Shown here piece after piece: positions 1 through 59,351 of a stretch of DNA of 59,351 nucleotides. Location: contig JBAZMP010000001.1 of assembly GCA_041649715.1 (NCBI GenBank), forward strand, positions 375,287-434,637. The letters are read 5' to 3'. The first letter of the stretch is position 1. Every line of letters starts with the position of its first letter. A program made the position numbers and the translations under genes. Source of the stretch: Patescibacteria group bacterium (GTDB lineage: Bacteria > Patescibacteriota > Patescibacteriia > JAXHNJ01). The notes under the pieces were generated by a model. It was not told where the DNA came from. It did not search any database and saw only the letters and a program-made list of their open reading frames with translations.

Positions 1-1
1 A

Positions 2-550
2 AGCGGTCTTCTTTTATTATACTTTCTGGAAACCAATATTTTTCGGCAAATATTGATAGTTTTTGTTTTTCTCCTGAACTGGCTGTTTTTTAAAAGCTAT
101 TACCAGGTTAAGCAGCTTGGGCAGGGGCCTAAAATTCTAACCGGTTTCCTTAATGCCTTGACGCTTTTTACCGCTTTCTTCTGCTTTTTGGATTTCTTCG
201 CCCTGAAGATTTTTTTGGATCTCAATATCTGGCTGCTGACTTTTTTGGTCGTCCCGGTCTCTTTTTTGCTTATTTGGCAGAATTTCCGATTGGAGGCGGC
301 TAAAAATCGTTTCCGCCCCGTTTATTACCTCGTCATCTTACTTATATTGACGGAAGTTTTTTTAGGCCTGACGTATTTTCCCACAAATTTTTTTGTGAAT
401 GGGCTATTCTTTACCGCTCTGTTTTATCTTTTATTCAACATCAGTCGCCTCCAAATCGTTGGACAGCTCACAAAAAAAATACTTTTTTCCTATCTCGCCT
501 TTGGGATTGGCCTGGCGATTATCGTTTTTTCCACGGCCCAGTGGATTTAA
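2..550 (+). CDS. polytopic membrane protein, 5'-partial (frame open to window start)
   Basis: The frame of ORF 53..550 has no stop back to nt 2. The translation is almost entirely hydrophobic helices. No family motif recognised. Confidence 0.55.
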   Translation, partial: SGLLLLYFLETNIFRQILIVFVFLLNWLFFKSYYQVKQLGQGPKILTGFLNALTLFTAFFCFLDFFALKIFLDLNIWLLTFLVVPVSFLLIWQNFRLEAAKNRFRPVYYLVILLILTEVFLGLTYFPTNFFVNGLFFTALFYLLFNISRLQIVGQLTKKILFSYLAFGIGLAIIVFSTAQWI

Positions 551-567
551 AAAATTAATATAAACAT

Positions 568-1812
568 ATGAAAGCCAAAATTCCGCCGACCTCGCCAAAA
601 TATAAAATACAGGAGCTGGAAAATCTCTACGCTCAGGATAATCTGAAAAAAATCGAAAAACCGCCGAAAAGATTATTCGGTTTGTTCTCCACTCTGATCT
701 TGGCCGTTGTTTTTGGTTTTTTGGCCGGATTTTGGGGCAAGGCCTTGTATGAATATTTGGCGCCTAAATACCCGGATTATTTTCCCGCGACTAATGTCAA
801 TAAGACCATAAATCCCGTCAGTACGACAGATAAGGTAAAAACCAATCTAAAATATCAGGAGCTCAGGCAAAATCTTACCCTGGAAACAGTGAATATTTTT
901 GATAAGAAGATAACAGCCGATGAGCCGTTGGCCGGCGTGTATTTGGCTTCTTCAATGAATGGCTCGGGGATAATAATTTCCAGTGACGGCTGGATCCTAA
1001 CGACCAAGGCGGTCGTTCCCGATTTTGCCAAAGAATATGTGATGGTGACCAAGGAGAAAAAAATCTACCCGATCCTTGATTTTAAGGCCGATCCCGCCAC
1101 CGATCTCGTCTTTATTAAAGTTGAGGCGCAGAACTTGAAGATCGCCGATTTTTCCGATGCGGCGGACATCTATCCGGGAGAAAATTCATTTGTCATAAAA
1201 AACTTTTTTCCGGGCGACCAGGAAGATTTTTTAAGCGTCGGCCTGAATAATTTATCCCAAAAGGATTTCGCCGGCGAAAATGATTTGATCAATTCTTCGG
1301 AACGATTGACCGGAAAAATATCGATTAGCCAGTTGCTTGACGATTCTTACGAGGGGAGTCCGCTTTTTGATGAAAATGGAAAAATCACCGGCTTAGCCTC
1401 AATTAAGGGAAAAAACGACAAAAATCAGTTTATTCCCTTAGCGAATTTGAAAAACATCATCAGTTCGTTGTTAAAGGAGGGCGAGGTCATCCGGCCATAT
1501 TTGGGGGTACGCTATCTTGATTTATCCGCCAGCCTGAATTTACCGGATGAATTACGGCAAGATCAAGATTGGGGCGCCATGCTTTACGGTCGGGAAGACC
1601 AGCCGGCGGTCGTAAAAGGCAGCCCGGCGGAAAAAGCCGGCCTCCTGGCCAATGACATTATTACCAAGGTTAACGATCGGGAGCTTAAAGACGGGACTGA
1701 TTTTTCCCGGATAATCCAGAATTTTGGGGTCGGGGAGACAATCAACCTTGAACTTATAAGAAAAGGAGCGGCCAAGACAGTGTCCGTGACCCTACAAAAA
1801 ATAAACAGTTAA
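568..1812 (+). CDS. HtrA/DegP-like trypsin-fold protein with C-terminal PDZ domain and N-terminal membrane anchor; catalytic residues appear substituted
   Basis: GSGIIISSDGWILTTKAVV resembles the HtrA GSG..I....G.I.TNxHVV block. DLVFIKV matches the Asp block. The PDZ-like segment is GSPAEKAGLLANDIITKVNDRELKD. The TM helix is LFSTLILAVVFGFLAGF. Confidence 0.8.
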   Translation: MKAKIPPTSPKYKIQELENLYAQDNLKKIEKPPKRLFGLFSTLILAVVFGFLAGFWGKALYEYLAPKYPDYFPATNVNKTINPVSTTDKVKTNLKYQELRQNLTLETVNIFDKKITADEPLAGVYLASSMNGSGIIISSDGWILTTKAVVPDFAKEYVMVTKEKKIYPILDFKADPATDLVFIKVEAQNLKIADFSDAADIYPGENSFVIKNFFPGDQEDFLSVGLNNLSQKDFAGENDLINSSERLTGKISISQLLDDSYEGSPLFDENGKITGLASIKGKNDKNQFIPLANLKNIISSLLKEGEVIRPYLGVRYLDLSASLNLPDELRQDQDWGAMLYGREDQPAVVKGSPAEKAGLLANDIITKVNDRELKDGTDFSRIIQNFGVGETINLELIRKGAAKTVSVTLQKINS

Positions 1813-1830
1813 TAAATAGGCAAAATAACG

Positions 1831-2271
1831 GTGGCGTATCTTAGTAAAACTATAAATAAACACCAGTTTTTGATCAGACAGTTTCTAAAATTCGCGGTGG
1901 TCGGTTCTTTAGGAACGTTGATTGATTTCGGCCTTTTGAATTTATTCGTCAAGGTTTTCCGCTTCGACGTTTATTTTTCCGCCACCCTGTCGTTTATCGC
2001 GGCCGTCATCAATAATTTTCTGTTAAATAAATACTGGACCTTTAAGATCGCCCAAGCTCAAGACGAGGGGAAGGGGCGCCGGCAGTTTGTTCAGTTCTCC
2101 CTGGTTAGCGTCATTGGCTTGGCCATAAATCTGTTGATCATGTACGTTTTAATCCAATATGCCAGCCTTTGGTATAACTGGGCTAAGGTAGCCGCTACGG
2201 TCGTCGTTTTGGTCTGGAATTTTTGGGCCAATAAACTCTGGACTTTCAAGGAAAAAACGTCCCAAGGGTAA
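1831..2271 (+). CDS. GtrA-family membrane protein
   Basis: GTG start. Four predicted TM helices with the twice-repeated GtrA hallmark NKYWTF / NKLWTF. It lies directly upstream of a GT2 gene. Confidence 0.85.
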   Translation: MAYLSKTINKHQFLIRQFLKFAVVGSLGTLIDFGLLNLFVKVFRFDVYFSATLSFIAAVINNFLLNKYWTFKIAQAQDEGKGRRQFVQFSLVSVIGLAINLLIMYVLIQYASLWYNWAKVAATVVVLVWNFWANKLWTFKEKTSQG

Positions 2272-2316
2272 TTTGCGAAATCCCGTATTTTTAGTTATAA
2301 TAAAATAACGTTTGCG

Positions 2317-3021
2317 ATGAAATTATCTCTTATTATCCCGGCCCATAACGAGGAAAGCCGGATCGGCCAGACCCTTAAAGAATATCTCAAATTTTTTGAT
2401 AAAGACACGGAAATAATCGTTGTCCTTAACGCTTGCCAGGATAGAACTTTAGCGGTGGTGGAAGACATAGCCCGTCATAGTCCGAATTTAATTTATACGG
2501 ATATTAAGGAAGCGATCGGCAAGGGGGGCGCGGTCAGAGAGGGCTTCAGGCAAGCGAGCGGGGATTTAATCGGTTTTGTGGACGCGGACGGAGCCACCTC
2601 GCCGGAAGAATTTGATAAATTAATCCAGGCGGTGGCAGACGGGGCGGACGGCGCCATCGCCTCACGCTATATCGCCGGCGCCAGAGCCAAAAGGACTTTT
2701 TTAAGGAATATTATCGGATTGACTTTCCATTTTATCCAGAAAGCACTCTTCTGGCTGCCGTACCGTGACACTCAGTGCGGGGCCAAGGTTTTCCGGAAAG
2801 AATTGATAAAAAGGATACGGCCCGAATTAAAAGTGAAAAATATGGTCTTTGATATCGAGATCCTAGCCAGGGCGAAAAAATACGGCTACAAAATAAAGGA
2901 AGTGCCGACCGTCTGGGAAGAAAAAGAAAGTTCCGCCCTGCTTGGTTCGCCCCTTAAGCTGTTCAGAAACAGTTTTAATATGTTTATAACCCTGATCAAA
3001 CTCCGCTTTAGATTTAAATAA
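2317..3021 (+). CDS. GT2 glycosyltransferase, polyprenyl-phosphate hexosyltransferase-like
   Basis: N-terminal LSLIIPAHNEE, a DADG motif (FVDADGAT) and QCGAKVF are typical of DPM1/GtrB-like GT2 enzymes. Confidence 0.85.
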   Translation: MKLSLIIPAHNEESRIGQTLKEYLKFFDKDTEIIVVLNACQDRTLAVVEDIARHSPNLIYTDIKEAIGKGGAVREGFRQASGDLIGFVDADGATSPEEFDKLIQAVADGADGAIASRYIAGARAKRTFLRNIIGLTFHFIQKALFWLPYRDTQCGAKVFRKELIKRIRPELKVKNMVFDIEILARAKKYGYKIKEVPTVWEEKESSALLGSPLKLFRNSFNMFITLIKLRFRFK

Positions 3022-3031
3022 TATTTAACAT

Positions 3032-4066
3032 ATGTCTAAAAAAGAAATTTTTGAAAAAAAGAATATTCTGATCACGGGCGGCGCCGGTTTTATCGGCAGC
3101 CACTTATGCGATCGGTTCATTAAGGGCAACCGCGTCATCTGTCTGGACAATTTTTTGACCAGCCAGGAGGAGAATATCAATCATCTGCTCGCCAATCCGG
3201 ATTTTGAATTTATCCGGCACGATCTTATCAAGCCGATAGACCTGGAAGCTTTGCCCGAGCTTAAAGACATGAAGATCAATGTCCAGGGGATTCAGGAAGT
3301 CTATCATTTGGCCTGCCCCGCTTCGCCCCGGGATTATAATAAATACCCCATTGAGACCTTGCTGGCCAGCGCTTATGCCACATATCATGCCCTGGAGATT
3401 GCCCGGAAATATCAGACCAAGTTCATGCTTTTTTCCTCCTCCACTATCTACGGAGAGGTTTTGGACCTGGAGAATATACACATCAACGAAAAATACTGGG
3501 GGTATGTCGATCCCGTCGGGGATAAAAGCTGCTATGACGAGGGCAAGCGTTTCGCGGAAAGCCTGACACGTAATTATCAGAAAAAATACCAGCTTGATGT
3601 TCGGATCGCCCGCGTCTGGAATACTTACGGTCCCCGGATGAGGTTGTATGACGGCCGGATGATCCCCGATCTGATCAGCCAGGCGATTTCAAACGAGCCG
3701 GTGAAGATTTACGGCGATATCGATAAGCTGACTTCCTTCTGTTACATAACCGATTTGATTGAAGGAATTGCCCGTTTGGCCAAGGGGAAAATTTTTGAGC
3801 CGGTTAACTTGGGAAATTCAGAGGGGGCTAAATTGAGAGAGGTCGCTTTAAAAATAATTGAACTGGCAGAATCTGGGTCAAAACTGGAAGTAGCTCCGGA
3901 AAAAGAAGGCGTCGGTTACGTGATTAAACAGAGCTTGCCGGATATCACTTTAGCCCGCGAAGCATTAGGCTGGTTTCCTTTGGTAAATCTCAATGACGGT
4001 CTAAAAAAAACCATTGAATACATGAAAGGCCTGAAAGCCGTCGATATACAGTCGCTAAAGATTTAA
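3032..4066 (+). CDS. UDP-glucuronate decarboxylase-like SDR (UDP-xylose synthase family)
   Basis: GGAGFIGSHLCD Rossmann motif, HLACPASP, CYDEGKRFAE (YxxxK) and ARVWNTYGPRM are all characteristic of the UXS/ArnA-decarboxylase type. Confidence 0.8.
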   Translation: MSKKEIFEKKNILITGGAGFIGSHLCDRFIKGNRVICLDNFLTSQEENINHLLANPDFEFIRHDLIKPIDLEALPELKDMKINVQGIQEVYHLACPASPRDYNKYPIETLLASAYATYHALEIARKYQTKFMLFSSSTIYGEVLDLENIHINEKYWGYVDPVGDKSCYDEGKRFAESLTRNYQKKYQLDVRIARVWNTYGPRMRLYDGRMIPDLISQAISNEPVKIYGDIDKLTSFCYITDLIEGIARLAKGKIFEPVNLGNSEGAKLREVALKIIELAESGSKLEVAPEKEGVGYVIKQSLPDITLAREALGWFPLVNLNDGLKKTIEYMKGLKAVDIQSLKI

Positions 4067-4099
4067 AATAATTATTAATAATTAAAAAAATAAAAAAAT

Positions 4100-5263
4100 A
4101 TGAGGAAGTATTTTTTTACCTCGGAATCCGTGACCGAAGGGCATCCGGACAAGATTTGCGATCAGATCGCCGACAGCATCCTGGACGCCATCTTGGCGAA
4201 AGATCCTTACGGCCGGGTCGCCTGTGAGACCTTGGTCGCCACCGGTTTGGTCATGGTGGCCGGTCAGATAACGACTAAGTGTTACGTGGATATCCCTAAA
4301 GTCGTCAGAAAAACGATCAAGGAAATCGGTTACGACAACCACGATTACGGTTTTCATTGGGAGGATTGCGGAGTTCTGGTTTCCATTGACGAGCAAAGCC
4401 CTGATATCGCCCAGGGCGTCAATAAAAAGAAACAGGGCGCCGGGGACCAGGGACTGATGTTCGGCTATGCCAGCAATGAGACTCCGGAATACATGCCCTT
4501 GCCGATCGTTTTGGCCCAAAAATTATGCCAACGTTTGGCCCTGTTAAGAAAGAACAAGACGCTTGAATACCTGGCGCCGGACGGGAAAAGCGAAGTCACG
4601 ATTGAATACGTGGACGGCCAGCCGAAAAGAGCGGAGACGATCGTGATCGCGTCCCAGCACCATAAGGATGTTTCTGAAAATCAACTGCGGCGGGATATTA
4701 TCAATAAAGTGATCAAGCCCGTTTGCGGCCTTTATCTTGACCGCCGAACCAAAATATTCGTTAATGCCACCGGTAAATTCGTCAAAGGCGGTCCGCCGGC
4801 CGATACCGGCGTGACCGGACGCAAGATTATCGTGGATACCTACGGCGGCGCCGGCCGGCACGGGGGAGGCTGTTTTTCCGGCAAAGACCCTTCCAAAGTG
4901 GACCGCAGCGCTTCCTATATGGCCCGCTATGTCGCCAAAAACGTGGTCGCCGCCGGTTTGGCCGATAAATGCGAGGTACAGCTGGCTTATGTCATCGGTT
5001 ATTACCAGCCGATCAGCGTTTATGTGGATACTTTCGGCACGGGAAAGATACCCGAAACCAAGATAGAAAAATTGATCCGTAAAAACTTTGACCTTTCTCC
5101 CGCCGGTATTATAAAGAAACTGAATTTAAGGCGCCCGATTTACCATAAAACCGCGGCTTACGGCCATTTCGGCCGGTCGGACAAGGATTTTACCTGGGAG
5201 AAAACGGATATGATAAATATACTGAAAAAAGAGGCAGGGATATTAAGATCATCGGTTAAATAA
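4100..5263 (+). CDS. metK: S-adenosylmethionine synthetase
   Basis: [51 protein letters not shown] and [16 protein letters not shown] are canonical MetK motifs. Confidence 0.97.
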
Positions 5264-5264
5264 T

Positions 5265-6572
5265 ATGAAAAAAAACAGCAAGAAATCTGACAAATTATTG
5301 AACAAAGGTACCGTGGCGGTGATCGGTCTGGGTTATGTCGGTCTTCCCTTGGCCTGTCTGGCTTCAGAGAAAGGATATCGGGTTATCGGTCTGGCGCGCG
5401 ATCCAAAGAAAATAGACCTGATCAATAAAAAAATCAGCCCGATCAAAGAAAACAAACTGGATGTTTGGCTGAAAAAAGTTGAGATTGAAGCCACGACCGA
5501 CCCTCGTCTTTTGAAAAAAGCCAAGGTCATTATTATTTGCGTTCCTACGCCGGTTGATCATTTATATAACCCCGATTTGACGCCGGTAATAGACGCTTCA
5601 ACCATGGCCGCAAAGTCACTCAGGCGGGGCCAGCTGATTATTCTAGAATCAACCGTGAACCCCGGGGTTTGCGAAGAAGTAGTGTTGCCTATTTTGGAAA
5701 AATCCGGTCTTAAGGCGGGCAAGGGATTCTTCCTCGCTCATTGTCCCGAGAGGATCAACCCAGGCGACAAGAAATGGTATGTCCGTAATATTCCGCGGGT
5801 CGTCGGCGGCTATTCGGAGAAATGCCTCAAGAAAGCCGTTGATTTTTACCGCTCAATTTTAGAAAGTGAGGTCAGGCCGATGAAATCCCTGAAGGAGGCA
5901 GAAGCAACGAAAATCATGGAAAATTCGTTCCGCGACGTAAATATCGCTTTTGTCAATGAGATCGCCCAGTCTTTTGACAAGCTCGGCATTGATGTTATGG
6001 ACGTAATCGAGGGGGCGAAGACCAAGCCCTTTTCTTTTTTGGCCCATTATCCTTCTTGCGGGATTGGCGGGCACTGTATCCCGGTGGATCCCTATTATTT
6101 GATTGAACGGGCAAAAAAAGAGGGCTTCGACCATAAATTTCTGAAATTGGCCCGCGAGATCAACAATGCCATGCCGAAGTTTACGGTTAACCAGCTGATG
6201 CTGGCCTTGAATTTTTTGGGCCATTCCGTAAAAGGAACAAAAATAGGCCTCTTGGGTGTGGCCTATAAGGCCAATGTGGCCGACATTCGTGAAAGCCCGT
6301 TTTTTGTGATCAAAAAACTTCTTAAACCTATGGAGCCGATCCTGGAGATTTATGATCCCTATCTTAAATCTTACTCCACAAAAGAAAGCTTGGATGAAAC
6401 GCTGAAAGGAAGCGAGGCGATTATTATCATCACCGATCACCGTGAATTTAAGGAAATGGATCTAAAAAAATTAAAGAAATTCGGCGTAAAAGTCGTTATT
6501 GACGGAAAAAATTGCCTGGATAAGGAAAAAATATTGAAAATGGGGATCATCTACAAGGGGATTGGGCGTTAA
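5265..6572 (+). CDS. nucleotide-sugar 6-dehydrogenase (WecC/WbpA/TviB-like N-acetylhexosamine type)
   Basis: VAVIGLGYVGLPLA Rossmann motif. The catalytic-Cys block GGHCIPVDPYYL has the GGHCI form typical of UDP-HexNAc dehydrogenases, rather than the GGSCFPKD form of Ugd. Confidence 0.85.
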   Translation: MKKNSKKSDKLLNKGTVAVIGLGYVGLPLACLASEKGYRVIGLARDPKKIDLINKKISPIKENKLDVWLKKVEIEATTDPRLLKKAKVIIICVPTPVDHLYNPDLTPVIDASTMAAKSLRRGQLIILESTVNPGVCEEVVLPILEKSGLKAGKGFFLAHCPERINPGDKKWYVRNIPRVVGGYSEKCLKKAVDFYRSILESEVRPMKSLKEAEATKIMENSFRDVNIAFVNEIAQSFDKLGIDVMDVIEGAKTKPFSFLAHYPSCGIGGHCIPVDPYYLIERAKKEGFDHKFLKLAREINNAMPKFTVNQLMLALNFLGHSVKGTKIGLLGVAYKANVADIRESPFFVIKKLLKPMEPILEIYDPYLKSYSTKESLDETLKGSEAIIIITDHREFKEMDLKKLKKFGVKVVIDGKNCLDKEKILKMGIIYKGIGR

Positions 6573-6596
6573 TTATCCAAATATCAATATCTATAT

Positions 6597-7259
6597 ATGA
6601 AAGATATTATTGTAATACCGGCCTACAATGAAAAACAAAGAATAAGGGATGTTTTGAGTAAATCGGTTGCCTTTGCCGACAAAATTATTGTCGTTGATGA
6701 CGGCTCGACTGATAAAACGGAAAATTACGCCGGCGGCATTAGCGAAAAAATCATTATTGTCCGGCATAAGGTTAATCTCGGCAAGGGAGCGGCTATGAAA
6801 ACCGGCTGTCAGGCTGCCCTGCGCCTGGGAGCGGACAGGATAATTTTAATGGATGCCGACGGTCAGCACCAGCCAGAAGATATACCCAGATTTTTTCAAA
6901 AAATGGAGGAAGGTAATCTCGATGTTGTTTTCGGCTCAAGAGCAATCGGCAAAAATATGCCCTTCGCCATGACGATCGGCAACAAATTTTTATCAGCCGC
7001 CTCTTCAATTCTTTTTGGCGTATACATTTCAGATACGCAAAGCGGGTTTCGGGTTTTTCGCGCCCGGGTCTACCCAAAGCTTGCCTGGAATTCAGTCCGT
7101 TACTCGGTAGAAACAGAGATGATCGCCAATATCGGCAAGTATCATTTGAAATTCGGGGAAATAAAAATCAAGACGATATATCACGATCGATACAAGGGGA
7201 CGACTGTCTTTGACGGCCTACGCATATTTATTAATATGTTAATTTGGAAAATAATATGA
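6597..7259 (+). CDS. GT2 glycosyltransferase
   Basis: IIVIPAYNE, VVDDGSTDKT, MDADGQH and SGFRVF are standard GT2 (GT-A, DxD) blocks. Confidence 0.85.
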   Translation: MKDIIVIPAYNEKQRIRDVLSKSVAFADKIIVVDDGSTDKTENYAGGISEKIIIVRHKVNLGKGAAMKTGCQAALRLGADRIILMDADGQHQPEDIPRFFQKMEEGNLDVVFGSRAIGKNMPFAMTIGNKFLSAASSILFGVYISDTQSGFRVFRARVYPKLAWNSVRYSVETEMIANIGKYHLKFGEIKIKTIYHDRYKGTTVFDGLRIFINMLIWKII

Positions 7260-7603
7260 TCGGCATACAAATTATCGCGATTCTTTTTGCTCTCTGGATG
7301 ATTTATTTCAGCTACCTGCATTTCAGGCGCGGCGAGTTTAAAAAGATTGAATTTTTCTTTTGGCAGATCCTTTGGATCGGACTCGTCACGGTGGTGATTT
7401 TCCCCCGCAGTGTAAATTTTGTCTTGAGGACTTTCAGTATTTCAAGGACATTTGACCTAGTAGTAATTGTCGGCATTATTGTGCTGTTCGGAGTATCTTT
7501 TCGCAGTTATGTCATTATTAAACGAGTAGAGAAAAAGGTGGAAAATTTTGTCCGTGACCAGGCCCTGGAAGACATTGATAAGGAAAAAACAGAACTTAAA
7601 TGA
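7256..7603 (+). CDS. small membrane protein, DUF2304-like GT2 partner
   Basis: ATGA overlap with the GT2 stop. About 115 aa with three or four TM helices, as seen in the small membrane proteins that commonly follow this GT2 type. The ORF track starts at 7244, and I prefer the ATG at 7256. Confidence 0.6.
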   Translation: MIGIQIIAILFALWMIYFSYLHFRRGEFKKIEFFFWQILWIGLVTVVIFPRSVNFVLRTFSISRTFDLVVIVGIIVLFGVSFRSYVIIKRVEKKVENFVRDQALEDIDKEKTELK

Positions 7604-8709
7604 AACTATTATTGATCGCTCCATATTTTTTTGAAGAGCATCGCTGGATGATAAGCGCTTATAAAACCGCTCTCAATCTTTCCCAAAAAATTAAAGTTGT
7701 GGTTTTAACGGTCGGTGAGCCCTCATTTGAAATTATTAACCAGAATTTATCCGTCTATAGAATGAGGGATTTTTTTATACCTGATCCGGTAAACTATAGT
7801 ATTGTCCCGGGTCTTTTATGGTCATTAAAAAAAGTAGTTAAAAGGGAAAAACCCGATGTTTTTATGGTAAACAAGCATATGTTTTTTACCTCCTTTTCCA
7901 TTCTTTTTTTACGCCTGATGGGTAAAAGGGTGATAACCGCCATTGATACTTTCCCCGGAATGAACTGGCAGCCCAAGAATAGATTTGTCAGAGTGGTTAT
8001 GAGGATATACGCCCGCTTGATTGGTCTGCCCTTGCTGAAGATCTCAAACAAAGTGGTTTTATACCATGAGGGATTAGTCGATCTGGCGAAAAGGCATAAA
8101 TTAAACTACGCGGTTATTCATAATGGAGTAGATTTGGCATTGATTAATCGTGCTCAGCCCAGCCGGGAGATAATAAGAGAAAAAGATACCGTAAATGTTT
8201 GTTATATCGGGCGCTTGGAATCAATTAAGGGATATTATGATTACTTAGCCGCGGCAAAGATGGTTATCGGGGAGAGGGCGAGCGCAAATTTTTACTTTAT
8301 CGGCAGTTATAAAAATAAGGAACAATACGTCAAAAAGCATTCTTCAAAAAACATTATTTTTCTGGGTCACCGGGATGATATATATTCACTTCTAAAATCA
8401 ATGGATATTTTTGTCCTGCCTTCTTATTCCGAAGGTTTGCCAAACGCCTTAATGGAGGCCATGGCTTCTGGTTTACCTTCCGTGGCCTCAGAAGTTGGCG
8501 GAGTAAAAATATTGATCAGGGAGGGTGAGAACGGTTTTTTATTTAAGCCAGGCGATCAGAAAGAACTAGCGGAAAAGCTTAAGAAGCTGATAAATAACGC
8601 CGGTCTCAGGCAAAAATTCGGGCAAAAAGCTAAAGAGAAAATTGAAAGAGATTTTAACTGGCGGATAATTACGGGGCAATATTTAACTCTATTTAATAAT
8701 TATATATAA
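7600..8709 (+). CDS. GT4 glycosyltransferase (GT-B)
   Basis: ATGA overlap with the upstream stop. C-terminal block FVLPSYSEGLPNALMEAMASGLPSVASEVGG...GENGFL is the EX7E-type GT4 signature. Confidence 0.9.
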   Translation: MKLLLIAPYFFEEHRWMISAYKTALNLSQKIKVVVLTVGEPSFEIINQNLSVYRMRDFFIPDPVNYSIVPGLLWSLKKVVKREKPDVFMVNKHMFFTSFSILFLRLMGKRVITAIDTFPGMNWQPKNRFVRVVMRIYARLIGLPLLKISNKVVLYHEGLVDLAKRHKLNYAVIHNGVDLALINRAQPSREIIREKDTVNVCYIGRLESIKGYYDYLAAAKMVIGERASANFYFIGSYKNKEQYVKKHSSKNIIFLGHRDDIYSLLKSMDIFVLPSYSEGLPNALMEAMASGLPSVASEVGGVKILIREGENGFLFKPGDQKELAEKLKKLINNAGLRQKFGQKAKEKIERDFNWRIITGQYLTLFNNYI

Positions 8710-10593
8710 ATGTGCGGAATTGTCGGGCAATTTAATTTTTTAGGTGATAAACCTGTCGATCGGACGGTCATTATAAAAATGGCTTCTTTTTTGGCACACC
8801 GTGGGCCGGATGACGAGGGTTTATATTTGGGGAATAATATCGGTTTAGGCCATCGGCGTCTCTCCATTATTGATTTATCGGAGGCCGGACACCAGCCTAT
8901 GTTTAGTTCCGATAAATCACTAGTGATTGTTTATAATGGGGAAATATATAATTTTCTCGCTCTAAAAAAGGATCTTGAAGTCAAGGGCTACCAATTTAAA
9001 TCTAGCGCCGATACAGAGGTTATTCTTTGTCTTTATAAGGAGTATGGGGCGGATTGTCTCAAATATCTGCGGGGCATGTTCTCGTTCGCTATTTGGGATA
9101 TAAAAAAAGAAGAATTATTCTGTGCCCGGGACCGTTTGGGCAAGAAACCATTCCTATATTACAATGACGGAAAAAGGTTCGTTTTCTCTTCGGAGATGAA
9201 ATCGTTATTGGCTGATAGCAGTATTCCTAGAAAAATAAATTTTAAATCAATTGACACCTATTTATCTCTGCAGTATATTCCTGCCCCTGAGACGATTTTC
9301 CAGGGAATAAAAAAACTGCCAGCCGCTCATTATCTTATTGCGGATAAAAATGGTTTAAGGGTAAAAAAATATTGGGACCTTGATTATCGTGAAAAACTGA
9401 AATTGAGCGACGAGGAATGGGCGAATAGGATCCGGGCCAAATTAAAGGAAGCAGTAAAACTCCGTTTAATCAGCGATGTTCCCTTAGGCGCATTTTTAAG
9501 CGGGGGAGTCGATTCCAGCATTATCGTCAGCCAGATGGCTGAAATAATCGGGAAGCCGATCGACACTTTTACGATCGGCTTTGATTTTGAAGAATTCAAC
9601 GAAATGCCGTTGGCGAGTGAAACGGCCAGACTTAATAAAACAAATCATCATCCGATCAAGGTTACTCCGGACGCCATTGATATATTGCCTAAACTGGTGG
9701 CTCATTACGGGGAGCCTTACGCTGATTCTTCCGCCCTCCCTTCATATTATGTGGCCAGGGAGACCCATAAATATGTGACCGTGGCTTTGAACGGCGACGG
9801 AGGCGACGAAAACTTTCTGGGTTATCCGTGGTATAAAATCCAAAAGATTGCGCATTTGTATGCCAATTTTCCTTTGTTTATCCGCCAAAAGATGATAAAA
9901 AATATTCTGGAAAAAGTTTACCGGGACAAATCCACATTTCAAAGGCGCTTGAATATATTCCTGAAGACTCACTCGCTCCCCCCCGATCAGCGCTATCCTT
10001 ATTATGTTACTTCAAGCTTTTTCACAAACTGGGAAAAGGAAAATCTTTATTCGGAAAGCTTTAAAAAAGAATTAAACGGCAATAATGCATATGAGCGTTT
10101 AAGCTATTTTTACCGTCAGTCATTGGCCAATCATCCCTTAGACAAAGCTAATTACACCGACATTCATACTTATTTGCCGGATGACCTTTTACCCAAAGTG
10201 GATATCGCCCTGATGATGAACGGGCTTGAAGGGCGTTCCCCCTTCCTTGACCACGAGTTCATGGAATTAACTGCCCGGATTCCCAGCCATAAAAAACTGC
10301 GTTTTTTAACAAGTAAATATATCCTGAAAAAGGCCTTTAAGGACAAAATACCGGCGCCGGTCTTGTCCGGCAAAAAGAAAGGTTTTATGGTTCCTCTTGA
10401 TGATTGGTTCAGGAACAATTTGCGGGAATATGCGCGCGAAATCCTTCTGGATAAACTTAGCTTGAGTCGTGGGTACTTTGCCCGAAATCAGGTGGAAAAC
10501 TTGTTAAAAGAGCATTTTTCGGGTAAAATTAAGCACGGCAGCCGCATCTGGGCCCTTTTGTTTTTAGAGCTTTGGCATCGGGAATTCTGCTAG
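8710..10593 (+). CDS. asparagine synthase-like glutamine amidotransferase (AsnB/WbpS type)
   Basis: MCGIVG N-terminal nucleophile, and an SGGVDSS ATP-pyrophosphatase loop in FLSGGVDSSII. Its position in a glycan locus suggests a sugar-carboxylate amidotransferase. Confidence 0.9.
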   Translation: MCGIVGQFNFLGDKPVDRTVIIKMASFLAHRGPDDEGLYLGNNIGLGHRRLSIIDLSEAGHQPMFSSDKSLVIVYNGEIYNFLALKKDLEVKGYQFKSSADTEVILCLYKEYGADCLKYLRGMFSFAIWDIKKEELFCARDRLGKKPFLYYNDGKRFVFSSEMKSLLADSSIPRKINFKSIDTYLSLQYIPAPETIFQGIKKLPAAHYLIADKNGLRVKKYWDLDYREKLKLSDEEWANRIRAKLKEAVKLRLISDVPLGAFLSGGVDSSIIVSQMAEIIGKPIDTFTIGFDFEEFNEMPLASETARLNKTNHHPIKVTPDAIDILPKLVAHYGEPYADSSALPSYYVARETHKYVTVALNGDGGDENFLGYPWYKIQKIAHLYANFPLFIRQKMIKNILEKVYRDKSTFQRRLNIFLKTHSLPPDQRYPYYVTSSFFTNWEKENLYSESFKKELNGNNAYERLSYFYRQSLANHPLDKANYTDIHTYLPDDLLPKVDIALMMNGLEGRSPFLDHEFMELTARIPSHKKLRFLTSKYILKKAFKDKIPAPVLSGKKKGFMVPLDDWFRNNLREYAREILLDKLSLSRGYFARNQVENLLKEHFSGKIKHGSRIWALLFLELWHREFC

Positions 10594-10643
10594 TTATTAT
10601 TTTAAAAAAATTGAATATTATATTAATATTTTTTTAAAAATAC

Positions 10644-11978
10644 ATGGAAATTTGGTCGAAAATTCAGCCATCCTTAACCCGTCGTATTCTTTTGCCAGTT
10701 TTTACCGCCTTAAGCGGTTCATCTTATCTATCATATTTAAAAAGAACAAGAGAAGATCAATGGCTGAAAAGGGAAAAGATTCAGCAAAAGCAGATTAAAA
10801 ATATTAAAGATCTTTTGGTGCATGCCTATGAAACAACGGCTTATTATAGACAAGTATTTGATTATAACGATTTTTCTCCGTATAATTTTCACGATTATCG
10901 CGAGCTGAAAAAAATTCCCATTTTAAATAAAGATATAATTAGACAAAGATTTAAGGACTTAATCTCAAGAAAATATCCTATAAACAAGTTAAAAAAGATG
11001 GCGACGGGAGGATCAACCGGACAGCCACTTAATTTTTATACCACACCAGAGAGAGAACTGAGGCATGCTTCTACGACCGCTTTAAATTTAGAATGGGCCG
11101 GATTGAGATTAGGTGACCGTCTGGCGATGCTTTGGGGGGCGCCCTTTGATATTTCAAAGTCAAAAAGCATTAAAGGTCGAGTAGAAAACATTCTTCTTGG
11201 TCGACTTCTTTTGCCGACTTTTATACTTTCTGATGAAATATTCGCTAGATACCATAAATTGATAATAAGATTCCGACCTAAGAGTCTTTTGGGCTATACT
11301 TCTTGTTTGATTGAATTTGCGAAATATATCCAGGCCAATAATCTGATTGTTCCAGGCCTCTGCTCAGTCATTAGCGGAGCCGAAACTCTTTATCCCTGGC
11401 AGAGAGAATTATTGGAAAAAGTTTTTAAGTGCACAGTATTTGACCGATATGGCGGCCGTGACAGCGGGGCGATTGCGGCAGAATGTCCGGAGAATCATTC
11501 CCTTCATTTAAATGAAAATTTGCTGTACGCCGAAAATACAGTCGATGGTAATATTCTTATTACTGATCTTTGGAATTACGGGATGCCATTTATTAGATAT
11601 AATACCGAAGATTTGGGGGAAATCGGGAATCAAATATGCGCCTGCGGAAGGCAGTCAAGATTAATGTTGAATCTCAAGGGTCGAGTTCATGACATGCTTC
11701 TAACACCTGACGGAAGAAAAGTGCCCGGTGAGTTTTTCCCCCATTTATTTAAAGATGTGGGGTCAGTCAAGAAATTTCAAGTGGTTCAATATAGTCGAGA
11801 CAAACTATATATTCGGATTGTTAAAGATAAGAATATTTTTAATGATAGGGATATTGAATACCTGAAAACACACATTTCTGACTATTTTGGAAACGTAAGC
11901 TTGAATTTTGAATATGTTGATGAAATTCCAAAATCATCTTCTGGTAAACATCGTTTTACAATATTAAACATTAAGTAA
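10644..11978 (+). CDS. CapK/PaaK-like adenylate-forming enzyme (phenylacetate-CoA ligase / F390 synthetase family)
   Basis: ATGGSTGQPL P-loop, IRYNTEDLG and a C-terminal SSSGKHRF lysine motif. Confidence 0.8.
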   Translation: MEIWSKIQPSLTRRILLPVFTALSGSSYLSYLKRTREDQWLKREKIQQKQIKNIKDLLVHAYETTAYYRQVFDYNDFSPYNFHDYRELKKIPILNKDIIRQRFKDLISRKYPINKLKKMATGGSTGQPLNFYTTPERELRHASTTALNLEWAGLRLGDRLAMLWGAPFDISKSKSIKGRVENILLGRLLLPTFILSDEIFARYHKLIIRFRPKSLLGYTSCLIEFAKYIQANNLIVPGLCSVISGAETLYPWQRELLEKVFKCTVFDRYGGRDSGAIAAECPENHSLHLNENLLYAENTVDGNILITDLWNYGMPFIRYNTEDLGEIGNQICACGRQSRLMLNLKGRVHDMLLTPDGRKVPGEFFPHLFKDVGSVKKFQVVQYSRDKLYIRIVKDKNIFNDRDIEYLKTHISDYFGNVSLNFEYVDEIPKSSSGKHRFTILNIK

Positions 11979-11984
11979 TAAAAC

Positions 11985-13073
11985 ATGCATCAAGAAGTAT
12001 TAAAATACATTTGCTGTCCTGTCTGCAAGAAGGGTCTTTCATTAACAATCTTTCGCCAGGATAATGAAAATAATATTCGTGAAGGTTATTTGTCTTGCCA
12101 ATGCGGCGCTCTATACCCAGTTATACGCGGGGTACCCAGATTGTTCTCTCGTGAATTAATGAGAGAACTCATTTACTTGCCGTATCGCTGGTTTTTGGCA
12201 GAATATGACGATCGGCTTCCCGGACCATTTACTAAAGAATGGCATGATTTTATCAATAATAAGGCAAAAGGGAGGTCCTTAAAACTTTCGACTGCCTCCA
12301 GTTTTGGCTATGAATGGAAAAGATTCAGCCGGCTTTTTGAAGTTTACCGCCTGAATTTTCTTAATTATATCCAACCTTTTAAGGAGTCGGATTTGAAAAA
12401 TAAGGTTATTTTAGATGCTGGTTGCGGGGTTGGCCGTCATACTTACTGGGCCGCCAAATTTGGCGCCAAGCAGGTAATCGGTCTGGACTTAAGCGATGCC
12501 GTGGAACCGGCCGATGAGAACTGTCGTCATTTAAAAAACGTAAATATTATACAAGCAGATATTTATAACCTTCCTTTTGGAGAAATATTCGACTTTATCT
12601 TTTCCATCGGGGTACTCCATCATTTGCCGGATCCCGAAGCTGGCTTTCGTTCTCTTACCAGATTTCTAAAGCCAGCCGGGATTATTCTAATCTGGGTCTA
12701 CGGGCGTCTCAATAATAATGCGGCGGTATATTTTTATGAACCAATAAGAAAAATCACCCGTCATATTAACAAGAAGGCTTTAGTTGTCATATGCTATCCT
12801 TTCGCCGGTGCAGTCCATGGTTTTAACCGATTGGCCGATTTAATGTCAAAATTACCGTTGACAAAAAAAGTGGCCAGTTTTTTGCCCTTCCAGTATTACC
12901 GCCTTTTTCCCTTTGAGGTTAAGCTAAATGACGCCTTTGATGTTTTGGCCACGCCCAAAAGCCGCTATTATAAAATTGAAAAAATCAGGAACTGGTTTAA
13001 AAATGCCGGATTTTCCGAATCTAAATTGTCGTATTTGCGCAAAAAGAGTATTATCGCTTATTCAAAAAAGTAA
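11985..13073 (+). CDS. class I SAM methyltransferase with N-terminal Trm112-like zinc ribbon
   Basis: CPVCKKGL...CQCGALYPVIRGVPRLF (Trm112-like). VILDAGCGVGRHT is motif I. DFIFSIGVLHHLPDP is present. Confidence 0.85.
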   Translation: MHQEVLKYICCPVCKKGLSLTIFRQDNENNIREGYLSCQCGALYPVIRGVPRLFSRELMRELIYLPYRWFLAEYDDRLPGPFTKEWHDFINNKAKGRSLKLSTASSFGYEWKRFSRLFEVYRLNFLNYIQPFKESDLKNKVILDAGCGVGRHTYWAAKFGAKQVIGLDLSDAVEPADENCRHLKNVNIIQADIYNLPFGEIFDFIFSIGVLHHLPDPEAGFRSLTRFLKPAGIILIWVYGRLNNNAAVYFYEPIRKITRHINKKALVVICYPFAGAVHGFNRLADLMSKLPLTKKVASFLPFQYYRLFPFEVKLNDAFDVLATPKSRYYKIEKIRNWFKNAGFSESKLSYLRKKSIIAYSKK

Positions 13074-13074
13074 A

Positions 13075-14037
13075 ATGCGATTATCAAACCAAAAGAAAAA
13101 AATCAGTTTACTGGTTCCCCCAAGGACAGGCGGACCCCTAGGATGGGCTAAAAATTTAGTTTATCAAATAAATAAAGAGCAGACTTTTGAAGCCGAGATA
13201 GTTACTTCGCCGCTCAGAATCTTTTCTTCTCATTTTAAGTCGAAGGGAGACATAATTCACGCGGCGGTTCCTCTGGCCTGTAATTTTTCCAAGAAGCCGT
13301 ATATTTTAACCGTTAAAGGTGATTTTACCATTGAGAAAACTATATGGCGGTCTCTTTATTTTAGGGCGATAAAAAAAGCCGATATTATCACTGTTCCCAG
13401 CCAGTATTTAAAAGACCGAATTCCATGTCTTGAAAAAGCGGTTGTTATTCCCAATGCCGTAAACCTTGATAAATTCAAACAAGTCAATTTGAATAATAAT
13501 AAAGATTTCAATCTGCTGATAGTGTCAAATTTTTGTTTTGAAGACAAGACAAGGGGAGTTATAAATTTACTGAAAATTTTTGAACATTTGAATAAAGGGA
13601 TGACACAGCCAGGATTTAGAGTCACGGTACTAGGCGACGGGCCGTATAAAAATATTGCGGAAAAAAATGCGGCTGGCTTGAGCAATTCTGTTGATTTTGT
13701 CGGCTGGGCTGATCCGGTAGAATATTTTGATAAAGCCGATATATTTACCTACTATTCTTATCATGATAATATGCCTAATGCGGTCCTGGAAGCCATGGCT
13801 GCCGGTCTGCCCGTTATCTCAAATGTCGTTGGCGCCTTGCCGGAAATGATTGAGACTGGCGTAAGCGGGATTTTAGTGCAGAGTGACGAGGAATACAAAG
13901 ATCAGCTCAAGCAATTACTAATAAATTATGATTTAAGGAAAAGAGTCGGCCAAGGGGCCCGCGAGAAAATTGAAACCAAATTTAACTGGGAAAAAGTTGT
14001 TAAGGAATATATCGCTATATACCAAAAACTAATTTAA
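13075..14037 (+). CDS. GT4 glycosyltransferase
   Basis: Start moved to the ATG one nt after the upstream TAA (MRLSNQKKKISLLVPP). C-terminal NMPNAVLEAMAAGLPVISNVVGALPE...GVSGIL is the GT4 signature. Confidence 0.85.
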   Translation: MRLSNQKKKISLLVPPRTGGPLGWAKNLVYQINKEQTFEAEIVTSPLRIFSSHFKSKGDIIHAAVPLACNFSKKPYILTVKGDFTIEKTIWRSLYFRAIKKADIITVPSQYLKDRIPCLEKAVVIPNAVNLDKFKQVNLNNNKDFNLLIVSNFCFEDKTRGVINLLKIFEHLNKGMTQPGFRVTVLGDGPYKNIAEKNAAGLSNSVDFVGWADPVEYFDKADIFTYYSYHDNMPNAVLEAMAAGLPVISNVVGALPEMIETGVSGILVQSDEEYKDQLKQLLINYDLRKRVGQGAREKIETKFNWEKVVKEYIAIYQKLI

Positions 14038-14043
14038 TAAAAA

Positions 14044-15570
14044 ATGCTTGAAATATTAGAAAGAATCAGCCATCATAAAAAAGATATTCTTGTTATCGTT
14101 GTACTATCATTAACCGTATTATTGGCAATTCTTATTATTAATTATAAATTTACGGATTATCCCTTTGGTCCTGATGAATACGCATATCAGGGTGCATCCA
14201 GGAGGATGATAGAATTTGGCAACAAAGATTTGACGATATTTTATCCGAATGCCGCCTTGATTCTTCCATATTTTGTCGGAGTGCTAAGTGATATTGTCAA
14301 TCTCGATATTATGATTTTATATCGAATAATTCATATTATCGTGATTATCATTTCGATTGTTTCTTTTTATTTTCTTGGCAATTACATTAGTAAAAAAAAT
14401 GGCATACTGCTAGCCGTACTTGTTTCTTTGTTTCATACAACGACATTTTGGTTAGGTTTGGGCTATATGGTTCCCTCGACTTTGATTTTTGTTATTCTTC
14501 CATTTTTTTTACTCTCGCTTTTGAGATCAAATATTAAATTATTGATATTGTCGATATTATTTAGCGGATTTATTTATTGGTGGTCATTATTCCCCCTTGC
14601 CATTATGACTTTTATTTATTTTCTTTTGTTAAAAAAAAGATACTTTTTTCTGTTATTGGGAATAATTTTATCATATATACTGTATAAATATATACTTAAT
14701 TTTGACATTGCAGACCTATTGGGTGGCAGTGATTTGCCAGACTGGTATTTCTTAAGATTATGGAAAATATTGGCGTATTACGCCCCCTTTGTTATTTTAG
14801 CCTTCATTTTCGTAAAAAAAATGATCAATGAAAAGATAGTGAAGAAATATTTTTTGGTTTCTCTAGCTTTGGTGGGTACTAATTTATTAATTTTTATTTT
14901 TGTTTCGGAGCATACTCAAATGAGAACAGTAGTATTTCTTTTTGCGGGAATTTTTATGCTTTTTTCTCTTCTTTTTGAATCAATCAGCTTCAATAAAATG
15001 GCAGGAAAATTTTTGCCGTTAATTTTTATACTTTTTTTTATCCCCTTGGCAAGCGGCGTGGCCTTAAATTACAAAAATGATGTTTTTAGCAGCACGCCTT
15101 TATTGGCAGAAGAGTTGAATTTTTTTGAATATCATACAAAAGTAAGTTATCCAAAAGATTCATCAATCTTATCAGACAGTGCTACTATGCTAATCTCAAC
15201 ATTTAATCTGAACGACAGCACATATATTTTTTACGAACAGATAAAAAATAAAGAAGAAAATGGCTTAGGTTGGGCGGCCAATTTTTTTGCCCAGGAAGAG
15301 TTCGGGGAGAATGACTTTGTTTATTTAGACGGAATAATGGCGAAACTCAATGTCGATTCCTTGTATATCATTATTTCCCCAAGGACAAAATATTGGATTA
15401 ATGTCTGGGAAGACAGCGGAAAAAAATTTACCAGTCGCGCGGTTAGCTTTAATATTGAAAGAATCGCCCAGCCTTTTAGGGGCGAAGCAAAATTTGCCAG
15501 CAGTCCATTATTTAAACAGTATTATGTAAACCAATCGGTAAAAGTTTACCAATACTTCAGTTCACATTAG
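14044..15570 (+). CDS. large polytopic membrane protein with C-terminal soluble domain (candidate Wzy-like polymerase or GT-C enzyme)
   Basis: More than 10 hydrophobic helices over about 340 aa, then a hydrophilic tail. Markedly AT-rich. No motif recognised, so the assignment rests on context only. Confidence 0.6.
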   Translation: MLEILERISHHKKDILVIVVLSLTVLLAILIINYKFTDYPFGPDEYAYQGASRRMIEFGNKDLTIFYPNAALILPYFVGVLSDIVNLDIMILYRIIHIIVIIISIVSFYFLGNYISKKNGILLAVLVSLFHTTTFWLGLGYMVPSTLIFVILPFFLLSLLRSNIKLLILSILFSGFIYWWSLFPLAIMTFIYFLLLKKRYFFLLLGIILSYILYKYILNFDIADLLGGSDLPDWYFLRLWKILAYYAPFVILAFIFVKKMINEKIVKKYFLVSLALVGTNLLIFIFVSEHTQMRTVVFLFAGIFMLFSLLFESISFNKMAGKFLPLIFILFFIPLASGVALNYKNDVFSSTPLLAEELNFFEYHTKVSYPKDSSILSDSATMLISTFNLNDSTYIFYEQIKNKEENGLGWAANFFAQEEFGENDFVYLDGIMAKLNVDSLYIIISPRTKYWINVWEDSGKKFTSRAVSFNIERIAQPFRGEAKFASSPLFKQYYVNQSVKVYQYFSSH

Positions 15571-16702
15571 CGTAGTCTATCGCCTTAACAAACATTTCTG
15601 CTTGTTTTTGCGGACAGAATTCGTATTTGGCAATTTTTTGGCTTTCTTCACCCATTATTTTGGCCAATTTATCGTCAGAAACAATTTTTAATATAGCCCG
15701 GTACAATTCTTCGGGATCACCTTCTTTAACTTGAATTCCGTTTTTCATGTTTTTGATTAAGTCATATGAGCCGCCGACTGAAGTGGTGGATATAACGGGT
15801 TTGCCCATGGACATAGCTTCATTTAAAGTCATTCCCCATGATTCAACATTAATATTTGATTTTTTTACCTGCTGTCCTGGTAAGACAAATAAGTAACAGA
15901 GTTTGTAATAATAGTGAGTATCTTCAAACGGTATTTTATTCAAAAAATATACTTGGTTAACAGCCAGTTTTTTGGCTAGTTGATGACAATAATTCTCAAA
16001 GGGGCCATTTCCAACTATAAGCAGTTTAACATCATTTCTTTCTTCTAGTTTAGAAAAGGCGGTTATCAGGGCATCTAGATTTTTTATTCTTAAAATTCGT
16101 CCGAGATAAAGAATTATTCTTTTATTTTCTGGATTTGTTTCACTCCTTATTTTTTCAAATTTTTCCCAGGAGATCTCCCTATTGCTCAAATCTTGGGAAA
16201 TATTGGGGGCCACAAATATCTTATCTGGTTTAGCCCCCGCTTTCAGGTAAAATTCTTTAGACTTGCTGCCGGCGGCCACGCAGGCCCCGGATTTTTTCGC
16301 GATATATTTGATAAATGGATAGAGAATCTTACCCCAAAAAGTGTCCGGCATTTTCCATATTTCGCTAAAAACAAGATATTTCTTCTTCAGAACTCGGCTC
16401 ATGATAAAGGATATTTGTGCGGGGAAAGAAGCAATGTCAGAAGCGAGGATAGTCTGGTACTGCTTTCGCCTTTTTATTAATTCTGGTATTAAACCCGGAT
16501 TAATAGCACCCTTATAGCCAAGGAAGGGTGTTTTTTTAAGGATTTTGTAATCCCATCTCGCATACTCTCTAGGCGGATTTTTTTCTTTTTGGCCATGAGT
16601 AAATAAAAAAATTGTCCTAAATTTTTCGTCCAGGGTATTGAATAAGGGCAGGCGGTAGGGCCTTGCCTTGGCGTGAATTATTAGTAAACCAGGTTTTTCC
16701 AT
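15557..16702 (-). CDS. GT4 glycosyltransferase
   Basis: ESWGMTLNEAMSMGKPVISTTSVGGSYDLI...NGIQV is the GT4 C-terminal signature. The 3' end overlaps the convergent 14044..15570 gene by 14 nt. Confidence 0.85.
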   Translation of the reverse strand: MEKPGLLIIHAKARPYRLPLFNTLDEKFRTIFLFTHGQKEKNPPREYARWDYKILKKTPFLGYKGAINPGLIPELIKRRKQYQTILASDIASFPAQISFIMSRVLKKKYLVFSEIWKMPDTFWGKILYPFIKYIAKKSGACVAAGSKSKEFYLKAGAKPDKIFVAPNISQDLSNREISWEKFEKIRSETNPENKRIILYLGRILRIKNLDALITAFSKLEERNDVKLLIVGNGPFENYCHQLAKKLAVNQVYFLNKIPFEDTHYYYKLCYLFVLPGQQVKKSNINVESWGMTLNEAMSMGKPVISTTSVGGSYDLIKNMKNGIQVKEGDPEELYRAILKIVSDDKLAKIMGEESQKIAKYEFCPQKQAEMFVKAIDYANVN

Positions 16703-18037
16703 TTATTTAGAAACTATTTTATTAAATAGTTCAGCGAGCTTTTTTGTCAGGGCGTCTCTCCGATGACTGGATATAATATCGTCGGAAGGCCGCGCCATCA
16801 ATTCATTTTTCTGCCATTTCTCAACGATAACTCGTAGAACTGCCCGCATTTTTTCAAAATCAAGACGAGGACAAGTAAAGCCGATATTATTATTTTCAAT
16901 AAAATCCTTGACAATACCCTGGTTAACTAAAGCTAAAATTGGTCTTTTTGAGGCCATATATTCGAACATTTTACCGGGATATGAGTTCTGGGCGAAGCGG
17001 TCGTCCAGGATCAAAAGGAGTAGATCGGAGTTGAAATACTCTTTAAGGCTTTGTTTATGGGAAATAAAGCCGGAGTAGGGTATCGCATGGGGCTCATTCT
17101 CTCTTCTTAAAAGATTCGGGTCGGCAGAGCTGAAGACATTTACCCTGATTTTATCCTTTAATTCGGGTTTTTCAGCCCCAATATTCTCGATAGCTTGGAG
17201 CAAAACTTGAAAAGATTCAATGTGGGGGCGGTCTATTCCTCCGAAAAATGTTATATTGATATAATCTTTTTTTATATATTTTTGTTCCTGAAAATCTTCC
17301 AGATCGAAACCATTTCGTATAACAGTAAATTTTTTTTCATCTGAATAATTTGTGCGTCTGGACAGGTATTCTTTGCATGGCTCCGTCGCGCAGATAATTG
17401 CGTCAGCCTTGTTCACAACTTCTTTTTCCAATCTTAATTCCACTTGTTTTTCCCAAGGCCCCCATTTTTTCCCCGGAGTATCGGTCCAGACATCTCGAAA
17501 GTCTGTAACCCAGGGAAGACGGGCGTATTTTTTTAGCTTTTGGCCGATTTTATGGAGACTGTGCGGCGGGCAGGTGGTATAAATCAAATCTATCTGGTGT
17601 TCTTCTATTAATTTTTTGGCATATTTAACGGCTTGCCCGCGCCAAAAGATCTGCTGATCGGGTATAAAAAAAAGACGGGCCATTAAATATTCAAAAGTGG
17701 ATAACCGGCTAATTAGCCATTTGGTGAATGATTTTTTATTTTGAGGTGAGGGATCTATTTCTTTTTTTTGGCTCGCTTTCGATTTTTTGATAATAAACTT
17801 TTGGACTAGATAAGAACGGAATTTGGTGAAAGGAGAGGGGGGGGTGCGGATGATTATGGCTTCTGGGGGTATTTCTTTCGTAAGTTCATTGTCTTGAATA
17901 GATAGTTTTTGATCGACCGTAAGAACGACCGGCTGCCAGCCGAATTTCGGCAGGTATTTCACGAATTTTGCCGTCCTAATAACCGCCCCACCGCCAACCG
18001 GCGGAAAGAAATAAGTTATAATCAGAACTTTTCGCAT
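16703..18037 (-). CDS. GT4-like glycosyltransferase (GT-B)
   Basis: N-terminus MRKVLIITYFFPPVGGGAVIRTAKFVKYLPKFGW is typical of Glyco_trans_4-like N-domains. C-terminal block YPGKMFEYMASKRPILAL. Confidence 0.75.
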   Translation of the reverse strand: MRKVLIITYFFPPVGGGAVIRTAKFVKYLPKFGWQPVVLTVDQKLSIQDNELTKEIPPEAIIIRTPPSPFTKFRSYLVQKFIIKKSKASQKKEIDPSPQNKKSFTKWLISRLSTFEYLMARLFFIPDQQIFWRGQAVKYAKKLIEEHQIDLIYTTCPPHSLHKIGQKLKKYARLPWVTDFRDVWTDTPGKKWGPWEKQVELRLEKEVVNKADAIICATEPCKEYLSRRTNYSDEKKFTVIRNGFDLEDFQEQKYIKKDYINITFFGGIDRPHIESFQVLLQAIENIGAEKPELKDKIRVNVFSSADPNLLRRENEPHAIPYSGFISHKQSLKEYFNSDLLLLILDDRFAQNSYPGKMFEYMASKRPILALVNQGIVKDFIENNNIGFTCPRLDFEKMRAVLRVIVEKWQKNELMARPSDDIISSHRRDALTKKLAELFNKIVSK

Positions 18038-18043
18038 ATTTTG

Positions 18044-20194
18044 TCAGAGGGTAATTTCTATATTTTTCCTGATGCTTTCAAGAATTAGAAAGCTGATCCG
18101 CGTGGTATTGACCATATCCTCTAGGGGGATGGGCATTTCTTTTCCGTTTTTTATCGCTTCAGCGACCAGGCGCATTTCTTCTTTATGGCCTTTGTCTGGT
18201 GTTTTTGCCTTTATTTCATTTTTGCCGAAACCGTAAAATTTAAGTGATTCGTAATTATCCATGACTATGGATTTTTCGTTAATATGTACCTCCATTTTTT
18301 CCTTGGGTAAATCAGAAGCCGCTTCGGTGGTGTATATAAGAGTGCTGATGGCGCCGGAGGGATAGGTGAAAACGCAAATAACGTTGTCGTAGTCGATGAT
18401 ATTTTTGGAATGGGCGGATAATGATCGGGCGTAAACGGATTTTGGCTGTTCGCCGGCAAAATAGGAGAGAAGGTCGATAAAGTGACACCCCTCGCCGATT
18501 ATTCGGCCGCCGCCTTCTTCTGAATCGTTAACCCAGGCGTCTGCCGGCGCTTTGCCGCCGTTTACCCGGTAGGTAATAATCGGGGGAGTGCTTATATTCT
18601 CAATCTCTTTTTTAACTATCTGATGAAACGGAGCAAAGCGTCGGTTAAAACCTACCATCAGACGAGTTTTTGTCTTTTTGACAATTTCAACAATCTCGTT
18701 CAGTTCTTCCTGATTCATCGCTAGGGGTTTTTCCACAAATACGTTTTTGCCCGCCTTGGCGGCCTCAATCGTCATTGGGGCATGAGTATTATGGCGGGTA
18801 GTTATTACGACCAAATCAATATTCGGGTCGTTCAGCGCCTCCTTATAATCAGTCGTCGCTTTCTTTGCTTGCCACTTTTCGGCCGCCGATTTAATCTTGT
18901 CACCCGATAATCCGACTATCGTGTTTATATCAAAATCGCCCAGGGCAGTCATATTCGGCAGGTGCACGGCTTGGGCAAACCCACCGGCGCCAATTACCGC
19001 AACTTTTATTCTATCGCCCGGTTTTTCTGCCCGTGAGAAGGTGATGCTCCTGTCGATCTTATCTGGAATTTGTTCTGTGTATTTTAAGATAACCCCCAAT
19101 GGGCGTGAGCCGGCGGACATTAAATGTTCATATCCCTGAGGCGCTTCTTTTACGGGTAGTTTCTCGGAAATGATTTTAGATAGATTGATTTTTTTCTGGG
19201 CGATAAGATTGAGATAAGCTTCCATATTTCTTTTTTCCGTCCAGCGGACAAAACCAATCGGGTAATCCTGGCCTTTTTCTTCATAGTTCTTGTCATATCG
19301 GCCGGGTCCATAGGAAGTGGAAATAAAAAAGTGTCCTTCTTTTTCATAAAACGGTGAGCGGGGGAACGACATGCCGACGACGCCAACTAAAACGACTTTG
19401 CCCCTCTTTCTGATCATTTCCATCGCCTGCTTAAGAGGCTCGTTGCTTTGGGTAGCGGCGCAGATAATGACCGAATCGGCGCCCTGGGTATTTGTTATTT
19501 CTTCGATTACCTTCAAAGGATCTTCTTTACCAAGAATAACGCCTCGGTTTAACCCCATGGCCAGGGCTTTTTTTACTCTTTCTGCATCTGGGTCAAGGCC
19601 AATCGTAAAACAGCCAGCGGCTTTAAGAATCTGGACGGTGATCTGACCGATTAAACCCAGGCCGGAAACAACCACAAATTCACCGATTTGATTGTCGGCT
19701 CTTCTGACTCCTTGAAGAGCGATACTGCCGACTGTCGTGGTGGCGGCCTGTTCAAAATCAACTCCCTCTGGAACGCGGGCGACTAAGTTTTTAGGAACCA
19801 CGACATAATCGGCGTGATTGGCAATGTGGGCGCCGGCGCAAGCGACTTTATCGCCAACGGAGATCTCGGTTACCCCCTGACCGACTTCGACCACCACTCC
19901 GGCGGAGCTGTAACCCATCGGCGAAAGTTCTTTTGATTTTAACAATTTCTGAACATCCTGGATGGTCTTTATAACTCCGTTCTTTTTCATCATTGCCAGA
20001 ACTTTTTTAACCAAATCCGGATTCTTTGCCGCGGTTTTTGCCATTGACTGGGAAGCGGTTTTAACGCCGCTTGTTTCCGTGCCGCTGCTTATCAAAGAAG
20101 CGTAATTCTTAACTAATACTTTGCCTGGTTCACAGACCGGCGGGGGAACATCTAAAACTACGACCCCCCCTTTTTTGTTAAAAACTTGAAGCAT
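18044..20194 (-). CDS. two-domain oxidoreductase: MDR alcohol-dehydrogenase-like N-half fused to Gfo/Idh/MocA C-half
   Basis: The N-half has an MDR Rossmann motif (VVVSGLGLIGQITVQILKAAG). The C-half has IKVAVIGAGGFAQAVHLPN and FVEKPLAMNQEE, which are the Gfo/Idh/MocA hallmarks. Confidence 0.85.
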   Translation of the reverse strand: MLQVFNKKGGVVVLDVPPPVCEPGKVLVKNYASLISSGTETSGVKTASQSMAKTAAKNPDLVKKVLAMMKKNGVIKTIQDVQKLLKSKELSPMGYSSAGVVVEVGQGVTEISVGDKVACAGAHIANHADYVVVPKNLVARVPEGVDFEQAATTTVGSIALQGVRRADNQIGEFVVVSGLGLIGQITVQILKAAGCFTIGLDPDAERVKKALAMGLNRGVILGKEDPLKVIEEITNTQGADSVIICAATQSNEPLKQAMEMIRKRGKVVLVGVVGMSFPRSPFYEKEGHFFISTSYGPGRYDKNYEEKGQDYPIGFVRWTEKRNMEAYLNLIAQKKINLSKIISEKLPVKEAPQGYEHLMSAGSRPLGVILKYTEQIPDKIDRSITFSRAEKPGDRIKVAVIGAGGFAQAVHLPNMTALGDFDINTIVGLSGDKIKSAAEKWQAKKATTDYKEALNDPNIDLVVITTRHNTHAPMTIEAAKAGKNVFVEKPLAMNQEELNEIVEIVKKTKTRLMVGFNRRFAPFHQIVKKEIENISTPPIITYRVNGGKAPADAWVNDSEEGGGRIIGEGCHFIDLLSYFAGEQPKSVYARSLSAHSKNIIDYDNVICVFTYPSGAISTLIYTTEAASDLPKEKMEVHINEKSIVMDNYESLKFYGFGKNEIKAKTPDKGHKEEMRLVAEAIKNGKEMPIPLEDMVNTTRISFLILESIRKNIEITL

Positions 20195-20228
20195 AAATGT
20201 GACTGATTATTTTGTAAGATTAGTTATT

Positions 20229-20257
20229 ATTTTAACAGATATTTGCTAAATATTCAA
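20229..20257 (-). promoter_or_regulatory. sigma70-like promoter for the 20194..15557 minus-strand genes
   Basis: Minus strand reads TTGAAT-17 nt-TAAAAT, about 35 nt upstream of the ATG at 20194. Confidence 0.45.
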
Positions 20258-20266
20258 GTTTTCAGT

Positions 20267-21349
20267 TTACTCGAGCTTTTTGATAAGATCGGGCTTTTTT
20301 CTTATCAACAAGCCAATAATAAAGCCCCCGTACATCTTAAGGTAATAAGGCGAGACGATTGTTTTAAGGCAGGGGATTATCGTTTTCCGCCAGTTTTGCT
20401 TTAAGCGGGTAGACCAACTTTTAAAACTATTATTTAAAAAGTTGCCGGCCGCCAGGCGGTAGAATTTTACCGGATTTAAGGTGGTTAAATCATCAGAGAT
20501 TTCTCGGATAAAACTTTTCATTTTTTCAGCCTGCTCGTTTTTTAGCAAGGAAGGATAAGTGTAGGCAGTAATTTTTATGGGTATTATTTCGTAATTTAAG
20601 GGATTATTCTGATTAATAATCAGCCTCACCATATAGCTGTAGGCAGAGGAGCTGATATCAAATTTAGTTCCGAACTGGAAATTACCTAAAGAGTAAAATA
20701 TCAATCCGTTTTTATAGGGTTCGAAGCCCTGAATGAGATGGGGATGATGGCCGAAGACAACGTCAGCACCCGCTTCAATGAGGTTTTTTGCCATTTTTTG
20801 TTGGTTCGGATGGGGATAGTGGGAATTTTCAACGCCCCAATGCAGGGAGACTATTAAAAAATCGGACACCTTTTTGATATTGCTGATATCATCGCATATT
20901 CTCTCGGGTTCAATAATGCTTAAATAATCCTTGCCCCCAAATTCGGTATAAGAAAGAAAAGCGATCTTAATATTATGGTAAAGTAAGGTTATCCATTTTT
21001 TTTCCTTTGACCCTATATAGTCGATGTTGCTTTCATCAAGCAGTCTGGTCGTGTCATTGAATCCCTTTTCTCCGCAATCAAGCAGGTGATTATTGGCGAT
21101 TGCCACGACTAAGTTTTTACTCAGATTACCAAGGTACTTTACGTTTTCGGGGCTTACCTTAATTGGAAATGACTTATCGGCCCTTGTTTGTTCATTCGTA
21201 ACGGGGGATTCCAAATTGAAGAAAAGAATGTCAGATTTACTGAAATATTGTCTGATGAATTTAAAAGGATCTTCTTTTTTTTCATAAAAATCTAAAAAAG
21301 AATCGCCGGCAATTAGAATTGAAGGGTTATTTATTAAGTCATTTTTCAT
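20267..21349 (-). CDS. CapA/PgsA-family metallophosphoesterase-like protein
   Basis: IAGDSF..., ANNHLLDCG and HWGVENSHYPHPNQQKMAKNLIEAGADVVFGHHPHLIQG are the CapA-family blocks. Confidence 0.85.
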   Translation of the reverse strand: MKNDLINNPSILIAGDSFLDFYEKKEDPFKFIRQYFSKSDILFFNLESPVTNEQTRADKSFPIKVSPENVKYLGNLSKNLVVAIANNHLLDCGEKGFNDTTRLLDESNIDYIGSKEKKWITLLYHNIKIAFLSYTEFGGKDYLSIIEPERICDDISNIKKVSDFLIVSLHWGVENSHYPHPNQQKMAKNLIEAGADVVFGHHPHLIQGFEPYKNGLIFYSLGNFQFGTKFDISSSAYSYMVRLIINQNNPLNYEIIPIKITAYTYPSLLKNEQAEKMKSFIREISDDLTTLNPVKFYRLAAGNFLNNSFKSWSTRLKQNWRKTIIPCLKTIVSPYYLKMYGGFIIGLLIRKKPDLIKKLE

Positions 21350-22739
21350 GGTTTTCGAATGTATCTATCGGTAGATTTTGAATTAAGAATCGATATTTTC
21401 CGCGAGGAGTAAGGGGGATCTCATTTACAAACTGTAATTGTATAGTTAATTGTTTTTCCAGCTTGTTCTCTAATTCTTGTAGTATAGTATTTGTGTCCTC
21501 TCTAGCGTAGCTATCATTTTTTATTATTTTTAATAGTAGCTTTCCCGGTTCATTTTGAATAAATTGAAATTGTTTTACGTTTTTGAAAATTGGAGAATGC
21601 GTGGCAAAGATGAGGGCGGTCATTGTGATGAGATTGCCGAGTTTAGTAATTATCATTTCCTGCTTGCGTCCTATGATTTCCGAGTAGAGTTTTAGTTTCC
21701 GGCCGCAGGAACATAGCTTGTTGGTATAGGTAGCCAGATCTTCGGAGCGATATCTGATCAAGGGCATAGCCCTGTTGGTGAAAACAGTGCTAACAATTTC
21801 TCCGCTTCCCCCCTCTTCCTTTATATCATTTCCTTTCGTATCGACAAGTTCAGTCAAGCTATATTCCATAAAATCATGATAACCTTCATGTTTAGCGCAT
21901 TCTCCCAAAATTGTTGCTTGTTCGGAATTGCCGTATTTGTCAAAGACTTTACAGCGATACGCTTGTTCTAAAAAATTTCTCTGGCTATCGTATAGATTTT
22001 CTGAACTAGTGGAAATAGCTTTTAAAAAACCCTCCTGGTTAAATTTGATTTTTTTTTCTTTAATATAACGAGCCAAGACCGTAGCCGAGGAGGGGTAGGC
22101 ACGGATAATTTTTGGCCTGAATCCGTTTATTAAATCAAGATATTTTTTGAGATTATCTTCTGTCATTTTGTATGCGGAAAGAATGAGATAATTGTTTACT
22201 GGGTCGTAAAGGGAGATTCTGTTCTTTAAGACCCTTCCTCTTAATACGACACAGGGTTCTCTGAAATGATAGTCCATCCAGTTCCAAGCTCTCCATTCGA
22301 AGGCAAAACGAATAAGATTTGTCTTTTTCTCAATGAATAGACCCACGGGAATCGCAGTTGAGCCTCCAGTGGTGACATATTCCGTATCTTTTTTTGCCAC
22401 ATTTCTTGCTATTAAATCGCTTAGGTTTTTCCTAACAATTTCTTTATTCAAAAAGGGAATTTTTTTAATATCTTCCAGATTTTTGATATCTTCTGGTTTT
22501 ATTGCGTTTTCTTTAAAGACGCGATTGTAATAGGGAATGTTATCATAGGCATGCTTTATTATCCGCTTGAGGTTCGATAATTGATATTCTTCAAGCTCAG
22601 ATTTTGTCCACCACTGAGACTTTTCTAAAAGGTCATAATATTCTTTAAAAATCCGGCCATATCGCCCGGGAATCGGTCGAAGAACGGCGTCAACTTTATT
22701 GATTATTGGTTGTAAGAATTTCGGCGGAGTGAAAAGCAT
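21339..22739 (-). CDS. second CapK/PaaK-like adenylate-forming enzyme
   Basis: TTGGSTAIPV P-loop, IRYRSEDLA and C-terminal TPRGKYRF. Same architecture as 10644..11978 but clearly diverged. Confidence 0.8.
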   Translation of the reverse strand: MLFTPPKFLQPIINKVDAVLRPIPGRYGRIFKEYYDLLEKSQWWTKSELEEYQLSNLKRIIKHAYDNIPYYNRVFKENAIKPEDIKNLEDIKKIPFLNKEIVRKNLSDLIARNVAKKDTEYVTTGGSTAIPVGLFIEKKTNLIRFAFEWRAWNWMDYHFREPCVVLRGRVLKNRISLYDPVNNYLILSAYKMTEDNLKKYLDLINGFRPKIIRAYPSSATVLARYIKEKKIKFNQEGFLKAISTSSENLYDSQRNFLEQAYRCKVFDKYGNSEQATILGECAKHEGYHDFMEYSLTELVDTKGNDIKEEGGSGEIVSTVFTNRAMPLIRYRSEDLATYTNKLCSCGRKLKLYSEIIGRKQEMIITKLGNLITMTALIFATHSPIFKNVKQFQFIQNEPGKLLLKIIKNDSYAREDTNTILQELENKLEKQLTIQLQFVNEIPLTPRGKYRFLIQNLPIDTFENHEK

Positions 22740-22742
22740 AGT

Positions 22743-24809
22743 TTATAATTGGTTTTTGAATATATCTTTTTTCGTTCCCGTGGCCAGAAAATAAGTTTCA
22801 AATTCAGATGACCCGGATATGATAGTTGATAAAATCAAGCGCTTACTTTCCCTTTTTATGCCATAGCTGGGGGAAATAAAACCGTTGACGATTTTTTCCT
22901 CGAACCCACCGGGCAGGATAATTGATATTTGTTCTTGGTCTTTCCGCGCCAGGTATATATGAGGGGATATTTCCTTTATTTCAACCTCGCAATTAAAGTG
23001 CAGATTTAATTCTATTTTGTGATTTCCTTCGGTCTTGATAATATCCTTGATTAAAAGAGAGCCGGTTTTTTTATCAAGATAAAACTGGCGACGAAGAATG
23101 ACGGAATTTTTCAGGCGACGATAAGCAGAGTGTGAAAGATCGATAAAGGAAAACTGTTCGGCTTGCTGATGCCCTAAGAGTCGGCAGCTTGAATCATTTT
23201 CCAGAGCAAATAATTCTCTACCTTTGAAGCGGTTTATTTCCTGATTATCAATCATTAAGGTATTATGAGCTCTAGTGCTTCGAAATTTATTGCGCTCCTC
23301 GGGTTCCGAGGTGTAAACATAGGGACCAGAGTCAATGATATAGGTATTGCTTTTGTGGAAGTACTCAAAAGAAAACTGGTCATTGTGGGAGTGCCCGCCC
23401 CAGCCGCGCTGGCCCACCTCGCCCGCGTGAATAATCACCTTTGATTGATTGCCATGGAGTGCGTAAAAGCCGCTCTTTTCAAAAGTAATTAGTGGCTCAA
23501 ACGATTTTTGGGTTAGGGAATTATACTTATCCAATGATTCACGTCCGCCTAGCCAAATTGTCTCTGGCCAAAATTCCGAGGAAACTTTTTTAAGCTGGGG
23601 GTCTTCAAATATTATGGCGCCAAGGCAAAGGAGATAGCGGTGGTCATTGATATTCTTTCTAGTCGCCTCTGAGAAAATATGCGCCCGGCCGTCATCCGCA
23701 TCGCCGATGACCGGTACCCGGCCGTCAGGCTTGGTAATGGCGGCGGTGAAAAGAAGGGCTTTATGCAGCCTTTCCTTGACATTCTTGGGAATTTCATGGC
23801 CGTTTATTTGAAGAAGAAGAACGGCGGAAAGACTTAATTCAAGAACCAGGCGATGATAGGCGGTTGATTGTTCAAAATTCGCCCCATCCGGCTCAAATTG
23901 CTTGATTATCTCCTGGAAGATATATTTTTTGGCTTCTTTCAACCATTTTTGGCTTTCTTTCACTTCAGGGAGAAATACCGCGGCATAGAGCAGACCGACG
24001 ACATCAGAAAAAAAATGATTGCCCAGAACGGGGCCAAATTCAAGGTGGCGAGAGATATATAGACCGTGAGCATAAATATTAGCGAGATAGGAGTATTGTT
24101 CTTCATCGGAGAAATCCGGGGAGAAACAGAAAAAGTAGTAGGCCCAGATCCAGTTGATTACCCGGATACCCGCCTCCATGGTTGTTTTCCAGTTTATGCC
24201 GTAACCAACCGGATTTTCTTCCGTCCAGCTTTTTGCCTGTTTTACAAATTCCCGGGCGTATTTATCATCGTTTGTGTATAAATAAGCCTGGCCAAGAGTG
24301 ATAAAATGATAAGCTCGGCTTAATTCCCAGGGGATTTTAATATCATAGGGAATATCTTTGTCCCAGATTTTATATTTTATAAGTAGAGTGGGAATTTTCG
24401 GCCACTTAAAGCCTGTTTTAAAATCTTCGTGCCAGGGCAGGGGATCGGAAAGCTTTTTGGGCCCGGAACCCAGAAGATCGAATGTGTGGTCAAGGTATCT
24501 GTCAGCTTGGGCAATTGTGTCATTGGCGTCTTGGGGAAATAAATTTCGCAGAGCCGAGCGATATTCTGACTTGAGTTTTTCGGAGATAAAAAATTTCGGC
24601 CCCTCTCTTCTTTTGAAGTGGGCGATGATTTCCGCCGGACTGGTTTTTATAATTAGGGCATTGTTGAAAATGTCTTCATTCATATCCGGCCCTTGTTTTA
24701 TGTGTCTTTCAAGCTCCTTTTTTTTTAACACCCGGGTTTGTTCCATTCTCCAGAGAAGAAACCAAGAATTTGAAGATATTATTTTAATGTATTTTATGAT
24801 TTTTTTCAT
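22743..24809 (-). CDS. heparinase II/III-like protein (alginate-lyase-like N-domain plus Hepar_II_III C-domain)
   Basis: WELSRAYHFITLGQAY, NHFFSDVVGL and GWGGHSHNDQFSFE (the GH.HxD block) are typical of this family. Confidence 0.8.
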   Translation of the reverse strand: MKKIIKYIKIISSNSWFLLWRMEQTRVLKKKELERHIKQGPDMNEDIFNNALIIKTSPAEIIAHFKRREGPKFFISEKLKSEYRSALRNLFPQDANDTIAQADRYLDHTFDLLGSGPKKLSDPLPWHEDFKTGFKWPKIPTLLIKYKIWDKDIPYDIKIPWELSRAYHFITLGQAYLYTNDDKYAREFVKQAKSWTEENPVGYGINWKTTMEAGIRVINWIWAYYFFCFSPDFSDEEQYSYLANIYAHGLYISRHLEFGPVLGNHFFSDVVGLLYAAVFLPEVKESQKWLKEAKKYIFQEIIKQFEPDGANFEQSTAYHRLVLELSLSAVLLLQINGHEIPKNVKERLHKALLFTAAITKPDGRVPVIGDADDGRAHIFSEATRKNINDHRYLLCLGAIIFEDPQLKKVSSEFWPETIWLGGRESLDKYNSLTQKSFEPLITFEKSGFYALHGNQSKVIIHAGEVGQRGWGGHSHNDQFSFEYFHKSNTYIIDSGPYVYTSEPEERNKFRSTRAHNTLMIDNQEINRFKGRELFALENDSSCRLLGHQQAEQFSFIDLSHSAYRRLKNSVILRRQFYLDKKTGSLLIKDIIKTEGNHKIELNLHFNCEVEIKEISPHIYLARKDQEQISIILPGGFEEKIVNGFISPSYGIKRESKRLILSTIISGSSEFETYFLATGTKKDIFKNQL

Positions 24810-27666
24810 TGAATTGTATCATGTTTAGGATACGATCTGCATTATGTTGCCAGGTGTAATTATTAATCAATTTTTCCCTGGCCCCCTTGCCGATTTTTTC
24901 GCGCAGACTTTTGTCATCTGATATTCTTATGATTGCCTCGGCCAGTTGATCAACATTTCCCGGCTCGACTAAGAGCGCGCTTTTTTCATCTTCTAGGACC
25001 TGGCCGATTTGGGCTAAGCTTGAGGCGACAATCGGTTTGCCCATGGCCATATACTCGAAGAGTTTGGTGGGAGAGCCGAAAAAGGGAGTATTATCGGCCA
25101 AGGGAACATGGGGCGAAACCAGGACATCACAAGCGGCCAGGTATTTCGGGATATCCTGGTGGGGGATTAATTCCGTAAAGGTAACGGAATCCTCGCAACC
25201 CGACTTTTTAATTTTATTTATTTCTTCACGCATTGATTTGCCCTTACCGATAATCAGGAAGTGGAGATTGGGATGGCCGGGGGCAATTTTTATTATGGCG
25301 TCGGTTAAGATATTCACGCCGTGCCAGACGCCGAAAGTACCGACAAAGCCATATAATATTTTATTATTTATACTTAATTTATCTCTAATTTCTCGGCCAT
25401 TGATATCGGGGCTGAATTCTTTAGGGTCTGTCCCGTTTGGGTTAACAACTATTTTAGGCGCCGGAACGCCATTGGCTATCAGTTGGTCCTTCATGTTCTG
25501 GGATACGACAAATATCAAGGTGGCGCCCCTTAAAGCCGCTTTTTCCATCAGTAAACCCAGTTTTTTAAAAATCATTGTTCCCCAATGTTTGCCTTTCCAG
25601 ACCTCGGAGCTGTTGAATTCAAGAAAAAGAGGAATCCCCAGTTTTTTGGCGAGGAGAACGCCGGTAAAGTTAAAGCGCTCATGACGCTGGTAGAGTAAAT
25701 CAGGCTTATTATGACTTAGAATTTTTTTCAGCCTTCTATAGAAATAATGATGGTAATAAATTTCCGTTAATTCGGGTAGCAGCTCAAAGTAGGCTGGTGG
25801 TCTTATGATATTGACCGGAACATCGCCCGTTTCCGTAATTTCCCCGGCGCTGTAGATTTCAATATGCCTGATTCTTTTCTTGGCCGCTTTGACAAAGCCC
25901 GTGATGTGGGAATGCGAGCCCCCGGCCTTTAGGGGAGGGCCGATAGTGCTTCTTAAAAAGGCGATTGAGATTTCGCTGGCATTTCTTCCTTTTACTGTTT
26001 TTGGCGTATCCTTAGTTATCGAATAAGCCTTTATAAACGAATGTATATGAGTGTAAGCCAAAATAAAAGAAGCGATAAGAATTTTCCCGGCAAATTCACC
26101 CAGTATTTTTAATTGTTCTGTTCTTTTAACTTTTTTCCATTCCTGATTTTGATAATATAATATATTTTTTGCCGTAATAAATAAACTGGCAAGAAGCATT
26201 CTTTTCCGAATTTTGGAGTCGGTTCCTTCACAATCTAAAATTATTTTTTGGTAAGATATCTGTTCGAGCGAAGAAAATAATGTCATTGGATCAGAAAGGA
26301 TTTTATCAATGTCGGCGTAGATATTATTCATTTCTTTAAATCTTATTTCGGAATTAAGAAGATCGCCGGTTATTACTAGGGTTTTAGAATATTCACTTTC
26401 TTTTTCCTGGTATCCAAAGGGTTTATTCAGGTAGCGTCGGTAGTATTTAAGGTAAATCACGTATACGAAGCTATTGGAGATTAAAGAAGCCACGGATGCT
26501 CCCATGGCGCCGTAGAGTTTTATTAATAAGACGTTAAAAGAAATATTGACAATGGCTTGGGTGAGAGCGATATTGCGGAGCCACTTGCCTTTTCCCTTGG
26601 CGCCAAAAAATGAAGTATAGGGCTGATATAAGCTTTGGAAAAAAACGGAGAAACTTAGGGGGAGGAGGTAATCGGCGGCCGTCAAAAAATTACTGGAAAA
26701 TAATATTAATATCACGTAACGGCCAAAAAGAAGAACCAGCAGAGAACCGAGGAAAGCCCAAAGAAAATTAGAGGCGAGTATCCGAAAAGGTATTGTTTTT
26801 TCCCGGGAAAAATCTCTAAATTTTGTCGTTCCCAGGGCGCGTGACAGCAAAAGAACTGGCGTGGTAAGGAGAACAGCGATGGAGTAAAAACCGACAAAGG
26901 TGGTATTGACGAATAAAGAAATAAATATATTGTCAAGGTTGTAAGTAGAAACGCCAATTACCCGGCCGAAGTAAACGTGCCGCCCATATTCTTTTGTTTC
27001 CTTGATAATCCGCTTTATTTTTTGTTTGACATCAGAGAATAGCGGCTTTAGCTGTATGGCTAACCATATGGTCAAAGCGGCAATGCTAGATATATTCAGA
27101 AATAATATTAAAGTAACGGAATTATTCCTGAAAATTAAGTTCGCCAAAAGCAGGAAAAAGTATAGGACGCTTGGTCCCGCGACGTATATGGAGAGATATT
27201 TGATCTGGTTGGTTCCCTGGCAGATTAAAACCATTAAATATTCAATTGGCAGAAAAAAAGCCAGGGGGGCTATCAGTCTTAAGATACCGGCGATAGAAGT
27301 TTTGAATATGGGGTCAATAAAGAAACTTATGCCCAAGACAGAAAGTGAGTATATCAATCCAATACAGAGAGCGATTAGAAAAAGACCGCCGATAAAGGCC
27401 CTTCTTTCGCGGTATTCTTTGGTAACGGCCAAAATGCGCGCGCCAGCGGAAAAAAATCCGAATTCAAAAAACATGGCCGTTAATGAAAGAACGGAAAGGG
27501 TAAAAGCAAGAACGCCGTAGCTTGCCGGGCCCAAAACTCGTGTGTTGATCATGGTGATACCGGTGCCAAAGAGAATTACAACGATTCTAGAACCATATAA
27601 CAAACCGATCTGCTTGGCAGAACGGCTTTTAATCATTTCCCTTACTGAAGCAATAATCGGTCTCAT
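24784..27666 (-). CDS. fusion protein: Wzx/MOP-type polysaccharide flippase (N, ~420 aa), linker with TM segment, and GT4 glycosyltransferase (C, ~360 aa)
   Basis: The N-half has 12 or more hydrophobic helices starting LLYGSRIVVILFGTGITMINTRVLGPASYGVLAF. The C-half has GFVGTFGVWHG..., FFGSPTKLFEYMAMGKPIVASSLAQIGQVLED...ALLV. It is one uninterrupted 960-codon frame. Confidence 0.8.
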   Translation of the reverse strand: MRPIIASVREMIKSRSAKQIGLLYGSRIVVILFGTGITMINTRVLGPASYGVLAFTLSVLSLTAMFFEFGFFSAGARILAVTKEYRERRAFIGGLFLIALCIGLIYSLSVLGISFFIDPIFKTSIAGILRLIAPLAFFLPIEYLMVLICQGTNQIKYLSIYVAGPSVLYFFLLLANLIFRNNSVTLILFLNISSIAALTIWLAIQLKPLFSDVKQKIKRIIKETKEYGRHVYFGRVIGVSTYNLDNIFISLFVNTTFVGFYSIAVLLTTPVLLLSRALGTTKFRDFSREKTIPFRILASNFLWAFLGSLLVLLFGRYVILILFSSNFLTAADYLLPLSFSVFFQSLYQPYTSFFGAKGKGKWLRNIALTQAIVNISFNVLLIKLYGAMGASVASLISNSFVYVIYLKYYRRYLNKPFGYQEKESEYSKTLVITGDLLNSEIRFKEMNNIYADIDKILSDPMTLFSSLEQISYQKIILDCEGTDSKIRKRMLLASLFITAKNILYYQNQEWKKVKRTEQLKILGEFAGKILIASFILAYTHIHSFIKAYSITKDTPKTVKGRNASEISIAFLRSTIGPPLKAGGSHSHITGFVKAAKKRIRHIEIYSAGEITETGDVPVNIIRPPAYFELLPELTEIYYHHYFYRRLKKILSHNKPDLLYQRHERFNFTGVLLAKKLGIPLFLEFNSSEVWKGKHWGTMIFKKLGLLMEKAALRGATLIFVVSQNMKDQLIANGVPAPKIVVNPNGTDPKEFSPDINGREIRDKLSINNKILYGFVGTFGVWHGVNILTDAIIKIAPGHPNLHFLIIGKGKSMREEINKIKKSGCEDSVTFTELIPHQDIPKYLAACDVLVSPHVPLADNTPFFGSPTKLFEYMAMGKPIVASSLAQIGQVLEDEKSALLVEPGNVDQLAEAIIRISDDKSLREKIGKGAREKLINNYTWQHNADRILNMIQFNEKNHKIH

Positions 27667-27706
27667 TGATATTTAGAAATTGATCACCAAGAGTAATTAT
27701 TAAATA

Positions 27707-28648
27707 TTAATTGATACTCTGTTTTTTAGCTATAATTATTATTTGGTTTCCTTTGTTGTTAATTTGAGTCATTAGATTCGGCAAATAGAAAATTAACTGG
27801 GTAAGTTTAGAATATTTAATAAAATTGAATAGTTTTTTTAAAATATGAATATACGAATTTTTTTGCACCTCTACATTTATTTTTTTATTTGTAGGTTGCC
27901 CAGTATTGTTTTTATTTTGCTTACGATTCATAATCGATTCGATTATTTCTTCAAGCATTATTGGAAAATAAGTTTTTGTTTTGATCTTAATTACTAAGAA
28001 TTTTTTAAGTCCTAATAATTTTGTTAAACTTTTCGGAGTGTAAATTATTCGATGATCTTTTCCATAATACATACCCCCGATCCTTTTTCTCCAGAATGAG
28101 TGAGGATTCCAGCTTTTTAGATTTGGAGTTTCTAAAATAATTATTCCATCGTCTTTAAGTAATTTATGAATTCGATTTAGAAAATCCTCCGGGTCCCTTA
28201 GGTGTTCGATTATTTGAGTAGCGACAACAACATCAAATTTTTTGCTAGTATTATATTGAGTTATTGCCGTATGTTCATAATTTCCATTGTTGTTATTTCT
28301 GGCAAATTCTATCACTTCTTTAGATGAATCAATGCCGGTTGCCTCAAAATTATTTTGGTGAAGTAAATTTACTAAAATTCCCGCCCCACAGCCTAAATCT
28401 AAAACTGTTCCCTCCTTTTTTATTTTTGTAATCAATTTAGCAATATAATTAGCCTTTATTTTGTTAATATTCGAGTGATACTGACTATAAACCCAATTGT
28501 CGCTATATTCAAAAATGGGCATATTCTTTTCTGCTCTTGTCGCTATGGCACAGTTTGGGCAGTAATAAAAGTTTTCTATCAGTTTTTCACTCAAATTATT
28601 ATTGCAAAAATGGCAGTTTATGGTTTTGTATTTATCGCAATCTAACAT
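27707..28648 (-). CDS. class I SAM methyltransferase with N-terminal Cys-rich zinc-ribbon
   Basis: CHFCNN...CPNC, then VLDLGCGAGILV (motif I) and DVVVATQIIEHLRDP. Very AT-rich. Confidence 0.8.
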   Translation of the reverse strand: MLDCDKYKTINCHFCNNNLSEKLIENFYYCPNCAIATRAEKNMPIFEYSDNWVYSQYHSNINKIKANYIAKLITKIKKEGTVLDLGCGAGILVNLLHQNNFEATGIDSSKEVIEFARNNNNGNYEHTAITQYNTSKKFDVVVATQIIEHLRDPEDFLNRIHKLLKDDGIIILETPNLKSWNPHSFWRKRIGGMYYGKDHRIIYTPKSLTKLLGLKKFLVIKIKTKTYFPIMLEEIIESIMNRKQNKNNTGQPTNKKINVEVQKNSYIHILKKLFNFIKYSKLTQLIFYLPNLMTQINNKGNQIIIIAKKQSIN

Positions 28649-28704
28649 TTGTTTGGCATTTTATAGTCGATGATGAGCCGGTAAATGAAATACGATTATT
28701 GGAA

Positions 28705-29514
28705 TTATTTTTTTTGGGCAATAACGAGCAGGCTGTCTGCGTATTTGTCTCCGAATACCTTCTGGGAAATTTCAAGAATTTTAACAATTGAATTTTTGGA
28801 ATTACTTTTTTTGTTGAACGGTATGAATTTCAAAATTTCGAAATCTGTGTTTTTAAACAAATACAAAACCTCATTATAATTCATGAGCCGATGGTGCCCC
28901 TCAAAAGGATATTCAGAGAGAAAATAGTCGGCATAATTGCCCATTGGGTTAGTTCCGGATATTAAAAAATTTATCCTTCGTTTAAAAGAGGCTAGATTGG
29001 GAACTTCAAAAATAAATTTGCCGTCTTTTTTTAGTAAGCTGTGTATGGACTTAAAAAGTTCTTGGGGCGATCCGAGTAAATGTTCGACTACCGCAATCAA
29101 GTTTATATAATCAAAACTGCCGAGTTTTTTAATTTCCGCTTTATCAATTATATCAAGATCATAAAAATCAATATTATTTTTCTCAAGGCATTTAATTACT
29201 GGTTTGTAAGTGTCACCATAAAATTCAGTTTTTTCTACTGTAACAACTTTATATCCCATTTTTTTAAGACCAAGCGGAATAGTGGGTATAAAGGTGCCGA
29301 TTTCTAAAACTCTTCCTCTTTTGCATTTATCGTAAAGACTGAAAATTCTATTATACGTCGAAAATTCTGACAATGTGAAATCTCGCAGGGGATTATTTTT
29401 ATACCTCAAGTGACCGTGGTTATATTTTGATAATTGGTCAAAATCTAAAAACTTTATAAAATCTAATTTTTTAGAGAGATATTCTTTCATCTCGTCTTCA
29501 TTATATTTATCCAT
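28705..29514 (-). CDS. probable class I SAM methyltransferase
   Basis: RVLEIGTF... is a degenerate motif I. FDYINLIAVVEHLLGSP and GKFIFEVPN are present. Very AT-rich. Confidence 0.6.
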   Translation of the reverse strand: MDKYNEDEMKEYLSKKLDFIKFLDFDQLSKYNHGHLRYKNNPLRDFTLSEFSTYNRIFSLYDKCKRGRVLEIGTFIPTIPLGLKKMGYKVVTVEKTEFYGDTYKPVIKCLEKNNIDFYDLDIIDKAEIKKLGSFDYINLIAVVEHLLGSPQELFKSIHSLLKKDGKFIFEVPNLASFKRRINFLISGTNPMGNYADYFLSEYPFEGHHRLMNYNEVLYLFKNTDFEILKFIPFNKKSNSKNSIVKILEISQKVFGDKYADSLLVIAQKK

Positions 29515-30622
29515 TTTTCTTCATGGCATTAATTATTATTTCAGTTATCCTCCCCGCCGTTTTGCCGTCCCAATAATGGGGTATTTTGCCTCTTTTTCCC
29601 CGATTTTTGGTTATTTTTTGCGATTGTTTAACAATATTATCCATTTTGATTCCCGCCAATACATTGGTGCCTTGCGTGATAGTAATGGGGCGTTCAGTAT
29701 TTTCCCTAATTGTTAGACAGGGTATCTTTAGGGCGGTAGTTTCTTCTTGGATGCCGCCTGAATCTGTCATTACGAACTTGGCGTTCGCCATTAAAGATAA
29801 AAACTCAAGATAAGAAATCGGCGGCAGAAGATATATGTTCTTTTGCTTCTTTAATAATGGGGTGAGTTTGAATTTCTTAATCATATTTTTTGTCCGGGGG
29901 TGAACTGGCCAGACAATGGGGATGTCTTTCTGAATTACGGAAAAAGCCCCGAGGATATTGGTCAGTGTCTTTTTATTGTCTACATTACCGGGTCTGTGGA
30001 GCGTAACCACCGAATATTTATTTAGGTCCAAGCCATATTTCTTAAGAGGGGACAGCTTTTTGGCTTTTTTCAGATTATAGATAAGGGTGTCAATCATGAT
30101 ATTACCGACAAAAAATATCTTGCTTGCCTTGATTCCCTCCTTAATTAAATTATTTTTTGCTTCTGGTTCGGTGGTAAAAAGAAAGTCTGAGAGCTGGTCG
30201 GTGATTATTCGGTTTATCTCTTCCGGCATATCTCGGTCATAGCTTCTTAAGCCTGCTTCCACATGAGCGATCGGTATATGGAGTTTTGAGGCGGTTAAAC
30301 TGGCCGCCACGGTTGAATTAACGTCGCCGACAACGACAATAAGATTCGGTTTTTCCTGGATAAATATTTTTTCAAGTTCGATCATAATATTGGCTGTTTG
30401 GACGGCATGGCTGCCCGAACCGACATTAAGATTGAAATCCGGCGTTCTAATTCCCAGGTCTTTAAAAAAATTGCCCGACATTTCGCGGTCGTAATGTTGA
30501 CCAGTATGAATAAGAAGATGTTCAATTATTTTCAATCTGGCAAATTCTCGGGTTAAAGGGGCGATTTTCATAAAGTTTGGCCGGGCGCCGACGATGCTGG
30601 TGATTTTTATTTTTTTCGGCAT
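29507..30622 (-). CDS. wecB: UDP-N-acetylglucosamine 2-epimerase (non-hydrolysing)
   Basis: IVGARPNFMKIAPL, HTGQHYD, HVEAGLRS and DSGGIQEETT are canonical WecB/MnaA blocks. Confidence 0.92.
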   Translation of the reverse strand: MPKKIKITSIVGARPNFMKIAPLTREFARLKIIEHLLIHTGQHYDREMSGNFFKDLGIRTPDFNLNVGSGSHAVQTANIMIELEKIFIQEKPNLIVVVGDVNSTVAASLTASKLHIPIAHVEAGLRSYDRDMPEEINRIITDQLSDFLFTTEPEAKNNLIKEGIKASKIFFVGNIMIDTLIYNLKKAKKLSPLKKYGLDLNKYSVVTLHRPGNVDNKKTLTNILGAFSVIQKDIPIVWPVHPRTKNMIKKFKLTPLLKKQKNIYLLPPISYLEFLSLMANAKFVMTDSGGIQEETTALKIPCLTIRENTERPITITQGTNVLAGIKMDNIVKQSQKITKNRGKRGKIPHYWDGKTAGRITEIIINAMKKNG

Positions 30623-31560
30623 TATTTTGACCTTTCTTTATACCACTTAATGCTTTTTTTAAGACCGGTTTCAAAATTATCGATAACTCTATAGCCGAGC
30701 ATCTTCTCGGCCTTTTTTATGCTGGCGCAGGAATGCTTAACATCGCCAATTCTCGCTTTTTTGAAAATTGGTTCAATTGATTTGCCGAGAGCCATGTTGA
30801 TTATTTCCACTAACTCTAATAGGTTCTTAGTGTCATTGCAGGCGATATTAAAAATTTCACCGGAGACATCTTTGGCTTCGCAGGCAAGTATGTTGGCTTG
30901 AACGTTATTTTCAACGAAAGTAAAATCACGGCTTTGCCTGCCATCGCCGTAAATTATTGGCGGTTTGTCTTTTAGTATGCAGGTGATGAATTTCGGAATA
31001 ACTGCTGCATATTCAGATTTTGGGTCTTGGAATGGTCCAAAAACATTAAAGTATCTTAGAATTACCGTTTCAAGCCCGTAAAGTTTATAAAAAAGCTTGC
31101 AATAATATTCACCCGCTAGTTTAGTTAGGGCATAAGGAGAGAGGGGATTGGGGGGTATTTCCTCGTTTTTTTCCCTTTCTTGGCTGTTGCCATATACCGA
31201 GCTTGAGCTGGCGTAGACTAATCTTTTAATCTGAACCTCCCTAGCGGCGGTAAGGACGCTTAGGGTGCCGTTAATATTGTGATCGTTGGATATTATAGGA
31301 TTATCGACAGATCTTGGGACTGAGGGGAGAGCGGCTTGGTGTAGAACGTAATCAAAGCCCCTAAATTCTTGCTTCATTCTTTCCGTGTCTCTGATATCGC
31401 CCTTTATGAATTCAATTTTGTTTTCAAGATCTTTAAGGTTTTCCCTTTTTCCCGTTATTAAATTATCGATTACTTTCACCTGATGGCCATCTCCGACTAA
31501 TCTTTTGGTAATATTTGAGCCGATAAATCCGGCGCCACCGGTAACAATGTATTTACTCAT
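30622..31560 (-). CDS. NAD-dependent nucleotide-sugar 4-epimerase-like SDR (WbpP/TviC-like)
   Basis: VTGGAGFIGSN, ASSSSVYG and PYALTKLAGEYY (YxxxK). Confidence 0.8.
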   Translation of the reverse strand: MSKYIVTGGAGFIGSNITKRLVGDGHQVKVIDNLITGKRENLKDLENKIEFIKGDIRDTERMKQEFRGFDYVLHQAALPSVPRSVDNPIISNDHNINGTLSVLTAAREVQIKRLVYASSSSVYGNSQEREKNEEIPPNPLSPYALTKLAGEYYCKLFYKLYGLETVILRYFNVFGPFQDPKSEYAAVIPKFITCILKDKPPIIYGDGRQSRDFTFVENNVQANILACEAKDVSGEIFNIACNDTKNLLELVEIINMALGKSIEPIFKKARIGDVKHSCASIKKAEKMLGYRVIDNFETGLKKSIKWYKERSK

Positions 31561-31927
31561 AGTGTTTTTCTATTCGTTTTTTTATAATAATAATTAAAAA
31601 CGGGATTAAAATTAATAATAAATTTTGCCAAAGAATATTTTGAGTTGTAACGGGTAAATTGAACATTTTGTTATAAAACACCGTATTTAGTGAAACCAGA
31701 ATGATCGATGAAGGTAATGTCAGAATGAATCTTTCAGCTTCATTGATCTCATCTTTATTAAAAAAAATATAAAGCCAGGTATAACCCGGTAGAATAAAAA
31801 GATAAGCTAGACCAAAATAGATTCTAAAAGAAAACAACAGCCCTGTAAAAAGTCCCGTGACAAAAGAAAGCAGGGCCAAGATAATAAGGCTGATTAAAAT
31901 GTGTTGTAAAACTTTATTCTTTGGCAT
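31553..31927 (-). CDS. small membrane protein (4 TM), unknown function
   Basis: Hydrophobic 124-aa ORF, first gene of the minus-strand block, overlapping the next gene by 8 nt. Confidence 0.5.
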   Translation of the reverse strand: MPKNKVLQHILISLIILALLSFVTGLFTGLLFSFRIYFGLAYLFILPGYTWLYIFFNKDEINEAERFILTLPSSIILVSLNTVFYNKMFNLPVTTQNILWQNLLLILIPFLIIIIKKRIEKHYE

Positions 31928-31993
31928 ATCTAAACGAAATATAATAGTAATAATTATACTAATTATACCTGTCCTTGTAAAGGGGGTTCATTG

Positions 31994-33667
31994 ATGGTAC
32001 AATGGAGCAATAATATGAATAAAATAAACCCAATACCAAAAATAGGAGATATAAAAAGTAATGTCGTAAGACAAAAGTACTTATTACTTATATTTGTTCT
32101 AATTTTCTTTTTTATTTATTCCTATTTTTCCTTTTTACCTTTTCATAAATATAGCTCGCCTGATGAGACTTTAAACTATTTTTTCACCAATCATTTTATA
32201 GAAAATGGTAATTTTAAATATGAGGAATCATTAAACAGTAGGTTTGAGGGAATTATTAAGCCGCGAAGCTTCGCTTATGCGGGTGATGGTTATACAGTGC
32301 CCGGATCATTTCTCGGTTTGCCCCTGTTTTACGGCGTCTTGGGTAAAATTTTTGGCACCTGGATCATCTATTATATCGGGCCTCTGTTAGCGAGTCTTTC
32401 CGTCTTTTTCTTTTATCTTTTTATTAAAAAAATATTTACAGATAAGATCGCTTTTATCAGCAGCCTTATCTTGTTTACCCAGCCGATTTTTATATTTTAT
32501 GCTATGAGGCCGTTCTGGCACAATGGATTATTTGTCAGTTTTTTGATTATTGCCAGCTATTTTTTATTAAGAATAATTAACGAAAAAAAATGGCGGGATT
32601 ATCTGTTATTTGGAATTTTTCTCGGTCTGTCTCTAGCTATAAGAACTTCGGAGCTTGTCTGGATTTTGTTTTCAGTTATAGCTTTTCTCGGGATAAATTA
32701 TAAGAAAATAAATCGCAAGTATTTAATCATTAGCTTATTTTCATTTATCATAATATTAGCCCCTCTTTTTTACTATCAGTATCAAACCTATGGGAATGCT
32801 TTGACAACCAGTTATACGAGAGGTTTGTTTGAGGGGACAAGCGCTTCTAACGACGGAAATAGCAGCGCCTTTCAAATATTATCAAAAATATTCCTGCCTT
32901 TTGGCTATAAACCCGAATTATTTTTAAAAACATTTTATAACTATTCATTCAAATTAATGTTTCCTTGGTTTACGCTCGCCATATTCGGACTCGTAATAAT
33001 CTTGAAAAGATTCTGGCAGACCAGGGATAATAAAAAAATTCTATTTTACAGCTTATGGTTTTTGGGGGTCAGCCTGTGGTTAATGGTATTTTACGGAAGT
33101 TTAAAATTTGTCGAGTATATTAATGAGGAAAGCATTTTAATCGGAATTTCTTATGCCCGTTATTGGTTGCCGATTTATATATTTTGTTTGCCCTTGACTG
33201 TCGTATTTACTTTATATATATCGGAAAAGATAATTCCCGAGGTCAGAAAACTAAGCCTGGTTCTTCTTGTGGCGTTAATTATATTTGTCGGCATTTTTCA
33301 AATATTTCTAGATCCCTATTACGGAGTTCAGGAAACTAAGACAAATTTTTTGGCGGAAGCGAAAACCAAGCTTTATTTTGCCTTGGAAAAAACCGAGAAA
33401 AATGCTATTATTATAGCCGGTGTTTCAGACAAAATTTATTGGCCCGAGCGCCGGGTCATCGGCTATAACGGAACTATTATGCCAACCGACATTCTGGTAA
33501 AAATAAAGTCTTTGTCTGAAATAAGCCCCGTTTATTATGATTGCTCTACATCGAGCGAGATACAGCGGGTAAATAATTATTTGTATGAGCGGGAACTTAA
33601 TTTTAAGCCCGTGGCCGCAGATTCAAATTTTTATGTTTTGTCAAAAATAAAAAATGATAACCTATAA
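31994..33667 (+). CDS. GT-C fold membrane glycosyltransferase (ArnT/PMT family 39-like)
   Basis: GGGGG RBS 7-8 nt before the ATG at 31994. The polytopic N-part and a C-terminal soluble domain follow the PMT_2/ArnT-like architecture, which uses polyprenyl-phosphate sugar donors. Confidence 0.6.
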   Translation: MVQWSNNMNKINPIPKIGDIKSNVVRQKYLLLIFVLIFFFIYSYFSFLPFHKYSSPDETLNYFFTNHFIENGNFKYEESLNSRFEGIIKPRSFAYAGDGYTVPGSFLGLPLFYGVLGKIFGTWIIYYIGPLLASLSVFFFYLFIKKIFTDKIAFISSLILFTQPIFIFYAMRPFWHNGLFVSFLIIASYFLLRIINEKKWRDYLLFGIFLGLSLAIRTSELVWILFSVIAFLGINYKKINRKYLIISLFSFIIILAPLFYYQYQTYGNALTTSYTRGLFEGTSASNDGNSSAFQILSKIFLPFGYKPELFLKTFYNYSFKLMFPWFTLAIFGLVIILKRFWQTRDNKKILFYSLWFLGVSLWLMVFYGSLKFVEYINEESILIGISYARYWLPIYIFCLPLTVVFTLYISEKIIPEVRKLSLVLLVALIIFVGIFQIFLDPYYGVQETKTNFLAEAKTKLYFALEKTEKNAIIIAGVSDKIYWPERRVIGYNGTIMPTDILVKIKSLSEISPVYYDCSTSSEIQRVNNYLYERELNFKPVAADSNFYVLSKIKNDNL

Positions 33668-35219
33668 TAAAACGATCGTATTAATCTTAAGAATAATTTT
33701 GATATTTGTTCCCGTTTTTATTTTTATCTGGATTCTGAATCAGAATTACGCTTTGACCGGCCATGTCAAATATCGCTATACCCCCGGTGATAATTCTGTA
33801 TATAACATCATACAACTTGATCAGCCAGAAAGTATAGTCGGAGTAAGTTCGAATAATAACCGGACTGGCTGGCGCCAAGCGGATGACAATATGAAATTTA
33901 ATGTTTCTCTTTTTAGAAATTTTGACCAAGTTAATCTTAATATTGGCTTGAATAATATATCCCAAGATAATATAAGTTTATATGCCCAGGGGGGCGTCGA
34001 TAGGGGGGAATACGAACAGATTGTCCGCAATCAATTTTTAGATGAATTAGATTGGGATTATATTATTGAAGACGGCTATACCTTATGGCAGAGGCCCGCG
34101 GGCGGCTATAGGACGCTGGAGAACCTTAATCCTGAAGATACGGAGCCGTTACAAGTGGAAAGAGAGGCGATACATTATTACCAGTCTATTAGTGAGTTCA
34201 TGAAAAATATGCCCGCTCAGGACAAAATAGGGATAGTTGGCTTGCCCCAAGAAAGATTTTATCGCGTCAAGGATTATGTTAGCAATAATTTAACTAATGA
34301 AATAAATCATTATTTTAGGGGAGGACATGTTTTATATACATATATAGATAAAGAAGATAATTTTGTTCTCCGTTTTAATAAAATTGATCTTGATCGCGAA
34401 ATGGGTCACGATGATCTAGTCTTCAAAATGTATCTAGGGAATAAATTAGTTTTTAGCAAATTATTCGCCGACAACGGAATAACACCGGAAACTGAAAATT
34501 GGGGCAATGCCCAGGATTGTTTAGTTGAAGATATCGATTTTGACTCCGGTCTATACAAAATAGTAATCGAGACTAACGACGATGTGATTTTTGGCGAGAT
34601 AGAAAGTAGCCAAAAATATTTGTCATTTTTTGACCACATTTTTTTAGCAGATGGCCCCAATTATTCTTCGGGCCTAGATTTTCAACAAACCGAGATATTG
34701 ACTGACAGCGAAAATATAAAATTTGACACCCCCCATGAATCAGGCGCTCAGCAATACATCACTATCGGCGGGGATTCTAATATGCGGAGTATTTATATAG
34801 GAAGTCCTAAAACTGTTTACCCGGTTAGTAATCTAGGTGGTCGCAATGCAGTAAAATTACAAAAAAGTAGCATATATATCAGTGGTAACAATTTTAGTTT
34901 TGAAAATTTCGAATTAATACCCCCCTTTGTTAAAAAACCGTTTATAAATGTTAAGAATAACATTGATGGCATTGATTATATATTAGCGGTTTATAAGCCC
35001 CAAAAAACATTTGGTTCAATTTTAGTTAGCGCAAATTACGATTTGGACAAATTATTTAAAAAAGATAATAATATTTATTTTAATCTTAGGGCCCCCGATC
35101 TTTATAAAAATAAAGAAAAGATAGAAATAAATTACATTGAAGTTGAATTAATAGGTGAGCCCCTGACTTTTCAAAAAATATATCAAAAACTTGTTGTTTT
35201 TTTTAAAGCCATCTTTTAA
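33654..35219 (+). CDS. hypothetical N-terminally anchored extracytoplasmic protein
   Basis: One N-terminal TM helix (IVLILRIILIFVPVFIFIWIL) followed by about 480 hydrophilic residues. It overlaps the upstream gene by 14 nt. No motif recognised. Confidence 0.6.
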   Translation: MITYNKTIVLILRIILIFVPVFIFIWILNQNYALTGHVKYRYTPGDNSVYNIIQLDQPESIVGVSSNNNRTGWRQADDNMKFNVSLFRNFDQVNLNIGLNNISQDNISLYAQGGVDRGEYEQIVRNQFLDELDWDYIIEDGYTLWQRPAGGYRTLENLNPEDTEPLQVEREAIHYYQSISEFMKNMPAQDKIGIVGLPQERFYRVKDYVSNNLTNEINHYFRGGHVLYTYIDKEDNFVLRFNKIDLDREMGHDDLVFKMYLGNKLVFSKLFADNGITPETENWGNAQDCLVEDIDFDSGLYKIVIETNDDVIFGEIESSQKYLSFFDHIFLADGPNYSSGLDFQQTEILTDSENIKFDTPHESGAQQYITIGGDSNMRSIYIGSPKTVYPVSNLGGRNAVKLQKSSIYISGNNFSFENFELIPPFVKKPFINVKNNIDGIDYILAVYKPQKTFGSILVSANYDLDKLFKKDNNIYFNLRAPDLYKNKEKIEINYIEVELIGEPLTFQKIYQKLVVFFKAIF

Positions 35220-35222
35220 AAA

Positions 35223-35633
35223 ATGATCAAAAATAGAGACAATAAAATAAAGGTGACACAATTATCGGGACTTTTAATAAAATGGGTCTTTCAGTATGCC
35301 TTTGTATCCTACCTATTTTTCTATTTGCTAGAAACGTTGTCTCCGGGTTTTATCACTCGTTCTTACAATCTGAATTATCATTTAGGTTTTGTTATTATTA
35401 TTTCCCTATTTCACTTTATCGCTATTCCCGTAGGCGGCGAGGCTAAGACTTACGAAAAACCAAAAATCAAAGATTTTATCTTTAGTATAATTTTTAGCCT
35501 GATTGCTTCAGTGGCGATTAATTATCGACTTAACGAATTGGGCAGTGTCTCTTATCTAATCTCAATTTTAAGCGGATTAATAATATTATCGTTGACCCTG
35601 TATATATTATTGGAAGATCGCGAAAATATATAA
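35223..35633 (+). CDS. small membrane protein, unknown function
   Basis: 136 aa with four hydrophobic segments, tightly packed after the 33654..35219 gene. Confidence 0.5.
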   Translation: MIKNRDNKIKVTQLSGLLIKWVFQYAFVSYLFFYLLETLSPGFITRSYNLNYHLGFVIIISLFHFIAIPVGGEAKTYEKPKIKDFIFSIIFSLIASVAINYRLNELGSVSYLISILSGLIILSLTLYILLEDRENI

Positions 35634-35688
35634 AGTTAGTTTTATTAATAACAAAAAATATATTATTACAGGCGTCAAGACAAAAAAG

Positions 35689-36129
35689 TTGAAGGTAATC
35701 TCAGACAGCCGGGGATTGCTCATGGAAATGATGCGGGCGGATGACCCGTTTTTTGAGAAATTCGGCCAGGTTTATCTTTCGGTAGCCAAACCCGGTTATG
35801 CCAAAGCCTGGCATTATCATAAGATCCAGACCGACCATTTTGTTATTGTTAAGGGCGATGCCAGGGTTGCTTTATACGATGGCCGGGAAAATTCACCGAC
35901 TAAGGGAGAAATCAATGATTTTGATATTGGTGAAAAAAATCCCATGTTAATAGTTATTCCGCCCGGCGTTTATCATGGTTATACCCCCATTGGGGACGAG
36001 CCGGCTTTTTTAGTAAACACTCCGACGGAAACCTATAATTACCAGGCGCCTGACGAACATCGAGTCTCTTTTGATGATCCGAAAATAAAGTATGACTGGG
36101 GAGTCAGTGAGGGGGACAGGGTAAGTTAA
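35689..36129 (+). CDS. rfbC: dTDP-4-dehydrorhamnose 3,5-epimerase-like cupin (short RmlC type)
   Basis: D.RG block (ISDSRGLLMEM), AWHYHKIQTDHFVIVKGDARVALYD and IPPGVYHGY are present. Only a TTG start is available, and the frame stays open further upstream. Confidence 0.7.
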   Translation: MKVISDSRGLLMEMMRADDPFFEKFGQVYLSVAKPGYAKAWHYHKIQTDHFVIVKGDARVALYDGRENSPTKGEINDFDIGEKNPMLIVIPPGVYHGYTPIGDEPAFLVNTPTETYNYQAPDEHRVSFDDPKIKYDWGVSEGDRVS

Positions 36130-36164
36130 GGGTGTAGTTTTGGCTAGTATGGTTTTAAGGTATG

Positions 36165-36246
36165 GTCTTAGGTTAAATCCAAAATTCAAAGCATAAAATC
36201 CAAAACAAATTTGAAATTCCAATTTTCCAAATCCAAAATTTCTTAG
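36165..36246. repeat. A/T-rich low-complexity tract built from AAATCC / AAAATT units
   Basis: aaatccaaaattcaaagcataaaatccaaaacaaatttgaaattccaattttccaaatccaaaatttc. A related tract follows kbl at 45096..45150. Confidence 0.6.
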
Positions 36247-36283
36247 TCGCTCAATATCTAAACCGCTTAATATCTTAAATAGC

Positions 36284-37216
36284 ATGAAAATTGCCGTTTC
36301 GGGCTCGTTGGCCTACGACCGGATCATGGATTTTCCGGGTAATTTTGCCGACCATATCCTGCCGGAAAAAATACACGTTTTAAACGTCAGTTTCTGCACT
36401 TCCACTTTCCGGGAGGGATTTGGAGGGACCGCCGGTAATATCGGCTATAGCCTGAGGCTCTTGGGAGAGGAGCCGATAATAATTTCACAAGTTGGTTCTG
36501 ATTTTAACAAATACGAAAAGTGGCTGTGCAAAAATAGAATTAATCCCTTTTCAATTAAAAAATATAAAAATGAATTAACTGCTTCTGCCTATATTATAAC
36601 CGACCAAAACGATAATCAAATCACGGGTTTTTACCCCGGAGCCATGAAATACGGAAGTGAATATAATCAAAAAAAAATTAAACAGGCCAAATATTTTCTT
36701 ATTTCACCAGGCAATAAAAAGGATATGATGGATTCAGTCTTGGTTGCAAGAAAGAATAAAATTCCCCATATTTTTGATTTTGGTCAGCAACTAGCCATTC
36801 TAACGCGGTCGGAATTAATAAAAGGTATTTTAGGAGCGAAAATTGTCATTGCCAATGATTACGAGATTGAATTAATGCTTAAAAAAACAGGGCTGACAAA
36901 AAAGAAAATTTTTGATAAAATAGAGCTACTTATCACTACTTTGGGCCCTGGGGGTGCGTTATTTGAGACAAAAAATAGGATTATAAAAATTCCGCCGGCC
37001 AAACCGAAGAATACCTGCGATCCCACCGGCGCCGGTGACGCTTTCCGGGCCGGCTTGATAAAGGGATTGGCTGAAGGGTACCCCTTAGAAAAAGTCGGAC
37101 GTCTGGCCGCCTTAGTAAGCGTTTACACCGTGGAAAAATACGGCACCCAAACCCATCATTTTACTTGGTCAGATTTAAAAAAAAGATATTATATTAATTT
37201 TAAGGAAAAATTATGA
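36284..37216 (+). CDS. PfkB-family carbohydrate/nucleoside kinase (adenosine kinase-like by context)
   Basis: [11 protein letters not shown] and the PfkB signature [12 protein letters not shown]. It overlaps ahcY by 4 nt. Confidence 0.8.
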
Positions 37217-38469
37217 AGTATGACGTCAAATCGATTAAACTCGCGGACAAGGGGGAACTTAGAATTGAGTTCGCCGAAAAGCAGATGGATGTTCTACGCG
37301 AGATTCGCGAACGCTTTAAAAAAGAAAAACCATTGAAAGGTTTAAAGATCGGTGCCTGTCTGCATGTGACCGCCGAAACTGCCAATCTAATGCGGACCCT
37401 GAAAGCCGGAGGAGCAAAAGTGGTTTTGTGCGCCTCCAATCCGCTTTCCACTCAAAATGATGTGGCCGCCGCCTTAATCAAATATTCCTCCATACCCGTT
37501 TATGCCATAAAGGGAGAGAATCGACAAAAATATTATAAACACCTTAATGCAGTTTTAGATTTTAAGCCTAACATAACTCTGGATGACGGAGCGGATTTGG
37601 TTTCTACTTTACATGCGGAAAGGCCGAAGCAATTAAGCCAGATTCGGGCTTCCATGGAAGAAACCACTACGGGTGTGATTCGTTTGCGCAGCATGGAAAA
37701 GGATAAGGTGCTGAAAATTCCCGTGATTGCGGTCAACGACGCCAAAACCAAGCATTTTTTTGACAACCGCTACGGCACGGGCCAGAGCACCATGGACGGC
37801 ATTATCCGGGCGACCAACATATTGCTAGCCGGGAAGAATGTGATTATCGTCGGCTATGGCTGGTGCGGACGGGGCGCGGCCATGAGGGCTGACGGCCTGG
37901 GCGCTCACGTTATTGTGACGGAGGTGGATCCCTTGAAAGCGATTGAAGCGGTGATGGATGGCTACCGGGTGATGCCCATGAGCGAGGCGGCCAAGATCGG
38001 CGATATTTTCGTTACTTTAACCGGCGACATCAACGTCATCCGGCCGGAGCATTTTAAGCTGATGAAAAATGAAGCCGTGGTTTGCAATTCGGGGCATTTT
38101 GACGTAGAAATTGATTTAAAGGGACTGGCAAAAATGGCCAAGAAGGTTCGCCAGACCCGGGAGTTTGTCGAAGAATTTACGATTGGCAAAAATCAGAGGA
38201 TTAATGTTTTAGCCGGCGGCCGTTTAATAAACTTGGCGGCGGCGGAAGGCCATCCGGCCTCGGTCATGGATATGAGTTTTGCCAATCAGGCTTTATGTTC
38301 GGAATGGGTGGCCAAGCATTACAAAAATTTGAAAAAGCAGGTTTATACCGTGCCGGAAGAAATCGATGAATCCGTGGCCGCTATGAAGCTTGAAACCATG
38401 GGCGTGAAGATTGATAAGTTGACCGAGGAACAAAGAAAATATTTAGCCTCCTGGTCAATCGGAACATAA
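37213..38469 (+). CDS. ahcY: adenosylhomocysteinase
   Basis: [52 protein letters not shown] and GHFDVEID are canonical AhcY blocks. Confidence 0.95.
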
Positions 38470-38494
38470 ACGGTAGTTAAATAAAATAATTTTA

Positions 38495-39934
38495 ATGTCC
38501 TTACTTTCTGTTGATTTTCTATTATTTTTTCTGATTATAGTAATAATTTATTATGTGGTATCCCAAAAATACAGATGGGTTATTTTATTAATTTCCAGCT
38601 ATTATTTTTATATAAGTTGGAAACCAGAAAATATTATCTTCATTACACTTTCAACTCTTGTAAGTTATTTTATTGCTATAATAATAAGTAAGAGCGCCTT
38701 TAATAGAAAGAAATATCTGGCCGTTGGCGTTTCTTTTAATCTAATTTTATTAATTGGTCTAAAATATTTTAATTTTTTTAGTAATTCTTTTCGCAATTTT
38801 TTTCAATTATTTACGATAAAATTTGATTCAGTATTTTTAAATATTGTTGCTGTTCTTGGGATTTCTTTTTTCACCTTTAAAGCCATTAGTTATCTCGTGG
38901 ATGTATATACGAAAAAATATGAACCCGAGAAAAACATCGGTAAGTTTGCCTTATATATTTCCTTTTTCCCTCAACTTATGGCTGGGCCAATTGAAAGAGC
39001 GGACCGGTTTTTCAACCAACTAAAAAAACAAAAACAAAATATACAAATTAATATTATAAAGGGTCTTAAAATAATGCTCTGGGGATTTCTATTAAAACTA
39101 GTGATCGCTGACCGATTAGCAATTACCGTGAACCAAATATATAATAATATTGATAATTACCAGGGCAGCCCTTTGATTTTAGGGACGTATTTTTTTGCCT
39201 TTCAAATATATTGCGATTTTGCCGGCTATTCCTATATTGCCATCGGGGCGGCAAAAATACTGGGCCTAGATTTAATGAATAATTTTTTAAGACCATATTT
39301 ATCCAAATCAATCCCCGAATTTTGGAAACGCTGGCATATATCTCTTTCAAGTTGGTTTAGAGATTACCTGTATATACCATTGGGTGGAAATAGAGTTAAA
39401 GTTGGAAGATGGACGTTAAATATTATCATAGTTTTCTTAGTCAGTGGTCTTTGGCATGGAGCCTCCTGGACTTTTGTTATTTGGGGTTTTATTCATGGAA
39501 TATATATGATTATTCATAAATTGATATCGAAGTTTAAAATGAAAATAATAAAAAATGAAAATAACGAAATTAAGAATTCATTTTTAAAATTATTAAGAAT
39601 TTTTATTACTTTCCACTTAATTTTATTAGCCTGGATATTTTTTAGGGCTAATTCAGTTGGTGATTCAATTTATATAATAAAAAATATTTTTGTAAATATC
39701 ACATCAACTTTTCAGGATATATTTCTGATAATACCCAGAGAAAGCATATTATTAATCGGAGCACTTTTGTTTTTAGTTTTTATTTTCCAAGTAATACAAG
39801 AAAGGAAAGGAGTAATCAATTTATTGAATAAGACGCCAATCCTTTTTAGATGGTCCTTATATATTGCCATTATTTTTATTATTTTATTATTTGGTCAGTT
39901 CGCTAAGAACCCATTTATTTACCAGCAATTTTAG
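38495..39934 (+). CDS. MBOAT-family membrane O-acyltransferase (AlgI/DltB-like)
   Basis: FWKRWHISLSSWFRDYLYIPLGGNR and SGLWHGASW (the MBOAT catalytic His region), with many TM helices. Confidence 0.9.
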   Translation: MSLLSVDFLLFFLIIVIIYYVVSQKYRWVILLISSYYFYISWKPENIIFITLSTLVSYFIAIIISKSAFNRKKYLAVGVSFNLILLIGLKYFNFFSNSFRNFFQLFTIKFDSVFLNIVAVLGISFFTFKAISYLVDVYTKKYEPEKNIGKFALYISFFPQLMAGPIERADRFFNQLKKQKQNIQINIIKGLKIMLWGFLLKLVIADRLAITVNQIYNNIDNYQGSPLILGTYFFAFQIYCDFAGYSYIAIGAAKILGLDLMNNFLRPYLSKSIPEFWKRWHISLSSWFRDYLYIPLGGNRVKVGRWTLNIIIVFLVSGLWHGASWTFVIWGFIHGIYMIIHKLISKFKMKIIKNENNEIKNSFLKLLRIFITFHLILLAWIFFRANSVGDSIYIIKNIFVNITSTFQDIFLIIPRESILLIGALLFLVFIFQVIQERKGVINLLNKTPILFRWSLYIAIIFIILLFGQFAKNPFIYQQF

Positions 39935-40885
39935 ATGAATAAGAAAGCAACAATTAATTATTTAATATTTTTGTTGATACTAATTACGCTCCTTATTTTA
40001 GCGAATTATTTTTATACAGCTTATGTTCTTACTGACACTTTACTGAGCAGAAATGAGGAGCAGATAGAGGATAATTTTAGAAATACAAAGATACTTTTTT
40101 CCGGTGGATCTCATGTTATGACTGGATTGAGTCCAGATAGAATAGAAAATTCTTTTAACTTTTCCTCACTTGGTGAAAATTATGCTTATACTTATTATAA
40201 ATTAAAGTACATACTAGAGAGCTATGATATTAGATTAAATACTCTTATTCTTCCGATTGATCTGCAGGATTTTTCTTCTTCAAGAATTAAATTAATAGAA
40301 AATGAATGGCATACCAATGTATGGTACTGGCATAAATATATTAATTACGAAAATTTAAAATTAATTATTAAAGAAACATCTTATCTTCAATGGCAAACCG
40401 CAAAATTTTTTCCTGTAATCGGCAACGGCCCTAGTATTATTATGAAATTACGAGGTAGTTTAATAAATACTGATATGAAACTAGGTCAGCAAATTAGAGT
40501 AAATGATTTCTCAAAATCAGATGATCAGGATAAATCAGCCAAATTCAGAGCTGAATGGCATTTATCTAATTCAGAAACATTTGATGCAACTATGTCAGAT
40601 TATTTCGAAAGGATTTTAAATCTCGGAAAAGAATATAATCTCAATATATTAATAGTCAGGTTTCCTGTTTCAGAAGAATATTATAAATTTTCAGCTGAAT
40701 ATTTGGATATTGATGAATATTATGAAAAAGTATATGAAATAACTGATAAATATGATAATATTAGAATATTAGATTATCATGATTTATTTTTTGATAAGGA
40801 TTATTTTTTTAATGATCCTGATCATTTAAATAAAAATGGAGCAGATTATTTAACTGATTTAATCAAGAAAGAGATTGACATGTGA
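39935..40885 (+). CDS. membrane-anchored SGNH-like partner of the MBOAT (DltD/AlgJ-like)
   Basis: N-terminal TM helix, FSGGSHVMTG (possible block I) and C-terminal DPDHLNKNGADYL (DxxH block). It starts immediately after the MBOAT stop. Confidence 0.55.
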   Translation: MNKKATINYLIFLLILITLLILANYFYTAYVLTDTLLSRNEEQIEDNFRNTKILFSGGSHVMTGLSPDRIENSFNFSSLGENYAYTYYKLKYILESYDIRLNTLILPIDLQDFSSSRIKLIENEWHTNVWYWHKYINYENLKLIIKETSYLQWQTAKFFPVIGNGPSIIMKLRGSLINTDMKLGQQIRVNDFSKSDDQDKSAKFRAEWHLSNSETFDATMSDYFERILNLGKEYNLNILIVRFPVSEEYYKFSAEYLDIDEYYEKVYEITDKYDNIRILDYHDLFFDKDYFFNDPDHLNKNGADYLTDLIKKEIDM

Positions 40886-40914
40886 GATTATTAGTCACCG
40901 GCGGCGCCGGTTTT
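40882..40914 (+). pseudogene. 11-codon 5' remnant of an SDR epimerase/dehydratase gene (VRLLVTGGAGF)
   Basis: The GTG overlaps the upstream stop (ATGTGA). Its translation parallels the real rfbB N-terminus MKILVTGGAGF at 41237. It then runs in frame into the GIY-YIG remnant. Confidence 0.6.
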
Positions 40915-41200
40915 ACCCGCCCGCCTCGCCAGCGAGCCAAAAAGTGGTATTTTACTTATGTACTTCAAAGTTTAAAAGATAATAATTTATATATTGGATA
41001 GACGGATAATTTGAAAGAAAGAATATCTGAATATAATCATGGAAATGTCAGTTCTACTACGTGGCGACGACCTCTCTAACTTATCTATTTTGAAGCATGT
41101 CTATCAATGAAAGAAGCTATTAAGAGAGAAAATATTTCAAAACTGGTTTTGGCCGAAGATTTTTGAAAAATAGGTTAGCTGGCTCGCGTGGCGGGCAGGT
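40915..41200 (+). mobile_element. decayed small GIY-YIG element bounded by GC-rich imperfect inverted repeats
   Basis: The left end is ACCCGCCCGCCTCGCCAGCGAGCC (40915..40938). The right end is GGCTCGCGTGGCGGGCAGGT (41181..41200), whose reverse complement is ACCTGCCCGCCACGCGAGCC. Confidence 0.65.
40939..41166 (+). pseudogene. GIY-YIG nuclease family (UPF0213/YhbQ-like) pseudogene with two in-frame stops
   Basis: Translation is KKWYFTYVLQSLKDNNLYIG*TDNLKERISEYNHGNVSSTTWRRPL*LIYFEACLSMKEAIKRENISK. The TAG at 40999 replaces the conserved Y, and the TAA at 41077 replaces the usual K. There is no start codon of its own. Confidence 0.8.
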
Positions 41201-41236
41201 CGGCTTATAGTAATATTATTTATCATTTTGAATATT

Positions 41237-42253
41237 ATGAAAATTTTAGTCACCGGTGGTGCGGGATTCATCGGCTCCAACTTCATCCACAATTGGTTGG
41301 AAAGTCATCCGACGGATAAAATTATCAATCTGGACAAATTAACTTATTGCGGGAATTTGGACAATCTCAAAGATGTTGAAAATAATCCCAATTACCAATT
41401 TGTAAAAGGGGATATTTGTGACGAAGAGGTGGTCAATGGTTTGGTGGCTGAAGTTGATACGATCGTCCATTTTGCCGCTGAATCCCATGTGGATCGGTCC
41501 ATTGCCGGATATGCCCGCGAGTTTGTACAAACTAATGTCGTCGGCACCCAAATCTTGCTGGAAGCGGCGGTAAGGTCCGGCGGCAGGCGTTTCCACCATA
41601 TCTCCACGGACGAGGTCTTTGGAGCCTTAAATTTGGCCTCTAGCGTGAAGTTTAAGGAGAATACGGCTTATGACCCTCGAAGCCCTTATTCCGCCTCCAA
41701 AGCCGCTTCTGACCACTTGGTCCGGGCTTATGGAGTATCTTTTGGCTTACCCATAACAATTACCAATACTTCTAATAATTACGGTCCTTTCCAGTACCCG
41801 GAAAAGCTTTTGCCCTTAGCGATTACGAATTTGATCGAAGGTAAAAAAGTGCCGATATACGGTGACGGGTTATATGTCCGCGACTGGCTGTATGTTGACG
41901 ACCATTGCCGGGCCATTGATTTAGTTTTGCAGAAAGGTAAAATCGGGGAGACATATTGTATCGGCGGCCTGACGGATGATGTGAATAATCTGGAGTTGGT
42001 CAGAAAGGTTTTAAAGATCATGAACAAAGATGAGAGTTGTTTGGAATATATCAAAGACCGGCCAGGTCATGACCGTCGTTATGCGGTTGATTGGTCAAAA
42101 GCCAAGAAAGAATTGGGCTATAAGCCGCAATGCGAATTAGATGAATGTTTAGAAAAAACAGTTGAATGGTACCAGAAAAACGAAGCCTGGTGGCGGCCGA
42201 TTAAATCCGGCAAGCATTTTTCCGCCTGGCAGCAGAAACAATATCAAAAATAA
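41237..42253 (+). CDS. rfbB: dTDP-glucose 4,6-dehydratase
   Basis: MKILVTGGAGFIGSNF, HFAAESHVDRSI, HISTDEVFG, PYSASKAASDHLVRAY and YGDGLYVRDWLYVDDH. The ATG at 41237 is preferred over the TTG at 41228. Confidence 0.95.
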   Translation: MKILVTGGAGFIGSNFIHNWLESHPTDKIINLDKLTYCGNLDNLKDVENNPNYQFVKGDICDEEVVNGLVAEVDTIVHFAAESHVDRSIAGYAREFVQTNVVGTQILLEAAVRSGGRRFHHISTDEVFGALNLASSVKFKENTAYDPRSPYSASKAASDHLVRAYGVSFGLPITITNTSNNYGPFQYPEKLLPLAITNLIEGKKVPIYGDGLYVRDWLYVDDHCRAIDLVLQKGKIGETYCIGGLTDDVNNLELVRKVLKIMNKDESCLEYIKDRPGHDRRYAVDWSKAKKELGYKPQCELDECLEKTVEWYQKNEAWWRPIKSGKHFSAWQQKQYQK

Positions 42254-42259
42254 TAAATT

Positions 42260-43084
42260 ATGAAAATATTAATCTTCGGCGCCAAAGGCATGCTCGGCAC
42301 GGATTTAATGTCGGTTTTTGCCGATTATAAACCTTTGGGTTTTGACTTGCCGGAACTGGATATCACCAAGCCTCAAGATCTGGAAAATATATTAAAACAG
42401 ATCAATCCCGACCTGGTGATTAACGCCGCCGCTTACGCCAAAGTTGATGATTGTGAGACATATCAGGAAACGGCCTACGAAGTCAACGGCCGGGCGGTCG
42501 GCTTTATGGCCAAGTACTGCCGACAAATCGGCGCCAAGATCGTTCATTACAGCACGGATTATGTTTTTGACGGAGAAAAGGAAAAAGGCTACCGCGAAGA
42601 TGATGAACCCAATCCTTTAAGCGTCTATGGCAAATCAAAGCTGATGGGAGAAAAGATGCTTCAGGAGCAGACCGATAATTTCTATTTAATTCGAACGGCT
42701 TGGCTCTATGGGAAGAACGGACCTAATTTCGTGAAGACCATGATCAGTCTGTCGGAGAAACAGCCGGAATTGAGAGTGGTCAATGACCAGTTCGGCTGCC
42801 CGACTTATACCGTTGATTTGGCTTTAAAAACCCGCGAGATAATTGAAAACAAAAAAATCAAATTCGGCATTTACCACGTTACCAATTCCGGTTCCTGCTC
42901 TTGGTATGAATTTGCGGTCAAGATTTTTGAGATTTTGGGAAAAAATGTTAAGATTACTCCAGTAGGCACTGAAGAATTCCCAAGGCCGGCCAAAAGACCG
43001 CAATATTCCATTTTAAGGAATAAAAAGCTTGAACCTTTGAGACCGTGGGAGAAAGCGCTGAAAGAATATCTATCTTATGGATAA
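42260..43084 (+). CDS. rfbD: dTDP-4-dehydrorhamnose reductase
   Basis: MKILIFGAKGMLG, INAAAYAKVDDCE, STDYVFDG, YGKSKLMGE and NDQFGCPTY are RmlD blocks. Confidence 0.92.
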   Translation: MKILIFGAKGMLGTDLMSVFADYKPLGFDLPELDITKPQDLENILKQINPDLVINAAAYAKVDDCETYQETAYEVNGRAVGFMAKYCRQIGAKIVHYSTDYVFDGEKEKGYREDDEPNPLSVYGKSKLMGEKMLQEQTDNFYLIRTAWLYGKNGPNFVKTMISLSEKQPELRVVNDQFGCPTYTVDLALKTREIIENKKIKFGIYHVTNSGSCSWYEFAVKIFEILGKNVKITPVGTEEFPRPAKRPQYSILRNKKLEPLRPWEKALKEYLSYG

Positions 43085-43544
43085 TAATCTTTACCATATC
43101 GCCGCCGGCGCTCTTATTCTGAAAGGGGATAAAGTTTTGCTTCATCACCGGACGGATTATGACATGTGGGATTTGCCTTCCGGCGGGATGGAGGCAGGCG
43201 AGACGATTAATCAGGCTTTATTAAGAGAAGTAAAAGAAGAAACCGGTTTAAAAGTTAAGCCCTTAAAATTGGTCGGCGTTTATCAAAACTACAGTCAAAA
43301 GGTCATTGTTTTGTTGTTCTTGGTCAAGGTATTGTCAGGCAAGTTAACTTTAAACAATGAAGCGGATGAATTTGGCTATTTTTCTTACAAAAAACTACCC
43401 TGGAATTTCGCCCCGAAACAGAAAGAGAGGGTGCTGAATTATTTTCACGATAGAAAATCGGTCGCGGTACAAACGCAAAAAGGGCCGCGAAGCTCAAAAT
43501 TACTAGGTTTAAAAAAATATGGAAAAAGGACCAAGATCATTTGA
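43077..43544 (+). CDS. NUDIX hydrolase
   Basis: Nudix box GGMEAGETINQALLREVKEETGL. Confidence 0.85.
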   Translation: MDNNLYHIAAGALILKGDKVLLHHRTDYDMWDLPSGGMEAGETINQALLREVKEETGLKVKPLKLVGVYQNYSQKVIVLLFLVKVLSGKLTLNNEADEFGYFSYKKLPWNFAPKQKERVLNYFHDRKSVAVQTQKGPRSSKLLGLKKYGKRTKII

Positions 43545-43863
43545 ATGGTTGGGGAATGACGAAAAAAGATTTGAGGAAAATTGGCCGGCCACCCGTGAAG
43601 CGCTTCTTGGCGTAATCAAGGATTGCCAACTTGAAGAAGGGGTGAAGGAAAAACTTACGCAAGCAGTTGAAGACCTTGACGACCACCAAACAAAATGGGA
43701 CAACTATATTGATGCCATCGAAGGGACTATCAGGCGGATCGCTGACATGACGGCAGGTCTAAGAGAAGGTTCTGACGAGAAGACAAAAAAAGAGGCGGCG
43801 GCAACTTTTGAAAATTTAAGAGATGGCCTTTGGGATTTATTCAAAAAAGCCAGGGAGAATTAA
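43519..43863 (+). CDS. small acidic hypothetical protein
   Basis: 114-aa hydrophilic, helical-looking ORF that overlaps the NUDIX 3' end by 26 nt. No motif recognised. Confidence 0.45.
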   Translation: MEKGPRSFEWLGNDEKRFEENWPATREALLGVIKDCQLEEGVKEKLTQAVEDLDDHQTKWDNYIDAIEGTIRRIADMTAGLREGSDEKTKKEAAATFENLRDGLWDLFKKAREN

Positions 43864-43910
43864 ACTTTTAGTATATTCAATAATTAAATAAAACCAAGGA
43901 AAATAAAATT

Positions 43911-45095
43911 ATGTTTGATTTTAAGGATCAAATACAAAAAGAGATTGACGAGATCAAAGCCAATAACCTTTACAAGCAGGAAAGGTTTATCGAAGGGCCT
44001 CAAGGGGCGGAGATTACCGTCAACGGCAAAAAGGTCTTGAATTTCTGCGCCAACAATTACCTGGGCTTGGCCAATAATCCCAAAGTGGTCAAAGAAGCGG
44101 AAAAAATGGTGAAAAAATGGGGCTATGGCTTGTCTTCGGTCCGCTTTATCTGTGGTACCCAGACAATTCACAAAGAGCTGGAAAAGAAAATCTCCGAGTT
44201 TTTAGGCACCGAAGACACTATTATTTATTCTTCTTGCTTTGACGCTAACGGTGGTTTGTTTGAGACAATATTAAAAGATACTGACGCGGTAATTTCCGAT
44301 GAATTAAACCACGCCAGTATCATAGACGGCGTCAGGCTTTGCAAAGCCCAGCGTTTTGTTTTTAAGCATATGGAGTATTCGGATTTGGAAGCCAAGCTCA
44401 AAGAAGCCCAGAGTTTACGCCGCCGTTTAGTGGTGACGGATGGCGTGTTCAGCATGGACGGTGATATCGCGGATTTAAAATCCATGGCGGACTTATGTGA
44501 CAAATACAAAGCCTTGTTGGTAGTTGATGATTCGCACGCCACGGGCTTTACCGGCGAGAACGGCAAGGGGACTCATGAACATAATGGCGTAATGGGCAGA
44601 GTAGACATTATTACTTCCACTTTAGGCAAAGCTTTGGGGGGAGCAACCGGGGGGTTCACGTCCGGCCGGAAAGAAATCATTGATTATCTGCGCCAGCGCT
44701 CCAGGCCTTATTTATTCTCCAATTCTTTGGCGCCGATGATCACCGCTACGTCTATCGCCATTATTGATATGCTGGGGGAGAGCAAAGGGGCCCTGACGAC
44801 CTTAAGGGAGAATACCAAGTATTTCCGCGAGAAGATGACCGACGCCGGTTTTGACATAAGAAAAGGCACCCATCCCATTTGTCCGGTGATGCTTTATGAT
44901 GCCGGCTTAGCTCAAAATATGGCCAAGGAGCTTCTTGGCGAGGGGATTTACGTCATTGGTTTCTTTTACCCGGTTGTGCCTCAAGGCAAGGCGAGAATCC
45001 GCGTTCAGATTTCCGCGGCCCACACCAAAGCGCATTTGGATAAAGCCATTGCCGCGTTTATCAAAGTGGGAAAGAAGTTGGGAGCCATCAAGTAA
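43911..45095 (+). CDS. kbl: glycine C-acetyltransferase (2-amino-3-ketobutyrate CoA ligase)
   Basis: Near-collinear with E. coli Kbl as I recall it: NFCANNYLGLAN, SVRFICGTQ..HKELE, YSSCFDANGGLFE, LNHASIIDGVRLCKA, DGVFSMDG, DDSHA.GF, GTLGKALGGA.GG and SRPYLFSNSLAP. Confidence 0.95.
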   Translation: MFDFKDQIQKEIDEIKANNLYKQERFIEGPQGAEITVNGKKVLNFCANNYLGLANNPKVVKEAEKMVKKWGYGLSSVRFICGTQTIHKELEKKISEFLGTEDTIIYSSCFDANGGLFETILKDTDAVISDELNHASIIDGVRLCKAQRFVFKHMEYSDLEAKLKEAQSLRRRLVVTDGVFSMDGDIADLKSMADLCDKYKALLVVDDSHATGFTGENGKGTHEHNGVMGRVDIITSTLGKALGGATGGFTSGRKEIIDYLRQRSRPYLFSNSLAPMITATSIAIIDMLGESKGALTTLRENTKYFREKMTDAGFDIRKGTHPICPVMLYDAGLAQNMAKELLGEGIYVIGFFYPVVPQGKARIRVQISAAHTKAHLDKAIAAFIKVGKKLGAIK

Positions 45096-45154
45096 ATCCT
45101 AAATCCGAAATTCTAAATTCTAAACAAATTCGAATATCTAAATTCGAAATATAA

Positions 45155-45186
45155 AACCGCCCGGGAAAAACCTAGGCGGTTTTTTA
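45155..45186 (+). terminator. intrinsic terminator after kbl
   Basis: ACCGCC-13 nt loop-GGCGGT followed by TTTTTT. Confidence 0.7.
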
Positions 45187-45196
45187 TAAACTAGCA

Positions 45197-45225
45197 TTGC
45201 CAAAGTTAATTTTTTGTGCTATAAT
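45197..45225 (+). promoter_or_regulatory. sigma70-like promoter for the metalloprotease gene
   Basis: TTGCCA-17 nt-TATAAT, 18 nt upstream of the ATG at 45244. Confidence 0.6.
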
Positions 45226-45243
45226 TAAAATAATAAAATAAAA

Positions 45244-47316
45244 ATGGCTTCAACAAAAAAATACGTTTCAACTACGACTGATATCAGGACCTTTACGTCC
45301 TCGGCTGTTTCCACGCGTTTAGCCTACGTAACTATCACTCTGGCTGCCTTGGGTAGTCTGATTTTTTTTAGTTTTACCTTAACTTTATTCAATAATGAAA
45401 GTCTGTCCAGGCCCAATGTTGTTAAAACCCCCATTTTAGTCTTGACCGACCAGGTATTAAAATTGCAAGCCAAAAATTACACCCAGCCGTCCGCGTCAAA
45501 CTCCCGCCAGATCACCCATTTGCTGGCCGAACGGAAAGAGAGCCTGCTTAATCTGATGGCGCAGCCGGACAAAGCCTTAAAGTCCGTTTTCCCGAAAGAA
45601 GTGCAGGAGACATTTGCCGATAATGACAAACAATATCTAGAAGAAACAATGCCGCTTTCCGGCACTCTTCAGATCGGTCACGCCGATTTTGGGGCGCTGG
45701 AAGAATCCATTACGTATTATCAGCTCAAAAAAGATGATCAGTGGTATCATCTCCATTTTGAACAAGAGATCAGCGACCGGCAGAACCAGACTGCCATCAG
45801 CATTAAAGAGGCGATCGTTCTGGGTAAAGAAGTGTTAGTGCCGCAAAAAGACTCACGGGGAGAAGAGAATGTCACCTTTGCTGAGAGCAAGGTCAAGGGT
45901 GTCGCGGCGGCCACCGTCACCCAGAAAAAGAATCTGGTGGTGCTTTTCAAATTCGCCGACGAAACCCGGCCGGAGCCCATGACCGTCGCCCAGGTTAAAT
46001 CCGTCGTCTTCACCGCCAGCAATTCGGTCAACGCCTATTACCAGGAATCAACGCATGGCAATTTCAGTTTTATCGGCAATCTTGATTCTACTGGTGACGT
46101 GACGGGCTGGTATACTATACCTTCTGTAACGCCGGTGACCCCCATGGATTGCTATAATTATTTCGATTGGGTGTTGGAAGCAGATCAGTTAGCCGGCGCT
46201 GACGGTTATGATTCCTTTAATTACGACAATGTCATCTTTATCATGCCCTTGTTACCTTCCGGTTTCAGCGTCTGCCCCTGGGCGGGGATTGCCGGCGCCT
46301 ATTTTAATTTAATCAACGGCGCCCCCAATTACGTTAATGCCAGGGTCATTGCCCACGAACTTGGTCACAATTATTCTCTAGGCCATGCCAATTCGAGGCG
46401 CTGCTACGACGCCTCCAATAATGTGGTTCCCTTAAGCAATAATTGCGTCCATGACGAATACGGCGACCCTTTTGATGTTATGGGCAGCGCGGTTGTGACT
46501 CGACAATTAAATATCCAAAACAAGTATGTCTTGGGCGCCTTAGATAGCGCTAACAGCACCGACGGCTCTGCCGGCGGCACTTTTACCCTAACTCCCATTG
46601 AACAGGCTTCTTCCGGATATCAGCGTTTGTATCTTAACCGAGGAACTTCCTCTCCTTTATTTATCGAATACCGTCAGCCTTACGGAGTTTTTGACAATTT
46701 CGCTCCGACTGATCCGGCGGTAAATGGATTGCTTATTCGATTAGCAGGTGGTTTAGAGAGCAGCGGGACTTACTTGTTTGACATGACTCCTCAAACACCG
46801 AATGACGATATGCTTGACGCTGCTCTGCCGGTCGGCCAGACATTTACCGATGAAACGTACGGATACATTATCACAGCGGTTTCTGCCGGCTCCAGCGGGG
46901 CAGTGGTCCAGGTTCAAAAAACGACGCCAACCTGCCAGTATGGTACTGCCACGGCCACTATTGACCCGGCCAGCCAGATAGCCGAGCCAGGGTCGACCAT
47001 CGACTACACTTTAACTGTCACTAACCATGATACCAGCGCTTGTCCAACTGTTGTTTATAATTTAAATAGTTCTTTGCCCGTTGGCTGGACGCAGACTTAT
47101 TTGCCGTTATATTTGGTTCTCAATCCTGGCGAGACGAAGACGATTAGCGTCACCGTTACTATTCCTTCTGAGGCAACGGCCGGCGCCTATAATCTTTCTG
47201 AATCAATTTTTAATCTGATTACTAACGCAACTGAACTGACGGAGAACATGACGGCAATCATCTACGTGCCTGACATGGTCTCGCCGGAAACCGTGGATGA
47301 TTTGAGGTCTTTGTAA
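45244..47316 (+). CDS. membrane-anchored/secreted zinc metalloprotease (HExxHxxxxxH, metzincin/gametolysin-like) with C-terminal Ig-like (NEW3/CARDB-like) domain
   Basis: N-terminal TM helix VTITLAALGSLIFFSFTLTLF. HELGHNYSLGH at nt 46354..46386. The C-terminal segment is GSTIDYTLTVTNHDTSACP...GETKTISVTVTIPSEATAGAYN. Confidence 0.75.
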   Translation: MASTKKYVSTTTDIRTFTSSAVSTRLAYVTITLAALGSLIFFSFTLTLFNNESLSRPNVVKTPILVLTDQVLKLQAKNYTQPSASNSRQITHLLAERKESLLNLMAQPDKALKSVFPKEVQETFADNDKQYLEETMPLSGTLQIGHADFGALEESITYYQLKKDDQWYHLHFEQEISDRQNQTAISIKEAIVLGKEVLVPQKDSRGEENVTFAESKVKGVAAATVTQKKNLVVLFKFADETRPEPMTVAQVKSVVFTASNSVNAYYQESTHGNFSFIGNLDSTGDVTGWYTIPSVTPVTPMDCYNYFDWVLEADQLAGADGYDSFNYDNVIFIMPLLPSGFSVCPWAGIAGAYFNLINGAPNYVNARVIAHELGHNYSLGHANSRRCYDASNNVVPLSNNCVHDEYGDPFDVMGSAVVTRQLNIQNKYVLGALDSANSTDGSAGGTFTLTPIEQASSGYQRLYLNRGTSSPLFIEYRQPYGVFDNFAPTDPAVNGLLIRLAGGLESSGTYLFDMTPQTPNDDMLDAALPVGQTFTDETYGYIITAVSAGSSGAVVQVQKTTPTCQYGTATATIDPASQIAEPGSTIDYTLTVTNHDTSACPTVVYNLNSSLPVGWTQTYLPLYLVLNPGETKTISVTVTIPSEATAGAYNLSESIFNLITNATELTENMTAIIYVPDMVSPETVDDLRSL

Positions 47317-47337
47317 AAAAAATTTTAAAAATAATAT

Positions 47338-47365
47338 AACCGCCGGAAAATTTCGGCGGTTTTTA
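47338..47365. terminator. bidirectional-looking intrinsic terminator
   Basis: AACCGCCG-8 nt loop-CGGCGGTT followed by TTT on the plus strand, with A-rich sequence on its 5' side. Confidence 0.7.
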
Positions 47366-47374
47366 GGAATATGA

Positions 47375-47692
47375 AAAAAGGGAGAGTTTAAGTCCTCTCC
47401 CTTGGCGCAGAAGCTCTCTAGACCGCGTAAAGCTCGGGAATAGTTGAATTCCTCCCACTACCTGGGACTTTTTGAATTCTTCCCTCGCGATAACGGCGGG
47501 GTCAGCGGACCCGGGCGGTATTTCAAGTGGTCTGTGCGACTCCTTCCTGGCTGGCGCCAGAATTTCATAGTCTCCCGCCTATCCTACACTGGGCCTGCCT
47601 CTAGGCAGAGTTAATCAGCCGAGGGGCTCGAACCCTCCCACTGCCGTTTTTTGTTTCGGCAGATATGTCCCACCGAGGCTGTTTCTGCGCGT
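47375..47692 (-). ncRNA. unclassified structured RNA, copy 1 (~318 nt)
   Basis: It has its own promoter (47699..47726). The 5' GCGCAGAA (47683..47690) is complementary to TTCTGCGC (47405..47412). The terminator GGGAGAG-loop-CTCTCCC-T6 lies at 47374..47401. It is GC-rich relative to its surroundings and shares four conserved blocks with copy 2. Confidence 0.7.
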
Positions 47693-47698
47693 AAGGAT

Positions 47699-47726
47699 AT
47701 GTTAGCAGATGCCATATTTTTGTCAA
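47699..47726 (-). promoter_or_regulatory. promoter of ncRNA copy 1
   Basis: Minus strand reads TTGACA-16 nt-TAACAT. About 90 percent identical to the copy 2 promoter. Confidence 0.6.
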
Positions 47727-47752
47727 TATATAATACTTTTTGGCTGTAAGTA

Positions 47753-47780
47753 TTGACAAAAAAATAATATCTGTTAATAT
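47753..47780 (+). promoter_or_regulatory. divergent promoter of the 47832..48191 gene
   Basis: TTGACA-16 nt-TAATAT. The AAGGAGG RBS lies 6 nt before the ATG at 47832. Confidence 0.6.
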
Positions 47781-47831
47781 AAAGCATTCGCTGTTGGCTC
47801 GTATTTTTGTCTTGAACAATAAGGAGGGAAA

Positions 47832-48191
47832 ATGGAGCGCTCTTTAAAAAGAGTAAGATACGAGGGGATACGCCGTTCCGGAAGCGGCGAAGTAGATTAT
47901 GTCATTATCAACCGGCAATGCACTTTCAGCGCCCTCACCCGGGAAGCCACTTCAACGATAAACGTGGCGGAAAATGTTATCCGGGCGATAGCGGCCCAGG
48001 AAGGTATTTCGCCGAGTCGGCTGGAATTCTTCGACCTGCAGACTCATCGCGGCTACGATTCCAAGGAGCCAGGCGAACTCGAATACGATAGTTTGGTGGT
48101 CGATTACAGTAAAGATATCAGAGTAATCGATTGGATACCCTGTGTGTGTCCGGAAGAAATACAAGAACTTTTTGCCGAGCATATCGGTTAA
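47832..48191 (+). CDS. orphan 119-aa cytoplasmic protein
   Basis: Strong RBS, promoter and terminator. No family motif recognised. GC content is visibly higher than in the glycan genes. Confidence 0.7.
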   Translation: MERSLKRVRYEGIRRSGSGEVDYVIINRQCTFSALTREATSTINVAENVIRAIAAQEGISPSRLEFFDLQTHRGYDSKEPGELEYDSLVVDYSKDIRVIDWIPCVCPEEIQELFAEHIG

Positions 48192-48227
48192 TATCTTTCG
48201 AAGGCAGTAGTTCTTATCGATAAGACA

Positions 48228-48257
48228 GCGGTTCGCCCTTGGCGAACCGCTTTTTTT
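48228..48257 (+). terminator. intrinsic terminator of the 119-aa gene
   Basis: GCGGTTCGCC-CTT-GGCGAACCGC followed by TTTTTTT. Confidence 0.85.
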
Positions 48258-48261
48258 GTAG

Positions 48262-48301
48262 AAAAGAAAAACTGCTTGCTCACAAGATATTGAGCAAGCA
48301 G
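48262..48301 (-). terminator. intrinsic terminator of the minus-strand membrane-protein gene
   Basis: Minus strand reads CTGCTTGCTCA-8 nt-TGAGCAAGCAG followed by TTTTTCTTTTC. Confidence 0.8.
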
Positions 48302-48324
48302 TCGATTGTTTTGATTTAGCCGTG

Positions 48325-48657
48325 TCATCTATTTGGGTAATGGCTCAAATAGTAGCGCATTCTCCATTTTTTGTCGACGAGAGTAGCCAAATATAAGGCG
48401 GTAAGATAGCCATAGAGACAAATAGCAAGGATCGATAAGCCGAAAAATACTCCACATATAATGGTTATTCCGATAACTTCAAATTTGTATCGTTCACCAG
48501 TCAGTTCACATAACACGCCTATAATTAGGCTGATAATTAGGGCGACAACAGGCATGTGATTCGGCACATATTCGTTTATCCGTGGCAGGAAAAAGTTAAT
48601 GATCAGAAAAGTAGCCAATCCAAACGCTATCAGAAAAGCAATCCAACTCTTTTTCAC
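48325..48657 (-). CDS. orphan ~110-aa membrane protein (3-4 TM)
   Basis: AAAGGAGGTG RBS 4-7 nt before the GTG at 48657 (VKKSWIAFLIAFG...). The longer TTG-initiated ORF ending at 48696 lacks an RBS. Confidence 0.7.
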   Translation of the reverse strand: MKKSWIAFLIAFGLATFLIINFFLPRINEYVPNHMPVVALIISLIIGVLCELTGERYKFEVIGITIICGVFFGLSILAICLYGYLTALYLATLVDKKWRMRYYLSHYPNR

Positions 48658-48719
48658 GACACACCTCCTTTTATAATGGAATTCCTTAGATTTCAACTGA
48701 TTTAAATGTGCTATACTTT

Positions 48720-48747
48720 ATAGTACTCGAAGTTTAAATTTTGTCAA
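48720..48747 (-). promoter_or_regulatory. candidate promoter of the membrane-protein gene
   Basis: Minus strand reads TTGACA-16 nt-TACTAT, located between the copy 2 terminator and the RBS. Confidence 0.45.
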
Positions 48748-48765
48748 GAAGAAATTAAAAAAAGA

Positions 48766-49045
48766 AAAAAGGAAGAGTTTTTAGGTCCTCTCCCTTTACG
48801 TCGCAGAAGCTTTCCAGGCCGAGTAGAGTTTTTTACCAAAACCCCTTAAACTCAGACAGGTCGCAGATTAAAGGCGATATCGTACAATCTCCCCATTCTG
48901 ACGGCATAGGCGCCAGAATTCCCGCCACCGCGATATCGCGCTAACCTGCCCACCTTCCTTAGAAAGTTAATCAGCTCTATTGAGTCGTCAGACGGCCCGT
49001 CATTACCGTTGTTCATCTGACAGCCCTCAAGCCGTTTCTGCGCGT
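48766..49045 (-). ncRNA. unclassified structured RNA, copy 2 (~280 nt)
   Basis: It has its own promoter (49052..49079). The 5' GCGCAGAA (49036..49043) is complementary to TTCTGCG (48802..48808). The terminator is GGGAGAG-loop-CTCTTCC-T6 (48765..48796). It shares conserved blocks with copy 1. Confidence 0.7.
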
Positions 49046-49051
49046 ATGGAT

Positions 49052-49079
49052 ATATTAGCAGATGTATATTTTCTGTCAA
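49052..49079 (-). promoter_or_regulatory. promoter of ncRNA copy 2
   Basis: Minus strand reads TTGACA-16 nt-TAATAT. Confidence 0.65.
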
Positions 49080-49111
49080 ACAAAATAAACCGTTTTGTTT
49101 TGCGGTTATGA

Positions 49112-49221
49112 GTTTGGGCCAAGGGTATGGCGGCTAGTATGGTTATAAGGTTTGGGTTTGTCATTTTCTATAACTAAAACCATGCCCTCACCAGCCGCCA
49201 TAACCAGAACCAAGACCAAAC
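49112..49221. repeat. long imperfect palindrome / hairpin (~110 nt)
   Basis: TATGGCGGCT (49125..49134) pairs with AGCCGCCATA (49193..49202). The arms are flanked by further matches: ATGGTT/AACCAT and GTTTGG/CCAAAC. Confidence 0.55.
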
Positions 49222-49250
49222 CGATAAAAAAGGATTAGTTTTTAAAAATA

Positions 49251-50204
49251 TTATCTACCTAATTTCTTTTTCAACTCCCTTATCATCACTTCCGTCATCT
49301 TGGCTAAATCATATTCATGTTTCCAGCCCCAATCTTTTCTGGCCTGCGAATCGTCAATGGACTTGGGCCAGGAATCGGCAATGGCTTGCCGGAAATCAGG
49401 GGCGTAGGTGACTTTAAACTTTGGATAGTGTTTTTTTATTTCCTTAAAGACTTCTTGGGGCGTAAAGCTGACCGCCGCCAAATTATAGCTGGTCCGCACG
49501 CTTATTTTTTCTTTTGGCGCTTCCATCAGGTCAATGGTTGCTTTAACCGCGTCATCCATATACATCATCGGTAAAGCCGTGTCTTCCTTTAGAAAACACT
49601 CGTAATTATTGCCCTTTACCGCTTCGTAATAAATGGCGACCGCGTAATCCGTGGTCCCGCCGCCCGGTTCGGTTTTCCAGGAGATTACTCCCGGATACCT
49701 TAAGCTGCGGACATCCAAACCGAATTTATGAAAATAATATTGGCATAAAAGTTCGCCCGCCACTTTATTCAGGCCGTACATGGTGGTCGGCTCCAAGATC
49801 GTTCTCTGGGGGGTGCGGTCGCGGGGGGTCGTCGGGCCGAAAGCGGCGATGGAAGAAGGCCAAAAGACCTTTTCTACCTTATATTCCAAGGCCAGATCCA
49901 GGATATTTTTCAGGCCTTCAAGATTGACGCGCCAGGCAAGATTGGGATTTTTTTCGCCCGAAGCCGATAAAATGCCGGCCAGGTGGTAGATCGTGTTGAT
50001 ACGGTGTTTTTCCAGGACATTTCGGATCATTTCTTTGTCCGTGACGTCGACAATTTCGCCATGCCCGTATTTTAGGAGCTCGGGCGTCAGCTGTTTATCG
50101 AGGAAGCCCAGAACTATATTCTCTGGTCCGTGTTTTTTGTGCAAAACGGGCACGAGCTCCGAGCCGATTTGGCCGGCCGTGCCGGTAATCAATATTTTTT
50201 CCAT
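49251..50204 (-). CDS. tdh: L-threonine 3-dehydrogenase, SDR (UDP-glucose 4-epimerase-like) type
   Basis: ILITGTAGQIGSEL, PGGGTTDYAVAIYYEA, LPMMYMDDAV and FRQAIADSWPKSIDDSQARKDWGW match the short-chain LTDH family as I know it. Its pathway partner kbl lies 4 kb away. Confidence 0.8.
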   Translation of the reverse strand: MEKILITGTAGQIGSELVPVLHKKHGPENIVLGFLDKQLTPELLKYGHGEIVDVTDKEMIRNVLEKHRINTIYHLAGILSASGEKNPNLAWRVNLEGLKNILDLALEYKVEKVFWPSSIAAFGPTTPRDRTPQRTILEPTTMYGLNKVAGELLCQYYFHKFGLDVRSLRYPGVISWKTEPGGGTTDYAVAIYYEAVKGNNYECFLKEDTALPMMYMDDAVKATIDLMEAPKEKISVRTSYNLAAVSFTPQEVFKEIKKHYPKFKVTYAPDFRQAIADSWPKSIDDSQARKDWGWKHEYDLAKMTEVMIRELKKKLGR

Positions 50205-50294
50205 GTTTTTGCGTTGTTAAGAATAATTGTTTATTATAGTTTAGCGTATTTTTCTTTTTGACACAAGAATAAATTGGTAATAAAATAACATCAT

Positions 50295-51008
50295 ATGAAA
50301 GGGGTTATTTTGGCGGGTGGAAGCGGTTCGCGGCTCCACCCTTTAACAAAAGTGACCAATAAACATTTATTGCCGGTTTACAATAAGCCGATGATTTATT
50401 ATCCCCTTTATACTTTAATAAACGCCGGCTTAAAAGATATTTTGATAGTTTCCGGGCCTGGCCACGCCGGTCATTTTCTTAACCTCTTGGGTTCGGGCAA
50501 GGAATTTGGCGTTCATTTGACTTATGAAATCCAGGAAGAGGCCGGGGGGATTGCCCAAGCCCTGGGACTGGCTTCCGACTTTGCCGATGAAGGCAATATC
50601 GCTGTTATCTTGGGCGATAATATATTCGAAGATAATTTTGTTCAGGAAATAAAAGGTTTTGCTGATCGGGGGGCGATGGTTTTTCTGAAGGAGGTATCCG
50701 ATCCGGAAAGATTTGGGGTGGCCACCGTTGAACAAGACAAAATCGTAAAAATTATGGAAAAGCCAAAAGAGCCCGAGACGAATTACGCGGTGACGGGCTT
50801 GTATCTTTATGATCATGAAGTTTTTAATGCAATAAAAACCCTTAAGCCTTCCGCCCGGGGGGAGTTGGAGATTACTGATGTCAATAATTATTACATCAGC
50901 CGGGACTTAATGAAGTATTCTTTGGTCAAGGGAGCCTGGACAGACGCCGGGACTTTTGATTCTCTTTTGCGGGCGAATAATCAGGTGGCTAAAAATAAAA
51001 ATTATTAA
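50295..51008 (+). CDS. rfbA: sugar-1-phosphate nucleotidylyltransferase, short RmlA-like (glucose-1-phosphate thymidylyltransferase candidate)
   Basis: MKGVILAGGSGSRLHPLTKVTNKHLLPVYNKPMIYYPL, plus EKPKEP and GLY.YD blocks. Confidence 0.8.
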   Translation: MKGVILAGGSGSRLHPLTKVTNKHLLPVYNKPMIYYPLYTLINAGLKDILIVSGPGHAGHFLNLLGSGKEFGVHLTYEIQEEAGGIAQALGLASDFADEGNIAVILGDNIFEDNFVQEIKGFADRGAMVFLKEVSDPERFGVATVEQDKIVKIMEKPKEPETNYAVTGLYLYDHEVFNAIKTLKPSARGELEITDVNNYYISRDLMKYSLVKGAWTDAGTFDSLLRANNQVAKNKNY

Positions 51009-51012
51009 TCTC

Positions 51013-52344
51013 TTAATATTTCAGGCTATAGAGACCATTTTGCTGTTTTTGGTCGTTTTTTAGGCTGAATAATAATTGGCCATTGATGGTCGGCGGGATC
51101 GCGGCTACTTGGCCGTTTGTAAGGAATAATTCGTGGTAATTGATCGTGCTTCTTTGGTCGGTTTCCTGGGCGATAAGGTGATTATTGTTAAAATTAATCA
51201 GGATATAATCGCTGTTTATCAGCCAGAAGGCTTGACTTATTGTCTCAGCCGATCGGACCAGCAAGGCGTTTTCTTGGGTTTTTAGCTCATAAATCCAGAG
51301 CTCAAATTCATTGAAGTAGAGCAGCTTTTTCTTATCGGGCGAAAGCTGGGCCGCCGTCATTTTGTGGTCGATTTCTTGGCAGGGATTTTCCGCGCCCGCC
51401 TGACAGAGATAAAAGAAGTTTTTGCCTTTTACCAGAAAAGACTGGTCGTTTAATTTTTCAAAAGAATAATTCCCTTTTGGCAGGGAAAAAACATTTTTTT
51501 CTTCCTGATTATTGGTGTTTATCGATTTGAGATTAGTCGCTGTTTCGGATGACTGAAGGGCAAAAATAAGATCGTTCTGAAAAGAAAGGTCGTCAAATTT
51601 TTCCGGACTAAATTTATTGATACTGTTTTCAGAAGGATTTATCTGGTAAATGTTGTTTTCCCCAAGACCCCAGAGTGTATGGTTTTTGCCGCTGATTAAA
51701 GAGGTGAACTTTAACGAGCTAATTTCTGACAGTCCTTTTATGGTCGAAGAAGAAGGAGTAATAAAAAGATAATCGGGGACACCGCCGCTTTGTTTTTCTG
51801 CGAAAAGATTTTCACCCCACCATTTAAGTTGTTCAACTTTGGCCGGCAGAGTCGTGATATTGGTTGAGCCATCGGACAATTTTTTAAGGTAAAGATTGGT
51901 ATTTTTTTCGGTCGTGACGAGAAAGGCTAAAAATTGGCCGTCCGGGGACATTACGCTCTCCTGAAGATCGACGGCCGGCGTTAGGGCGGTCAGTTTGGGC
52001 TTGTTTTTAAATAGGTAAATATTCTCGGCAAAAGTGGTGTAATTCGCATAAATATTGAGGTTTTTCCGCCAGTTTTGATAGCCGGTTTTTTTGATCTCAA
52101 GGTTGTATTCGCCCGGTCTGAGATTGGAGATTTTTGCCGGGGTCCTTTTTTTTGTCAATTCGCCGTTAATATAAATATCCGCGTTGCGGGGGTACGAATC
52201 GACAACGCAAACCCCTGTCTTTGTGAATTTTCGTTCAGAAAACTGAAAAATACGGCCGCTGGCATAAAAAAGCAGCAGGGGAGCGGAAAGCAGGAAGAAC
52301 AGACAGAGACTGAGGTAGAAAAAACGACGTTGTTTAACGTTCAT
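51013..52344 (-). CDS. PEGA-domain protein with N-terminal TM anchor and beta-propeller-like C-region
   Basis: TM helix FYLSLCLFFLLSAPLLLFY. PEGA-like segment SYPRNADIYINGELTKKRTPAKISNLRPGEYNLEIKKTGYQNW. Confidence 0.7.
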   Translation of the reverse strand: MNVKQRRFFYLSLCLFFLLSAPLLLFYASGRIFQFSERKFTKTGVCVVDSYPRNADIYINGELTKKRTPAKISNLRPGEYNLEIKKTGYQNWRKNLNIYANYTTFAENIYLFKNKPKLTALTPAVDLQESVMSPDGQFLAFLVTTEKNTNLYLKKLSDGSTNITTLPAKVEQLKWWGENLFAEKQSGGVPDYLFITPSSSTIKGLSEISSLKFTSLISGKNHTLWGLGENNIYQINPSENSINKFSPEKFDDLSFQNDLIFALQSSETATNLKSINTNNQEEKNVFSLPKGNYSFEKLNDQSFLVKGKNFFYLCQAGAENPCQEIDHKMTAAQLSPDKKKLLYFNEFELWIYELKTQENALLVRSAETISQAFWLINSDYILINFNNNHLIAQETDQRSTINYHELFLTNGQVAAIPPTINGQLLFSLKNDQKQQNGLYSLKY

Positions 52345-52399
52345 TTTTGACTTAATTCCGATTTAAGGTTAAAATAAGAGAAATTAATCATAGTATTTT

Positions 52400-53656
52400 A
52401 TGTCAAAATTTATCATTAAGGGCGGCTATAAGTTGGCCGGGGAAATCGAAGTAAAGGGGATGAAAAATGCGGCCACGCCGGTTTTGTCCGCCACCCTTTT
52501 AACCGATGAAACCTGTGAAATCGGCCGCTTACCCGACATCCTGGACGTGAGAGCGATCTTAGATATCATGGAAAGCTTGGGGGCGAAGATAAACAGGAAA
52601 AAGGGACGGGTGGAGATTAACGCCCGGGAAGCCAATATTTTAGCCCTTGATAAAAATAAAGTTCAGGCGATGCGTTCCTCGATTTTGTTGCTGGCTCCCC
52701 TTCTGGCAAGATTTAAAAAGGTTAAAATTCCGTCCCCCGGCGGCTGCATTATCGGTAACCGCCCAATTGACACCCACTTGTATGTTTTTAAAAAACTCGG
52801 CGCCCAAATAATCAAGGAAGGGGACGAATATAGCCTTTCCTGTCCGCAGCTTAAAGGGGCTAATATCATTCTACCAGAATTTTCGGTGACCGCAACTGAA
52901 AACGCCTTGATGGCGGCGGTTTGCGCTTCCGGCGAAACGGTCATAAAAATGGCGGCGGCCGAACCCCACGTTCAGGATTTAGCCGTTTTTCTTGGTAAAA
53001 TGGGGGCGAAAATCGAAGGGGCGGGAACGCACACGATCAAAATAAAAGGCGTAAAAAAACTTCATGGTGTCAGTCACGAAATTATACCCGACCAGATCGA
53101 GGTGGGAACTTTCGCCGTGGCAGCAGCGGCGACTCACAGCGAAATATTAATCAAGAATGTCGTGCCCGAACATTTGGACATTATTCTTGTTAAATTAAGC
53201 GAGATAGGGGTTAAGTATGAACTGGGGCCCGATTATCTGAGGATATTGCCCTCCACGGGTTACCGCGCTTTTAAACTCCAATCCTTGCCTTACCCGGGAT
53301 TTCCCACCGATTTGCAGGCCCCCTTTTCCATCCTGGCCACGCAGGCCAAGGGGACCAGCCTTATCCATGATCCTCTTTTCGAAGCCAGGCTTAGTCATAT
53401 CCAAGAGCTTATCAAAATGGGAGCAAATGCGGTCATTTGCGACCCCCATCGAGTTCTCATTTCCGGCCCCACTCCTCTTTTTGGCCAGGAAATAAAAAGT
53501 CCAGATTTAAGGGCGGGAGCGACCCTTATTATTGCCGGTTTAATCGCCAATGGAATTACGGAAATATCGCAAGCCGAAATAATTGATCGAGGCTACGAAC
53601 AGATTGAAACGCGGCTGAGCCGGCTGGGGGCGAAAATAGAAAGGATAAATGATTGA
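52400..53656 (+). CDS. murA: UDP-N-acetylglucosamine 1-carboxyvinyltransferase
   Basis: Full-length MurA-like protein: KNAATPVLSATLL, the catalytic-loop region PGGCIIGNRPID, and PYPGFPTDLQAPF. Confidence 0.95.
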   Translation: MSKFIIKGGYKLAGEIEVKGMKNAATPVLSATLLTDETCEIGRLPDILDVRAILDIMESLGAKINRKKGRVEINAREANILALDKNKVQAMRSSILLLAPLLARFKKVKIPSPGGCIIGNRPIDTHLYVFKKLGAQIIKEGDEYSLSCPQLKGANIILPEFSVTATENALMAAVCASGETVIKMAAAEPHVQDLAVFLGKMGAKIEGAGTHTIKIKGVKKLHGVSHEIIPDQIEVGTFAVAAAATHSEILIKNVVPEHLDIILVKLSEIGVKYELGPDYLRILPSTGYRAFKLQSLPYPGFPTDLQAPFSILATQAKGTSLIHDPLFEARLSHIQELIKMGANAVICDPHRVLISGPTPLFGQEIKSPDLRAGATLIIAGLIANGITEISQAEIIDRGYEQIETRLSRLGAKIERIND

Positions 53657-53658
53657 AA

Positions 53659-54918
53659 ATGCTGAATCAATCGCCAGAAAATAAATCAAACGCCAAAAAG
53701 ACTTTTGCCGTGGTTTTGGTTTTATCCGTGTTGCTAAGTTTTTTTATCGGTCTGTTTTTAGGTTTTTGGCAGGGGGCAAAAACCACCCCGGCCATGTCTT
53801 TGACAGAATTTATCCAGAACTACGCTACTAGTAAAAAACAAATTGATTTTTCTCTTTTTGAAGAGGTCTGGCAGGAGGTTAAGAATAAATATGTCGAACA
53901 GCCGGTAGACGAAAAAAAACTTTTTTACGGCGCTTTAACCGGCCTTGTCGCTTCTCTGGGCGATCCTTATTCCAGTTTTCTTGATCCGGAGCTGACCAAG
54001 ACTTTCGAGGATGAGTTCGAGGGCAGCTTTGAGGGTATTGGCGCGGAGATCGGCCTAAAAAGTGATAAGCTGATGATTATTGCCCCTCTGCCGAGTTCGC
54101 CGGCGGAAAAAGCCGGTCTAAAGCCCCAAGACCAAATTTTGCAGATAAACGGGACGGAAACAACCGGAATGACTTTGGATTATGCCACTTCTCTTATACG
54201 GGGCAAGCAGGGCACGGAAGTGACGCTGTTGATTCTTTCGGAAGGCGCCGCTGATTCAAGGAATGTCGTCATAAAAAGAGACAAGATAAAAGTGCAAAGC
54301 GTCGAATATAAAGTTAAGTCAGCCGGACAAGACGGAGCCGTAAAAATCGGCAGCATAGAATTAACGACTTTCGGCGACGACACGGAAAATGGTTTTAAAA
54401 ATGCTGCCCAATATCTGATCGGTCAGGGGGTCAGCGGTTTTATCTTGGATTTAAGAAATAATCCCGGCGGTTACCTGGAAACAGCCGTTTCCGTCGCTTC
54501 TCAATTTGTGGAAAGCGGACCCATTGTCATTGAGGAGTTTTCTAATCAGGGGAAAAAAAATTATGAAGCGACCGGCGGAGCGGTTCTGGCGGATTATCCG
54601 GTCGTGGTATTAATTAACGAGGGAACGGCCTCTGCTTCTGAGATTGTCGCTGGCGCCTTGCATGATTATGAAAAGGCTGTTTTGATCGGCGAAAAATCGT
54701 TCGGCAAAGGCTCGGTCCAGGAATATCAGGTATTGCCCGACGGATCTTCCCTGAAAATAACAACGGCCAAGTGGCTGACGCCCAAGGGTACGTCCATCAA
54801 CGAAGAGGGCATTGAGCCGGATATCAAGGTTGAACTGACTGAAGAAGATTTTAATAATGATAAAGATCCCCAGATTGATAAGGCAATAGAAATTATTTTG
54901 GAAAAAATACAGAATTAA
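53659..54918 (+). CDS. S41 carboxy-terminal processing peptidase with PDZ domain
   Basis: PDZ segment SPAEKAGLKPQDQILQINGT. LDLRNNPGGYL, NEGTASASEIVAGAL and GEKSFGKGSVQ are present. An alternative TTG start lies at 53653. Confidence 0.9.
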   Translation: MLNQSPENKSNAKKTFAVVLVLSVLLSFFIGLFLGFWQGAKTTPAMSLTEFIQNYATSKKQIDFSLFEEVWQEVKNKYVEQPVDEKKLFYGALTGLVASLGDPYSSFLDPELTKTFEDEFEGSFEGIGAEIGLKSDKLMIIAPLPSSPAEKAGLKPQDQILQINGTETTGMTLDYATSLIRGKQGTEVTLLILSEGAADSRNVVIKRDKIKVQSVEYKVKSAGQDGAVKIGSIELTTFGDDTENGFKNAAQYLIGQGVSGFILDLRNNPGGYLETAVSVASQFVESGPIVIEEFSNQGKKNYEATGGAVLADYPVVVLINEGTASASEIVAGALHDYEKAVLIGEKSFGKGSVQEYQVLPDGSSLKITTAKWLTPKGTSINEEGIEPDIKVELTEEDFNNDKDPQIDKAIEIILEKIQN

Positions 54919-54942
54919 TAATTAAAGACAATGTATCAAGTT

Positions 54943-55389
54943 ATGAAAGTAATTCTTCAAAAAGAGATAAAAAATTTGGGTAAAGAAGGCGATCTCAAAC
55001 AGGTATCAGATGGTTACGCTCGCAATTACCTGATTCCGCGCGGTTTAGCCGAGCCCGCCACCCCCTCAAAGATCAATATCGTCCGAGGTAAACAGAAAAA
55101 AGCCTCGGAAAAAGAAAAAAGGGCCCAGAAACGTTTTAAAGAGACCGCCGATAAATTAAAAATTAAAATCCTTGAATTCAAAAAGAAGGCCAATGAGGCC
55201 GGGCACCTTTTCGCCGGTTTGCATGCCGCAGAAATAATTGCTAAAATAGAAGCGGAGACCGGCGTGAAGCTCAAGGATGGAAGCCTAGAACTTGCTGAAC
55301 CGCTAAAAAAAATCGGTCCGGCGGTCATAAGGGTGAAATTAAGTCCTCAAAATCAGATTGATTTGCCGATTAATATTCTAAAGGAATGA
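54943..55389 (+). CDS. rplI: 50S ribosomal protein L9
   Basis: MKVILQKEIKNLGKEGDLKQVSDGYARNYLIPRGLA is the canonical L9 N-domain. The ORF track start at 54931 adds 4 residues. Confidence 0.9.
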   Translation: MKVILQKEIKNLGKEGDLKQVSDGYARNYLIPRGLAEPATPSKINIVRGKQKKASEKEKRAQKRFKETADKLKIKILEFKKKANEAGHLFAGLHAAEIIAKIEAETGVKLKDGSLELAEPLKKIGPAVIRVKLSPQNQIDLPINILKE

Positions 55390-57020
55390 AGAATAAAAAC
55401 CAAACAAAATACATTTTTGTCATGGGCGGGGTTCTCTCCGGTTTGGGTAAGGGCATTGCCGTTTCTTCCATCGCCATGCTTTTGAAAAGCAGGGGCTATC
55501 GGACTACCGCCATCAAGATCGACCCTTATGTCAATGTGGATGCGGGAACCATGAATCCGACCGAACACGGCGAGGTTTTTGTGACCAAGGACGGTCTGGA
55601 AACCGATCAAGACCTTGGCAATTACGAACGTTTTTTGGGGGAAGAATTGAGCCGGGCTAATTATATGACCACGGGCTCAGTTTATCAGTCGGTTATCCAG
55701 GCGGAAAGAAATTTGCAGTACAAGGGAAAATGCGTGGAAGTGGTGCCTCATATACCGGATGAAGTCATCCGCCGTTTTAATGTCCTGGCCCGTCAGTCAA
55801 AAGCGGAGATCATGATTATTGAGATCGGCGGAACGGTGGGGGAATACCAAAATGTTTTGTTTCTGGAAACAGGCCGGATGCTGCAGTTGCGTTATCCCGG
55901 CTGCGTTCAATTCGTTTTGGTCAGTTATCTTCCCATCCCGAATAAGATCGGAGAAATGAAGACCAAGCCGACCCAATACGCCGTCCGCACGCTTAATGCC
56001 TCTGGTATCCAGCCGGATTTTATTTTGTGCCGAGGCGAAAAACCTCTTGATCAGCCCCGCAAGGAAAAAATCTCCTACAACTGTAACATGAAGCCGGAAG
56101 ATATCATTTCGGCGGTCGACGTTGATTCAATTTATGAAGTGCCCCTTAATTTTGAAAAAGAAAAACTGGCCAGCAAAATACTATTTAAGTTCGGTTTGAA
56201 GGAAAAACGCAATGATTTAAGGGAATGGAAAAAAATGTTCAGACTGTCTCGCCTGACGAAAAAAACCGTTAAAATTGGAATTGTGGGGAAATATTTCGGG
56301 ATCGGCAGCTATGTCCTGGCGGATTCCTATATCTCGGTTATCGAGGCTATAAAGCACGCCGCCTGGTCAAATTCTGCCAAGCCGGAGCTGACCTGGATTA
56401 ACGCCGAGGAACTGGAAAAATCCCCGGTAAAGGTCAAGGAACTGAAGAATTATGACGGTCTGGTTGTGCCTCAGGGTTGGGGGTCACGCGGTTCTGAGGG
56501 AAAGATAAGGGCCATTCGCTATGCCCGAGAGAACAAAATTCCCTACCTGGGTTTATGCTACGGGATGCAGATGGCGGTGATTGAATTCGCGAGGAACGTC
56601 GCCAAAATGGCCCGCGCTAATTCGCTGGAAGCGGATCCCAAGACTCCCTATCCGGTCATTCATATCATGCCCGATCAAGCGGAATATCTGAAAAAGAAGC
56701 AATATGGCGGCACTATCCGTCTGGGCAACTGGCCGTGTACCCTTATTAAGGGGACAAAAGTGGCCGCCGCTTACGCCGGCCAAAAAAATATACAGGAAAG
56801 ACATCGGCATCGTTATGAATTTAATAATTTGTACCGGAAAAAATTTGAAAGTTTGGGGCTGATAATTTCGGGAACTTCGCCGGACGGCAAACTAGTTGAG
56901 GCGGTTGAATTAAAGAATCATCCCTTTTTTGTCGGCGTGCAGTTTCATCCCGAATATAAATCTTCTCCCTTAAACCCGCATCCACTTTTTCGAAGTTTCA
57001 TAAAAGCTTGCCTAAAATAA
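55386..57020 (+). CDS. pyrG: CTP synthase
   Basis: KYIFVMGGVLSGLGKGI, DPYVNVDAGTMNP.EHGEVFVT.DG.ETDQDLGNYERF, the GATase block GLCYGMQ, and HRHRYE. Confidence 0.97.
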   Translation: MKNKNQTKYIFVMGGVLSGLGKGIAVSSIAMLLKSRGYRTTAIKIDPYVNVDAGTMNPTEHGEVFVTKDGLETDQDLGNYERFLGEELSRANYMTTGSVYQSVIQAERNLQYKGKCVEVVPHIPDEVIRRFNVLARQSKAEIMIIEIGGTVGEYQNVLFLETGRMLQLRYPGCVQFVLVSYLPIPNKIGEMKTKPTQYAVRTLNASGIQPDFILCRGEKPLDQPRKEKISYNCNMKPEDIISAVDVDSIYEVPLNFEKEKLASKILFKFGLKEKRNDLREWKKMFRLSRLTKKTVKIGIVGKYFGIGSYVLADSYISVIEAIKHAAWSNSAKPELTWINAEELEKSPVKVKELKNYDGLVVPQGWGSRGSEGKIRAIRYARENKIPYLGLCYGMQMAVIEFARNVAKMARANSLEADPKTPYPVIHIMPDQAEYLKKKQYGGTIRLGNWPCTLIKGTKVAAAYAGQKNIQERHRHRYEFNNLYRKKFESLGLIISGTSPDGKLVEAVELKNHPFFVGVQFHPEYKSSPLNPHPLFRSFIKACLK

Positions 57021-57060
57021 AATCACCCCACATTGTTAATTATGTAAAAAGGGTGATTTT
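57021..57060. terminator. hairpin between convergent pyrG and rpmA (possible bidirectional terminator)
   Basis: AATCACCC...GGGTGATT with an inner ACAT/ATGT pairing, followed by TTTT on the plus strand and preceded by AAAA. Confidence 0.45.
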
Positions 57061-57071
57061 TAAGTTATAAT

Positions 57072-57350
57072 TTATTTTGTCGTAATCGAGACCACTTTGA
57101 CCTTTTCCAGTTTCCCGTTGAACTTCCTGACCTTTTTTTGCGCAAAGGAAACCTTGCCTGGAATTTTAGCGTAAAGAGAATCATCATTTGCCCGGGCTAC
57201 GTTTTTGCCCGGTCTATACTTAGTTCCTCTCTGTCGGATGATGATTTGACCAGGATAGGCTTTTGCCCCGTCGTGTATCTTTACGCCCAGTCTTTGGCTG
57301 GCCGAATCGCGGCCAAGGGCGGTTGAGCCGCCGGCTTTTTTATGAGCCAT
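57072..57350 (-). CDS. rpmA: 50S ribosomal protein L27
   Basis: MAHKKAGGSTALGRDSASQRLGVK...GQIIIRQRGTKYRPGKNV is the canonical L27 sequence. Confidence 0.95.
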   Translation of the reverse strand: MAHKKAGGSTALGRDSASQRLGVKIHDGAKAYPGQIIIRQRGTKYRPGKNVARANDDSLYAKIPGKVSFAQKKVRKFNGKLEKVKVVSITTK

Positions 57351-57458
57351 ATTAATTAAATGATTGATTAATGATTTTTCTTTATTCTAAAGCATTATTT
57401 TCTTATTGTCAAGAATTATTATATTCTCTATAATTAATTTGATTATTATTATAATAAT

Positions 57459-58646
57459 ATGAAGAATATATATTTTGATCATGCCGCTACCACCCCGGTT
57501 GATTCGCGGGTCTTTAAAGCGATGCTGCCGTATTTCAGCCAAAAGTTTGGCAATCCTTCTTCTTTACACAATTTTGGCCAAGAAACGGCCCAAGCGGTTT
57601 CCACGGCTAGGCTTAAGGTCGCTAAATTTTTAGGGTCGGACCCCGCGGAGATAATCTTTACTTCCGGCGCGACGGAAAGCGATAATTTAGCGATTCAAGG
57701 TCTTGCCAGGGTAATGGGGGCCAAAGGTGGACGCCGAATTATTACTTCTTCGATAGAACACCCCGCGGTAAAGGAAACCTGCCAAGCCTTAAAAAAAGAA
57801 GGTTTTGAAGTGATAGAATTGCCGGTTGACGCCTACGGCATCGTTAGAATGGGGGAATTTAAAAAAGCGGTTACCCCCCAAACTTTTTTAGTTACTCTCA
57901 TGTACGTCAATAACGAAACCGGCAGCCTGCAACCGATTGCAGCCATCGGCCGTTATCTCGCCCAAATTAACCGAAAAAGAAAAGCCATGGGTTTGAATAA
58001 GATATATTTTCACACTGATGCCGTCCAGGCCGTTAACCTCTTTGATTGCCAAGTTGATCATTTACAGGTGGACCTTCTCTCTCTTTCTGGCCATAAGATC
58101 TACGGTCCTAAGGGAGTCGGCGCCTTGTATGTGAGAAAAGGGACGCCGCTTCAACCGATTCAATTCGGCGGGCATCATGAACGGAATCTAAGACCCGGGA
58201 CGATCAACTCGCCTCTTATCGTCGGTTTGGGTGAAGCAATCGAAATAGCGGGTAAAAACCAAAAACGCGATTATAAGAATTTAAAGAAACTTAGCGATCG
58301 GATAATAAACTTTATCATTAAGAATATTAGCGGCGTAAAATTGAACGGTGACTTGCAGAAAAGGTCCCCGTCTCATATTGATTTGACCTTCAATAACGTT
58401 GAAGGGGAAAGTTTGCTTTTGCTGCTTGATCAAAAGGGGATTGCCGTTTCCACGGGCTCGGCCTGCGCTTCGGGTTCCCTGCAACCTTCTTATGTTTTGA
58501 GGGCTCTGGGGTTACCGCCGGAAAGGTGTCACGGTAGCATTAGAGTGTCTTTGGGCCGTGAAAACACAGAGGTTGAAGTTAACTATTTTTTGAAGGTTTT
58601 GCCCCGGATAATAAAAAAAATAAGGGCGAGATCGCCCTTAAAGTAA
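57459..58646 (+). CDS. cysteine desulfurase (class V aminotransferase, NifS/IscS-like)
   Basis: IYFDHAATTPVD, FTSGATESDNLAI, SGHKIYGPKGVGALYVR (PLP Lys) and the catalytic-Cys loop GSACASG. Confidence 0.9.
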   Translation: MKNIYFDHAATTPVDSRVFKAMLPYFSQKFGNPSSLHNFGQETAQAVSTARLKVAKFLGSDPAEIIFTSGATESDNLAIQGLARVMGAKGGRRIITSSIEHPAVKETCQALKKEGFEVIELPVDAYGIVRMGEFKKAVTPQTFLVTLMYVNNETGSLQPIAAIGRYLAQINRKRKAMGLNKIYFHTDAVQAVNLFDCQVDHLQVDLLSLSGHKIYGPKGVGALYVRKGTPLQPIQFGGHHERNLRPGTINSPLIVGLGEAIEIAGKNQKRDYKNLKKLSDRIINFIIKNISGVKLNGDLQKRSPSHIDLTFNNVEGESLLLLLDQKGIAVSTGSACASGSLQPSYVLRALGLPPERCHGSIRVSLGRENTEVEVNYFLKVLPRIIKKIRARSPLK

Positions 58647-58672
58647 ATTTTTATCAAAGATTGACCTTTTTT

Positions 58673-58939
58673 CTAAAAAGGGTTGTTTAAATTATTAATA
58701 TTTTTGTCAGATGCTTTTCTGGCGTGATCACGCTCTATTACTTGATCGTAAGCTGACTGATCAATTTTTTGTTCACGGGAAACAATCTTGGAGGGATCAA
58801 TCGGATTATTTCTAATTTGCATGAAGATAAAGATCAGATCCGAAACCAGGACGATTAAAAATATGCCGAAAATGAGCGGGAAAAAATACTTTTTTAGGAA
58901 GTTTGTAATTATGGCGGTGTTTAAAGCGATTTTTATCAT
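58673..58939 (-). CDS. small hypothetical membrane-anchored protein
   Basis: One TM helix (YFFPLIFGIFLIVLVSDLIFIF). The ATG at 58939 lies 5 nt after the upstream stop. The longer ORF to 58978 would overlap the upstream gene by 35 nt. Confidence 0.45.
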   Translation of the reverse strand: MIKIALNTAIITNFLKKYFFPLIFGIFLIVLVSDLIFIFMQIRNNPIDPSKIVSREQKIDQSAYDQVIERDHARKASDKNINNLNNPF

Positions 58940-58943
58940 AAAT

Positions 58944-59351
58944 TTATTGCCAATATGTTTTTGCCTGGAGAGTGGCATTTACCGGCTGCGCGGTGGTGGA
59001 AACGGCATATTTTAAGGAGAAAATTTTAACATAATAGTCGAGTGATTCCAGGTCTTTTAGGTAGCTCAAGATGTTCAGGTATTCACCATTAAGCTGGATG
59101 TTGATATTTATTTCTGACACATTTTCGGTGTTGGGGGAATCAAGGGTATAATTTTGGGTCAGGTTATTTCGTTGGGCTAAGCCTTCAATATCTTTAAAAA
59201 AGTTTACTTGGTTAGCCGAAGAAAGTGTCATTTTTTCAATGACCTCTTTTTTTTGAAGGACAAGTTCATAGTCCTTTTGTTGAGTGGATATATTTTCCGA
59301 TTTATTTTTTATTATTTCCAGGGCGATTTTTTGCTCATCTATCTGATCTTT
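58944..59351 (-). CDS. PilO-like pilus assembly protein, 5'-partial (frame open to window end)
   Basis: The frame stays open from 59231 to 59351 (KDQIDEQKIALEIIKNK... coiled coil). The C-terminal part is LNILSYLKDLESLDYYVKIFSLKY, resembling PilO. The assignment is tentative. Confidence 0.4.
   Translation of the reverse strand, partial: KDQIDEQKIALEIIKNKSENISTQQKDYELVLQKKEVIEKMTLSSANQVNFFKDIEGLAQRNNLTQNYTLDSPNTENVSEININIQLNGEYLNILSYLKDLESLDYYVKIFSLKYAVSTTAQPVNATLQAKTYWQ

Follow-up and report, generated by a model that had tools for sequence, protein, structure and literature searches.

Known uL1-binding regulatory RNAs are sites of 37-41 nt that precede rplK or rplA (Fu et al. 2013, PMC3616713). 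They lie in mRNA leaders, where translation is repressed in cis, and the uL1-binding consensus consists of a G-C-rich stem, a G·A pair with an unpaired A, and a second stem (PMC3616713). The protein uses the same motif on rRNA and on mRNA (PMC2175363). Mimicry of rRNA is known from short mRNA sites of this kind, through which ribosomal proteins repress their own synthesis. RNAs of the rplKA leader type are characterized by nM affinity for uL1, which a G-to-A mutation abolishes. Within 23S rRNA the L1 stalk (H76-78) also carries the two T-loop sequences by which it holds the tRNA elbow, and elbow receptors built from interdigitated T-loops are found in T-box Stem I and RNase P (PMC4810234, PMC4919913). 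Bacterial Y RNAs such as YrlA are further comparators, with a stem that closes the molecule end to end (PMC4201824).

The window analyzed here, a 59,351-nt stretch of a Patescibacteria-like genome, includes two related minus-strand ncRNA genes of about 280-320 nt each that flank two small genes. The locus is identical in two assemblies (ENA and Logan), and its genes and signals are the following:

47694..47375, minus strand: copy 1 RNA gene, ~320 nt (promoter and terminator scan, folding z-score, alignment to copy 2)
~47692 ± 2, minus strand: predicted start of copy 1, from promoter geometry only
47726..47699, minus strand: copy 1 promoter, TTGACA-16-TAACAT, 10/12 matches, TG-extended -10
47403..47378, minus strand: copy 1 intrinsic terminator (terminator scan and pair table)
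47753..47780, plus strand: promoter of the 119-aa gene, mirror image of the copy 1 promoter
47832..48191, plus strand: 119-aa protein gene, divergent from copy 1
48325..48657, minus strand: 110-aa membrane protein gene, downstream of copy 2, with AAAGGAGG as RBS
48747..48720, minus strand: promoter of the 110-aa gene, 10/12 matches, after the copy 2 terminator
49047..48766, minus strand: copy 2 RNA gene, ~282 nt (alignment, promoter scan, folding z-score)
~49045 ± 2, minus strand: predicted start of copy 2, from promoter geometry only
49079..49052, minus strand: copy 2 promoter, TTGACA-16-TAATAT, 10/12 matches, TG-extended -10
48796..48769, minus strand: copy 2 intrinsic terminator, 9-bp stem and 10-nt loop (fold and pair table)

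The promoter regions of the two RNA genes are 82% identical over 49 nt. The 3' end of copy 1 is the T-run of its own terminator, while the terminator of copy 2 was missed by the scanner because its 10-nt loop exceeds the scanner limit. The G+C content is 0.57 in copy 1 and 0.52 in copy 2 versus 0.32-0.42 in the intergenic flanks, and the ORFs that overlap the RNA genes are not conserved between the copies. A sigma-70-type promoter, an intrinsic terminator and the absence of a conserved ORF, the features looked for in an sRNA gene, are found in both. Copy 1 faces a convergent peptidase gene and runs into its 3' end, and a second terminator comes after copy 1. Beyond copy 2 lie the separate promoter and RBS of the 110-aa gene. 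These data support the view that both copies are probably stand-alone paralogous non-coding genes with a shared architecture and not ordinary leaders. A sequence-only reading of this stretch had described them in such terms, as paralogous minus-strand RNA genes with their own promoters, a closing helix and terminators, richer in G+C than their flanks and unlike cis-leaders, and the scans, alignment and folds bear out this description.

Aligned with each other, the two copies show 74% identity overall, with five identical blocks of 10-13 nt each and 43% identity outside these blocks. The identical runs of at least 7 nt are TACGCGCAGAAAC, GCTGATTAACT, AATTCTGGCGCC, AGCTTCTGCG, and AAGGGAGAGGAC, and each block is present only twice in the window. 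Two matches to ACGCGCAGAAAC were reached in 2 of 100 shuffles, and two matches to GCTGATTAACT at one mismatch or less in 23 of 100, i.e. this latter recurrence is not unusual. Folding z-scores versus shuffles are -4.13 for copy 1 and -5.66 for copy 2. The structural elements to which we refer below are:

47683..47690, minus strand: copy 1 P1 5' strand, GCGCAGAA, pairs with 47405..47412
47405..47412, minus strand: copy 1 P1 3' strand, UUCUGCGC, pairs with 47683..47690
47621..47637, minus strand: copy 1 T-arm look-alike, GAGGG-UUCGAGC-CCCUC, inside the P2 domain
47595..47608, minus strand: copy 1 hairpin Pa, CUGCC-UAGA-GGCAG
47595..47507, minus strand: copy 1 L1-stalk module (nt 100-188; top of H76, H77, H78, both T-loop sequences)
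47446..47479, minus strand: copy 1 hairpin P3, GAAUUC ... GAAUUC, 6 pairs, 2 of them compensatory with respect to copy 2
48953..48966, minus strand: copy 2 hairpin Pa, CUUUC-UAAG-GAAGG
48863..48949, minus strand: copy 2 arm equivalent to the L1 module (alignment, pair table, sequence reading)

All seven pairs of the closing helix P1 (7-8 bp, CGCAGAA/UUCUGCG) are identical in both copies, and an extra pair, G5-C290, can be read in the sequence of copy 1. Hairpins at matching positions, which the sequence-only reading had proposed, are found for P2, Pa, the L1-like arm and P3, but the proposal does not hold inside P2, which consists of two hairpins in copy 1 versus one long hairpin in copy 2. 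Its suggestion of compensatory change in Pa agrees with the two compensatory pairs and one one-sided change observed there. Comparison of the two sequences gives a total of eight pairs with compensatory change, distributed over P2, Pa, the H76-like stem and P3, and these support a fold probably common to both copies; the covariation rests on two sequences because no homologue was found outside this genome. The copies are best read as old paralogues of one lineage-restricted family.

The homologue search that had been suggested for these RNAs found none for either of them in the collections examined (genomes, metagenomes, viral contigs, phages and plasmids), and the covariation test is limited to the two paralogues as a consequence. 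Among the genome_contigs, a pattern made of blocks 2 and 3 had 19 matches and one made of blocks 1 and 2 had 6, both numbers at chance level, with nhmmer negative on the loci of the former and without a significant match for the latter. In the metagenome_contigs the three-block pattern had 0 matches and the pattern of blocks 2 and 3 had 43, none of them significant by nhmmer (best E 1.5). The genome and metagenome scans did not return the window's own genome, which may be masked or not included. Four scans of the viral_contigs gave chance matches only, and blastn of copy 2 against phages and plasmids gave nothing. No RNA of this type was present at 80 tdh-anchored loci (best 67% identity), nor was there a further copy in some 20 kb of this genome outside the window.

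The RNAs had been taken to belong to an unrecognized family and to lack the hallmark motifs of RNase P RNA, tmRNA, SRP RNA, 6S RNA, T-box leaders and cobalamin riboswitches. No Rfam family matches the whole RNA of either copy, in agreement with the first part of this claim, but known motifs are not absent, since copy 1 includes a module of 23S rRNA. Nucleotides 100-188 match positions 2130-2211 of the Rfam model LSU_rRNA_bacteria (RF02541) with 35.1 bits and an E value of 2.7e-9, a score lower than the gathering score of 50 because the match is to a fragment only. All highly conserved LSU consensus positions are kept in this module, which could also be aligned to the E. coli 23S rRNA and was detected by nhmmer against 120 real 23S genes with an E value of about 1e-8. 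With blastn, almost all that copy 1 matched among phages and plasmids were 23S genes, always at query nt 106-182; the three Gordonia phage matches found besides these are at chance level (E 0.09). The T-loop sequences GUGUAGGAUA and CUUGAAAUA are identical to those of E. coli and of the LSU consensus. Copy 1 is thus the carrier of a significant, nearly canonical 23S L1-stalk module. It is like the ribosomal stalk in H77, the GGGAG junction, H78 and both T-loops, and it differs from it in a 7-nt insertion (found in 0 of the 120 real 23S genes), in its non-rRNA flanks and in being part of a 320-nt transcript unit with its own promoter and terminator. There is no other LSU match in the window in the Rfam scan, so the module does not lie within a contiguous 23S gene, and its flanks have no detectable rRNA similarity: when they were compared with 11 real 23S segments the z-scores with respect to shuffles ranged from -1.6 to 2.2. 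Nor did cmscan detect anything in the 3' part. A longer rRNA homology of copy 1, extending to H74/H75, H79 and the P-loop, was dropped given these null flank shuffle tests.

Copy 2 has no match to the LSU rRNA models anywhere along its length, nor in this sense any match to the 23S L1 stalk; a likeness of its 5' domain to the 23S L11-binding region was considered and rejected as not significant. The arm of copy 2 that corresponds to the L1 module keeps GGCGGGA, AAUUCUGGCGCC, a 5-bp H77-like stem, the G·A pair with the unpaired A, and an H78-like hairpin, with the T-loop sequences replaced by palindromic CGAUAUCG helices. The sequence AAUUCUGGCGCC, identical in both copies, is the 5' strand and loop of H78. 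By inspection, the elements of the uL1 motif (stem, G·A pair, unpaired A, flanking pairs) are found in both RNAs: in copy 1 as GGCGG/CCGCC, G121·A176, A122, and then G123-C157, and in copy 2 as GGCGG/UCGCC, G127·A170, A128, and then A129-U153. The first H78 pair of copy 2 is A-U, and the conserved motif reads GGGAG. In our reading, what both copies have in common would be the H77 stem, the G·A pair with the unpaired A and, of H78, the 5' strand and the loop.

As this unchanged part of the arm matches the uL1 site as published, we propose uL1 binding for both RNAs, which may be rRNA mimics that bind free uL1 in trans. We give this reading a probability of roughly 0.35. The terminal helix would close each RNA, and the central arm, derived from or mimicking the 23S L1 stalk, is predicted to capture uL1 in trans, the RNA acting as a decoy, a buffer or an RNP scaffold; copy 1 would additionally retain both T-loop sequences by which the ribosomal stalk holds the tRNA elbow. 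The identity outside the blocks has drifted to 43%, yet the core of copy 1 is intact and AAUUCUGGCGCC is shared, so that the module would be older than the duplication and was apparently maintained by selection. In common with the rplKA leaders the locus has the principle of rRNA mimicry and, in both copies, the motif of stem, G·A pair, unpaired A and second stem. It differs from them in consisting of stand-alone RNAs of about 300 nt that are far from ribosomal protein operons (neither the 59-kb window nor a further 20 kb or so outside it has rplK or rplA), and copy 1 holds a whole stalk head. This size and this distance, unlike those of known uL1 sites, speak against uL1-binding mimics, as do the derivation of all covariation from two sequences, the lack of a statistical rRNA match in copy 2 and the A-U in place of the conserved first pair of its H78. 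Furthermore, three of the five blocks (the P1 strands and GCUGAUUAACU) are outside the L1 arm and are left unexplained by the model, and gene conversion from the genome's own 23S gene could keep the core of copy 1 intact without functional selection. Next to the demonstrated gene anatomy, paralogy, structural conservation and rRNA homology of copy 1, we infer the transcription of these genes, the binding of uL1 and any cellular effect. If the proposal is right, rRNA mimicry would extend to trans-acting sRNAs by means of a strongly promoted RNA of about 300 nt that maintains a complete L1 stalk, and a reduced-genome bacterium would have a dedicated RNA to buffer or recruit free uL1, or tRNA. 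The locus would, moreover, make available a compact L1-stalk construct of natural origin and a pair of paralogues in which the uL1 site is separated from the tRNA-elbow site. The significance of this is limited to one genome, homologues not having been found.

The blocks outside the L1 arm are accounted for by a different proposal, which we consider doubtful, in which the 119-aa protein binds them and the RNAs, this protein and the membrane protein cooperate as a cassette-specific RNP or accessory module, e.g. on a small island as a conflict system or one of toxin-antitoxin-like type. The combination TTGACA...ATCTGYTAAYAT is common to three promoters, those of both RNAs and of the 119-aa gene, with no others in about 80 kb, and the contigs of the nearest orthologues of the flanking M11 peptidase (67%, 56%, and 42% identity) have neither the RNAs nor the cassette. 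The two small genes had been considered orphans. This holds for the 110-aa membrane protein, for which no relatives were found, nor the locus of its strain variant (P0124). It does not hold for the 119-aa protein, which is on record from NCBI and JGI/IMG sources and is a member of a domain family without a name that includes 437 representative clusters; one of its homologues adjoins a weak Replic_Relax match. The orphan status of the former and the neighborhood of the latter fit an accessory module. On the other hand, the suggested co-occurrence of the RNAs with relatives of the 119-aa protein was not observed, as two contigs that carry such homologues have no RNA of this type, although these contigs are short. 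Neither Pfam, NCBIfam, PADLOC nor PHROGs gives a name to either small protein, there is no integrase, transposase or target-site repeat, and the fold of the 119-aa protein is uninformative, its model (pLDDT 79.7) having no PDB fold match.

Unlikely in our estimation is that copy 1 is a free-standing L1 stalk with interdigitated T-loops that receive either the elbow of a tRNA in trans or, in cis, the RNA's own T-arm look-alike. RNA classes with this device would then number four, copy 1 joining 23S rRNA, RNase P and T-box leaders, and copy 2 would be a diverged version in which the contact was lost. The exact match of both T-loop sequences to E. coli and the LSU consensus favors this idea, and further cases of the motif are expected by PMC4810234. 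The T-arm look-alike, which is located 25 nt upstream of the module, holds the equivalents of G53, U54, U55, C56, R57, A58, and C61, and such hairpins number 2 in the window, both strands included, versus 0.275 expected. Copy 2 has no T-arm equivalent, and the absence of both T-arm and T-loops from it fits a joint loss of partners; being missing from copy 2, the T-loops cannot be the function of the family. Against tRNA-elbow docking, Rfam gives neither a T-box nor a tRNA match at E values up to 10, and there is no regulated gene after copy 1. ARAGORN with default settings found no tRNA and no tmRNA; at 80% thresholds it called nt 11-83 of copy 1, but also 13.6% of shuffles and 22 sites in the window, and this call of a tRNA-like cloverleaf is not significant. 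Compared with T-box Stem I and RNase P, copy 1 has the L1-type version of the interdigitated T-loops, whereas an Rfam match, a specifier or T-box sequence and a regulated gene are missing and the device is not in copy 2. What identifies a T-box riboswitch was likewise not found (no RF00230 match at E values up to 10; no synthetase, amino acid biosynthesis or transport gene downstream). Of the features of Y RNAs the locus shares the end-to-end closing stem, and copy 1 only has an internal T-arm module; it differs from them in the lack of an Rfam match and of a Ro60/Rsr gene in the window, in an RNA size about three times as large, and in a tRNA likeness that loses significance outside the T-arm. 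An elaboration of the docking idea, which we hold to be a little less likely still, would make copy 1 a self-contained copy of the ribosomal E-site contact, combining an L1 stalk that has functional interdigitated T-loops with a tRNA-like domain of canonical T-arm in one helix-closed transcript that folds on itself or captures deacylated tRNA and uL1 in trans. This would be the first free-living L1-stalk RNA and the fourth, non-ribosomal user of the double T-loop elbow receptor, and the pair of copies would record the gain or loss of such a module.

It is improbable that the locus is a decaying or selfish repeat, i.e. a duplicated intergenic segment that captured an rRNA (perhaps also a tRNA) fragment and is now devoid of function at the RNA level. 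Intergenic rRNA fragments are not rare, the family is limited to one genome, and little of the rRNA likeness is left in copy 2, all of which a repeat of this kind would explain. It would not be expected, however, to retain strong promoters, terminators, the P1 helix and the five blocks of full identity despite the drift elsewhere, to preserve helices via compensatory changes or to fold far better than shuffles.

More improbable yet is a cis-acting attenuator in which copy 2, as a leader that senses a protein or a ligand, would govern whether transcription reads through into the 110-aa gene, with AAUUCUGGCGCC as the switch strand and copy 1 as a stranded duplicate. Block 3 does have two conserved alternative partners, as AAUUCUGGCGCC can pair within H78 or with GGYCURGAR next to P1; a 9-bp long-range helix between blocks 3 and 4 is found in both copies through three one-sided changes, and the terminator is 5 nt after P1. 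Nevertheless, beyond that terminator there is a separate 10/12 promoter for the 110-aa gene, and copy 1 has a second terminator after it and no downstream gene. Relative to the free fold the cost is 13-14 kcal/mol for the long-range helix and 4-7 for the L1 fold, and no convincing antiterminator was found: the antiterminator pairing is of only 4-5 bp, for which reason a riboswitch-style antiterminator was rejected.

A divergent housekeeping RNA (RNase P, 6S, SRP, tmRNA or Y RNA) is compatible with the size, abundance signals and closing helix but hardly credible, as no such family appears in Rfam scans at E values up to 10, ARAGORN finds no tmRNA, the GGAAAGUCC-like string occurs in copy 1 only and the window has no TROVE/Rsr gene. 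The RNase P-like strings, which are in one copy only and have no Rfam support, were discarded; among them, ACGCGCAGAAACGGCUU is superficially like what we take, from the M1 RNA sequence, to be the RNase P P4/CR-V strand.

An M11-type peptidase gene and tdh flank a module that includes, in this order, RNA copy 1, a gene coding for a 119-amino acid protein (47832-48191), a gene coding for a 110-amino acid membrane protein, and RNA copy 2. The two non-coding RNA genes are real and unusual. They are related units, presumably transcribed from promoters of their own:

47694..47375, minus strand: RNA copy 1
47726..47699, minus strand: copy 1 promoter, TTGACA-16-TAACAT (10/12, TG-extended -10, near consensus in a promoter scan)
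49047..48766, minus strand: RNA copy 2
49079..49052, minus strand: copy 2 promoter, TTGACA-16-TAATAT (10/12, TG-extended -10, near consensus in the same scan)

Both units close with a terminator made up of a GC-rich 9-bp hairpin and a subsequent T-run. A terminator scanner detected that of copy 1; the one in copy 2, whose 10-nt loop exceeds the scanner range, was seen in the fold and the pair table. The overall alignment identity of the copies is 74%, very unevenly spread: five runs are identical (TACGCGCAGAAAC, GCTGATTAACT, AATTCTGGCGCC, AGCTTCTGCG and AAGGGAGAGGAC), and outside them the ungapped identity is only 43%, with 50 gap columns. The conserved blocks do not occur elsewhere in the window, and ~20 kb of this genome from outside it contained no further RNA copy. 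The gene caller of the public assemblies called no gene across the units, and the ORFs overlapping the RNAs are not conserved between copies. Compared with dinucleotide shuffles, the folds have z-scores of -4.13 (copy 1) and -5.66 (copy 2), and no shuffle folded as well. Promoters, terminators, alignment and fold scores thus bear out the sequence-only reading, which had proposed two paralogous, structured minus-strand RNAs with their own promoters and terminators. An assembly chimera is unlikely because the ENA and Logan assemblies do not differ at a single base of the RNA locus, and NCBI and JGI/IMG sources also list the 119-amino acid protein.

Copy 1 includes a region homologous to 23S rRNA. 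A distant blastn search of a phage collection matched query nt 106-182 to 23S rRNA records, and plasmid blastn matched only 23S genes, invariably at these same nucleotides; E. coli 23S ~2085-2179, the L1 stalk, aligns with copy 1 nt 80-182. In a search with the Rfam bacterial LSU model, 47595..47507 corresponded to model positions 2130-2211 (35.1 bits, E 2.7e-9 in that search), a span comprising the top of H76, H77, H78 and both junction strands, in which every upper-case consensus position is matched. The E value obtained by nhmmer with 120 genuine 23S genes was ~1e-8. The H78 stem sequence of this module is its own, and H78 is separated from the second T-loop by a 7-nt insertion that is absent from all 120 real 23S genes. 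Outside the module, neither the 5′ nor the 3′ part of copy 1 resembles the 23S flanks more than shuffled sequence does, and the 3′ part gave no match in cmscan. The pair is outside any curated family, as had been proposed, yet not free of known motifs: its core arm is an L1-stalk copy, seen in copy 1 as a significant LSU fragment match. The relatives for which a search had been suggested were found nowhere outside this genome; no RNA homologue was detected in genomes, metagenomes, viral contigs, phages or plasmids, so the family is known from one genome only.

No rRNA match was found for copy 2, whose arm is judged homologous to that of copy 1 by its position and shared blocks. It keeps GGCGGGA, AAUUCUGGCGCC, a 5-bp H77-like stem, the G·A and unpaired A, the H78-like hairpin and a 9-bp H76-like stem, while palindromic CGAUAUCG helices stand in place of both T-loop sequences. 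Both copies have the same H78 5′ strand and loop sequence, which indicates that the L1-like arm predates the duplication. The intact L1 consensus of copy 1, kept while the copies drifted to 43% identity elsewhere, points to purifying selection; alternatively, the genome's 23S gene may have kept it intact through repeated gene conversion.

Helices compared between copies 1 and 2 (paralogue covariation check; explicit helices chosen by us, n = 2 sequences)
P1, terminal closing helix (CGCAGAA/UUCUGCG): 7 pairs, all identical
P2 (copy 1 CAGCC/GGCUG, copy 2 CGGCU/AGCUG): 5 pairs, 1 compensatory, 1 one-sided
Pa (47595..47608 and 48953..48966): 5 pairs, 2 compensatory, 1 one-sided
H76-like stem: 7 pairs, 3 compensatory; 2 mismatches in copy 1
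H77-like stem: 5 pairs, 4 identical, 1 G-C to G·U
H78-like hairpin, first five pairs: 4 identical, 1 one-sided
P3 (copy 1 GAAUUC/GAAUUC, copy 2 GAGUUU/AAACUC): 6 pairs, 2 compensatory
Terminator stem: 9 pairs, 8 identical, 1 one-sided

Being identical throughout, P1 provides no covariation evidence. The eight pairing-preserving double changes found across these helices are suggestive of a shared fold and, coming from two sequences and self-chosen helices, do not amount to statistical proof. They include the compensatory change previously noticed in Pa. The hairpins said to lie at equivalent positions do so for P2, Pa, the L1-like arm and P3, but not for the P2 interior, which forms two hairpins in copy 1 and one long irregular hairpin in copy 2. 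A second possible partner for block AAUUCUGGCGCC is GGYCURGAR, located immediately 5′ of the P1 3′ strand; the resulting helix is 9 bp in both copies, retained via three one-sided changes, and may represent an alternative conformation. In constrained folds it costs 13-14 kcal/mol versus the free minimum, and the local L1-type fold 4-7 kcal/mol.

The sub-part common to both copies, a stem, a G·A with an unpaired A, and a second stem, is exactly the description of the uL1 binding site by Fu et al. (PMC3616713), and uL1 recognises the same motif on rRNA and on its own mRNA (PMC2175363). The likeliest reading, to which we give a probability of about 0.35, is that both RNAs are stand-alone rRNA mimics that would bind free uL1 in trans, as decoy, buffer or RNP scaffold; any physiological effect is likewise putative. 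Mimicry of the uL1 site is known in mRNA leaders, and the present case, from a single genome, would extend it to a stand-alone small RNA. Three conserved blocks, the two P1 strands and junction GCUGAUUAACU, are left unaccounted for by uL1 mimicry.

A pair of T-loops lets the ribosomal L1 stalk hold the tRNA elbow (PMC4810234), and copy 1 could accordingly be a tRNA-elbow binder or a self-docking E-site mimic; the T-loop pair is retained in copy 1 only, so this explanation is confined to that copy. Copy 1 also includes a hairpin with all T-arm invariants:

47637..47621, minus strand: GAGGG-UUCGAGC-CCCUC

Two T-arm-like hairpins were observed on both strands of the window versus 0.275 expected. 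The other, at ~20719 (plus strand; G-UUCRA-NN-C loop, 5-bp stem) within a PGA_cap-like gene region, is probably due to chance. A wider tRNA-like cloverleaf called in copy 1 by ARAGORN at relaxed thresholds was not significant, since 13.6% of shuffles were also called.

Alternatively, the RNAs may form a cassette-specific RNP with the 119-amino acid protein. TTGACA...ATCTGYTAAYAT is common to both RNA promoters and the promoter of the 119-amino acid protein gene, and the spacer motif occurs in no other promoter across ~80 kb, a hint of shared regulation. The latter promoter is the mirror image of that of copy 1; at 47698-47781 the two divergent promoters form a 31-nt inverted repeat, 81% complementary. 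The description of both cassette genes as orphans holds for the 110-amino acid protein, for which no relatives were found, but not for the 119-amino acid protein, whose family comprises 437 representative clusters in a profile search (E up to 1e-3), some members being fused to C-terminal TPR repeats. This family has no name in Pfam, NCBIfam, PADLOC or PHROG, and the protein has no PDB fold match. Next to a 43%-identical homologue on another contig (L022), a 167-amino acid protein (3-506) has a weak, sub-threshold Replic_Relax match (E 0.0014), a hint that the homologue may lie in plasmid or mobile surroundings.

The pair could also be a functionless repeat. In another reading, copy 2 would be an attenuator of the gene for the 110-amino acid protein (48325..48657, minus strand), and copy 1 a stranded duplicate. 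A missed housekeeping RNA is the least favoured explanation. Across the whole 59 kb, nothing reached gathering score for any Rfam family, and tRNAs and rRNAs are absent.

The window comes from a Patescibacteria-like MAG and is ordinary chromosomal sequence, mostly coding for glycosyltransferases and nucleotide-sugar enzymes, and also includes metK, ahcY, an EPSP-synthase-family (murA/aroA-type) gene, a ctpB-like protease gene, the bL9 gene and pyrG. No genes for reverse transcriptase, Cas proteins, transposase, integrase, Ro60 or uL1 were found in it. The RNA module looks like a lineage-specific insertion, because the contigs of the closest peptidase orthologues (67%, 56% and 42% identity) hold other genes at that position and lack the RNA. 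The best tdh relatives are from Patescibacteria. We take the NAD-epimerase-family gene at 49251-50204 to be tdh (threonine dehydrogenase) and the Aminotran_1_2-family gene at 43911-45095 to be kbl (2-amino-3-ketobutyrate CoA ligase), from family matches. The products of kbl and tdh usually work together; here the peptidase gene and the RNA module lie between the two genes. A long imperfect hairpin with 16-nt arms (49123-49138 and 49190-49205, 88% complementary) lies past the tdh stop codon and before the copy 2 promoter, in a 166-nt region (49085-49250, minus strand) that folds at z -3.5; it may act as tdh terminator or be some other small structured element. Two long same-strand ORFs, coding for a methyltransferase (11985-13073) and a GT1 glycosyltransferase (12928-14037), overlap by 146 nt; a later codon is probably the true start of the second. 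The same contig also includes, just outside the window, the bL27 gene, a TraG/VirD4-like coupling protein gene (L287, 3551-6130) and a type IV pilus/T2SS-like cluster (L289, 12512-19975).
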